Positions 1-64,000 of a stretch of DNA of 64,000 bases are shown piece after piece. Within the stretch, counting starts at the first letter, position 1. Each line of letters begins with the position of its first letter. The stretch spans positions 1,554 through 65,553 of the forward strand of contig CAKPFO010000004.1 in NCBI GenBank assembly GCA_934153805.1. The letters are read 5' to 3'. The notes beneath the pieces are model-generated. The model did not search any database. It had not been told where the DNA came from and saw only the letters and a program-made list of their open reading frames with translations. Origin of the DNA: an uncultured Clostridia bacterium. GTDB lineage: Bacteria; Bacillota; Clostridia; TANB77; CAG-508. The translations under genes and the position numbers were made by a program.

Positions 1-1719
1 GAAGAAAAAGGATGTGCTTTAAATTCTGATATAGTTGGAAAAAGTCCATATAATATAGCAAAAGGTGCTGGAATAGAAGTGCCTAGAGATACGAAAGTAT
101 TAGTATTACATGAAAATGGAGTAGGAATAGAGTATCCATTTTCAAAGGAAAAATTAAGTCCAGTTCTTGCATACTATGTTGTAGAAAATGCGAACGAGGG
201 TATAGAACTTGCAGAAAAACTAATTGAATTTGGAGGATTAGGACATTCAGCAGTTATACATTCAGAAAATGAAGAAGTTATAAATAGGTTTGCTAAAAAG
301 GTAAAAGTTGGAAGAATTATTGTAAATTCACCTTCAACACATGGAGCTATTGGAGATATATATAATACTAATTTACCATCACTTACACTTGGATGTGGAA
401 GCTTTGGTGGAAACTCTACAACAGCAAATGTTAGTAGTGCTAATTTAATTAATATTAAAAAAGTAGCAAAAAGGAGAGTTAATATGCAATGGTTCAAAGT
501 TCCAAATAAAATATATTTTGAAGCAGGTTCAATAGCGTACTTAGAAAAAATGCCAAATATATCAAGAGCATTTATCGTAACAGACGAATCTATGGTTAAA
601 TTTGGATATGTAGATAAAATTTTATATCATTTAAGAAAAAGAAATGAATATGTACATTCAGAAATCTTTTCAGATGTAGAGTCTGACCCATCATTTGATA
701 CAATAAAAAAAGGTGTAGCAATGATGAATGAATTTAAGCCAGATGTTATTATTGCATTAGGAGGTGGAAGCCCAATAGATGCAGCAAAAGGAATGTGGCT
801 TTTCTATGAGCATCCAGATGCAGATGTAGAAGGATTAAAACTTAAATTCATGGATATTAGAAAACGTACATATAAATTTCCAACGCTTGGAGAAAAAGCA
901 AAAATGGTAGCTATACCAACTACTTCTGGAACAGGCTCAGAAGTAACATCATTTGCAGTAATAACAGATAAAACAATAAACAAAAAATATCCTTTAGCAG
1001 ATTATGAATTAACACCAGATGTAGCAATTGTTGACCCTGACTTAGTAATGAGCTTGCCACAAAAAATTACAGCAGATACAGGAATGGATGTTTTAACACA
1101 TGCAATTGAAAGTTATGTTTCTAACATGGCATCTGATTATACAGATGGACTAGCAGAAAAAGCTGTAGAATTAGTATTTAAAAATTTAAGACAAGCATAT
1201 AATCATGGAGATGATAAAGTCGCTCGTGAAAAAATGCATAATGCAAGTACAATTGCAGGAATGGCATTTACAAATGCATTTTTAGGAATAAATCACTCAC
1301 TAGCACACAAAATAGGGGCAGAGTTCCACTTAGCTCATGGAAGAATAAATGCAATTTTACTTCCATATGTTATTCGTTATAATGCAAGTAAGCCAACAAA
1401 ATTTGTATCATTCCCTAAATATGAATATTTTATAGCAGACCAAAAATATGCAGATTTATCAAGAAGAATGAACTTCCCAGCATATACAAATGAGGAAGGA
1501 GTATATTCGTTAATAGAAGAAATTAAAAAATTAAATGCAGATTTAGGAATACCAAGTTCATTTAAAGAACAAGGTGTAGATGAACAAGAATTTTTAAGCA
1601 AAGTAGATATGTTAGCAGAAAGAGCGTTTGAAGACCAATGTACAACAGCAAATCCACGATTACCTTTAGTAGAGGAATTAAAGCAAATACTACTAGATAG
1701 TTACTATGGAATTATGTAA
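1..1719 (+). CDS. adhE: bifunctional aldehyde/alcohol dehydrogenase AdhE, C-terminal part (5' end lies outside the window)
   Basis: Frame 1 is open from base 1 (EEKGCALNSD...) and runs into ORF 79..1719. It shows the end of an aldehyde dehydrogenase domain, a linker, then an iron-type ADH domain (GGGSPIDAAK, HSLAHKIGAEFHLAHG). Confidence 0.9.
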   Translation, partial: EEKGCALNSDIVGKSPYNIAKGAGIEVPRDTKVLVLHENGVGIEYPFSKEKLSPVLAYYVVENANEGIELAEKLIEFGGLGHSAVIHSENEEVINRFAKKVKVGRIIVNSPSTHGAIGDIYNTNLPSLTLGCGSFGGNSTTANVSSANLINIKKVAKRRVNMQWFKVPNKIYFEAGSIAYLEKMPNISRAFIVTDESMVKFGYVDKILYHLRKRNEYVHSEIFSDVESDPSFDTIKKGVAMMNEFKPDVIIALGGGSPIDAAKGMWLFYEHPDADVEGLKLKFMDIRKRTYKFPTLGEKAKMVAIPTTSGTGSEVTSFAVITDKTINKKYPLADYELTPDVAIVDPDLVMSLPQKITADTGMDVLTHAIESYVSNMASDYTDGLAEKAVELVFKNLRQAYNHGDDKVAREKMHNASTIAGMAFTNAFLGINHSLAHKIGAEFHLAHGRINAILLPYVIRYNASKPTKFVSFPKYEYFIADQKYADLSRRMNFPAYTNEEGVYSLIEEIKKLNADLGIPSSFKEQGVDEQEFLSKVDMLAERAFEDQCTTANPRLPLVEELKQILLDSYYGIM

Positions 1720-1795
1720 AAAATGTTGATATTATGGAAACATTGTGGTATAATAATTTTTGCAAGAAAAATTATACATAAAAGGAGGACTTCAA

Positions 1796-2584
1796 ATGAA
1801 GCACCGGAAAAAAATATTATTAACACAAATTGTAGTTTTAACAGCTATGCTTGTTTTATTTATTACTGGAACCACAATGGCAGCTAGTGATTATAGAGAA
1901 AAAGCATATGTAAATGTTAGAACTAGCCTCAATTTAAGAGAACAACCCACCACAAAATCAAATGTTATTGGAAAACTTACACCTGGAGAACTTGTTACTC
2001 TATTACAGGGAAACGTAGAAACAGATACCTGGGTAGAAGTAGCAACACAAGATGGAAAGAAAGGCTATGTAAGTACAAAATATTTAAAAATGCCAAGAAT
2101 GAACCAGGAAGACTATGAAGTCGTGTCAGTTGCAGTAATAACTGCAGAAAGCAGTTCTGAAAACAGAAACTTTAATATGTCAAAAGCATGTGAAAGTTTA
2201 AATGGAATGATAATGTTTTCAGGGGACAAATTTGACTGGTATGGAGAATATGGTGTTGGAGAGGCAAGTCTTGAAAGAGGCTACAAAGAAGCATTGGTAA
2301 TGGAAGGTGGTAAAAGCGTAATGGGAGAAGGTGGAGGAGTCTGCCAAGTAAGTACAGCTTTATATAATTGCATAAATAAACTTGGAATAGAGCCTGAAGA
2401 AATTAACCACCATTCTAAAGCAGTATCGTATGTGCCAAAAGGAATGGATGCAACCGTGGCATATTCAAATAACAAAGATTATATGAAAAATTTTGTATTT
2501 ACAAATACATTAGACTATACTTTGATATTTGAAGCATATGCAGACGGACCACAGGTCGTAGTAATAGCATATAGAGAAAGATAA
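1796..2584 (+). CDS. secreted SH3b-domain plus VanW-domain protein
   Basis: ATG at 1796 lies 6 nt after AAAGGAGGAC. The product has a signal/anchor MKHRKKILLTQIVVL, an SH3b-like segment (AYVNVRTSLNLREQPTTKSNVIGKL...GYVSTKYL) and a VanW-like C-terminus (GGGVCQVSTALYN). Codon 4 is an in-frame CGG read as Arg. Confidence 0.7.
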   Translation: MKHRKKILLTQIVVLTAMLVLFITGTTMAASDYREKAYVNVRTSLNLREQPTTKSNVIGKLTPGELVTLLQGNVETDTWVEVATQDGKKGYVSTKYLKMPRMNQEDYEVVSVAVITAESSSENRNFNMSKACESLNGMIMFSGDKFDWYGEYGVGEASLERGYKEALVMEGGKSVMGEGGGVCQVSTALYNCINKLGIEPEEINHHSKAVSYVPKGMDATVAYSNNKDYMKNFVFTNTLDYTLIFEAYADGPQVVVIAYRER

Positions 2585-2587
2585 AAT

Positions 2588-2630
2588 AAAGGAAGACTTT
2601 CAAAAGTTTGAAAGTCTTCCTTTATTTTAT
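2588..2630. terminator. bidirectional intrinsic terminator between convergent genes
   Basis: Near-perfect hairpin AAAGGAAGACTTTCAAA / TTTGAAAGTCTTCCTTT, flanked by A and T runs. Confidence 0.8.
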
Positions 2631-2637
2631 CTTTTAG

Positions 2638-4386
2638 TTATTTTATATCTAATTTAATATGAACATCACGTAATTGTTCTCTTGTTACATTTCCAGGAGC
2701 TCCCATCATTAAATCTTGAGCTTTACTGTTCATAGGGAAGGCAATAACGTCTCGTATTGTTTCACTATCAGTTAAAAGCATAAGCATACGATCTACTCCA
2801 GGAGCAATACCGGCATGTGGTGGAGCACCAAATTGAAATGCGTTAAATAATGCAGGAAACTTTTCTTCAATATGCTCTTTATTGTAGCCAGCAAGTTCAA
2901 AAGCTTTAATCATAATTTCTGGGTCATGGTTTCTAACAGCGCCAGAAGAAAGCTCAATTCCATTACAAACAATGTCATATTGATAAGCAACTATATCTAA
3001 AGGATTCATGGTATTTAAGGCTTCTAATCCGCCTTGTGGCATAGAAAATGGATTATGATTAAATGCAATATTTCCTCTTTCATCTAATTCATACATTGGA
3101 AAATCTACAATCCAGCAGAATTTAAATAAACTTTCATCTATTAAATTTAAACGTTTACCAAGTTCAGTTCTAATCTGACCAGCAAGTTCAGTTGCTCTTT
3201 TTTCATTATCTGCAATAAAGAAAATAGTATCTCCTTTGTCTAAATTAGCTAAGTCCATAAGTTCTTTTTTTAGCTCATCTGGAATAAATTTATCAATAGG
3301 ACCTTTGTAAGATAAGTCATCTTGAACCTCTAAATATCCTAGGCCACCCATACCAATATGCATTGCAAATTCAAGCATTTTTTCATGGAAACCTTTAGAC
3401 ATATGTCCTTTAACTTTAATAGCACGGACAGTTCTATCTATAAATGGTTTAAAAGTACATTTGCTAAAGAATTCTGATAAATCTACAATAACTAAAGGAT
3501 TTCTTAAATCTGGCTTATCACTACCATATTTTAACATAGCCTCTTTATATGCTATTCTTGGAAAAGGATACTCTGCTACCTTTTTATCAGAAAATTTAGA
3601 AAAAGTATTATAAACAACAGGTTCAATAACTGAAAACACATCTTCTTGTGTAGCATAGCTCATTTCCATATCTAATTGATAAAATTCACCAGGAGCTCTA
3701 TCAGCTCTTGCATCTTCATCTCTAAAACAAGGTGCAATTTGGAAATATTTATCTATTCCAGAAACCATTAAAAGTTGTTTAAACTGTTGAGGTGCTTGAG
3801 GAAGAGCATAAAATTTTCCAGGGTGAATTCTACTAGGAACTAAATAGTCCCTAGCACCTTCTGGTGAAGAACTAGTAAGTATTGGTGTTTGAACTTCTAA
3901 AAAACCTTGTTCTATCATTTGATTTCTTAAAAATTGAATAACTTGAGCTCTTAAAATTAAATTATTTTTTAATTTATCATTTCTTAAATCTAAAAATCTA
4001 TATTGAAGCCTTAAGTCTTCTCTAATTTGACTATTGCCGTTAACCTCAAAAGGAAGATTTTTAGTACGTTTACCTAAAATTTCAATTTTTTCAATAGCAA
4101 TTTCAACTAAACCAGTTTTAATTTTTTCATTAACAGTTTCAGGGTCTCTTTTTCTAACAGTTCCTTCAACGCAAACAGAAGATTCAACAGGAATGTGAGA
4201 AGCAAAGTCAACATCTACTTTATCAGCAGAGGTAACAACTTGTGTAACTCCATACATATCCCTAATATCTAAGAAAACAAGTCCTCCAAAATCACGAATG
4301 GTTTGTACAAAACCTGCAATTTTAACTTTTTTTCCAACATCCTCTAAACAAATTTCATTACAATTATGAGTTCTATAAAAGCTCAT
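2638..4386 (-). CDS. aspS: aspartyl-tRNA synthetase, paralog 1 (bacterial type), T-box controlled
   Basis: Full-length class IIb aaRS: QSPQ-like FYALPQAPQQFKQLLM, FRDEDARADR, GGIAPGVDR-type motif 3. The ATG at 4386 is preceded by AAGGAG. The tracked start at 4395 is a GTG inside the RBS. Confidence 0.9.
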   Translation of the reverse strand: MSFYRTHNCNEICLEDVGKKVKIAGFVQTIRDFGGLVFLDIRDMYGVTQVVTSADKVDVDFASHIPVESSVCVEGTVRKRDPETVNEKIKTGLVEIAIEKIEILGKRTKNLPFEVNGNSQIREDLRLQYRFLDLRNDKLKNNLILRAQVIQFLRNQMIEQGFLEVQTPILTSSSPEGARDYLVPSRIHPGKFYALPQAPQQFKQLLMVSGIDKYFQIAPCFRDEDARADRAPGEFYQLDMEMSYATQEDVFSVIEPVVYNTFSKFSDKKVAEYPFPRIAYKEAMLKYGSDKPDLRNPLVIVDLSEFFSKCTFKPFIDRTVRAIKVKGHMSKGFHEKMLEFAMHIGMGGLGYLEVQDDLSYKGPIDKFIPDELKKELMDLANLDKGDTIFFIADNEKRATELAGQIRTELGKRLNLIDESLFKFCWIVDFPMYELDERGNIAFNHNPFSMPQGGLEALNTMNPLDIVAYQYDIVCNGIELSSGAVRNHDPEIMIKAFELAGYNKEHIEEKFPALFNAFQFGAPPHAGIAPGVDRMLMLLTDSETIRDVIAFPMNSKAQDLMMGAPGNVTREQLRDVHIKLDIK

Positions 4387-4399
4387 AAAAAACACTCCT

Positions 4400-4650
4400 T
4401 TCTTATTGTGTGGACGTAATTTTTAGCCTGTTTTTAGGCACAAAAAAACGTCCAACTGCATAATGCAGGGACGAAATAACTTCCGCGGTGCCACCCTAAC
4501 TTGAAGGCAAAAGCCTTCCACTTTATTTAAAGTGCTCCAATGTGTTTCATTTACTACGTTTTTCTAAAAAGGCTCTCAGCGCATCCACCTTTATTCTCTG
4601 TTTAGTAACCTTTAGTAAATTTTCATTTTCATAGCAATTAATTTTTAATT
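4400..4650 (-). promoter_or_regulatory. T-box leader (tRNA-sensing riboswitch) with terminator/antiterminator, upstream of aspS paralog 1
   Basis: On the minus strand: AGAGA-box region CAGAGAATAAAGGTGG, GCTGAGAG, the conserved T-box sequence TTAGGGTGGCACCGCGG (plus strand 4483-4499), then terminator CGTCCCTGCATTATGCAGTTGGACG plus a T7 run (plus strand about 4442-4474). Confidence 0.85.
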
Positions 4651-4656
4651 TTAAAT

Positions 4657-4685
4657 ATTTTACATAGTATATTCAAATTTGTCAA
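4657..4685 (-). promoter_or_regulatory. sigma-A type promoter for the T-box/aspS transcript
   Basis: On the minus strand: TTGACA, a 17-nt spacer, then TAAAAT. Confidence 0.6.
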
Positions 4686-4863
4686 TAAATATTAATAAAA
4701 AAATTGAAAAAATTGTGAAAAATTGCAAATAACATAATAAAACAATATATCAATAATGTAGCAAAATGTGGCAAAGTGTCATAATTTTGTATACGATTTG
4801 TTTCATAAAAATGAATATATGTGAATATATATTTAATAGAAATAAAAATAAGGGGGATTTTTT

Positions 4864-5073
4864 ATGGAATATACTAAAGATGTTGTTTTTAATGTACAAT
4901 ATGGACAAGATTCAAAAAAGATAAGACTAAGAGATAAAAAAAGAAAGGGAGTATTATTAAAATTCTATAATAAGAATAAATTCATAATTTATACATTAGG
5001 TTTAACAATAGTATTTGTAAGTATAGATTTGTGCATGGTGTATAATTTTATAAATATTTTAACATCAATATAA
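4864..5073 (+). CDS. hypothetical small membrane protein
   Basis: 69-codon ORF 7 nt after AAGGGGGA. It has a basic N-terminal half and one C-terminal hydrophobic helix. No recognisable family. Confidence 0.35.
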   Translation: MEYTKDVVFNVQYGQDSKKIRLRDKKRKGVLLKFYNKNKFIIYTLGLTIVFVSIDLCMVYNFINILTSI

Positions 5074-5217
5074 TAGAAAAGTAAGCAGAATCTTATTATC
5101 ATTTTATAAAATAATAAGAAGATGCAATATTTTATGAAATGCTTATAGCAAAATCCACAATATAATTGAAAAATGTTAATAAATCTGCTATAATTCTAAT
5201 ATGAGATTAATAAAGGC

Positions 5218-6132
5218 ATGGAAGAGGATAAAACCAAATCTATGCCTTTAAGAAGGAATGTGATAAAAATGATAGTAACAAATAATTGGAAAGATTATGA
5301 AATATTAGATATGGCAGATGGAGAAAAATTAGAGCGCTGGAAAGATATTATTTTAGTAAGGCCAGACCCACAAATAATATGGAAAGATAAAAGTTTTCCT
5401 AAAAAGTGGAATGATATAAATGCTAAATATATAAGAAGCAATACTGGTGGAGGTAAATGGGAGTATAAAAAGAAAGTACCAAATGCATGGCAAGTAAACT
5501 ATAAAAATTTAACATTTAATATAAAGCCAATGGGATTTAAACATACAGGACTATTCCCAGAGCAAGCAGCTAATTGGGATTGGATGATGGATAAAATAAA
5601 AAATGTCAAGAGAGAAATAAAGGTATTAAATTTATTTGCATATACTGGTGGAGCAACAGTGGCTTGTTTAGCAGCAGGAGCTAGCGTTTGTCATGTAGAT
5701 AGTTCTAAAGGAATGGTAGCATGGGCAAAAGAAAATGTTATATCGTCAGGTTTACAAGATAGACCTGTTAGATACATTGTAGATGATGTCGTTAAATTCG
5801 TAAACAGAGAAATAAGAAGAGGCAATAAATATGATGCTATAATTATGGATCCACCTTCATACGGAAGAGGTGCAAATGGAGAAGTATGGAAATTTGAGGA
5901 TAATTTATGTGATTTAGTAGAGCTATGTTCAAAAGTATTATCAGACAATCCATTATTTTTCTTAATAAATTCTTATACAACAGGAATATCAAGTACAGTA
6001 CTAGAAAATATATTAAATTTAAATATAGAAAAAAAATATGGAGGAAAGGTAAGCAATGGCGAAATAGGTCTTCCAATGACAAACTCAAAACTAATATTAC
6101 CATGTGGAATTTATGGTAGATGGGAGAAATAA
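5218..6132 (+). CDS. class I SAM-dependent methyltransferase (RlmI/YwbD-like rRNA methyltransferase fold)
   Basis: SAM-binding motif LNLFAYTGGATVACLAAGA and catalytic-region motif DAIIMDPPSYGRG. An alternative start at 5269 (MIVTNNWKDYE) is possible. Confidence 0.75.
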   Translation: MEEDKTKSMPLRRNVIKMIVTNNWKDYEILDMADGEKLERWKDIILVRPDPQIIWKDKSFPKKWNDINAKYIRSNTGGGKWEYKKKVPNAWQVNYKNLTFNIKPMGFKHTGLFPEQAANWDWMMDKIKNVKREIKVLNLFAYTGGATVACLAAGASVCHVDSSKGMVAWAKENVISSGLQDRPVRYIVDDVVKFVNREIRRGNKYDAIIMDPPSYGRGANGEVWKFEDNLCDLVELCSKVLSDNPLFFLINSYTTGISSTVLENILNLNIEKKYGGKVSNGEIGLPMTNSKLILPCGIYGRWEK

Positions 6133-6133
6133 A

Positions 6134-6820
6134 ATGCAAAAATTAAATGTAATATATGAGGATAACCATATTATTGTTGTAGAAAAAATGGTAAATGTAC
6201 CTTCACAAGCAGATAAAACAGGTGACTTAGATATGCTTACAATTATAAAACAATATTTAAAAGAAAAGTACAATAAACCAGGAAATGTATATTTAGGGTT
6301 AGTACATAGACTAGATAGACCAGTTGGAGGAGTTATGGTTTTTGCTAAAACTTCAAAAGCAGCAGCAAGACTAAGTGAACAAGTAAGAGTAAAGGAGTTT
6401 AAAAAGAAATACTTAGTTGTAGTAAATGGAAAGATGGAAAACAAAAAAGGAGTTCTAGAAGATTATCTTTTAAAAAATGAAAAAGCTAACATGAGCAAAG
6501 TAGTTAGTAAGGAAACAAAAAATGCTAAATATGCAGCGTTAGATTATGAAGTACTAAAATATAATGAAGAAATTGATTTATCAGTATTAAAAATAAACTT
6601 ACATACAGGAAGGCATCATCAAATAAGAGTACAATTATCTAGTAGAAACCATAGCATATATGGAGACCAGAAATATGGTGGAAGAGGCCACGGAAAGCAA
6701 ATTGCTCTATGGGCATATGAACTTACAATTATTCATCCGGTAACAAAGGAAGAAATGACATTTAAAGTATTACCAGAAAAAATAGGTTCTTGGAAAATAC
6801 TTGAAGATGTAAATGTATAA
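6134..6820 (+). CDS. RluA-family pseudouridine synthase
   Basis: HRLDRPVGGVMVFAKTSKAA catalytic Asp motif and HQIRVQL motif. The ATG at 6134 overlaps the upstream stop region (GGAGAAATAAAATG). Confidence 0.85.
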   Translation: MQKLNVIYEDNHIIVVEKMVNVPSQADKTGDLDMLTIIKQYLKEKYNKPGNVYLGLVHRLDRPVGGVMVFAKTSKAAARLSEQVRVKEFKKKYLVVVNGKMENKKGVLEDYLLKNEKANMSKVVSKETKNAKYAALDYEVLKYNEEIDLSVLKINLHTGRHHQIRVQLSSRNHSIYGDQKYGGRGHGKQIALWAYELTIIHPVTKEEMTFKVLPEKIGSWKILEDVNV

Positions 6821-6865
6821 TTATGTTAATTTTATAAACGCAAATAAAGTCGTATATGAAAATAA

Positions 6866-6896
6866 AAAGTCGTATTTTCGTATACGATTTTTTTGA
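6866..6896 (+). terminator. probable intrinsic terminator after the rluA-family gene
   Basis: Short hairpin TCGTAT/ATACGA followed by a T7 run. Confidence 0.45.
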
Positions 6897-6974
6897 TCTT
6901 ATAACAAAAATAAAAAATAGTAAAAAAAAGCTATAAAATGTAATCAGAAAATGAAAAGGAAATGAGGGGAGCAC

Positions 6975-7607
6975 ATGATTGATAAATTTTGTGAATACCT
7001 GACAAATAAAATAAGAAAAGAAATACCAGATATAGATGACGAAAGAGCAGAAGTAATAATGTATGGCATACAGCTAATTGTAGGGGAAATACCCAAATTG
7101 CTGTTAATGCTGTTAATAGCATTAGTATTAGGGGTGTTATGGCAAACTTTATTAGCATACTTTTTAATACTACCATATAAATATGCTTCAGGAGGATTCC
7201 ATTTAAAAACACACATTGGATGCTTTATAGGAACTTTACTTTGCTATTGTGGAAATGCTTTTCTAAGTACATATATAACATTACCAATAAACGTAAAGCT
7301 TATATTTATAGTGTTAAATCTATTAATTGGAATAATAATGGTAACTAAATATGCACCAGCAGATACAATAAATTTACCAATCCTTACTAAAAAGGAGAGA
7401 AAGATAAAAAAAGTATTATCATATGTATTTTTAGCAGTAAATATGATAGTAGCATTAATAGTTTCAAATGAAATAATATCAAATATATTAATATTTGGAA
7501 CTATTGTACAAACATTTTCAATAACAAGATTAGCATACAAAATAACAAAAAATGAATATGGATACGAAACATATGTAAAACAGAACGAAGTAGTAACAGT
7601 AGAATAA
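6975..7607 (+). CDS. agrB: accessory gene regulator protein B (AgrD-processing membrane peptidase)
   Basis: AgrB-family layout: N-terminal cytoplasmic helix (MIDKFCEYLTNKIRKE), then multiple TM segments with the conserved ASGGFHLKTHIGC region. Confidence 0.85.
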   Translation: MIDKFCEYLTNKIRKEIPDIDDERAEVIMYGIQLIVGEIPKLLLMLLIALVLGVLWQTLLAYFLILPYKYASGGFHLKTHIGCFIGTLLCYCGNAFLSTYITLPINVKLIFIVLNLLIGIIMVTKYAPADTINLPILTKKERKIKKVLSYVFLAVNMIVALIVSNEIISNILIFGTIVQTFSITRLAYKITKNEYGYETYVKQNEVVTVE

Positions 7608-7667
7608 TAAAAGTATTAGCCGGCAATACTTTATTATATAAAAAATGTAATATTAGGGGGAATCATT

Positions 7668-7787
7668 ATGTTAAAATTTTTAGCTAAAGTCGCAGAAAAA
7701 TATGCAAAATCTACAAACACAGCTTGCTGGATACTAGGAGTATGGCATCAACCAAAAATGCCAGCATCTTTAATAAAGAAAGACTAA
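7668..7787 (+). CDS. agrD: autoinducing peptide precursor AgrD (39 aa; not in the ORF track because it is under 60 aa)
   Basis: ATG lies 7 nt after TAGGGGGA and 60 nt after agrB. Product MLKFLAKVAEKYAKSTNTACWILGVWHQPKMPASLIKKD has an amphipathic leader, a single Cys, a hydrophobic core and a charged tail with the HQPxxPxSL motif. Confidence 0.8.
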   Translation: MLKFLAKVAEKYAKSTNTACWILGVWHQPKMPASLIKKD

Positions 7788-7796
7788 TATAAATAA

Positions 7797-7838
7797 GGGC
7801 TTCATTACTATTGAATTACTAGTAATGAAGCTCTTTTA
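7797..7838 (+). terminator. intrinsic terminator after agrD
   Basis: Hairpin GCTTCATTACT / AGTAATGAAGC followed by a T-rich run. Confidence 0.7.
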
Positions 7839-7848
7839 GGTATAATAA

Positions 7849-7884
7849 AATACTGAATTTCTAATATTGTAGAAATTCAGTATT
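7849..7884. terminator. intrinsic terminator serving the convergent kinase gene
   Basis: 15-bp hairpin AATACTGAATTTCTA / TAGAAATTCAGTATT with T runs on both strands. Confidence 0.7.
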
Positions 7885-7901
7885 TACTTTTTTATTTAAT
7901 T

Positions 7902-9248
7902 TTAAAAGAATATTTCAAATTGTTGAGAAAAGTATTCACTATTTTTAGTTGTATATAAATTTAAATTATTATGTTTTTTCATAATTTGTCTTATTTCCCA
8001 TAAACCAAGTCCAGTATTACCTTCTTTAGTAGAGTAGCCCTTTTCGTAAATTTTTTCTGTATCTATATTTTTATCTTTATATGTATTTTCTATAATAATT
8101 AATTGCATAGGTCTTTTATTATCTTTTCTAAAAGTAACATTAATAGTTTTATCTTCACATTCTTTACTAGCTTCAATAGCATTATTCATAAGTATACCTA
8201 ATATTCTAGTAAGTTCATACGAGTTTATATTTAATTCATTTAAGTCCATAAATACATCTAAATTTATTTTTATACCAAGTTCATCTGCTGTATGATATTT
8301 ATGTGCTAATACATTATATACAGCAGGATTATTTACTACACTTGGACTTAAGGCTGTTAAGTTATTAACTTGATGACAATCTTCTACTAGTTTTGAGTAA
8401 TATTTTTTCAAACCTTCCATATCGTTTTTACCAATATATCCACCAATACCTTGAACTATATTCCAAAAGTCATGTTTAAATGCTCTAATATTGTCATGTA
8501 GTATTTGTAAAGTTTTATTGTATAATTCTGCTTCTTCTAATTTCATAGAAGTAGTTTCTAGTTCTGCAACTGTAAAAGTAGTATACAAGCTAATTACAAA
8601 GTAAGCTATTAGACAAAGAATTGATATTAATGTTACAAAAAATGGTATATTTGAAACATAAAACGTTATCATATAAACTTGAGTACAAACTAATACAATA
8701 CCAAATATAGTATTTATGGCTAATAGAACTTTTTTCTTTTTATCTAATACTTCAAACTTAGGTATATTTAATTTAAAATATTTTAATAGTAAATAAAAAC
8801 AGTATAAAATGAAATACATTATCAAAGTGCCTATAAATCTATGTAAAGGAATATTCATGCCAACAATATAATCAAAGCCAAATATAGAAGAGTATAATTT
8901 GGCAATTATAGATTCTACGACTGCAGTCAAAAATAAAGGTATAAATAAAGCAAAAATGGCTTTAAAAAATTTTACTTTTAATATAAACATTATTGAAAGT
9001 ACCATAGCAATGGCATTTACATAGGAACCATAAGGTGTAGGAATGACAAATCTTGAAAATATACTAAATAAGCTTATAGTACATACATAAATAATACGTT
9101 GCTTTTTAGTTGTAGATATGTTTAAAATTAATGTAAATAAAAGCATTGAAACATATGCTTCTATAAATACCGTAGGAATTCCTATAATATTTGTTATCAC
9201 CTCATTTTCTGTAGTTAAACTAGTCCAAATTGTTTGAAAAATTTCCAT
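7902..9248 (-). CDS. AgrC-like (HPK10 family) membrane sensor histidine kinase
   Basis: About 200 aa of polytopic TM sensor, then HDFWN H-box and a GHKL ATPase region (NAIEAS, GYSTKEGNTGLGL). GGAGG lies 9 nt upstream of the ATG. Confidence 0.85.
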   Translation of the reverse strand: MEIFQTIWTSLTTENEVITNIIGIPTVFIEAYVSMLLFTLILNISTTKKQRIIYVCTISLFSIFSRFVIPTPYGSYVNAIAMVLSIMFILKVKFFKAIFALFIPLFLTAVVESIIAKLYSSIFGFDYIVGMNIPLHRFIGTLIMYFILYCFYLLLKYFKLNIPKFEVLDKKKKVLLAINTIFGIVLVCTQVYMITFYVSNIPFFVTLISILCLIAYFVISLYTTFTVAELETTSMKLEEAELYNKTLQILHDNIRAFKHDFWNIVQGIGGYIGKNDMEGLKKYYSKLVEDCHQVNNLTALSPSVVNNPAVYNVLAHKYHTADELGIKINLDVFMDLNELNINSYELTRILGILMNNAIEASKECEDKTINVTFRKDNKRPMQLIIIENTYKDKNIDTEKIYEKGYSTKEGNTGLGLWEIRQIMKKHNNLNLYTTKNSEYFSQQFEIFF

Positions 9249-18227: not shown

Positions 18228-18939
18228 ATGATAGTAATGAGTAGAAAAAGAATAATGTTATTAACAACAATTGTATTTTTGAGCATTTTTTGCTGTACAA
18301 TTATTACAGATAAAAAGAGCGATACTGTAGAGACTGTAAGTTTGCCAGTAACTAATAAAACTATAGTAATAGATGCAGGGCATGGAAAACCAGATGAAGG
18401 AGCGCAAAGTAGTACACGGAACTACAGAGGCAGAAACAAATTTGAAAATTGCTTTAAAATTGCAAAATCTTTTAGAACAATCAGGCAGTACGGTAGTGCT
18501 AACTCGTAGTGACGAAAATGCAATATATGATATAGATAGTAAAACTTTAAAGCAAAAAAAGATATCAGATATACGAAATAGAGTAAAAATAGGAAACGAA
18601 AGTAGTGCTGATATTTTTGTTTCTATACATCTAAATAAAATACCACAAGAACAATATTGGGGATGGCAGTGCTTTTATAAAGAAGGAAATGAAAGCAGCC
18701 AAAAGCTTGCAAAAAGTGTGCAGGAAAATTTAAATGAAGCAATTCAAAAAGAAAATAAAAGAGTTGCTATGAAATTGGATAATGTGTATATAATAAAACA
18801 TGTAGAAATTCCAACAACAATAGTAGAATGTGGATTTTTATCTAATCTAGAAGAAGAAAAGAAACTTTTAGAAGATAGTTATCAAGATAGACTAGCGTGG
18901 GGAATATATAATGGAATAATAGATTATTTTTATAATTAG
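18228..18939 (+). CDS. cwlD: germination-specific N-acetylmuramoyl-L-alanine amidase CwlD, interrupted by a +1 frame change at in-frame CGG 18417-18419 (pseudogene as sequenced, or recoded)
   Basis: ORFs 18174..18509 and 18373..18939 form one Amidase_3 protein: IDAGHGKPDEGAQSST|GTTEAETNLKIALKL...FVSIHLN...ECGFLSN. Start ATG 18228 lies after GGGGTG. Confidence 0.8.
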
Positions 18940-19001
18940 AATATATTAGCAAGTTTTCGTGAAGGAGTAACTAGAAAAAAATAAAAAAATTCAAAAAAGT
19001 A

Positions 19002-19030
19002 TTGACTTATGTAAATTAATTTGTTATACT
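19002..19030 (+). promoter_or_regulatory. strong sigma-A type promoter with extended -10
   Basis: TTGACT, a 17-nt spacer, then TGTTATACT. Confidence 0.6.
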
Positions 19031-19093
19031 AAGTTTAGTTCTCAAATGAGACTAGTAACTATTAACCACTCATTTATTATGGAGGTACAATGT

Positions 19094-19162
19094 ATGACAA
19101 GAGGATCACCAAACAGAGTAGTTAAAAATATTAATGAGAAAAATAATTTTTTGAGCAGGTAA
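19094..19162 (+). CDS. candidate 22-codon ORF (MTRGSPNRVVKNINEKNNFLSR) inside an orphan transcription unit
   Basis: ATG lies 8 nt after GGAGG. No homology recognised, so this may instead be a non-coding RNA. Confidence 0.25.
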   Translation: MTRGSPNRVVKNINEKNNFLSR

Positions 19163-19309
19163 CCGGCAGTCGCAGCTAATGCTGAGGGCGTGAGCAGATG
19201 ATCGGAGAGTAAAAATGAATCGGTATACGAGCGGATTTACTTAAAACGAAAACTGAATAAAATAAGAAAAAATCAGAAATCTCTTTAGAGAGGTAAAAAA
19301 TTGGGGTTA

Positions 19310-19345
19310 TGCGAGGTTCTATAAATTAGAACCTCGCATTTTTTG
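19310..19345 (+). terminator. intrinsic terminator closing the orphan unit upstream of smc
   Basis: Hairpin TGCGAGGTTCT / AGAACCTCGCA followed by a T6 run. Confidence 0.8.
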
Positions 19346-19461
19346 CGTAACAATTTTAGAAAAAATGTAGACATCCTAAGAAAAATAATATAAAATAGTT
19401 GCTATAGAAAGTAAAATATTATAATAAAACAAACTAAAAAAGTCAATAAAAGGTGAAAAAA

Positions 19462-22400
19462 ATGTATTTAAAGAGATTAGAATTGCAAGGATTTAAATCA
19501 TTTGCAGATAAAACAGTATTAGAATTTAAACCAGGAATTACTTCTGTAATAGGACCAAATGGTTCAGGAAAAAGTAATATATCAGATAGTATTAGATGGG
19601 TGTTAGGCGAGCAAAGCATGAAATCCCTAAGAGGTTCATCATCATCTGATATTATTTTTGCGGGAACACAAAATAGAAAGTCTTTAGGTTTTGCAGAAGC
19701 CTCAATAGTAATAGATAACACAGATGGAAAATTACCAATAGAATATAGTGAGGTAACTGTTACAAGAAAAATATATAGAAGCGGAGAAACAGGCTATTAT
19801 ATAAATAAAACTCCATGTCGTTTAAAAGACATTTTAGAGTTATTTATGGATACAGGTATAGGTAAAGATGGATATTCTATAATTGGTCAAGGTAAAATAG
19901 ATGAAATTTTAAGTAACAAATCTGAAGATAGAAGAAGAATTTTTGAGGAAGCTGCAGGAATTGTAAAATATAGAACTAGAAAACAAGAATCAGAGAAAAA
20001 GCTAGAGCAAACTAAATTAAACTTGCTTAGAATAAATGATATTTTAGCGGAAATAGAGGCAAATATTGAACCTTTGAAAATACAATCTGAAAAAGCTAAA
20101 AAGTTTTTAGATTTACGTGAAGAATTAAAAAATATAGAGGTAGGTTTATTTTTATTTAATATAGAAACATATAAGCAAAAGTTAGAACAAATAGCTAAAG
20201 ATGAAGAAATTTTGAAAACACAATATGATGAGGAAGATGCAAAATTTGAAAAGACAAAAGAACTTAAAGAACAGCTAAAAAAAGAGATAGATGAGATTAC
20301 CTCAAAAATAGAAGAAACTCAAAATATGAGTTTTGAAAGTACAAATAAAATAGAAAAGATAAATTCCGATATAAATGTTAATAAAGAAAGAATCGAAAAT
20401 AATAAGGCAAATGAAGCTCGCTTTACAAGTGAAATAGAAGATATAAAGGTAAGAATTTCAGAACTACAAGAAGAGAAAAAGCAAAAGCAAGATAAAAAGA
20501 TGAACTTAAATACAAATAGAGAAAAATTTGAAAGAGAATTAAAAGAAAAAGAAGAACAACTACAAGAGTTAACTAAAAAACTTTCAAGCAAAGAGCTAGA
20601 AATAGAGGAAAAAAAGCAAAAAGTAGAAAGCAATACAGATTTAAAATACGAAATAGCTTCTGAAATTAATACACAAGATGTTAATTATGAGAATATTGAA
20701 AAAAGAATAAAAGTAGTAAAACAGGAAATAAACACATCTATTTCAGAGCTTGACCAAACAAGAATGACTAAACAAGAATTGTCAAAAGGATTTTATGAGA
20801 TAGAATCAAAAAGAAATGCAGAAGTACAAAAAATAGAAAAGATAAATGAGGAAAAGAAGGAGAGTCAAGCTAAAATCAAAGAGTATGAAGATAAAATAAA
20901 CTCATTAACATATGATTTAAGAATGAAAGACTCTAGAAGGAAGTTTTTAATAGAAACGGAAAAAGAAAAAGAAGGTTATATAAAAAGTGTTAAGAGCTTG
21001 TTGTTAGAATGCGAAAAAGATAGTTCTTTAAATAAAGGAATGAATGGAGTTTTAGCAAACCTTATTTCAGCACCAAAAGAATATGAAACAGCGATAGAAA
21101 TGTGCTTGGGAGCATCACTACAAAACATTGTAACAGAGACAGAAGAGGATGCTAAAAAATTGATAGAATTTTTAAGAAAAGGAAATTTAGGAAGGGCATC
21201 ATTCTTACCGATTACAGCTGTAAAAGGTAAAAAACTAGAAAAAATAAATGACAAAAATATAAATGGTGTTATAGGGATAGCAGCTGACCTAGTTAAGTAC
21301 AACAAAAAATATGAGCAAATTGCTATTAATTTATTAGGTAGAACAGTTATTGTGGACGATATGAACACTGCAATTGAACTTGCTAAAAAGAATTCATATT
21401 CATTTAGAATAGTTACATTAAAAGGAGACTTGGTAAATCCATCTGGAGCAATGACAGGAGGAAGCATAGCCAATAAAACTGTTAATATTCTAGGCAGAGG
21501 AAGAGAAATCGAAGAATTGGAAAAACAAGTAAAAAAATTAGAACAACAAATTCAAGAAGTTACAAGCCAAAAGAAAGAATACACAGATTCTATTCAAAAT
21601 ATATTAAATCAAGCAGAAGAGCTAGAAGAAAAGCTTAAAGAAATAGATATAGTATATGCAACAGAAAAACAAAAAATGGTATCTATAGAAGAAAATATAA
21701 CAAAAATAGAAGCAAGACTTGCAAAATTAAAAGAAGAGGTTACTAATTTAGAAGAAGAGAAGAAAGAAAATAGAAAGATAAAAGAAGAAAAAGAAATAGA
21801 AATAGCAAATTTAACTAAAGAAATTGAAGAATTAAATAGTGTAATAGAGGAATTTGCAAGATTAAATAAAGACAATCAAACATATATAGATGATTTAAAC
21901 TTCGATATAACAAATTTAAAAATTTCAGTATCTTCTTTTGATGAAAGTAATGTATCATTAGATGAAATGATAGAAAGAATTAATCAAGATATAGAGAACA
22001 ATAATGCAAGTATACAAAACAAAGAAACACAGATAACAAATATAACAGAAGAAAATAAAGCTTTACAAGAGGCAATAACAGATTTACAATTGCAAATTAC
22101 AAAAATAAAACAAGATGTAGAAAATAGCTCAAATATAGTAGAAGAACTTAAAGCTTCAAGAACAACGAAAAATATAGAGCTATCTGCAAAAGAAAATGAA
22201 ATTTCTAATAAATTTGAAATAATAGAAGATTTGAAAGCACAATTAGTAAAAATCGATGTAAAGAAAACTAAGACAGAGCAAGACATAGAACAAATTGTAA
22301 ATGAACTATGGGAAGAATATGAAATAACTCCAAACAATGCAATAGAATACAAAAAGCCAACGAATGTGCAAAATGCTAGCAAAGAGGTCCACAGATTAAG

Positions 22401-23016
22401 AAACGAAATCAAAAATTTAGGAAGCATTAACATAGATTCTATAGAGGAGTACAAAAAGACAAAAGAAAGATACGACTTTATGTGTGAGCAACGATTGGAT
22501 TTAGATAATACAGTAGGAAAGTTACGCAAAATTATTTCTGAAATGACGGAAACCATGAAAAATCAATTTGCAGAAAAATTTGCAATAATCAATAAAAACT
22601 TTAATGAAGTATTTGTTGAATTATTTGGTGGAGGAAAAGCAGAACTAATTTTAGAAGATGAGTCAAACATATTAGAATGTGGAATTGACATTAGAGTACA
22701 GCCAACAGGAAAAAAATTACAAAATATGATGTTATTATCTGGTGGAGAAAAGGCATTTACAGCAATAGCATTGCTATTTGCAATATTAAAAATAAATCCA
22801 GCACCATTCTGTATATTAGACGAAATTGAAGCAGCATTAGATGACGTAAATGTATATAGATTTGCAGATTATTTAAAGAAATTTAGTAAAGAAACACAAT
22901 TTTTAGTAATAACACATAGAAAAGGAACAATGGAAGCAGCAGATACAGTATATGGAGTAACAATGGAAGAAAACGGAATAAGTAAATTGCTTTCAATGAA
23001 ATTATCAAATAAATAA
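19462..23016 (+). CDS. smc: chromosome condensation/segregation ATPase Smc
   Basis: MYLKRLELQGFKSF, Walker A GPNGSGKSN, long coiled coils, hinge, signature LSGGEK and Walker B FCILDEIEAALD. ATG at 19462 follows AAAGGTGA. Confidence 0.95.
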   Translation: MYLKRLELQGFKSFADKTVLEFKPGITSVIGPNGSGKSNISDSIRWVLGEQSMKSLRGSSSSDIIFAGTQNRKSLGFAEASIVIDNTDGKLPIEYSEVTVTRKIYRSGETGYYINKTPCRLKDILELFMDTGIGKDGYSIIGQGKIDEILSNKSEDRRRIFEEAAGIVKYRTRKQESEKKLEQTKLNLLRINDILAEIEANIEPLKIQSEKAKKFLDLREELKNIEVGLFLFNIETYKQKLEQIAKDEEILKTQYDEEDAKFEKTKELKEQLKKEIDEITSKIEETQNMSFESTNKIEKINSDINVNKERIENNKANEARFTSEIEDIKVRISELQEEKKQKQDKKMNLNTNREKFERELKEKEEQLQELTKKLSSKELEIEEKKQKVESNTDLKYEIASEINTQDVNYENIEKRIKVVKQEINTSISELDQTRMTKQELSKGFYEIESKRNAEVQKIEKINEEKKESQAKIKEYEDKINSLTYDLRMKDSRRKFLIETEKEKEGYIKSVKSLLLECEKDSSLNKGMNGVLANLISAPKEYETAIEMCLGASLQNIVTETEEDAKKLIEFLRKGNLGRASFLPITAVKGKKLEKINDKNINGVIGIAADLVKYNKKYEQIAINLLGRTVIVDDMNTAIELAKKNSYSFRIVTLKGDLVNPSGAMTGGSIANKTVNILGRGREIEELEKQVKKLEQQIQEVTSQKKEYTDSIQNILNQAEELEEKLKEIDIVYATEKQKMVSIEENITKIEARLAKLKEEVTNLEEEKKENRKIKEEKEIEIANLTKEIEELNSVIEEFARLNKDNQTYIDDLNFDITNLKISVSSFDESNVSLDEMIERINQDIENNNASIQNKETQITNITEENKALQEAITDLQLQITKIKQDVENSSNIVEELKASRTTKNIELSAKENEISNKFEIIEDLKAQLVKIDVKKTKTEQDIEQIVNELWEEYEITPNNAIEYKKPTNVQNASKEVHRLRNEIKNLGSINIDSIEEYKKTKERYDFMCEQRLDLDNTVGKLRKIISEMTETMKNQFAEKFAIINKNFNEVFVELFGGGKAELILEDESNILECGIDIRVQPTGKKLQNMMLLSGGEKAFTAIALLFAILKINPAPFCILDEIEAALDDVNVYRFADYLKKFSKETQFLVITHRKGTMEAADTVYGVTMEENGISKLLSMKLSNK

Positions 23017-23105
23017 CGATTAGGGACGCCCCTTTTTCGAAAATTTTTTCGATTAGGGACGCCCTTTTTTAAGAAAAATTTTCGAAAAAGGGGCGTCCCT
23101 AATCG
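23017..23105 (+). repeat. 33-nt GC-core repeat family, locus B: two direct units plus one inverted unit forming a 27-bp hairpin
   Basis: CGATTAGGGACGCC starts at 23017 and 23050, with a perfect inverted copy TTTTCGAAAAAGGGGCGTCCCTAATCG ending at 23105. It probably doubles as the smc terminator. Confidence 0.8.
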
Positions 23106-23169
23106 TTCTATTTTTTAGACAAGCCACATATATATTAGAAGAAAATATTTAAACAAAGGAGAGGATTAT

Positions 23170-25789
23170 ATGTGGCATACTAAAAATGTAGATGAAATTG
23201 TAAAATACTATAAAACAGACAAACATAATGGAATAACAGAGGAAGAGGTTCGAAAAAGAATAAAAGAATATGGAGAAAATAAACTTGCAGACAAAAAGAA
23301 AGAAAGCTTATTTATAAAGTTTATAAAACAGTTTAATGACTTTATGATAATTATTCTAATAATAGCATCTATTATATCTGCAGTTGTTTCAAAATTAGAT
23401 GGAAGTGGGGACTATATAGACTCTGTAATAATAATCGCAATAGTAGTTTTAAATAGTATTATGGGACTAGTTCAAGAAGCAAAAGCAGAAAAATCGCTAG
23501 AAGCATTGAAAAGTATGACAGCACCTTTTGCAAAAGTTAGGAGAAATGGCAATATTGTAAGTGTAGAAGCAACCAATGTAGTTCCAGGAGATATAATAAT
23601 ATTGGAAGCGGGAAACTATGTACCAGCTGATGCAAGATTGATAAGTAGTTCGAATTTAAAAGTAGAAGAGTCAAGTTTAACAGGAGAAAATGTTCCTGTA
23701 ATAAAAGATGAAAATGCATATTTGAAAGAAAACATTCCTATAGGGGACATGGTAAATATGGTATTTTCTTCTACAATAGTGGTAAATGGACATGGAGAAG
23801 CAATAGTAACAGAAACAGGAATGAATACAAAAGTAGGAAAAATAGCAAATATGATAATAGAAGACGAAGCACCAGAAACACCAATACAAAAGAAATTGTC
23901 TGAAGTAGGAAAAATCCTTGGAATAGTGTGCTTAGTTATATGCTTACTCATTTTTGTAATAGGAATATTTAAGCAAATACCACCAGTAGAAATGTTTATG
24001 ACATCAGTAGGACTTGCTGTTGCTGCTATTCCAGAGGGACTACCAGCAATTGTAACTATAATGTTATCTATAGGCGTTACAAAAATGGCAAAGAAAAATA
24101 GCATAATAAGAAAGCTTCCAGCAGTTGAAACTTTGGGAGGAAGCAGTGTAATTTGTTCAGATAAAACTGGAACCTTAACACAAAACAAAATGCAAGTAAC
24201 TAAAATATTCGGACTAGGAGCAAGTGAAAAGCAAATATTAAGCTATGCCTCTATGTGTACAGACTCTGAAATAGAAACAAAAGAATCTAAACAAATAGTA
24301 GTAGGAGAGCCAACAGAAACAGCCATAGTAGAAGCTGCGTTAAAAAATGGGATTAATAAGTTTAGTGAATATAGAAACAAAAACAGAATAGCAGACATTC
24401 CATTTGATTCTAACAGAAAGATGATGACAACAATACATAAAGATAATGATAAATTTTTAAATATTACTAAAGGTGCACCAGATGTATTACTAAAGAGATG
24501 TACAAAATATTTTGATGGAACACAAGAGCTAGAGCTTACACGTACAGTAATTGATAAAGTATATAAACAAAATGAGGCTATGGCAAGCAAGGCTTTAAGA
24601 GTAATTGCCGTTGCATATAAAAATACAAATATGATAGAAAAAACAGAGGAAAATCTAGTCTTTTTAGGGTTAATAGGAATAATTGACCCTCCAAGAGAAG
24701 GTGTAAAAGAGGCAGTAGAAACATGTAGGAAGGCTGGAATAAAGACAGTAATGATTACTGGAGACCACCTTACCACCGCAAAGGCAATTGCAAAAGAATT
24801 AGGAATATTAAAAAGTAATGATTTGGCTATAACAGGTGAAGAGCTAGAAAGAATTCCACAAAACATATTTGAAAGAGATATAATGAAATATTCTGTGTTT
24901 GCAAGAGTATCACCAGAGGATAAAGTAAAAATAGTAAAGGCATTCCAAAGTACAGGAGCAGTAGTAGCAATGACAGGAGATGGAGTAAATGATAGTCCAG
25001 CTTTAAAAAATGCAGATATAGGAGTTGCTATGGGAAAAAACGGTACAGATGTTGCAAAAAATGCAGCAGATATGGTGCTTGCAGATGACAATTTTGTTAC
25101 TATAGTAGAAGCGGTAAAACAAGGAAGAAATATATATGATAATATTAAAAAATCTATACATTTCTTGATAGCTACTAATATAGGAGAAATAGTTACAATA
25201 TTTTTAGGACTAATATTAGGGTTAAAATCTCCATTACTTGCAATTCAATTACTATGGATAAACTTAGTAACAGACTCGCTTCCAGCAATAGCACTTGGCT
25301 TAGAACCACCAGATAAGGATATAATGAATAAAAAACCACGTAATCCTAAAAAAGGCATTTTCTCTGATGGTTTGTGGAGCAAAATTGTAGTAGAAGGAAT
25401 GATGATAGGGATGCTAACATTACTTGCATTTAGTATTGGAAATAAGCTTTATGGTATAGATGTAGCAAGAACAATGGCATTTGTGGCATTGGGAATGCTA
25501 GAACTCGTACACAGTTTTAATATAAAAAGTGAAGAATCAATATTTAAAACTCGGGTTATTTGAAAATAAGTATTTGATAGGTGCTTTTATATTAGGAACA
25601 ATAATGCAAACAATAGTAGTAATTATACCAAATGTTGCAGAAGTATTTAAATTAGTACCGCTAAATAATACACAATGGATATTTACAATTGGAATATCAA
25701 TGTTACCACTTATAATTATTGAAATTCAAAAGAAAATTAATGAAATAAGGTTTGGAAAAATTGTTTATGGAACAATTAAACCAGTGTAG
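23170..25789 (+). CDS. P-type Ca2+-transporting ATPase (YloB/SERCA-like), interrupted by a +1 frame change at in-frame CGG 25552-25554 (pseudogene as sequenced, or recoded)
   Basis: DKTGTLT, TGDHLTTA and MTGDGVNDSPAL motifs. ORF 25529..25789 encodes the missing last TM helices (...SIFKT|GLFENKYLIGAFILG). Confidence 0.85.
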
Positions 25790-26044
25790 ACTGAAATATT
25801 AATTAAAAAATCCGTTTTATTGTTGCATTAATTTGCAATTGAAAATTTGAGAATTAAGCTACAAAATGTAACCGCAGAGCGGGTAAACGAAAAATTTGCA
25901 TAAAAAATTTGCATTTGTTTAAAATATATGGTATAATTAAAAACGCGCTTGGCTAAATATGGAAAAAGTATAAATTAGGCGCAATCAGAAGGAGAGTGAA
26001 TATATATTTTAAACAAAAAAGTAAGAAACTGCACGAAAGACATA

Positions 26045-26986
26045 ATGAGACTATTAAAAATAGTTATCATTGCAACAATAATTATTCTTGCCATAATGTT
26101 AGTAAAATATAAAGTAGTATATAAAGTAACAATTTCTGGAGAAGAAATTGGTTATGTATCAAATAAAAATGAATTTGAAAAAATAGTAGATGAGCAAATA
26201 TTAAATCCACAAGATGGAAACGTTGCTTATGTAGATATAGAAGAATTACCAACATATGAAATGATTTTTGCAAGTAATAAAGAGCAAACAAATGAAGAAG
26301 AAGTGCTTGCACAAATTGCTGAATTAGCACAAACAACATATAAGGTATATGCAGTAGCAGTAAATGGAGACAACACAGTATATGTAAATACACAAACAGA
26401 AGCAGAAGAGACTGTTGAACAATTAAAAGAAGAATATAAAGAAAAAATAGATGAAATAGATATTACTGTTAATGAAGTTTATACAAAAGATGTTGCTACA
26501 GTAGAAGAAACAGTAGAATTAGCTTCAGCTGTAGAAGTAGCTAGTGAAGAGGTAGATGTTGTAGTAGAAAAACAAGAAAAAATAAAATCAGCAACATTAG
26601 ATGGAGTATATTTTGCTGTAAAACCAGTCTCTGGAACAATTACATCAAGATATGGAGCAAATGAAAGCATAAGAGACCATACACACAAAGGACTTGACAT
26701 TGCAGCACCTTATGGAACAAAGATAGTAGCAGCAGCTAAGGGAACAGTTTCATATTCTGGATGGATGAGTGGATATGGAAATCTAATTATAATAGAACAT
26801 GAAAATGGAATACAAACATACTATGGACATTGTAGTAAACTATATGCGTCTGTAGGAGATGAAGTAGATGTAGGAGATACAATAGCAGCTGTAGGTTCTA
26901 CAGGAAATTCTACAGGAAACCATTTACACTTTGAAATTCGTAAGAATGGATCACAAATAAATCCACAAAAATATGTATATAAATAG
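26045..26986 (+). CDS. membrane-anchored M23-family metallopeptidase
   Basis: N-terminal TM, acidic linker, then an M23 domain: HKGLDIAAPYGT...GNLIIIEHENGIQTYYGH...GNSTGNHLHFE. Confidence 0.85.
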   Translation: MRLLKIVIIATIIILAIMLVKYKVVYKVTISGEEIGYVSNKNEFEKIVDEQILNPQDGNVAYVDIEELPTYEMIFASNKEQTNEEEVLAQIAELAQTTYKVYAVAVNGDNTVYVNTQTEAEETVEQLKEEYKEKIDEIDITVNEVYTKDVATVEETVELASAVEVASEEVDVVVEKQEKIKSATLDGVYFAVKPVSGTITSRYGANESIRDHTHKGLDIAAPYGTKIVAAAKGTVSYSGWMSGYGNLIIIEHENGIQTYYGHCSKLYASVGDEVDVGDTIAAVGSTGNSTGNHLHFEIRKNGSQINPQKYVYK

Positions 26987-27428
26987 AAAAATAAGAATTT
27001 TTATGAAGTTTATAACTCATAAGAATTCTTATTTTTTTGAATATAACACCGAAATTTTAGTAAATAAAAAATAAGCATTACTATGCCCAATATTCATGTT
27101 AACGAATTTATATGATTAAATGTAGTAATATAAAATAAAAAGAGTATAGTGTATATTTTGCAATGAGAAACAAAAACTTGTAAGTAAAAAAACGAATGCA
27201 ACATTGAATAGAAATAGAAAAAATAATATTTAAAATCCATAATGGAAAATAATGCTAAAATGGTTAATTCCCTAGCAAAACACTAAATGTTACAGACATA
27301 TTACAATAAGATAACATTTACTTTACAAATCACTTAAGAGTATTGATTTTTCAATAACTTACTGGTAAAATGTAAGCATAAGTTGAGAAAAAAATTCTCG
27401 AATAAAAAAGAAAACGGAGGAATAAAAA

Positions 27429-27944
27429 ATGTCAGCAGCAAAAGAAAGAAAAAAGAGAAATGTAAGATTAATATGGATAATATTAATAATTATAGTAGCT
27501 GTAGGAGTAATAGTTACTATAAATTTATCAAATAATAAAAAGGATACTAAACCAGCACAACAACAATCACAAGTAGAAAATGGACAACAAGAGGAAGAAA
27601 AACCGGTAGAAAAATATGTACAAGTATTAGAAGATGGTACTAAATTGAATATTAGTGAAAAAATAAAACAAACTAAAAAAGTTGGAGACTTGGAAATATC
27701 AAATATTCAAATTACTTATCAAAATGGAGTAACAAATATACTTGCAACAGTAACAAATACTTCAAGTAAAAAATCAGAACTACAAAATGTATCAATAGTA
27801 TTATCAGATGATGAAGGAAACACAATATATACACTAAGAGGTGTATTAGAAGAAACAGAGCCAAATGGTACTAGTCAATTAAATACATCAATAACAGCAG
27901 ACTTTGCAAATAGTTATGACTTTACAATAAGCAAAACTAAATAA
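27429..27944 (+). CDS. hypothetical membrane-anchored protein
   Basis: Strong RBS AACGGAGGA, one N-terminal TM, a Q/E-rich linker and a beta-rich C-terminal domain. No named family. Confidence 0.5.
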   Translation: MSAAKERKKRNVRLIWIILIIIVAVGVIVTINLSNNKKDTKPAQQQSQVENGQQEEEKPVEKYVQVLEDGTKLNISEKIKQTKKVGDLEISNIQITYQNGVTNILATVTNTSSKKSELQNVSIVLSDDEGNTIYTLRGVLEETEPNGTSQLNTSITADFANSYDFTISKTK

Positions 27945-28043
27945 GAAATGGACTTAAATGGACGTTTCAAAAAGTCCAATAAGTAAGGGCTTTTTGAAGC
28001 GTCTTTTAATATATAAACATATGAAAAGAAAGGAACTATAAAA

Positions 28044-28736
28044 ATGAAAAAGAAAATTTTAGTAAATTTATTATTAGTAATAATGTTAGGAGTAATGCTT
28101 GTAAGTACTGTAAATGCAACTACAAACTCATTTAAAGCAGAACTTAGTACATCAAGTACAAGCTTAAAACCAGGAGATGAGGTAACTCTTACATTAAAAG
28201 TATCAGACATAAATATGGGAGATGACGGAATAAATGCAGTAGAAGGAACAATCAAATATGATACAAAAGTATTTGAGGCAATAACACAATCAAGTATTAC
28301 ATCAGAAAGTGGTTGGTCAACAACATATAATGGAGAAACAAGTAATAGCTTAAATGGAAAATTCTTAGCAGTAAACTTAAGTGCAGGAACAAAAGAAGAC
28401 ACAACAATACTAACAGTAAAATTTAAGGTAAAACAAGATGTAGTAAAAACAACAGAAACACAAATAAATTTTGTAGATGTAACATCAAATGATGGAGCAG
28501 ACCTAGTAAATGTAGGAACAAAAAGTGTTAAGTTAAAAGTAACTGTACCAGAAGAACCAAAGAACGAGATAAAAAATGAAGTGAAAAACTTAGAGGTAAA
28601 ACCATCAGAAAATAAAGCAACAGGAAGAATTCCACAAACAGGTGTAACACCAGCAATAGTAGTTACAATAAGTGTAATAGCAATTGTATGTGTATATATA
28701 GGAATTCGTTATAGAAATATGAAAGATGTAAAATAA
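28044..28736 (+). CDS. cell-wall-anchored cohesin-like domain protein (sortase substrate)
   Basis: Signal peptide, then a cohesin-like beta domain of about 150 aa (LKPGDEVTLTLKVSD...INAVEGTIKYDTKVFE...ILTVKFKVKQD), then the sorting signal IPQTG plus a hydrophobic segment and a basic tail. Confidence 0.6.
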   Translation: MKKKILVNLLLVIMLGVMLVSTVNATTNSFKAELSTSSTSLKPGDEVTLTLKVSDINMGDDGINAVEGTIKYDTKVFEAITQSSITSESGWSTTYNGETSNSLNGKFLAVNLSAGTKEDTTILTVKFKVKQDVVKTTETQINFVDVTSNDGADLVNVGTKSVKLKVTVPEEPKNEIKNEVKNLEVKPSENKATGRIPQTGVTPAIVVTISVIAIVCVYIGIRYRNMKDVK

Positions 28737-28751
28737 AAGGGGAAAAAAGTA

Positions 28752-31700
28752 ATGAAGAAAAAGTTATTAAGCATAGCATGTATAATAGCAATACTTTTAA
28801 CAAATACAGCAACACTAAGCATTGCTGCCATTGCATTTGATGAAATGTATAAGGTAAATGAAGATGAAAAATTGATTAGCAGAATAATGCCAGAGACAAC
28901 AGTAGAAATATTTAAATCGAAGACAAGTGAGCAATTAACAGTATATAAAGATGAAACTAAAACAGAAAAAGTAGATACTGGATTAATTGGAACAGGAATG
29001 GTTGTGGTAAAAGATGCGACAGGAGAAGAATACACAGTAAGTGTAATAGGTGACTTAAATGGAGACGGAAAAGCAACACAGGTAGAGTTAACAAATATAA
29101 TAAGACATATAGTAGGGCTAGAAAATGCAGAGCTAACAGGAATAAAATATGAGTCAGCAGATATTACAGGAGATAAAGCTGTTGACCAAAGAGATATAAG
29201 CAAGTTAGTAAAATATATAGTAACAGGCAAACTAGACATCGATAATGACAATAAAAATCAATCAACAATAGAGGCTACAACAAAAGAAACAAAAACAGAT
29301 AGTGTAAAAATAGAGGCAGTAGTAAAAGATTTGGTTACAGGCTCAATAAAACATACAACAACAACTGTCTATGTAAAAAAATCTGGAGAACCAGATACAA
29401 GTTACAGTAAAAAATACACAGGAACAGATAGTGAGTTAACAATAGATGGGCTTGATTCAAACACTGATTATGATATAAAAATAGAAGCAAAAGATGAACA
29501 AGGAAATGTAGTAACAAAAGTTATAAAAGTAAAAACTGCAAATATAGAGGGAAATATAACATTTGGAACTATAACATGGTCATCAGGCAAAGCAAGTACA
29601 ACAATAGCAACAGATTCAAGCTATGAAATAGAATATCAAATAAATAGTAAGACAGGAACATGGCTAAAAGCAGGCAGTACAGCAAATCAAATAACAGTAG
29701 ATAATTTGGCACATAATGATAAAATTTATGCACGTCTTACAAATGGAACTTCAACAACAGAACCAAAAGAATTAACAATAAAAGATGAAATAGAACCAAC
29801 AGTAAGCTTAAGTTTAACAAAAGGAACACAAAAGTTAACAGCAACAGCAACTGCAATCGATAATGAAAGCGGAATAGCAGCAGATGTAAAATATAAGTTT
29901 AGCATAAAAGAAAAAGATGCAAATGATAGTACATATGTAGAAAAACAAAATACAACATTAGCAACTTGTGAAATAACAGGATTAACAGAAGGAAAAGAAT
30001 ATACAGTAAAGGTAGAGGTTAGTGATATAGCTGGAAACATAGGAACAAAAGAAGAAACAATAATGATACCAGATGATATATCGCCAGTAGTAGGGTTAAC
30101 TTTAACACCTACAACAAGTACAATTATAGCAACAGCGACAGCTACAGATGTAGGAGGCTTGCCAACTAATACAATATATAAATTTAGTATAAAAAAGACA
30201 GCAGAAGATGATAGTACTTATGTAGTAAAACAAAACAATTCAGATGCAAATTGTACAATAACAGGACTAGAACAAAATACAAGTTATACAGTAAAAGTAG
30301 AGGTGGCTGATAAAGCTGGAAATGTAGGAATGAAGACAGAAACTATAACTACAACTGGAGTACCAGATAGTACAGTAGCAGGAGCAATAACATTTGGTAG
30401 TGCAACATGGAGTGCTGGAAAAGCAAGCGTAGTAATAAGTACAAATACAAGCTATACAATAGAGTATCAAGTAAATGGAACAACAGAAGGAAGCTGGACA
30501 AAAGCAAGTGCTGCAGGAGTAGACGTAACGGTAGATAATTTAAATAATAACGATATTGTTTATGCTAGACTAACAGACGGAACAAATGCTGGAAACTATG
30601 CAAGTGTAACAATAACAGATACAACAGAACCAACAGTTACATTAACATTATCAGGAGTAACAACAAGTTCAATAACAGCAACAGCAAATGCTACAGATAG
30701 TAAAAGTGGAATAGCAGCAGATGTAACATACAAATTTAGTATAAAGAAAACAGCAGAAGATGATAGTACTTATGTAGTAAAACAAAATACAACAGATAAA
30801 ACTTGTACAATAACAGGATTAGAGCAAAACACAAGTTATACAGTAAAAATTGAGGTAGAAGACATAGCTGGAAATGTAGGAGCAAAGACAGCAGCTACAA
30901 CTACTACATCAGTACCAGATAGTACAGTTTCAGGAGCAATAACATTTGGTAGTGCAACATGGAGTGCTGGAAAAGCAGAAATAACAGTAAGCACAAATAC
31001 AAGTCATACAATAGAATATCAAGTAAATGGAACAACAGAAGGAAGCTGGATAAAAGCAAGTGCAGCTGGAACAGACGTAACAGTAGATAATTTAAATAAT
31101 AACGATATTGTTTATGCACGTTTAACAGACGGAGCAAATGCAGGAAACTATGCAAGTGTAACAATAACAGATACAACAACACCAACAATTACATTAACAT
31201 TATCAAATGAAACAACAAATTCAATTACAGCAACAGCAAATGCTACAGATAGTGAAAGTGGAATAGCAGCAGATGTAACATACAAATTTAGTATAAAGAA
31301 AACAGCAGAAGATGATAGTACTTATGTAGTAAAACAAAATACAACATCTAAAACATGTACAATAACAGGACTAGAACAAAATACAAGCTACACAGTAAAA
31401 GTAGAGGTAGCTGATAAAGCTGGAAATGTAGGAACGAAGACAGAAACTACAACTACTACATCAGTACCAGATAGTACAGTGGCAGGAGCAATAACATTTG
31501 GTAGTGCGACATGGACATCAGGTAAGGCAGAAATAACAGTAAGCACAAATACAAGCTATACAATAGAATATCAAATAAATGGAACAACAGAAGGAAGCTG
31601 GATAAAAGCAAGTGCAGCAGGAGCAGACGTAACAGTAAGTAACTTAAATAATAACGATATAGTATATGCTAGATTAACAGACGGAACAAATGCAGGAAAT

Positions 31701-34700
31701 TATGCAAGTGTAACAATAACAGATACAACAACACCAACAATTACATTAACATTATCAAATGAAACAACAAATTCAATTACAGCAACAGCGGTAGCCATAG
31801 ATAGTGAAAGTGGAATAGCAGCAGATGTAACATACAAATTTAGTATAAAGAAAACATCAGAAGATGACAGTACTTATGTAGTAAAACAAAATACAACAGA
31901 TAAAACTTGTACAATAGCAGGACTAGAACAAAATACAAGCTACACAGTAAAAGTAGAGGTAGAAGACGTAGCAGGAAATGTAGGAGAAAAAACAGCAACT
32001 ACAACAACAACTGGAGTACCAGATAGCACAGTTTCAGGAGCAATAACATTTGGTAGTGCAACATGGAGTGCTGGAAAAGCAGAAGTAACAATAAGCACAA
32101 ATACAAGCTATACAATAGAATATCAAATAAATGGAACAACAGAAGAAAGCTGGATAAAAGCAAGTGCAGCTGGGACAGATGTAACAGTAGATAATTTAAA
32201 TAATAATGACATAGTATATGCTAGACTAACAGATGGAGCAAATGCAGGAAACTATGCAAGTGTAACAATAACAGATACAACAGAACCAACAGTAACGCTA
32301 ACATTATCAAATGAGACAACAAATTCAATTACAGCAACAGCAACAGCTACAGATAATGAAAGTGGAATAGCAACAGATGCAACATATAAATTTAGTATAA
32401 AGAAAACAGCAGAAGACGACAGTAGTTATGTAGTAAAACAAAATACAACAGATAAAACTTGCACGATAACAGGATTAGACCAAAATACAAGTTACACAGT
32501 AAAAGTAGAAGTGCAAGATATAGCAGGAAATACAGGAGCAAAAACAGAAACAACAACTACAACAACAGTACCAGATAGTACAGTGGCAGGAGCAATAACA
32601 TTTGGTAGTGCGACATGGACATCAGGTAAGGCAGAAATAACAATAAGCACAAATACAAGCTATACAATAGAATACCAAGTAAATGGAACAACAGAAGGAA
32701 GCTGGATAAAAGCAAGTGCAGCAGGAGCAGACGTAACAGTAGATAATTTAAATAATAACGATATTGTTTATGCACGTTTAACAGACGGAGCAAATGCAGG
32801 AAATTACGCAAGTGTAACAATAACAGATACAACAGAACCAACAATTACATTAACATTATCAAATGAAACAACAAATTCAATTACAGCAACAGCGGTAGCT
32901 ATAGATAGTGAAAGTGGAATAGCAGCAGATGCAACATATAAATTTAGTATAAAGAAAACAGCAGAAGATGATAGTACATATGTAGTAAAACAAAATACAA
33001 CAGATAAAACATGCACGATAACAGGATTAGAGCAAAATACAAGTTATACAGTAAAAATTGAAGTAGAAGATAAAGCTGGAAATACTGGAATGAAGACAGA
33101 AACTACAACTACTACATCAGTACCAGATAATACAGTAGCAGGAGCAATAACATTTGGTAGTGCAAGTTGGGCATCAGGAAAGGCAGAAATAACAGTAAGC
33201 ACAAATACAAGCTATACAATAGAATATCAAATAAATGGAACAACAGAAGGAAGCTGGACAAAAGCAAGTGCGGCTGGAACAGACGTAACAGTAGATAACT
33301 TAAATAATAATGATATCGTTTATGCTAGACTAACAGACGGAACAAATGCTGGAAATTACGCAAGTGTAACAATAACAGACACAACAAAACCAACAGTAAA
33401 CCTAACATTATCAGGAGTAACAACAAGTTCAATTATAGCAACAGCGGTAGCTACAGATAGTGAAAGTGGTATAGAAACAGATGCAACATATAAATTTAGT
33501 ATAAAAAAGACAGCAGAAGATGATAGCAGTTATGTAGTAAAACAAAACACAACAGATAAGACATGCACAATAACAGGATTAGAGCAAAACACAAATTACA
33601 CAGTAAAAGTTGAAGTAGAAGATATAGCTGGAAATGTGGGAGCAAAGACAGCAGCTACAACTACTACAGCAGTACCAGATAGCACAGTTTCAGGAGCAAT
33701 AACATTTGGAACAGCAATATGGTCAGCAGGTAAAGCAGAAATAACAGTAAGTACAAATACAAGTTACACAATAGAATACCAAGTAAATGGAACAACAGAA
33801 GGAAGCTGGATAAAAGCAAGTGCTGCAGGAGCAGACGTAACGGTAGATAATTTAAATAATAACGATATTGTTTATGCTAGACTAACAGACGGAACAAATG
33901 CAGGGAATTACGCAAATGTAACAATAACAGATACAACAGAACCAACAGTAACACTAACATTATCAAACGAAACAACAAATTCAATTACAGCAACAGCAAC
34001 AGCTACAGATGATGAAAGTGGAATAGCAGCAGATGCAACATATAAATTTAGTATAAAGAAAACAGCAGAAGATGATAGTACTTATGTAGTAAAACAAAAT
34101 ACAACAGATAAAACTTGTACAATAACAGGATTAGAGCAAAATACAGATTACACAGTAAAAGTTGAAGTAGAAGATAAAGCTGGAAATACTGGAATGAAGA
34201 CAGAAACTACAACGACTACAGCAGTACCAGATAGCACAGTTTCAGGAGCAATAACATTTGGAACAGCAACATGGTCAGCAGGAAAAGCAGAAGTAACAAT
34301 AAGCACAAATACAAGTTATACAATAGAATACCAAGTAAATAGTACATCAGGAACATGGACAAAGGTAAATGCAGGAGCTGTAGGAGGAACAAACGTAACA
34401 GTAAGTAACTTAAATAATAACGATATAGTATATGCTAGATTAACAGACGGAACAAATGCTGGAAACTATGCAAGTGTAACAATAACAGATACAACAGAAC
34501 CAACAATTACATTAACATTATCAGGAGTAACAACAAGTTCAATAACAGCAACAGCAGATGCAGCAGATAGTGAAAGTGGAATAAGTGCAACAGCAACATA
34601 TAAATTTAGCGTAAAGAAAACATCAGAGGCAGACAGTAGTTATGTAGTAAAACAAAATACAACATCTAAAGCATGTACAATAACAGGTTTACAACAAAAT

Positions 34701-36416
34701 ACAGATTACACAGTAAAAGTAGAGGTAGCAGATATCGCAGGAAATGCTGGAAGCAAAACTGCAGCAAAAACTACACAGACAGTTCCAAATGGAACACAAA
34801 CAGGAGCAATAACATTTGGCAGTGCAACATGGTCATCTGGAAAAGCAAGTATAGCAATAAGCACAGATACAAGCTATACAATAGAATATCAAGTAAATAG
34901 CACATCAGGCACATGGACAAAAGCAAGTTCGGCAGGAACAAGTGTAACAGTAAGTAATTTAAGCAATAACAGTGTAGTATATGCGAGATTAACAGATGGA
35001 ACAAATGCCGGAAATTACGCAAGTGTAACAATTGCAGATGCAACAAAACCAAAAGTTACATCAGCAACGGCAACATCAAGCAGTATTACATTTAGTGCGG
35101 TAGATAATGAAAGTGGAATAGTAGGATACAAAGTAACAACATCAAGTACAGCACCATCAAGTTTTGATAGTTGCACAAACACAACTACATTAACTAATAA
35201 GCAAGTAACAGGATTAAGTGCAAATACAACATATTATATATGGTTAAAAGATGCAGCAGGAAATGTAAGTACAGTATATAGTATAAAAACATCTGCTATC
35301 TTAGTAACATCTATTACATTGAATAAAACAGAGTTAACTTTGGAAGAAAGTAAAGAGGAAACATTAACTGCAACAATAAGTCCAACAAATGCAACAAATA
35401 AACAAGTAACATGGTCAACAAGTAAAAGTTCAGTTGCAACAGTAGATACAACAGGAAAAATAACAGCAGTAGCAGCAGGAACAGCAACAATAACAGCTAC
35501 AGCTAAAGATGGTAGTGGAAAATCTGCAAGTTGCACGGTAACGGTAGAAAGTGCTATAAAAGCAGAATATGTAAATTATCCAATAGACTTAAATGGAGAT
35601 GGAGATACAACAAATGACTGGATGCTATTTTATAAAGCAGATGGAAATGCAGAAGGAGAAGAAACTGGGGGAGCATATGCAGAAAATGTAGGAGATTACT
35701 ATATAATAGCAGCAGATTATTTAAAAAATACAGACAGTAGATTAAAATTAAGCCAAATGGGAACAGTACACGCAAACGGAGCATATTGTATATCGTGGTA
35801 TTATGAAAAGGATTTACCAACAACAGTACAAAAATCTGGAACAGAAACACTGATAGTGGGAGGAAGAACAAATACAAGTACAACAATAAATAAATTATTT
35901 ATGCAAAATAAATTTGGAGCATTAAATAGTGATAATCCTAATTCCAGAGCAGTATCAGCATTAATAAATACATCAAACTGGGCTGGATATGTAAATACAA
36001 GTTATGCAGATTATGCAATAGGAGCACCAACATTAGAGATGTGGGTAGCAAGTTGGAACGGAGCATATGAGGATAAATTAAAATTGTATACGAATAAAAA
36101 TTCATATGGTTACTATGTAGGAACAAATTCAAATAGTATAACCACGACATTTCAATCTATCTCATCAATAAGAGAAGGCTACAATAATAAATTATATTTT
36201 CCATATCAAGAATGTATTGATGGTACTAGCTGCTATGGAACATGGTTGGCATCTCCATCTGCTAAGGATGAAGAAACGAGATTAAGCGTGTATAGCTTAG
36301 GATTGATTTTTGCCGAGAGGATGTACTCGAGTGATTTGTGTACACGTCCTGTAGTCCATATAAAATCAGGAAAGTCATTAGAGAAAAATGCTTCAGGAAT
36401 ATGGGAGATAAAATAG
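28752..36416 (+). CDS. giant (2554 aa) secreted repeat protein: N-terminal dockerin-like module, about 10 tandem Fn3/Ig-like double modules, Big_2 domain, C-terminal domain of unknown function
   Basis: Signal peptide, then the dockerin EF-hand pair GDLNGDGKATQVELTNIIRHIVG / ADITGDKAVDQRDISKLVKYIV. The 184-aa units repeat (ITFGSATWS...YTIEYQVNGTTEGSW...SGIAADVTYKFSIKK...YTVKVEV.D.AGN). Big_2 domain (ITLNKTELTL...ATITATAKDGSGKSASCTVTV). The C-terminal domain ends in WLASP...TRPVV. Confidence 0.85.
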   Translation: MKKKLLSIACIIAILLTNTATLSIAAIAFDEMYKVNEDEKLISRIMPETTVEIFKSKTSEQLTVYKDETKTEKVDTGLIGTGMVVVKDATGEEYTVSVIGDLNGDGKATQVELTNIIRHIVGLENAELTGIKYESADITGDKAVDQRDISKLVKYIVTGKLDIDNDNKNQSTIEATTKETKTDSVKIEAVVKDLVTGSIKHTTTTVYVKKSGEPDTSYSKKYTGTDSELTIDGLDSNTDYDIKIEAKDEQGNVVTKVIKVKTANIEGNITFGTITWSSGKASTTIATDSSYEIEYQINSKTGTWLKAGSTANQITVDNLAHNDKIYARLTNGTSTTEPKELTIKDEIEPTVSLSLTKGTQKLTATATAIDNESGIAADVKYKFSIKEKDANDSTYVEKQNTTLATCEITGLTEGKEYTVKVEVSDIAGNIGTKEETIMIPDDISPVVGLTLTPTTSTIIATATATDVGGLPTNTIYKFSIKKTAEDDSTYVVKQNNSDANCTITGLEQNTSYTVKVEVADKAGNVGMKTETITTTGVPDSTVAGAITFGSATWSAGKASVVISTNTSYTIEYQVNGTTEGSWTKASAAGVDVTVDNLNNNDIVYARLTDGTNAGNYASVTITDTTEPTVTLTLSGVTTSSITATANATDSKSGIAADVTYKFSIKKTAEDDSTYVVKQNTTDKTCTITGLEQNTSYTVKIEVEDIAGNVGAKTAATTTTSVPDSTVSGAITFGSATWSAGKAEITVSTNTSHTIEYQVNGTTEGSWIKASAAGTDVTVDNLNNNDIVYARLTDGANAGNYASVTITDTTTPTITLTLSNETTNSITATANATDSESGIAADVTYKFSIKKTAEDDSTYVVKQNTTSKTCTITGLEQNTSYTVKVEVADKAGNVGTKTETTTTTSVPDSTVAGAITFGSATWTSGKAEITVSTNTSYTIEYQINGTTEGSWIKASAAGADVTVSNLNNNDIVYARLTDGTNAGNYASVTITDTTTPTITLTLSNETTNSITATAVAIDSESGIAADVTYKFSIKKTSEDDSTYVVKQNTTDKTCTIAGLEQNTSYTVKVEVEDVAGNVGEKTATTTTTGVPDSTVSGAITFGSATWSAGKAEVTISTNTSYTIEYQINGTTEESWIKASAAGTDVTVDNLNNNDIVYARLTDGANAGNYASVTITDTTEPTVTLTLSNETTNSITATATATDNESGIATDATYKFSIKKTAEDDSSYVVKQNTTDKTCTITGLDQNTSYTVKVEVQDIAGNTGAKTETTTTTTVPDSTVAGAITFGSATWTSGKAEITISTNTSYTIEYQVNGTTEGSWIKASAAGADVTVDNLNNNDIVYARLTDGANAGNYASVTITDTTEPTITLTLSNETTNSITATAVAIDSESGIAADATYKFSIKKTAEDDSTYVVKQNTTDKTCTITGLEQNTSYTVKIEVEDKAGNTGMKTETTTTTSVPDNTVAGAITFGSASWASGKAEITVSTNTSYTIEYQINGTTEGSWTKASAAGTDVTVDNLNNNDIVYARLTDGTNAGNYASVTITDTTKPTVNLTLSGVTTSSIIATAVATDSESGIETDATYKFSIKKTAEDDSSYVVKQNTTDKTCTITGLEQNTNYTVKVEVEDIAGNVGAKTAATTTTAVPDSTVSGAITFGTAIWSAGKAEITVSTNTSYTIEYQVNGTTEGSWIKASAAGADVTVDNLNNNDIVYARLTDGTNAGNYANVTITDTTEPTVTLTLSNETTNSITATATATDDESGIAADATYKFSIKKTAEDDSTYVVKQNTTDKTCTITGLEQNTDYTVKVEVEDKAGNTGMKTETTTTTAVPDSTVSGAITFGTATWSAGKAEVTISTNTSYTIEYQVNSTSGTWTKVNAGAVGGTNVTVSNLNNNDIVYARLTDGTNAGNYASVTITDTTEPTITLTLSGVTTSSITATADAADSESGISATATYKFSVKKTSEADSSYVVKQNTTSKACTITGLQQNTDYTVKVEVADIAGNAGSKTAAKTTQTVPNGTQTGAITFGSATWSSGKASIAISTDTSYTIEYQVNSTSGTWTKASSAGTSVTVSNLSNNSVVYARLTDGTNAGNYASVTIADATKPKVTSATATSSSITFSAVDNESGIVGYKVTTSSTAPSSFDSCTNTTTLTNKQVTGLSANTTYYIWLKDAAGNVSTVYSIKTSAILVTSITLNKTELTLEESKEETLTATISPTNATNKQVTWSTSKSSVATVDTTGKITAVAAGTATITATAKDGSGKSASCTVTVESAIKAEYVNYPIDLNGDGDTTNDWMLFYKADGNAEGEETGGAYAENVGDYYIIAADYLKNTDSRLKLSQMGTVHANGAYCISWYYEKDLPTTVQKSGTETLIVGGRTNTSTTINKLFMQNKFGALNSDNPNSRAVSALINTSNWAGYVNTSYADYAIGAPTLEMWVASWNGAYEDKLKLYTNKNSYGYYVGTNSNSITTTFQSISSIREGYNNKLYFPYQECIDGTSCYGTWLASPSAKDEETRLSVYSLGLIFAERMYSSDLCTRPVVHIKSGKSLEKNASGIWEIK
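29540..35050 (+). repeat. in-frame tandem DNA repeats, 552-bp period, inside the giant gene
   Basis: GCAATAACATTTGG recurs at 30384, 30936, 31488, 32040, 32592, 33144, 33696 and 34248, an exact 552-nt spacing, and then at 34806. Units are near-identical at DNA level by eye. More diverged units flank them. Confidence 0.9.
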
Positions 36417-36497
36417 AGAATATTACTAGTAATTAAAACAACAATGAAATACATGCAATGAATGTCAAAGAAACAGAATGAAATTGAAAATACAATC

Positions 36498-36531
36498 AAA
36501 AACACAGTCTAGATTTTAGACTGTGTTTTTG
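36498..36531 (+). terminator. intrinsic terminator after the giant gene
   Basis: Hairpin ACACAGTCT / AGACTGTGT followed by a T run. Confidence 0.75.
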
Positions 36532-36730
36532 TAAAAATTACTGTTGATATTATAAAATAGAAGGATAAAAGTATAATCTTTAATTCATATATGTCATATT
36601 ATGTCGGAAAGTTTTTGTTGCAATTGTATCTGAAATGTGTTAACATAAATGTAAATTATATTTCAAATGATTTTTATTCAAAATAAAAAATCAAGGCAGT
36701 TCTGCCAAAATTTTCAAACAAAAAAATAAA

Positions 36731-36761
36731 AAGAAAGAAGAAAGAAGAAAGAAGAAAGAAG
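36731..36761 (+). repeat. heptanucleotide simple sequence repeat (AAGAAAG) x4 plus a partial copy
   Basis: Perfect copies at 36731, 36738, 36745 and 36752, immediately 5' of the Rpn-family reading frame. Confidence 0.85.
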
Positions 36762-36767
36762 GTAGGC

Positions 36768-37625
36768 ATTATAGGAAATTTATTAAATCCAAAAATAGAC
36801 TATGTATTTAAAAGAATATTTGGATACATAGGAAATGAAGAGATAACAGCAGCACTTTTAAGTTCTATATTAAAAAAGCAAATTAGCAATGTAAAATTAG
36901 ATAGTAATCCAATATTAGAAAAAGATATACTAGATGACAAAGTAGGAATTCTAGACATAAGAGCTAAAATAGATAACAATATTAATTGTAATATAGAAAT
37001 GCAAGTAGTAGATAAAAAGAATATCGAAAAGAGAATATTGTACTATTGGAGTAAGATGTATGCTAAAAGTATAAAAGCAGGTGATGATTACGAAAAATTA
37101 GAAAAAGGAATAGCAATACTAATATCAGATTACGAACTATCAGGCTTAAAGAAAATAGAGAAATATATAACGAAGTGGAACATAAGAGAAGAGGAATATC
37201 AAAAAATAATATTGACAGATGTGATGGAAATATATATAATCGAACTACCAAAGTTCGAGAGATATAAAGAAAAGACAGATAAAGTTTTGAACTCATGGGT
37301 GAAATTTATAGAAAATCCAGAGGTGGTCGATATGAAGGAAAATGAAAAAGTAGGAAAAGCTAAAAAAGTACTAGAAGAAATAAGCCAAGATGAGCATGAA
37401 AGATATTTAGCAGAGCTAAGAGAAAAATACATAATGGACAAAAAGGCAATAGAGGACGCTGGTTTTGATAAAGGCTTAGAAGCTGGAATTAAACAAGGAC
37501 TTGAACAAGGCAAAAAGCAACAAGCAATTGATATAGCTAAAAATTTAAAAGAACAAAATGTAGATATTGATATCATATGTAAAACCACAGGTTTAACAAA
37601 AGAAGAAATAGAAAATTTAAAATAG
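36768..37625 (+). CDS. Rpn-family recombination-promoting nuclease / putative transposase (PD-(D/E)XK); no canonical start codon for the conserved N-terminus
   Basis: The frame is open from 36687 and encodes the family N-terminus LLNPKIDYVFKRIFG...DKVGILDIRAKIDNNINCNIEMQV, upstream of the first ATG at 36999. Only ATT 36768 or ATA 36771 are available, after AGAAGG. Confidence 0.65.
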   Translation: MIGNLLNPKIDYVFKRIFGYIGNEEITAALLSSILKKQISNVKLDSNPILEKDILDDKVGILDIRAKIDNNINCNIEMQVVDKKNIEKRILYYWSKMYAKSIKAGDDYEKLEKGIAILISDYELSGLKKIEKYITKWNIREEEYQKIILTDVMEIYIIELPKFERYKEKTDKVLNSWVKFIENPEVVDMKENEKVGKAKKVLEEISQDEHERYLAELREKYIMDKKAIEDAGFDKGLEAGIKQGLEQGKKQQAIDIAKNLKEQNVDIDIICKTTGLTKEEIENLK

Positions 37626-38087
37626 ATACGAGATACATTTGAAATATAATTAATAAAATAAGACTTAATAATATTAGGTCTTATTTTTGAGAAGAGCAGT
37701 TACAGAAATAAAATAGTTTAATAATGTGACACTATATAAAAAAGTAGCTTACTGCTTAAGTAAGCTACTCTAGAAAATAAAAGGGGATGTTTTTCTAAAT
37801 TAGTTAAGTACTAAAAGGGTATGAATAGTACTAACTATGCTTATAATATACCAATAGTTTTTGTCTATTGTGTGAATAAATTGAGAAAATTGTGCAAAGT
37901 TAGAAAATTTCTTTAGAAAGAATTAAATAATACTTATTTAAATTTTGGCGAATTTAAATAAATTAAAACTAAATATGGGAAAAATCTTTTTATATGTCTC
38001 ATATACAATATGTAAAAAACAAAAAATATTAAGGAAATAAGCTTATAGCCTATTTCCTTATCTAGTTCATAATATAAATTTATGATT

Positions 38088-38621
38088 TTAATAATTTTCT
38101 GCTTTTATTTCAAAGTAAGATTGTGGATGTTTGCAAACTGGGCAAACTGCAGGAGCTTCTGTTCCTACAACTATATGTCCACAGTTTCTACATTTCCAAA
38201 TTACTATGCTACCTTTTTTGAATACTTCTCCATCTTGTATATTTTGCAATAATTTTCTATATCTTGCTTCGTGTTCTTTTTCTACTAATGCAATTCCTCT
38301 GAATGTTGCAGCAATTTCTGTAAATCCTTCTTCATCAGCTTCTTTGGCAAATGTATCGTACATATCTGTCCATTCGTAATTTTCTCCTGCTGCAGCATCT
38401 GCTAAGTTAGACATTGTATCTCCAATACCGTTTAAATATTTGAAGTGAATTTTAGCATGTTCTTTTTCGTTTTCAGCTGTCTCTAAAAATATAGCAGCTA
38501 TTTGCTCATATCCTTCTTTTTTGGCTACACTTGCAAAATATGTGTATTTATTTCTTGCTTCTGATTCTCCTGAAAAAGCAGCTTTTAAATTTGCTTCTGT
38601 TTTTGATCCTTTTAATTCCAT
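38088..38621 (-). CDS. rbr: rubrerythrin
   Basis: Diiron four-helix domain (E...EKEH twice) plus a C-terminal rubredoxin-like CRNCGH...CPVCKHP. Confidence 0.9.
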
Positions 38622-38827
38622 TATATACCTCCTAAAAATTTTATTTATATTGTTATATTATAAATTATGGACAAAGTCAAGAAATATATGATTATAAATT
38701 TAGAAAAAAGTATCATGTTTATTAAATAATAGCTGTTAACATTTTAAATTTTTATTGCATTTAGCAATGTGTTAGTGTAAAATAATAATGATTTTATAAT
38801 AAAAGACAAAATTGAGGAGGAAGTAAA

Positions 38828-39289
38828 ATGGAAAAAATAAGAGGCTTTGAAGTGGCAAAAGGATTTGAAGAAAAAGGAATTAATTTACCTGTTAGAAAAA
38901 CAAAATATTCTGCAGGATATGATGTAGAGGCAGCAGAGGACTGCATAATACCTTCATTTAAAAAAGGAATGAAACCAACATTAATAAAAACAGGTATAAA
39001 AGCATATATGGCAGATGATGAAGTACTAATATTAGCTAATAGAAGCTCAAACCCAGGTAAAAAAGGACTTATATTAGCAAATAGTATAGGAGTAATAGAT
39101 AAAGACTATTATGGAAATCCAGATAATGATGGACATATAATGTTTGCATTTTTTAACATAAAAGATGAAGATGTAGAGATTAAAAAAGGAGATTGCATTG
39201 GGCAAGCAATATTCCAAAAGTATTTAGTTGTTGATAATGATAGTGCAGAAGGAGAAAGAACAGGTGGCTTTGGTTCAACAAATAAATAG
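38828..39289 (+). CDS. dut: dUTP diphosphatase (trimeric dUTPase family)
   Basis: SAGYDV, GVIDKDYYGNPDNDGHI and the C-terminal RTGGFGST motif. RBS GAGGAGG. Confidence 0.85.
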   Translation: MEKIRGFEVAKGFEEKGINLPVRKTKYSAGYDVEAAEDCIIPSFKKGMKPTLIKTGIKAYMADDEVLILANRSSNPGKKGLILANSIGVIDKDYYGNPDNDGHIMFAFFNIKDEDVEIKKGDCIGQAIFQKYLVVDNDSAEGERTGGFGSTNK

Positions 39290-39491
39290 GCAAAACTAAT
39301 GGATTAATGATATAAAGAAGGTAGCTACAAATGAAAAGATAAAAGCATTTAAAATGTAAATGATTTTAATAAAGATGTAGCAAAAAAATTGCAAAAGAAC
39401 ACATAAAAAATGCTTGTAATATGTAGAACGCCATGATATAATGTACCTGTTTCAAGGAGATCGTCCAGTTTAGGGAAGGAGATGCGTTATA

Positions 39492-48553: not shown

Positions 48554-51500
48554 ATGAACTATATCATTGAAGAACTTGCAAAGCTTGAAAAATTTAAGGA
48601 ATACGCTCAAAGTATAAATAAAAAAAATAGCCCGATAACAATATCGGGCTTATCTGACGTTGGGAAAATTCAAGTTGAAATAGCAACACATATTGAAACA
48701 AAAAGACCGGTATGCATTGTGACCTATAATGAGATTCAAGCCAAAAACATCATTAAAGACTTATCATATTTTACAAATGAGGTAGAATATTTCCCTAAAA
48801 GAGAAATTGTACCTTATGATTTTGTAGCAGAAAGTAAAGACTTGCCTTATGAGAGGATAGATGTATTAAATAAAATACAAGATGGAAAAGTGAAAATACT
48901 AGTAACAACAATAGAAGCTATTATGCAAAGCATGATTACTAAAAAATCGTTGTATCAAAATGTAGTAAATATAAAAGCAAATGATACATATAATCAAGAG
49001 CATTTAAAAGAAATGCTAGTACATTTGGGATACGAAAGAAATGATTTAGTAGAGGCTAGAGGTCAATTTAGTGTAAGAGGAGCCATTGTAGATGTTGCAA
49101 TTTCAGAAACTAAAGGTGTAAGGATTGAATTTTGGGGAGATGATATAGACTCAATAAGAGAATTTAATATATCTTCTCAACGTTCTACAACAATGCTAGA
49201 AGATGTAAAAATAAACCCTGCGCATGAGTTCGTTTTAGATGATACTTTAGAAAATATAATAGATAGAATACGAAAAGATAATTTAGAAAATGTGTCAGCA
49301 CAAGATATAGAGACTATACAAGAAGGTGGATATTTAAGCAAAGTAGATAAATATTTTAATAGCTTTTATACAACACAAAATACTTTAATAGATTATTTAG
49401 ATGATGATTTTATAATACTAGTAGATGAATATTCTAAAGTAAATCAAAGAAGAGAAAATATTATAATAGAAAATAATAATTTAATAAAATCACTTATTGA
49501 AAAAGAAAAATTTGTACCAGATTCTATAAAAAATATTAGCGAAAATAGTTTAAACATATCTAAACAAATTGTATATTTAGAAAAACAAGATGTAGGACTT
49601 GCAAACACGAGTAGTACCAAGTTTGTATTTAACTATAGAGATATAAACTATTTTAAAAGTGAAATAGAAATATTATTTGAAGATATAAAAGCAAGCTTAC
49701 AACAAAATAAAAAGATTATTGTACTTGCAGGAAACGAAGAAGAAGTAAATAAATTTGCAGCTTTATTAACTGAAAAAGAAATACCAAATGTAGCTTTAAC
49801 ACCAAGTATGAGCATGTCACAAAAAGGAAAACTGATAGAAAAAGATATATTACCACAAGGTCAAGTGGTAGTTGCATTAGGAAGATTGTCAGAAGGCTTT
49901 GAATGCTATGATGCAAACCTTATTGTAATTTCTGGAGAAGATTTATTTAGTCAAAATGTAAAGAAAAGAAGAAGACCAAGTAAAAGCTTTAAACAAGGAG
50001 AAAAAGTAGTATTTGCAGACTTAAAAGTAGGAGACTATGTAGTACATAAAAGTCATGGTATAGGACAGTTTGTGGGTGTAAATACTATTAAGGCAGATGG
50101 AGTTACTAAAGACTATATAAAAATAAGATACAAAGATGGAGATATGCTATATATTCCTACAAATGATTTAGATAGCGTTAGAAAATTTGTTGGAGATGGT
50201 GATGCAATTCCTAAAATCAATAAGTTAGGAAGCAAAGAGTGGGAAAATACAAAGGCAAAAGTAAAGAAAAATTTGCGAGAGGTTGCAAAAGAGTTAATTG
50301 AACTTTATGCAAAAAGACAAAAAGTTAAAGGTTTTGCTTTTTCACCAGATACACCTTGGCAAAAACAGTTTGAGGATAGTTTTCCATATTCAGAAACAGA
50401 TGACCAACTTCGTTGCATAGAAGAAACTAAAAAAGATATGGAACAAGCAAAACCAATGGATAGACTTCTTTGTGGAGATGTTGGTTATGGTAAAACAGAA
50501 GTTGCAATAAGAGCAGCTTTTAAGGCAGTTATGGACCACAAACAAGTTGCATATTTAGTACCAACAACAGTACTTGCAAGTCAGCAATACGAAGGCTTTA
50601 AAGCTAGAATGGAAGAGTTTGCAGTAAAAGTTGAACTATTAAATAGATTTAGAACTAAAAAGCAACAAGACGAAGTAATAAGAAAATTAAAATTAGGTGA
50701 AATAGATGTTGTAATAGGAACACATCGTTTGCTAAGTAAAGATGTAGAATTTAAAGACTTAGGTTTATTAATTATAGATGAAGAGCATCGTTTTGGGGTA
50801 AAAGATAAAGAAAAAATAAAACAATATAAAGCAGCTATAGATGTATTAACAATGACCGCAACACCAATCCCTAGAACGCTTCATATGTCTATAGTTGGTG
50901 TAAGAGATATGTCAGTTATATATGAACCACCTCAAAATAGAAAACCAGTTCAAACTTATGTACTTGAATATGACCAAGAGGTTATAAAAGAAGCAATAAC
51001 AAAAGAATTAGAAAGAGGGGGACAGGTATTTTATCTATTTAATAATGTAGAACAAATTGAAGCTAAAGCAATGCAAATTCAAAATTTAGTTCCAGAGGCT
51101 AAAACATCATTTGCACATGGAAGAATGACTGGTAAAGAAATTGAAGAAATAATGATGGAATTTATCAGTGGAAACACAAATGTATTAGTATGTACAACAA
51201 TTTTGGAATCTGGAATAGATATTCCAAATGCCAATACTATAATTGTAGAAAACGCAGATAGATTAGGATTAGCTCAGTTATATCAAATAAGAGGTAGAGT
51301 TGGTAGGTCAGATAAACAAGCCTATGCATATATTACATACAAAAGAGACAGACTATTAACAGAAGTTGCAGATAAAAGATTAAAAGCAATTAAAGAATTT
51401 ACAGAATTTGGCTCAGGCTTTAAAATAGCAATGCGTGACTTAGAGATAAGAGGTGCTGGAAGCATGTTAGGAGAAATTCAATCAGGACATATGGAGCAAG

Positions 51501-52033
51501 TAGGGTACGATACGTATTGTCAATTATTAGACGAAGTAGTAAAAGAGATGCAAGGAGAGCAAGTAGAAGAGCAACAAGACGTACAAATAGATTTGTCAGT
51601 TTCAAGTTACATACCAGACTCATATATAGACAATAGCAGTCAAAAGATAGAAATTTACCAAAATATTGCACTTTGCAGAACAGAAAAAGACATTCAAAAT
51701 GTAATAGATGAAATAATTGATAGATTTGGAGTTATGCCAAAAGAAGTAGAAAACTTAATTGAAATTGCAAGAATAAAACAATTAGCAAAAGAGGTTGGAG
51801 TAATAAAAATTTCAGCCAAAAAAGACGGAATTGTATTTATGTATGATAATAGTAAAGTTGACAACAACAAGATAATGAAGGTTTTAGATAAATATGCTTC
51901 AAAAGTGAGATTTTCTCCAGGAGTTCAAAACTACATAACTCTAAAAATAAATAAAGTTTCAGATAAGCAAATTTTGGAGGATGTTAAAGAATATTTGATG
52001 TCAAATTCTGTCGACGAAAACATTGAAAAATAA
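48554..52033 (+). CDS. mfd: transcription-repair coupling factor Mfd
   Basis: UvrB-homology N-terminus, CarD-like domain (GDYVVHKSHGIGQF), superfamily-2 helicase motifs (GDVGYGKTEVA, DEEHRFG) and a TRCF C-terminal domain. Confidence 0.95.
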   Translation: MNYIIEELAKLEKFKEYAQSINKKNSPITISGLSDVGKIQVEIATHIETKRPVCIVTYNEIQAKNIIKDLSYFTNEVEYFPKREIVPYDFVAESKDLPYERIDVLNKIQDGKVKILVTTIEAIMQSMITKKSLYQNVVNIKANDTYNQEHLKEMLVHLGYERNDLVEARGQFSVRGAIVDVAISETKGVRIEFWGDDIDSIREFNISSQRSTTMLEDVKINPAHEFVLDDTLENIIDRIRKDNLENVSAQDIETIQEGGYLSKVDKYFNSFYTTQNTLIDYLDDDFIILVDEYSKVNQRRENIIIENNNLIKSLIEKEKFVPDSIKNISENSLNISKQIVYLEKQDVGLANTSSTKFVFNYRDINYFKSEIEILFEDIKASLQQNKKIIVLAGNEEEVNKFAALLTEKEIPNVALTPSMSMSQKGKLIEKDILPQGQVVVALGRLSEGFECYDANLIVISGEDLFSQNVKKRRRPSKSFKQGEKVVFADLKVGDYVVHKSHGIGQFVGVNTIKADGVTKDYIKIRYKDGDMLYIPTNDLDSVRKFVGDGDAIPKINKLGSKEWENTKAKVKKNLREVAKELIELYAKRQKVKGFAFSPDTPWQKQFEDSFPYSETDDQLRCIEETKKDMEQAKPMDRLLCGDVGYGKTEVAIRAAFKAVMDHKQVAYLVPTTVLASQQYEGFKARMEEFAVKVELLNRFRTKKQQDEVIRKLKLGEIDVVIGTHRLLSKDVEFKDLGLLIIDEEHRFGVKDKEKIKQYKAAIDVLTMTATPIPRTLHMSIVGVRDMSVIYEPPQNRKPVQTYVLEYDQEVIKEAITKELERGGQVFYLFNNVEQIEAKAMQIQNLVPEAKTSFAHGRMTGKEIEEIMMEFISGNTNVLVCTTILESGIDIPNANTIIVENADRLGLAQLYQIRGRVGRSDKQAYAYITYKRDRLLTEVADKRLKAIKEFTEFGSGFKIAMRDLEIRGAGSMLGEIQSGHMEQVGYDTYCQLLDEVVKEMQGEQVEEQQDVQIDLSVSSYIPDSYIDNSSQKIEIYQNIALCRTEKDIQNVIDEIIDRFGVMPKEVENLIEIARIKQLAKEVGVIKISAKKDGIVFMYDNSKVDNNKIMKVLDKYASKVRFSPGVQNYITLKINKVSDKQILEDVKEYLMSNSVDENIEK

Positions 52034-52044
52034 AGCAATACTAC

Positions 52045-52073
52045 TTGATAAATACAAACAAATGTATTATAAT
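52045..52073 (+). promoter_or_regulatory. consensus-like sigma-A promoter driving the small hydrophobic ORF
   Basis: TTGATA, a 17-nt spacer, then TATAAT. Confidence 0.6.
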
Positions 52074-52143
52074 AAAACGAAATAAGGTTATACGTAAAAG
52101 TGTGGTTGTCATCTCTAGTCATAAATGATTGGGGGTGATGTGT

Positions 52144-52257
52144 ATGGAAATGTTACTAATAATATTAATAAACATTTTGATTTTTTACATAATAGCGATA
52201 GTTCCAATAGTAATCACCTTAATTATAGTTGTAAAACTATTTTTAAGAAATTTGTAA
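52144..52257 (+). CDS. 37-aa hydrophobic peptide (type I toxin-like), not in the ORF track
   Basis: ATG lies 5 nt after GGGGGTGA. Product MEMLLIILINILIFYIIAIVPIVITLIIVVKLFLRNL has a single TM helix with a basic C-terminus. Confidence 0.5.
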   Translation: MEMLLIILINILIFYIIAIVPIVITLIIVVKLFLRNL

Positions 52258-52272
52258 TTTTTAATAAATTAT

Positions 52273-52311
52273 AAAACCACACCTTTTTAATTGCACCCTT
52301 GGTGTGGTTTT
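52273..52311. terminator. bidirectional intrinsic terminator after the small ORF
   Basis: Hairpin AAAACCACACC / GGTGTGGTTTT. Confidence 0.7.
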
Positions 52312-52432
52312 ATACCATACTGAGATGGCAGCCACATTTTCTATGTGGTACCTTATTTCTTAATTAATTATATTATAACACAATATAAAAAAATGTAAAG
52401 CGATATATTAAATTTTAAGGAGTTATAAAATA

Positions 52433-53221
52433 ATGCAAGTTATAACAAGTAAAGATAACGAAATTGTAAAGAATATAAAAAAGTTAAAAGAAAAAAAGTA
52501 TAGAGACCAGACAGGTCAATATATAATAGAAGGTATAAAGCTAGTAAAAGAGGCTATAGAAGAAAAAGCTAATATACAAAAAATAGTACTTTGCGAAGAT
52601 TGCGAAAATGATGGAACTATAGAAAAGGCTTTAATGTATGAAATAGCAAAATATGATTGTATATATGTTTCTAAAAAAGTATTTGATAGCATAACAGATG
52701 TAAATACACCACAAGGAATACTAGCTATAATAAAAAGAAAAGCGTTAGATGAACAAGAAATATCATATAAGGAAGACCTTATAGTTGTTTTAGATGGAAT
52801 ACAAGATCCAGGAAATTTAGGAACAATATTAAGGACTGTAGATAGTGTTGGGCTAAGTCAAATAGTATTGTCAGAAAAAACAGCAGACCCTTATAATCCA
52901 AAGGTAGTTCGTTCGACAATGGGAGCAATATTTAGATTAAATATTATCCAAAGTAATAATATAATAGAAGATTTAAAAAAGATAAAGAAAAATAGATTTA
53001 AGTTATTAGCAACATCACTAGAAAATAGTGAAAGTATATACAATATAGATTTAAATAGAAAAGCAATAATAATAGGCAATGAGGCAAAAGGAGTGTCTAA
53101 AGAGGTATTTGACATTGTTGATGAAAAAACAAAAATACCAATGCTAGGAAAGACAGAAAGTTTAAATGCAGCTGTAGCAACAGGTGTTATATTGTATGAA
53201 TATGTAAGAAGAAAAGTGTAG
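52433..53221 (+). CDS. TrmH/SpoU-family RNA 2'-O-methyltransferase (RlmB/YsgA-like)
   Basis: SpoU motifs LDGIQDPGNLGTILRT, IIGNEAKGVS and ESLNAAVATGVILYE. Confidence 0.85.
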   Translation: MQVITSKDNEIVKNIKKLKEKKYRDQTGQYIIEGIKLVKEAIEEKANIQKIVLCEDCENDGTIEKALMYEIAKYDCIYVSKKVFDSITDVNTPQGILAIIKRKALDEQEISYKEDLIVVLDGIQDPGNLGTILRTVDSVGLSQIVLSEKTADPYNPKVVRSTMGAIFRLNIIQSNNIIEDLKKIKKNRFKLLATSLENSESIYNIDLNRKAIIIGNEAKGVSKEVFDIVDEKTKIPMLGKTESLNAAVATGVILYEYVRRKV

Positions 53222-53386
53222 GGTAAAATACTAGATAATATTGAGGAATAAGATAATTTAGTACATTTTTTATCAGAAAAATGTATATAAACTTGAAAAT
53301 TATGTAAAATGATAGTATAATCATAGTATGATGACATTATCGTTTTTTATAGAAGCCTGTATTTTAATTAAAAAGGAGGAACAAGT

Positions 53387-53914
53387 GTGAATAAAGAAGA
53401 ATGTATAGCTGTTGAAGAATACGCAAAGGCCGTTAGAGCCAATTATGATGTGAAAGTCCCATTTTTCGAAAGTATTGATTATTTGCTTGAAAAATTAGGA
53501 GGTAATTTAGAAATCACTGAATTAGATTGTTTTGGTAGCAGTAAACTTTATCTTAGAACCGCAATATGGGAAGAACTATTTACAGTAAAAGTAAAGCCAT
53601 CAGTAAGCCGGGAGAAAAGAAATTATGAGATAGCAAAACAAATAGGTCATTTGTTTTTACATACGACATATGTAGATGCTATGACAGAAGAAAAGCCACT
53701 GTTAATTACCGATGATTTGTCAGACACAGTGAATGAGGCACAGGCTAATATATTTGCAGATACTTTAGTAATGCCACAGGATGAGTTTACAAAAGAGGTA
53801 AAACAAAATGTGCATGATGGTAGAGTAGATATGAAGAAGGTAGCTAAAAAATTTGGAGTAACTTATGACAGAGCACTTGTTAGAGCATCTAGATTAAATT
53901 TGATAGAATGGTAA
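53387..53914 (+). CDS. ImmA/IrrE-like (M78) domain protein with a degenerate metal-binding motif
   Basis: GTG start 6 nt after AAGGAGGA. The expected HExxH position reads AKQIGHLFLH. The gene contains an in-frame CGG read as Arg (VSREKR). Confidence 0.5.
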   Translation: MNKEECIAVEEYAKAVRANYDVKVPFFESIDYLLEKLGGNLEITELDCFGSSKLYLRTAIWEELFTVKVKPSVSREKRNYEIAKQIGHLFLHTTYVDAMTEEKPLLITDDLSDTVNEAQANIFADTLVMPQDEFTKEVKQNVHDGRVDMKKVAKKFGVTYDRALVRASRLNLIEW

Positions 53915-53945
53915 TTCATGACAGGTCTTTATAGGAGGCAATCAC

Positions 53946-54098
53946 ATGATAAAAATAGCAGATAAAGATAAAGACTATGTGTATGTGTATTCAGAAAATA
54001 CTAAAGAATTAGATAGCATAATTAACAATCTAAAAGTTGCGGCAAAAGTTACCTATTTGGGCTATCCAGCAGCGATTGTAAAAAAAGAAAAAAATTGA
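53946..54098 (+). CDS. hypothetical 50-aa protein, apparently co-transcribed with the ImmA-like gene
   Basis: ATG lies 7 nt after AGGAGG and 32 nt after the upstream stop. Not in the ORF track. Confidence 0.4.
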   Translation: MIKIADKDKDYVYVYSENTKELDSIINNLKVAAKVTYLGYPAAIVKKEKN

Positions 54099-54405
54099 GT
54101 TTTGTAGAGTCAAAAATCAGTTTTTTCTAAGAAAATTGAATAACAAAATGTAATAAAAAAACTAGTGATTTTTAATAATTCACTAGTTTTTTTATTTTAG
54201 GAAAGTTATTATAACTTTCTGTAAAATATAAATATGACAGAATTAAGATTTTGTAGCAATTTACACTGTGTACAAAATCTTAATTCTGTTTCTTTTATAA
54301 TAAATATATAAAATTTAAAATCCATATTATATTAAAAAATATATAAGTAAGAAAAATTTTTGCTGAACCATAGACTAATAGAATAATTAATCTATTATAG
54401 ATTAA

Positions 54406-55797
54406 TTAGAATTCACAATTCTTTGGAGTTCTAGGGAAAGGAATAACGTCACGAATATTTTGCATTCCAGTTAAATACATCATCATTCTTTCAAAACCTA
54501 ATCCAAAGCCTGAGTGCTCACTACTACCAAATCTACGTAAATCTAAGTACCACCAGTAGTCTTCTTCTTTTAATCCAAGCTCTTTAATTCTTGCTCTTAA
54601 TTTATCTATATCATCTTCTCTTTGGCTACCACCAATTAACTCACCAATTCCAGGAACTAAAAGGTCTGTAGCAGCTACTGTTTTTCCATCAGGGTTTTGT
54701 TTCATATAGAATGCTTTTATTTCTTTTGGATAATCTGTAACAAATACAGGCTTTCCAAATACTACCTCGCTTAAATATCTTTCATGTTCTGTTTGGATGT
54801 CAGTACCCCAAGTAACTTTATATTCAAATTTGTCATTATTTTTCTCTAATTCTTTTATTGCATCTGTATATGTAATTCTACCAAAGTCTGAATTAATAAC
54901 ATGTGTTAATCTTTCGATTAATCCAGGGCTTATAAACTTATCGAAGAATTCCATTTCTTCAGGAGCATTTTCCAATACATAAGAAATGATATATTTTATC
55001 ATATCTTCTGCTAAGTTCATGTCATCTTCCAAGTTTGCAAAACATATTTCTGGTTCAATCATCCAAAATTCTGCAGCATGTTTTACAGTATTTGAGTTTT
55101 CAGCTCTAAAAGTAGGACCAAAAGTATACACATTTCTAAATGCAAAAGCATAATTTTCTACGTCTAATTGACCACTTACAGTTAAGTGAGTATTTTTACC
55201 AAAAAAGTCTTTTGAATAGTCTACACTACCATCTTCTAGTTTTGGAATATTGTTAAAGTCAAAAGTTGAAACAGTGAACATTTCACCAGCACCCTCACAA
55301 TCACTAGAAGTTATAAGAGGAGTATGTACATAAACAAAACCTCTTTCTTGGAAGAATTTATGTATTGCATAAGATAAAACGCTACGTACTCTAAATACTG
55401 CATTAAAAGTATTTGTCCTAGGACGTAAGTAACTAATTGTTCTTAAATATTCAAAAGTGTGTCTCTTTTTTTGAAGAGGATAATCACTATCAGCAATATC
55501 AAATATTTCTATGCTAGAAGCTTTTATTTCAAAAGGTTGTTTAGCATTTTCTGTTTTTACAACTGTTCCTGTTACTATAATAGAAGAACTAATGCTCAAT
55601 TTACAAATTTCTGCAAAGTTAGAAAGTTTGTCATCAAAAACAATTTGCACATTTTTAAAAAATGAACCATCATTTAATTCAATAAAACCAAATGTTTTAG
55701 AATCTCTAACAGTTTTTACCCAACCAGAAATTTGAACTTCTTTTTCTACATAATTATCTGTGTTTCTGTATAAATCTTTAACTAAAGTATTTTTCAT
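54406..55797 (-). CDS. asnS: asparaginyl-tRNA synthetase
   Basis: Class IIb aaRS of AsnRS length with [21 protein letters not shown] and GFGLGFERM motifs. ATG at 55797 follows AAGGAGG. The tracked start at 55851 is unlikely. Confidence 0.9.
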
Positions 55798-55923
55798 AAA
55801 GTATACCTCCTTATTTTGCAACATTATACACCTCTTTTTATGAGAAAACAAGTGCTACTTAGTTTTTTCATGTCTTTATCCTGTCAAAATATTGTTTTGC
55901 AATTTTACTATTTACAACTATGA

Positions 55924-55957
55924 CAAAAAAAGAACCCTATTGAGAGGGTTCTTTTTG
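55924..55957. terminator. bidirectional intrinsic terminator
   Basis: Hairpin AGAACCCT / AGGGTTCT flanked by A7 and T5 runs. Confidence 0.75.
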
Positions 55958-55969
55958 ATGAAAACTATA

Positions 55970-56230
55970 TTATATTAATTGAACTACCGTAAATATAATA
56001 CAAAACAAGCCGGCTGAATACAACAATGCTGAGTATCTCCAGTTTTTGCTACTGTGAATCTCTATACCAAAATTAATGGCAAAGGCTATTGTTGCTATAA
56101 CAGCCAATATTAACCGAATGGCTAATATGTAGGTGGTGCTTCCTGCAAATAGTAAGATAATGTACATTAAAAGCAGAACAGTTCCTACATTACTGCAAAT
56201 ATTACAAATGCTCCGTTTCTTTTCATCCAT
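55970..56230 (-). CDS. hypothetical small membrane protein (86 aa)
   Basis: AAGGAGG RBS and three predicted TM helices. It contains two in-frame CGG codons read as Arg (KKRS, AIRL). Confidence 0.5.
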   Translation of the reverse strand: MDEKKRSICNICSNVGTVLLLMYIILLFAGSTTYILAIRLILAVIATIAFAINFGIEIHSSKNWRYSALLYSAGLFCIIFTVVQLI

Positions 56231-56545
56231 ACTTAAGTCCTCCTTAATTTTATTGTTGCTTGTTACATATGTTAAACCAAAAAGTCAGAGGAAATTCCTC
56301 TCACTAATCAGTGAAAAGTAATACAAAATAGCTCTTATATACTTTATATTATACATCATTTAACATAAAATTACAAGTTTTGAGGGCTGAAAACAGGGTA
56401 AAGACAAAGATGGCAGAAATTAGATTTTATAAACTGTGAATTGCAACTTCAGCTTAAAAAATTTCTTAAGAAAATTTTAAAACACTATTATTTTTCTTAT
56501 TTATATGTTAAACTATTATTTAGTAAAAAAAATAGGGGAAAGAAC

Positions 56546-57619
56546 ATGCAAAAAAAAGGAAAGTTATTTAGAAATTTTATATTATTTATATTGCTTATAA
56601 TAGTAACATTTTCAGTATTATTAAATGGGGAAGACATTACACAAATATTAAACATATTAGGCTCGGTGAAATTACAATATGTGTTAATAGGCGTTCTGTG
56701 TATGGCAATATATATATCATTTGAGGCAATAAATATAGGAAGAACATTAAAAAAACTTAATGAAAAATCAAGTTTTATAAAAAATTTAAAATATGCATTA
56801 ATAGGATTTTTCTTTAGCGCTATAACACCAGCAGCAAGTGGTGGTCAACCAATGCAAGTATATTATATGTATAAAGATAATATTCAACCTTCAAATGCAA
56901 CACTAGCACTATTACTTAATTTAACTAGTATGCAAATTGTAACTATAGGTTTTGCACTAATTAGCTTATGCTTCAATTATCAATATTTGAACAGGGTATT
57001 ATTAATATGTTTTGTAATAGGAATTTTATTAAATTTAACAGCATTAGTATTGTTATTAGTTGCAATTATTTCAAAAAGGTTATCAAGATGGCTAATCAAT
57101 TTTGCTGTGAAAGTATTAAAATTTTTTGGAATTAGAAATATAGAAGGAAAAAAAGAAAAATTAGAGACACAATTAGAACAATATCAAGAAAGTGCGATAT
57201 ATATAAAGAAGAATAGAGGAATAATGTTAAAAACTCTACTTACAACATGTGTACAATTTTTAGCTTATTATAGTATTACATATTGGACTTACAAGGCATT
57301 AGGAATGAGTGGTGCAAATATTTTACAAATTACATCAATGCAATCAGTATTATATGCAACAGTTTCTGGTATACCTTCACCAGGAGCTGTAGGAGTAACA
57401 GAAGGAGCCTTTACAGAAATATTTAGAAATATTTATCCGGGGGCAATGATGAGTAGTGCAATACTGTTAAATAGAGGAATAAATTTCTATTTATTTGTAA
57501 TATTTAGTGGAATTATAACAATAGTAAATCATATAAAAAGTGATTATACCTGTGAAGAAAAAAACGATATGCAAGAAAAGACTATAGATGAAAAGATGGA
57601 AGAGCCTACAGATAAGTAG
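56546..57619 (+). CDS. UPF0104 / lysylphosphatidylglycerol-synthase-TM-region-like flippase-type membrane protein
   Basis: Polytopic membrane protein with ITPAASGGQPMQ and GAVGVTEGAF motifs. ATG at 56546 follows AGGGGAAAG. Confidence 0.6.
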   Translation: MQKKGKLFRNFILFILLIIVTFSVLLNGEDITQILNILGSVKLQYVLIGVLCMAIYISFEAINIGRTLKKLNEKSSFIKNLKYALIGFFFSAITPAASGGQPMQVYYMYKDNIQPSNATLALLLNLTSMQIVTIGFALISLCFNYQYLNRVLLICFVIGILLNLTALVLLLVAIISKRLSRWLINFAVKVLKFFGIRNIEGKKEKLETQLEQYQESAIYIKKNRGIMLKTLLTTCVQFLAYYSITYWTYKALGMSGANILQITSMQSVLYATVSGIPSPGAVGVTEGAFTEIFRNIYPGAMMSSAILLNRGINFYLFVIFSGIITIVNHIKSDYTCEEKNDMQEKTIDEKMEEPTDK

Positions 57620-57868
57620 CCTCTTTTTTCTATATAAGTATTTTGTGCTAAAGCTTTTGGGACAAAATATGCTTTATTATTTTGTAATATTATGAGCCTA
57701 ACTTTATGAAACTCCACTGTTAGTGTAAAATTATAGTAGACAAAAATGTTACAAGTTGAATTTACATAAATTGACTTTAAGCCTAAAATTTGCTATAATA
57801 ATGTTAGATATCGGTATATTATTTTTTTACTATAGTTAGTAATAAAAAGAAAGAGAGGAATAAAAAGT

Positions 57869-58348
57869 ATGAACAACTATAAGGTAAAATTCAAGAAAAA
57901 AGAACGGTCAGAGGCAAAGAAGGATTTAATCTTCTATGTAGTTTGCATGTGTATTACAGTAATAGCAGGGATAATCCTTACTCATAACTTGTTAAACCCA
58001 TATAAGTACAACCAAATACAGGATGTACAGCAATATGTGTACAATAACATAAGCCAAGGCAAAAATGAAGATGATGTTGTAATAGATGGTGACACGGTAT
58101 GTAGAATGGAAAAAGAAAATAACTTAGTAACCTATTATTACAATGGAAGGATTAGAACTCTTGTATATGAAATTGATAGTAATGGAAATATACAGTACAA
58201 GGGATTAGGAACTAATCTAAAAATAACAGCTGATTTACTTGTAAGTATATTTGTATGGGGAATTGCAATTATATTTGCATTTGATTTGCCAGAACAGATT
58301 AGAAAGTATACAGACGAATTATACCTCGAAAAGAAGCTCCACAAATAG
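57869..58348 (+). CDS. hypothetical two-TM membrane protein
   Basis: RBS AGAGAGGA. It contains an in-frame CGG read as Arg (KKERSE). Confidence 0.45.
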   Translation: MNNYKVKFKKKERSEAKKDLIFYVVCMCITVIAGIILTHNLLNPYKYNQIQDVQQYVYNNISQGKNEDDVVIDGDTVCRMEKENNLVTYYYNGRIRTLVYEIDSNGNIQYKGLGTNLKITADLLVSIFVWGIAIIFAFDLPEQIRKYTDELYLEKKLHK

Positions 58349-58448
58349 GGAGCTTCTTTTTAGATGTGAAAATAAATAAAAAAGTCTAGACATATAAGCA
58401 AATACAGAGTATAATATTTAAAGAAAAAATGGGAAAGAAGGAAACTAT

Positions 58449-64000: not shown

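What the first reader, a model, noticed from the sequence alone, without database searches (positions are those of the whole stretch)
28044..29250. Cohesin-dockerin style surface display pair outside any obvious cellulosome context
Gene 28044..28736 encodes a signal peptide, a cohesin-like beta-sandwich domain and a sortase sorting signal (IPQTG, a hydrophobic stretch and a basic tail). The next gene starts 16 nt later. Right after its signal peptide (about 29040-29250) it encodes a duplicated EF-hand dockerin-type module: GDLNGDGKATQVELTNIIRHIVG ... ADITGDKAVDQRDISKLVKYIV.

The simplest reading is a two-component system. The wall-anchored cohesin would hold the 2554-aa repeat protein non-covalently on the cell surface. 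No glycoside hydrolase domain is visible, so this would be an adhesin or fibre display system rather than a cellulosome.
Basis: partly seen in the sequence, partly recalled or inferred. Interest (0 to 1): 0.65.

Follow-up and report, generated by a model that had tools for sequence, protein, structure and literature searches.

The report
Cohesin-anchored giant surface fibre operon
Two neighbouring genes in an uncultured gut Clostridia bacterium encode a small wall-anchored "socket" (cohesin) and a 2554-residue fibre whose front end carries the matching "plug" (dockerin); this looks like a cellulosome-type connector reused to hold a long adhesin on the cell, and the pairing recurs in related gut bacteria.

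Summary
ORF 28044..28736 encodes a signal peptide, a Pfam cohesin (42.8 bits, cut-off 24.1, full-length match), then IPQTG + TM + basic tail. ORF 28752..36416 starts 15 nt later and carries a Dockerin_1 module (24.2-29.9 bits, cut-off 22.9) at residues 99-160. One correction: a conserved ~70-aa beta-module lies between the signal peptide and the dockerin.

The strongest support is comparative. In 10 distinct loci (41-54% cohesin identity, different flanking genes) the small cohesin gene sits next to a giant protein with the same N-terminus. Cohesin (63%) and dockerin (72%) are the best-conserved modules of the pair.

The rest of the large protein is about 23 beta-sandwich domains, including 10 x 184-aa units. 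It ends in a confidently modelled (pLDDT 91.5) DUF6273-related head. Homologues of that head are carried by type-IV-pilin-like proteins. No CAZyme, scaffoldin or sortase lies in the 64 kb.

Best reading: non-covalent cohesin-dockerin anchoring of a fibrillar adhesin, analogous to ScaE-CttA of Ruminococcus flavefaciens. Here the dockerin is N-terminal and there is no cellulosome context. Verdict: new variant of a known kind, of moderate interest.

The parts
27429..27944 (+). Small single-pass membrane protein (171 aa). Probably a third, conserved member of the locus; function unknown.
   Evidence: 46-55% identical homologues in L008, L011, L012, L013 and L016, with a similar ORF in L020. All share the C-terminal motif TADF(A/S)N(A/S)YD(F/I)KI. 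No Pfam or NCBIfam hit above cut-off.
27960..28008 (+). Terminator-like hairpin (17-18 bp stem) plus U-run between the small TM gene and the cohesin gene.
   Evidence: RNA fold dG -26.8 kcal/mol, z = -6.3, none of 200 shuffles as stable.
28044..28736 (+). Anchor protein, 230 aa: signal peptide (res 1-25, ...VNA|T), cohesin domain (res 37-168 = 28152..28547), 26-aa linker, IPQTG (28629..28643), TM (28644..28706), basic tail RYRNMKDVK.
   Evidence: Pfam Cohesin 42.8 bits against 24.1. Translation. Family alignment shows a conserved [IL]P[KQNR][TA]G + TM + R/K tail. 62 homologue clusters; 1029 representative clusters at E<=1e-3.
28737..28751 (+). 15-nt intergenic spacer with the Shine-Dalgarno-like sequence AAGGGG; the two genes are in the same frame.
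   Evidence: Sequence.
28752..28835 (+). Signal peptide of the large protein (res 1-28, ...AIA|F).
   Evidence: Read from the sequence; the cleavage site is inferred by eye.
28836..29045 (+). Conserved ~70-aa beta-rich module preceding the dockerin ('X-module-like'; motif YxVdxxxxIISRIEPETT...IYKdK...GTGM...YxxSV).
   Evidence: Conserved in all 11 aligned partners (A5). No Pfam or PDB match.
29046..29231 (+). Dockerin module (res 99-160): two F-hand segments, DLNGDGKATQVE + helix and DITGDKAVDQRD + helix.
   Evidence: Dockerin_1 24.2-29.9 bits against 22.9. 11 of 11 relatives hit Dockerin_1. PDB dockerins at E~1e-7 with the family profile. Most conserved module of the pair, 72% mean identity.
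29274..35303 (+). Stalk of about 22 FN3/Ig-like beta-sandwich domains, including ten 184-aa two-domain units. Seven of the units are 87-92% identical at DNA level.
   Evidence: fn3 and FN3_DSCAM hits, 9-10 stretches. Unit dissection. DNA identity matrix. TRF found nothing because the 552-nt period exceeds its limit.
35304..35540 (+). Big_2 bacterial Ig-like domain.
   Evidence: PF02368, 73.7 bits.
35547..36413 (+). Distal 289-aa globular head, remotely related to DUF6273; candidate ligand-binding tip.
   Evidence: 83 homologues. 12 of 39 aligned members hit PF19789 and 5 of 39 hit N_methyl. AF2 pLDDT 91.5, pTM 0.91. No significant PDB or BFVD match: best are 9qa6 at E=8e-3 and phage DUF6273 proteins at E>=1.5e-2.
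36497..36536 (+). Intrinsic-terminator-like hairpin (15-bp stem) plus T-run, about 80 nt after the stop of the large gene.

Best explanation
A two-gene surface-display unit.

ORF1 is secreted, its C-terminal IPQTG signal is processed by a sortase encoded elsewhere, and it becomes a peptidoglycan-linked single cohesin. ORF2 is secreted and loses its signal peptide. Its N-terminal beta-module + dockerin then binds that cohesin non-covalently in a Ca-dependent way. As a result, a stalk of about 23 beta-sandwich domains projects from the cell. Assuming ~3.5-4 nm per domain, the stalk would be roughly 80-90 nm long. It presents a Big_2 domain and a DUF6273-related head as the adhesive tip.

Shown here: the domain identities, the sorting-signal anatomy, the conserved adjacency, the preferential conservation of the two modules, and the lack of any other anchor or any enzyme domain.

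Inferred: the cohesin-dockerin binding itself, its Ca dependence, sortase processing, the stalk length and the adhesive role of the tip.
For: - Cohesin and Dockerin_1 HMMs are above their curated cut-offs.
- ORF1 has a tripartite sortase signal, conserved as [IL]P[KQNR][TA]G + TM + basic tail across 20 homologues.
- The genes are 15 nt apart and bracketed by terminator-like hairpins at 27960-28008 and 36497-36536.
- The same cohesin / beta-module + dockerin gene pair occurs in 10 distinct loci with unrelated flanks. Several are uncultured gut Clostridia MAGs.
- Mean pairwise identity is 72% for the dockerin and 63% for the cohesin, against 50% for the beta-module, 39% for the linker/anchor and 37% for the first FN3. 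Cohesin and dockerin divergences correlate at r=0.86.
- More distant cohesins of the family also sit beside other dockerin proteins (L016a; L017).
- ORF2 has no LPXTG and no C-terminal hydrophobic tail, and Pfam reports no SLH or cell-wall-binding repeats for it.
- Distal domains vary between loci while the anchor and stalk stay constant.
- Homologues of the head are also carried by pilin-like proteins.
- In the literature, DUF6273 domains are C-type-lectin-like receptor-binding modules in phage proteins (PMC10743442).
- In L020 the equivalent tip protein is followed by bAvd, a DGR accessory gene.
Against: - No binding evidence of any kind.
- The dockerin score is only modestly above the cut-off. 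The family profile also hits calmodulin-type EF-hands at E~1e-5, against ~1e-7 for dockerins.
- The cohesin is distant from every solved cohesin (best 3UL4, E=0.023), and its fold was not modelled.
- There is no sortase gene in the window.
- The r=0.86 correlation is confounded by shared phylogeny, and several loci are close relatives.
- L018/L019 carry three family cohesins with no dockerin gene called within ~10 kb, so adjacency is not obligatory.
- The window's head domain does not itself reach any Pfam family. Its structural matches are not significant.
Confidence: 0.7

Rival explanations
1. Both modules are genuine, but the pairing is not one-to-one. The anchored cohesin serves as a general docking site for several dockerin proteins encoded elsewhere in the genome, or ORF2's dockerin binds a different cohesin. 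The adjacency would then reflect co-regulation rather than exclusive partnership.
For: L017 has one family cohesin followed by three different Dockerin_1 proteins. The MAG CAKPDN carries at least three cohesin genes and two kinds of dockerin protein. L018/L019 have cohesins without adjacent dockerins. Only 64 kb of the source genome is visible.
Against: In the window's own sub-family the relation is one cohesin gene next to one beta-module + dockerin gene in 10 loci. The dockerin of this sub-family is very uniform (GDxxGDGKATQVELTN...DQRDITK), and it differs from the L016a dockerin found in the same MAG. That suggests pair-specific recognition. No other dockerin lies in the window.
Confidence: 0.17
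2. The 'dockerin' is just a structural Ca-binding EF-hand pair that does not bind the cohesin. ORF2 would be held by an uncleaved N-terminal signal-anchor or released into the medium. ORF1 would be an independent small surface protein whose cohesin-fold domain binds something else.
For: The Dockerin_1 score is close to the cut-off in the full protein (24.2 against 22.9). The profile also matches calmodulins and E. histolytica CaBP at similar E-values. From my own knowledge, many dockerin-like modules outside cellulosomes have no known partner. The AF2 model failed.
Against: All 11 family members hit Dockerin_1 better than any EF-hand family. The loop is entered from a beta-strand rather than a helix (F-hand, not a full EF-hand), and the protein is secreted. 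The module is the most conserved part of a fast-evolving surface protein, and it is always encoded beside a cohesin. The AIA|F site looks like a good signal-peptidase site (inference).
Confidence: 0.1
3. Chance adjacency of unrelated genes, or an assembly artefact in a highly repetitive gene.
For: The stalk contains seven 552-nt units that are 87-92% identical. Four metagenome contigs carrying the identical cohesin all break inside the large gene, so the repeat copy number in the window could be assembly-dependent.
Against: The 5' end of ORF2 (signal peptide, beta-module, dockerin) is identical in four independent assemblies. The gene pair recurs in 10 loci from different studies. Any artefact would affect repeat number, not the pair itself.
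Confidence: 0.03

Closest known systems
ScaE-CttA anchoring in Ruminococcus flavefaciens: a sortase-anchored monovalent cohesin, ScaE, binds the X-module + dockerin of the cellulose-binding protein CttA. Background from PMC11557425 and PMC2930009; the details are from my own knowledge.
   Same: A single cohesin is covalently wall-linked through a sortase signal. The partner is a non-enzymatic adhesin held by a dockerin that is preceded by an extra module. Binding is one cohesin to one dockerin, rather than a multi-enzyme scaffold.
   Different: - The dockerin dyad here is at the N-terminus, so load would pass through the dockerin's C-terminus; in CttA it is C-terminal.
- The preceding module has no detectable similarity to known X-modules.
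- Pfam type I dockerin and cohesin models match here, rather than divergent type III sequences.
- No cellulosome genes or CAZymes are nearby.
- The partner is a 2554-aa FN3 fibre with a DUF6273-like tip.
- The two genes are adjacent.
Ruminococcus bromii amylosome, and the 'scaffoldin-containing, presumably non-cellulolytic' bacteria (PMC4611034; PMC11557425).
   Same: Cohesin-dockerin pairs are used outside cellulose degradation. Some single-cohesin proteins are cell-associated.
   Different: Those systems still organise enzymes (GH13 amylases and others) on scaffoldins. Here no enzyme domain is detected and the cargo is a fibre.
Covalently anchored Gram-positive fibrillar adhesins (LPXTG proteins with long Ig/FN3 repeat stalks and an N-terminal binding head); from my own knowledge.
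   Same: A long rod of near-identical beta-sandwich repeats projects a binding domain away from the wall. Sortase provides the ultimate link to peptidoglycan.
   Different: Polarity is inverted: the anchor end is N-terminal and the head is C-terminal. The fibre itself has no sorting signal. A separate 230-aa adaptor carries the sorting signal, and the link is non-covalent.
DUF6273 domains: phage 'tentaclin' receptor-binding proteins (PMC10743442) and the N-terminal domain of the Thomasclavelia ramosa IgA peptidase (PMC12402451).
   Same: Twelve of 39 homologues of the window's head hit PF19789. The best, though weak, fold matches are the IgA peptidase 9qa6 and phage DUF6273 proteins. The domain sits at the distal end of Ig/FN3 arrays.
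   Different: The window's own sequence hits no Pfam family. Fold matches are not significant (E>=2e-3, TM<=0.36). No DGR is present in the window.

Membership tests
Cohesin (Pfam PF00963) | Sequence matches the family HMM above the gathering score over most of the model. | tested here: met
   42.8 bits against 24.1, E=7.6e-11, model positions 6-139 of 139. Most homologues are also pre-annotated PF00963.
Cohesin (Pfam PF00963) | Nine-stranded jelly-roll beta-sandwich fold. | not tested
The family profile reaches solved cohesins only weakly: 3UL4 E=0.023, 5G5D 0.22, 1AOH 0.46.
Cohesin (Pfam PF00963) | Binds a dockerin. | not testable with these tools
The only evidence is indirect, from synteny and conservation.
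Dockerin type I (Pfam PF00404) | Sequence matches the family HMM above the gathering score. | tested here: met
   24.2, 27.7 and 29.9 bits against 22.9. 11 of 11 relatives match, best E=1e-9.
Dockerin type I (Pfam PF00404) | Two tandem ~22-residue segments, each a 12-residue Ca-binding loop (acidic or amide at positions 1, 3, 5, 12) followed by a helix. | tested here: met
   DLNGDGKATQVE + LTNIIRHIVG and DITGDKAVDQRD + ISKLVKYIVT. Conserved in alignment A5.
Dockerin type I (Pfam PF00404) | Dockerin fold, distinguishable from generic EF-hand proteins. | tested here: inconclusive
   The AF2 model reached only pLDDT 47. In the PDB profile search, dockerins score ~1e-7 but calmodulins reach ~1e-5.
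Sortase-anchored surface protein (LPXTG-type cell-wall sorting signal) | C-terminal pentapeptide motif + hydrophobic segment + positively charged tail. | tested here: met
   IPQTG-VTPAIVVTISVIAIVCVYIGI-RYRNMKDVK. The variant motif [IL]P[KQNR][TA]G is conserved across the family.
Sortase-anchored surface protein (LPXTG-type cell-wall sorting signal) | A cognate sortase is present. | tested here: not met
   No TLxTC-containing ORF in a plausible gene in the 64-kb window. A sortase gene lies ~7 kb upstream in the related locus L008. The rest of the genome is not visible.
Cellulosome / amylosome | Dockerin-bearing glycoside hydrolases or other CAZymes. | tested here: not met
   No GH or CBM family in ORF2. 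None in the 27 neighbouring proteins scanned with Pfam. Only one dockerin in the window.
Cellulosome / amylosome | A scaffoldin with multiple cohesins. | tested here: not met
   ORF1 has a single cohesin. No further cohesin copy was found in the window by tblastn with the ORF1 protein.
ScaE-CttA-type X-module + dockerin adhesin anchoring | A monovalent sortase-anchored cohesin plus an adhesin carrying an X-module + dockerin dyad. | tested here: inconclusive
   The monovalent anchored cohesin is met. A conserved module does precede the dockerin. Its fold and its contact with the dockerin could not be modelled, and the dyad is N-terminal rather than C-terminal.
DUF6273 (Pfam PF19789), for the distal head | Sequence matches the family HMM. 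| tested here: inconclusive
   The window's domain hits no family. 12 of 39 homologues hit PF19789, best E=4.2e-6. Fold matches to DUF6273 proteins are weak.

The most novel reading that the evidence does not exclude
A widespread, undescribed surface organelle of uncultured low-GC gut Clostridia: a conserved module of a sortase-anchored mono-cohesin, a giant fibre with an N-terminal dockerin, and a small membrane protein. Cohesin-dockerin plugging would replace covalent sorting as the way to mount ~90-nm fibres. The distal heads are exchangeable: they are fused to the fibre in this window, carried on a separate pilin-leader protein in relatives, and apparently diversified by a DGR in at least one relative. 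Functionally it would be an alternative to pili for host or particle attachment, with a load geometry (pull from the dockerin's C-terminus) unlike any characterised cohesin-dockerin complex.
Probability: 0.4. Interest if true: 0.7.

Novelty: new variant of a known kind. Interest (0 to 1): 0.55.

Why it matters
Cohesin-dockerin pairs are best known as the glue of cellulosomes. Non-cellulosomal pairs have been catalogued, but few have a defined job.

Here both partners are encoded side by side, one to one, in a conserved module across many uncultured human, mouse and livestock gut Clostridia. That gives a clean, directly testable case of the connector being used to mount a giant adhesin. It also offers:
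- a new, divergent and probably orthogonal cohesin-dockerin pair for protein engineering;
- a natural example with inverted pulling geometry for single-molecule mechanics;
- a handle on how unculturable gut Firmicutes attach to their substrates or host, through a DUF6273-type head also found on pilin-like proteins, phage receptor-binding proteins and an IgA peptidase.

Tried and rejected
1. Modelling the complex. The in-frame read-through translation 28044-29250 was rejected because of the stop codon.
2. AF2 of the beta-module + dockerin with a 4-sequence alignment gave pLDDT 47 and is unusable. Only 3 homologues were retrievable by the word-indexed search.
3. The first reference-genome scan, with the single protein, found nothing. 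The alignment-based rescan found 6 loci.
4. TRF reported no repeats because the 552-nt period exceeds its 500-nt limit. The repeats were dissected by script instead.
5. Frameshift hypothesis. The apparent split of the large gene in related loci is not a frameshift or pseudogene. The second ORF is a separate gene with its own prepilin-like leader.
6. Shared-head hypothesis. I had assumed the relatives' second protein carries the same head as the window. A profile of the window's head family hits no other locus, so the distal domains differ.
7. Fold searches of the head against PDB and BFVD gave no significant match.
8. The promoter scan is uninformative in 29% GC DNA: 38 hits against 46.8 expected.
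9. The Rfam scan of the window found nothing.
10. Public names for family members: none on record.
11. DGR in the window: no template/variable-type repeat of the head-coding region.
12. The Ca2+-ATPase 2.5 kb upstream was considered as functionally linked. It was rejected because it is absent from the related loci.
Full report
**1. Observation**

They are separated by 15 nt containing AAGGGG.

ORF1 reads: signal peptide (…STVNA|TT), a ~130-aa domain, a 26-aa charged linker, IPQTG, a 21-residue hydrophobic stretch, then RYRNMKDVK.

ORF2 carries the quoted GDLNGDGKATQVELTNIIRHIVG … ADITGDKAVDQRDISKLVKYIV at residues 100-157.

A six-frame motif scan of the whole 64-kb window (29% GC) found no second dockerin loop, no second sorting signal and no sortase TLxTC motif in a plausible gene.

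**2. Domain tests**

- Pfam gives Cohesin (PF00963) for ORF1 at 42.8 bits against a gathering score of 24.1, covering model positions 6-139 of 139.
- Dockerin_1 (PF00404) is found in ORF2 at 24.2 bits in the whole protein, 27.7 in the N-terminal 345 aa and 29.9 in the isolated module, against a cut-off of 22.9.
- Both modules are divergent from solved structures. A 20-sequence profile of the cohesin family reaches solved cohesins only at E=0.023-0.46 (3UL4, 5G5D, 1AOH).
- An 11-sequence profile of the dockerin region hits dockerins at ~1e-7, but calmodulin-type EF-hands at ~1e-5.
- 'Ca-binding EF-hand pair' is therefore firm. 'Dockerin' specifically rests on three things: Pfam (11 of 11 relatives match, and no EF-hand family scores better), the F-hand layout (the loop is entered from a β-strand), and the context.
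- An AF2 model of this region failed (pLDDT 47, four-sequence alignment), so the fold test is inconclusive.

A ~70-aa module (res ~29-98; YxVdxxxxIISRIEPETT…IYKDK…GTGM…YxxSV) precedes it. It is conserved in every relative and matches nothing in Pfam or the PDB. Its position recalls the X-module of X-module + dockerin dyads, but that is an analogy, not a tested homology.

**3. The rest of the large protein**

After the dockerin come about 22 FN3/Ig-like β-sandwich domains. These include ten 184-aa two-domain units. Seven of the units are 87-92% identical at the DNA level, with exact in-register runs of up to 98 nt.

Next comes a Big_2 domain (73.7 bits), then a 289-aa C-terminal domain with no Pfam or PDB sequence match.

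That last domain has 83 homologue clusters. Of 39 aligned members, 12 hit DUF6273 (PF19789) and 5 hit the prepilin N_methyl motif. Stand-alone members such as P0088 and P0106 begin with KGITLIALVITI…, a class III leader.

AF2 models the domain confidently (pLDDT 91.5, pTM 0.91). Foldseek finds nothing significant:
- The best PDB hit is the Thomasclavelia ramosa IgA peptidase 9qa6 (E=8e-3, TM 0.36). Its N-terminal domain is annotated DUF6273 (PMC12402451).
- The best viral hits include several phage DUF6273 proteins (E≥1.5e-2).

In phage 'tentaclins', DUF6273 domains are modelled as C-type-lectin-like receptor-binding modules and are DGR targets (PMC10743442). I therefore read the head as a probable ligand-binding tip, with modest confidence.

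No enzyme family was detected anywhere in ORF2.

**4. Context**

The window is ordinary chromosome of a spore-forming Clostridia member. It encodes YqfD, YbeY, SMC, a Ca-type P-type ATPase, an M23 peptidase, rubrerythrin, dUTPase, PFOR subunits, a CCA/poly(A) polymerase-type enzyme and Mfd. No CAZyme, scaffoldin, sortase or pilus machinery was found among the proteins scanned.

A strong hairpin plus U-run (ΔG −26.8 kcal/mol, z −6.3) separates the upstream 171-aa membrane-protein gene from the cohesin gene. A 15-bp hairpin plus T-run follows the large gene. The pair therefore looks like its own transcription unit, though I could not identify a promoter.

**5. Comparative evidence (the main support)**

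The identical cohesin protein is present on six metagenome contigs with the same neighbours. The four that were shown all break inside the repeat gene.

The family has 62 clusters at 90% identity in one database. In a library of 1.84 billion representatives it has 1029 clusters at E≤1e-3 and 329 at E≤1e-10. Most members are 200-300 aa and align end to end, signal peptide and anchor included. The sorting signal is conserved as [IL]P[KQNR][TA]G + TM + basic tail.

Counting the window, ten distinct loci at 41-54% cohesin identity to it were examined: the window, P0045, P0048, P0044, and the uncultured Clostridia MAG loci L011-L015 and L016b, from Hadza human gut, mouse gut and other metagenomes. 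In each, the cohesin gene is adjacent to a >1100-aa protein with the same plan: signal peptide, β-module, dockerin, FN3. The flanking genes differ from locus to locus.

Across nine pairs the dockerin (72% mean pairwise identity) and the cohesin domain (63%) are the most conserved modules. The β-module is at 50%, the linker/anchor at 39% and the first FN3 at 37%. Cohesin and dockerin divergences correlate at r=0.86, which is suggestive but confounded by phylogeny.

More distant family cohesins also sit next to other dockerin proteins:
- L016a: a BspA/LRR-like protein with a canonical C-terminal dockerin.
- L017: three Dockerin_1 proteins in a row.

One counter-example: L018/L019 have three small cohesin genes around uvrA and no dockerin gene called within ~10 kb.

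**6. Mechanism proposed**

ORF1 is exported and wall-linked by a sortase encoded elsewhere. ORF2 is exported and its signal peptide is cut (AIA|F, inferred). Its N-terminal dockerin plugs into the cohesin. The stalk of about 23 β-sandwich domains would be roughly 80-90 nm long, assuming ~3.5-4 nm per domain (from my own knowledge). It projects the Big_2 domain and the DUF6273-like head.

ORF2 has no other recognisable anchor, so the dockerin is the only candidate for retention.

The anchor end and stalk are constant between loci, but the distal domains differ:
- DUF6273-like 'YWLASP…RPVV' heads in the window, L014 and L016b;
- Cys-rich repeats in L015;
- a GLUG-like start in the L013 second protein.

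That is the pattern expected of an adhesin with a variable tip.

Compared with ScaE-CttA, the load path is different: the cohesin would be pulled from its C-terminus and the dockerin from its C-terminus. The ScaE-CttA geometry is recalled from my own knowledge, not tested here.

**7. Rivals**

- One-to-many or non-adjacent pairing (0.17).
- An EF-hand pair with no cohesin binding (0.10).
- Artefact or chance (0.03).

Details are in the Rival explanations section. The repeat copy number, but not the pair, could be assembly-dependent.

**8. Comparison with what is known, and novelty**

Sortase-anchored cohesins occur in Ruminococcus cellulosomes. Cohesin-dockerin use outside cellulose degradation is also established: the R. 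bromii amylosome and the 'scaffoldin-containing, presumably non-cellulolytic' genomes (PMC11557425, PMC4611034, PMC2930009). The principle is therefore known.

What I did not find described in the papers searched is this particular conserved module: a 230-aa mono-cohesin anchor plus an adjacent giant FN3 fibre with an N-terminal β-module + dockerin, in low-GC gut Clostridia and without any enzymes. The literature search was limited, so absence is not proven.

I file it as a new variant of a known kind. It meets the sequence definitions of cohesin, dockerin and sortase substrate. It fails the defining features of a cellulosome or amylosome (no CAZymes, no multi-cohesin scaffoldin).

**9. Verdict**

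Confidence in the display model is 0.7. Interest is 0.55.

Noticed in passing
window 27429-27944 (+); homologues at L008:16437-16928, L011:16195-16695, L012:16088-16588, L013:7177-7665, L016:17129-17602, L020:7125-7625: A 155-171-aa single-pass membrane protein with a conserved C-terminal motif (TADFANSYDFxISK) accompanies the cohesin/dockerin pair in seven loci. It lies upstream of the cohesin in the window and L020, and downstream of the large gene elsewhere. It has no family assignment and may be a third component of the system (assembly, or a membrane-side partner).
   Followed up: partly
L006:~5133-6179, L008:~14678-16360, L011:14169-16034, L013:5315-6751, L020:12426-14357: In relatives, the gene after the dockerin-stalk gene overlaps its 3' end in another frame. 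It encodes a protein with a short basic leader + AITL[IV]ALVITI..LLILAGV (prepilin-like N-terminus), a helix, FN3 domains and a distal head. In the window the head is instead fused to the stalk, so this is a fission/fusion relationship. Stand-alone homologues of the window's head also have prepilin leaders (P0088, P0106). How a pilin-leader protein would relate to the cohesin-held stalk is unexplained.
   Followed up: partly
L020:12426-15168: The pilin-leader tip protein ends in an N/Y/G/S-rich 'RYWLGSANGAAGVW…NYGYGSSNYY' segment and is followed directly by a bAvd gene (PF22296), the accessory gene of diversity-generating retroelements. The contig ends before any RT. This suggests the tip domain is DGR-diversified in that relative. 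No template/variable-type repeat exists in the window.
   Followed up: partly
L016:4025-7650 (CAKPDN010000002.1): The same MAG that carries two pairs of the window's type (L012, L016b) also has a different pair: a 956-aa BspA/LRR-like protein with a canonical C-terminal double-segment dockerin (DINGDGQVNSTD … DINSDEKINATD), followed directly by a divergent 247-aa cohesin with LPYTG. This hints at several orthogonal cohesin-dockerin display pairs in one genome.
   Followed up: partly
L018:1270-6276 and L019:1006-6012: Three small cohesin genes (222, 278 and 186 aa) flank uvrA, with no dockerin gene called within ~10 kb. This is an exception to the adjacency rule.
   Followed up: no
window 36999-37625 (+): A truncated Rpn/PD-(D/E)XK_2 'transposase' (it starts at model position 71-73) lies ~580 nt downstream of the large gene. 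In most relatives that position is occupied by the pilin-leader and small TM genes. A rearrangement here might explain why the small TM gene is upstream in the window, but L020 shares the upstream position.
   Followed up: no
window 30387-35303 (repeat units); L001-L004 contig ends: Seven 552-nt units are 87-92% identical, with in-register exact runs of up to 98 nt. Four independent short-read assemblies carrying the identical cohesin all terminate inside this gene, so the copy number in the window should be treated as provisional.
   Followed up: partly
window 23170-25563 (+): A PMR1/SERCA-like Ca2+ P-type ATPase lies 2.5 kb upstream of the Ca-dependent dockerin system. It is not conserved next to the pair in L005 or L008, so the proximity is probably coincidental.
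   Followed up: partly
window 47803-48480 (+): An isolated 225-aa protein with a phage tail collar domain (PF07484, 67.7 bits) sits immediately upstream of mfd, with no other phage genes seen nearby.
   Followed up: no
window 35547-36413; alignment A2: The head domain family has a strikingly conserved core motif A-I-G-x-P-T-L-E-M-W-V-A-S-(W/Y)-N, and invariant D24, W25, E164, R267 and P268. This could mark a ligand or catalytic site. No HExxH or other obvious catalytic signature was seen.
   Followed up: no
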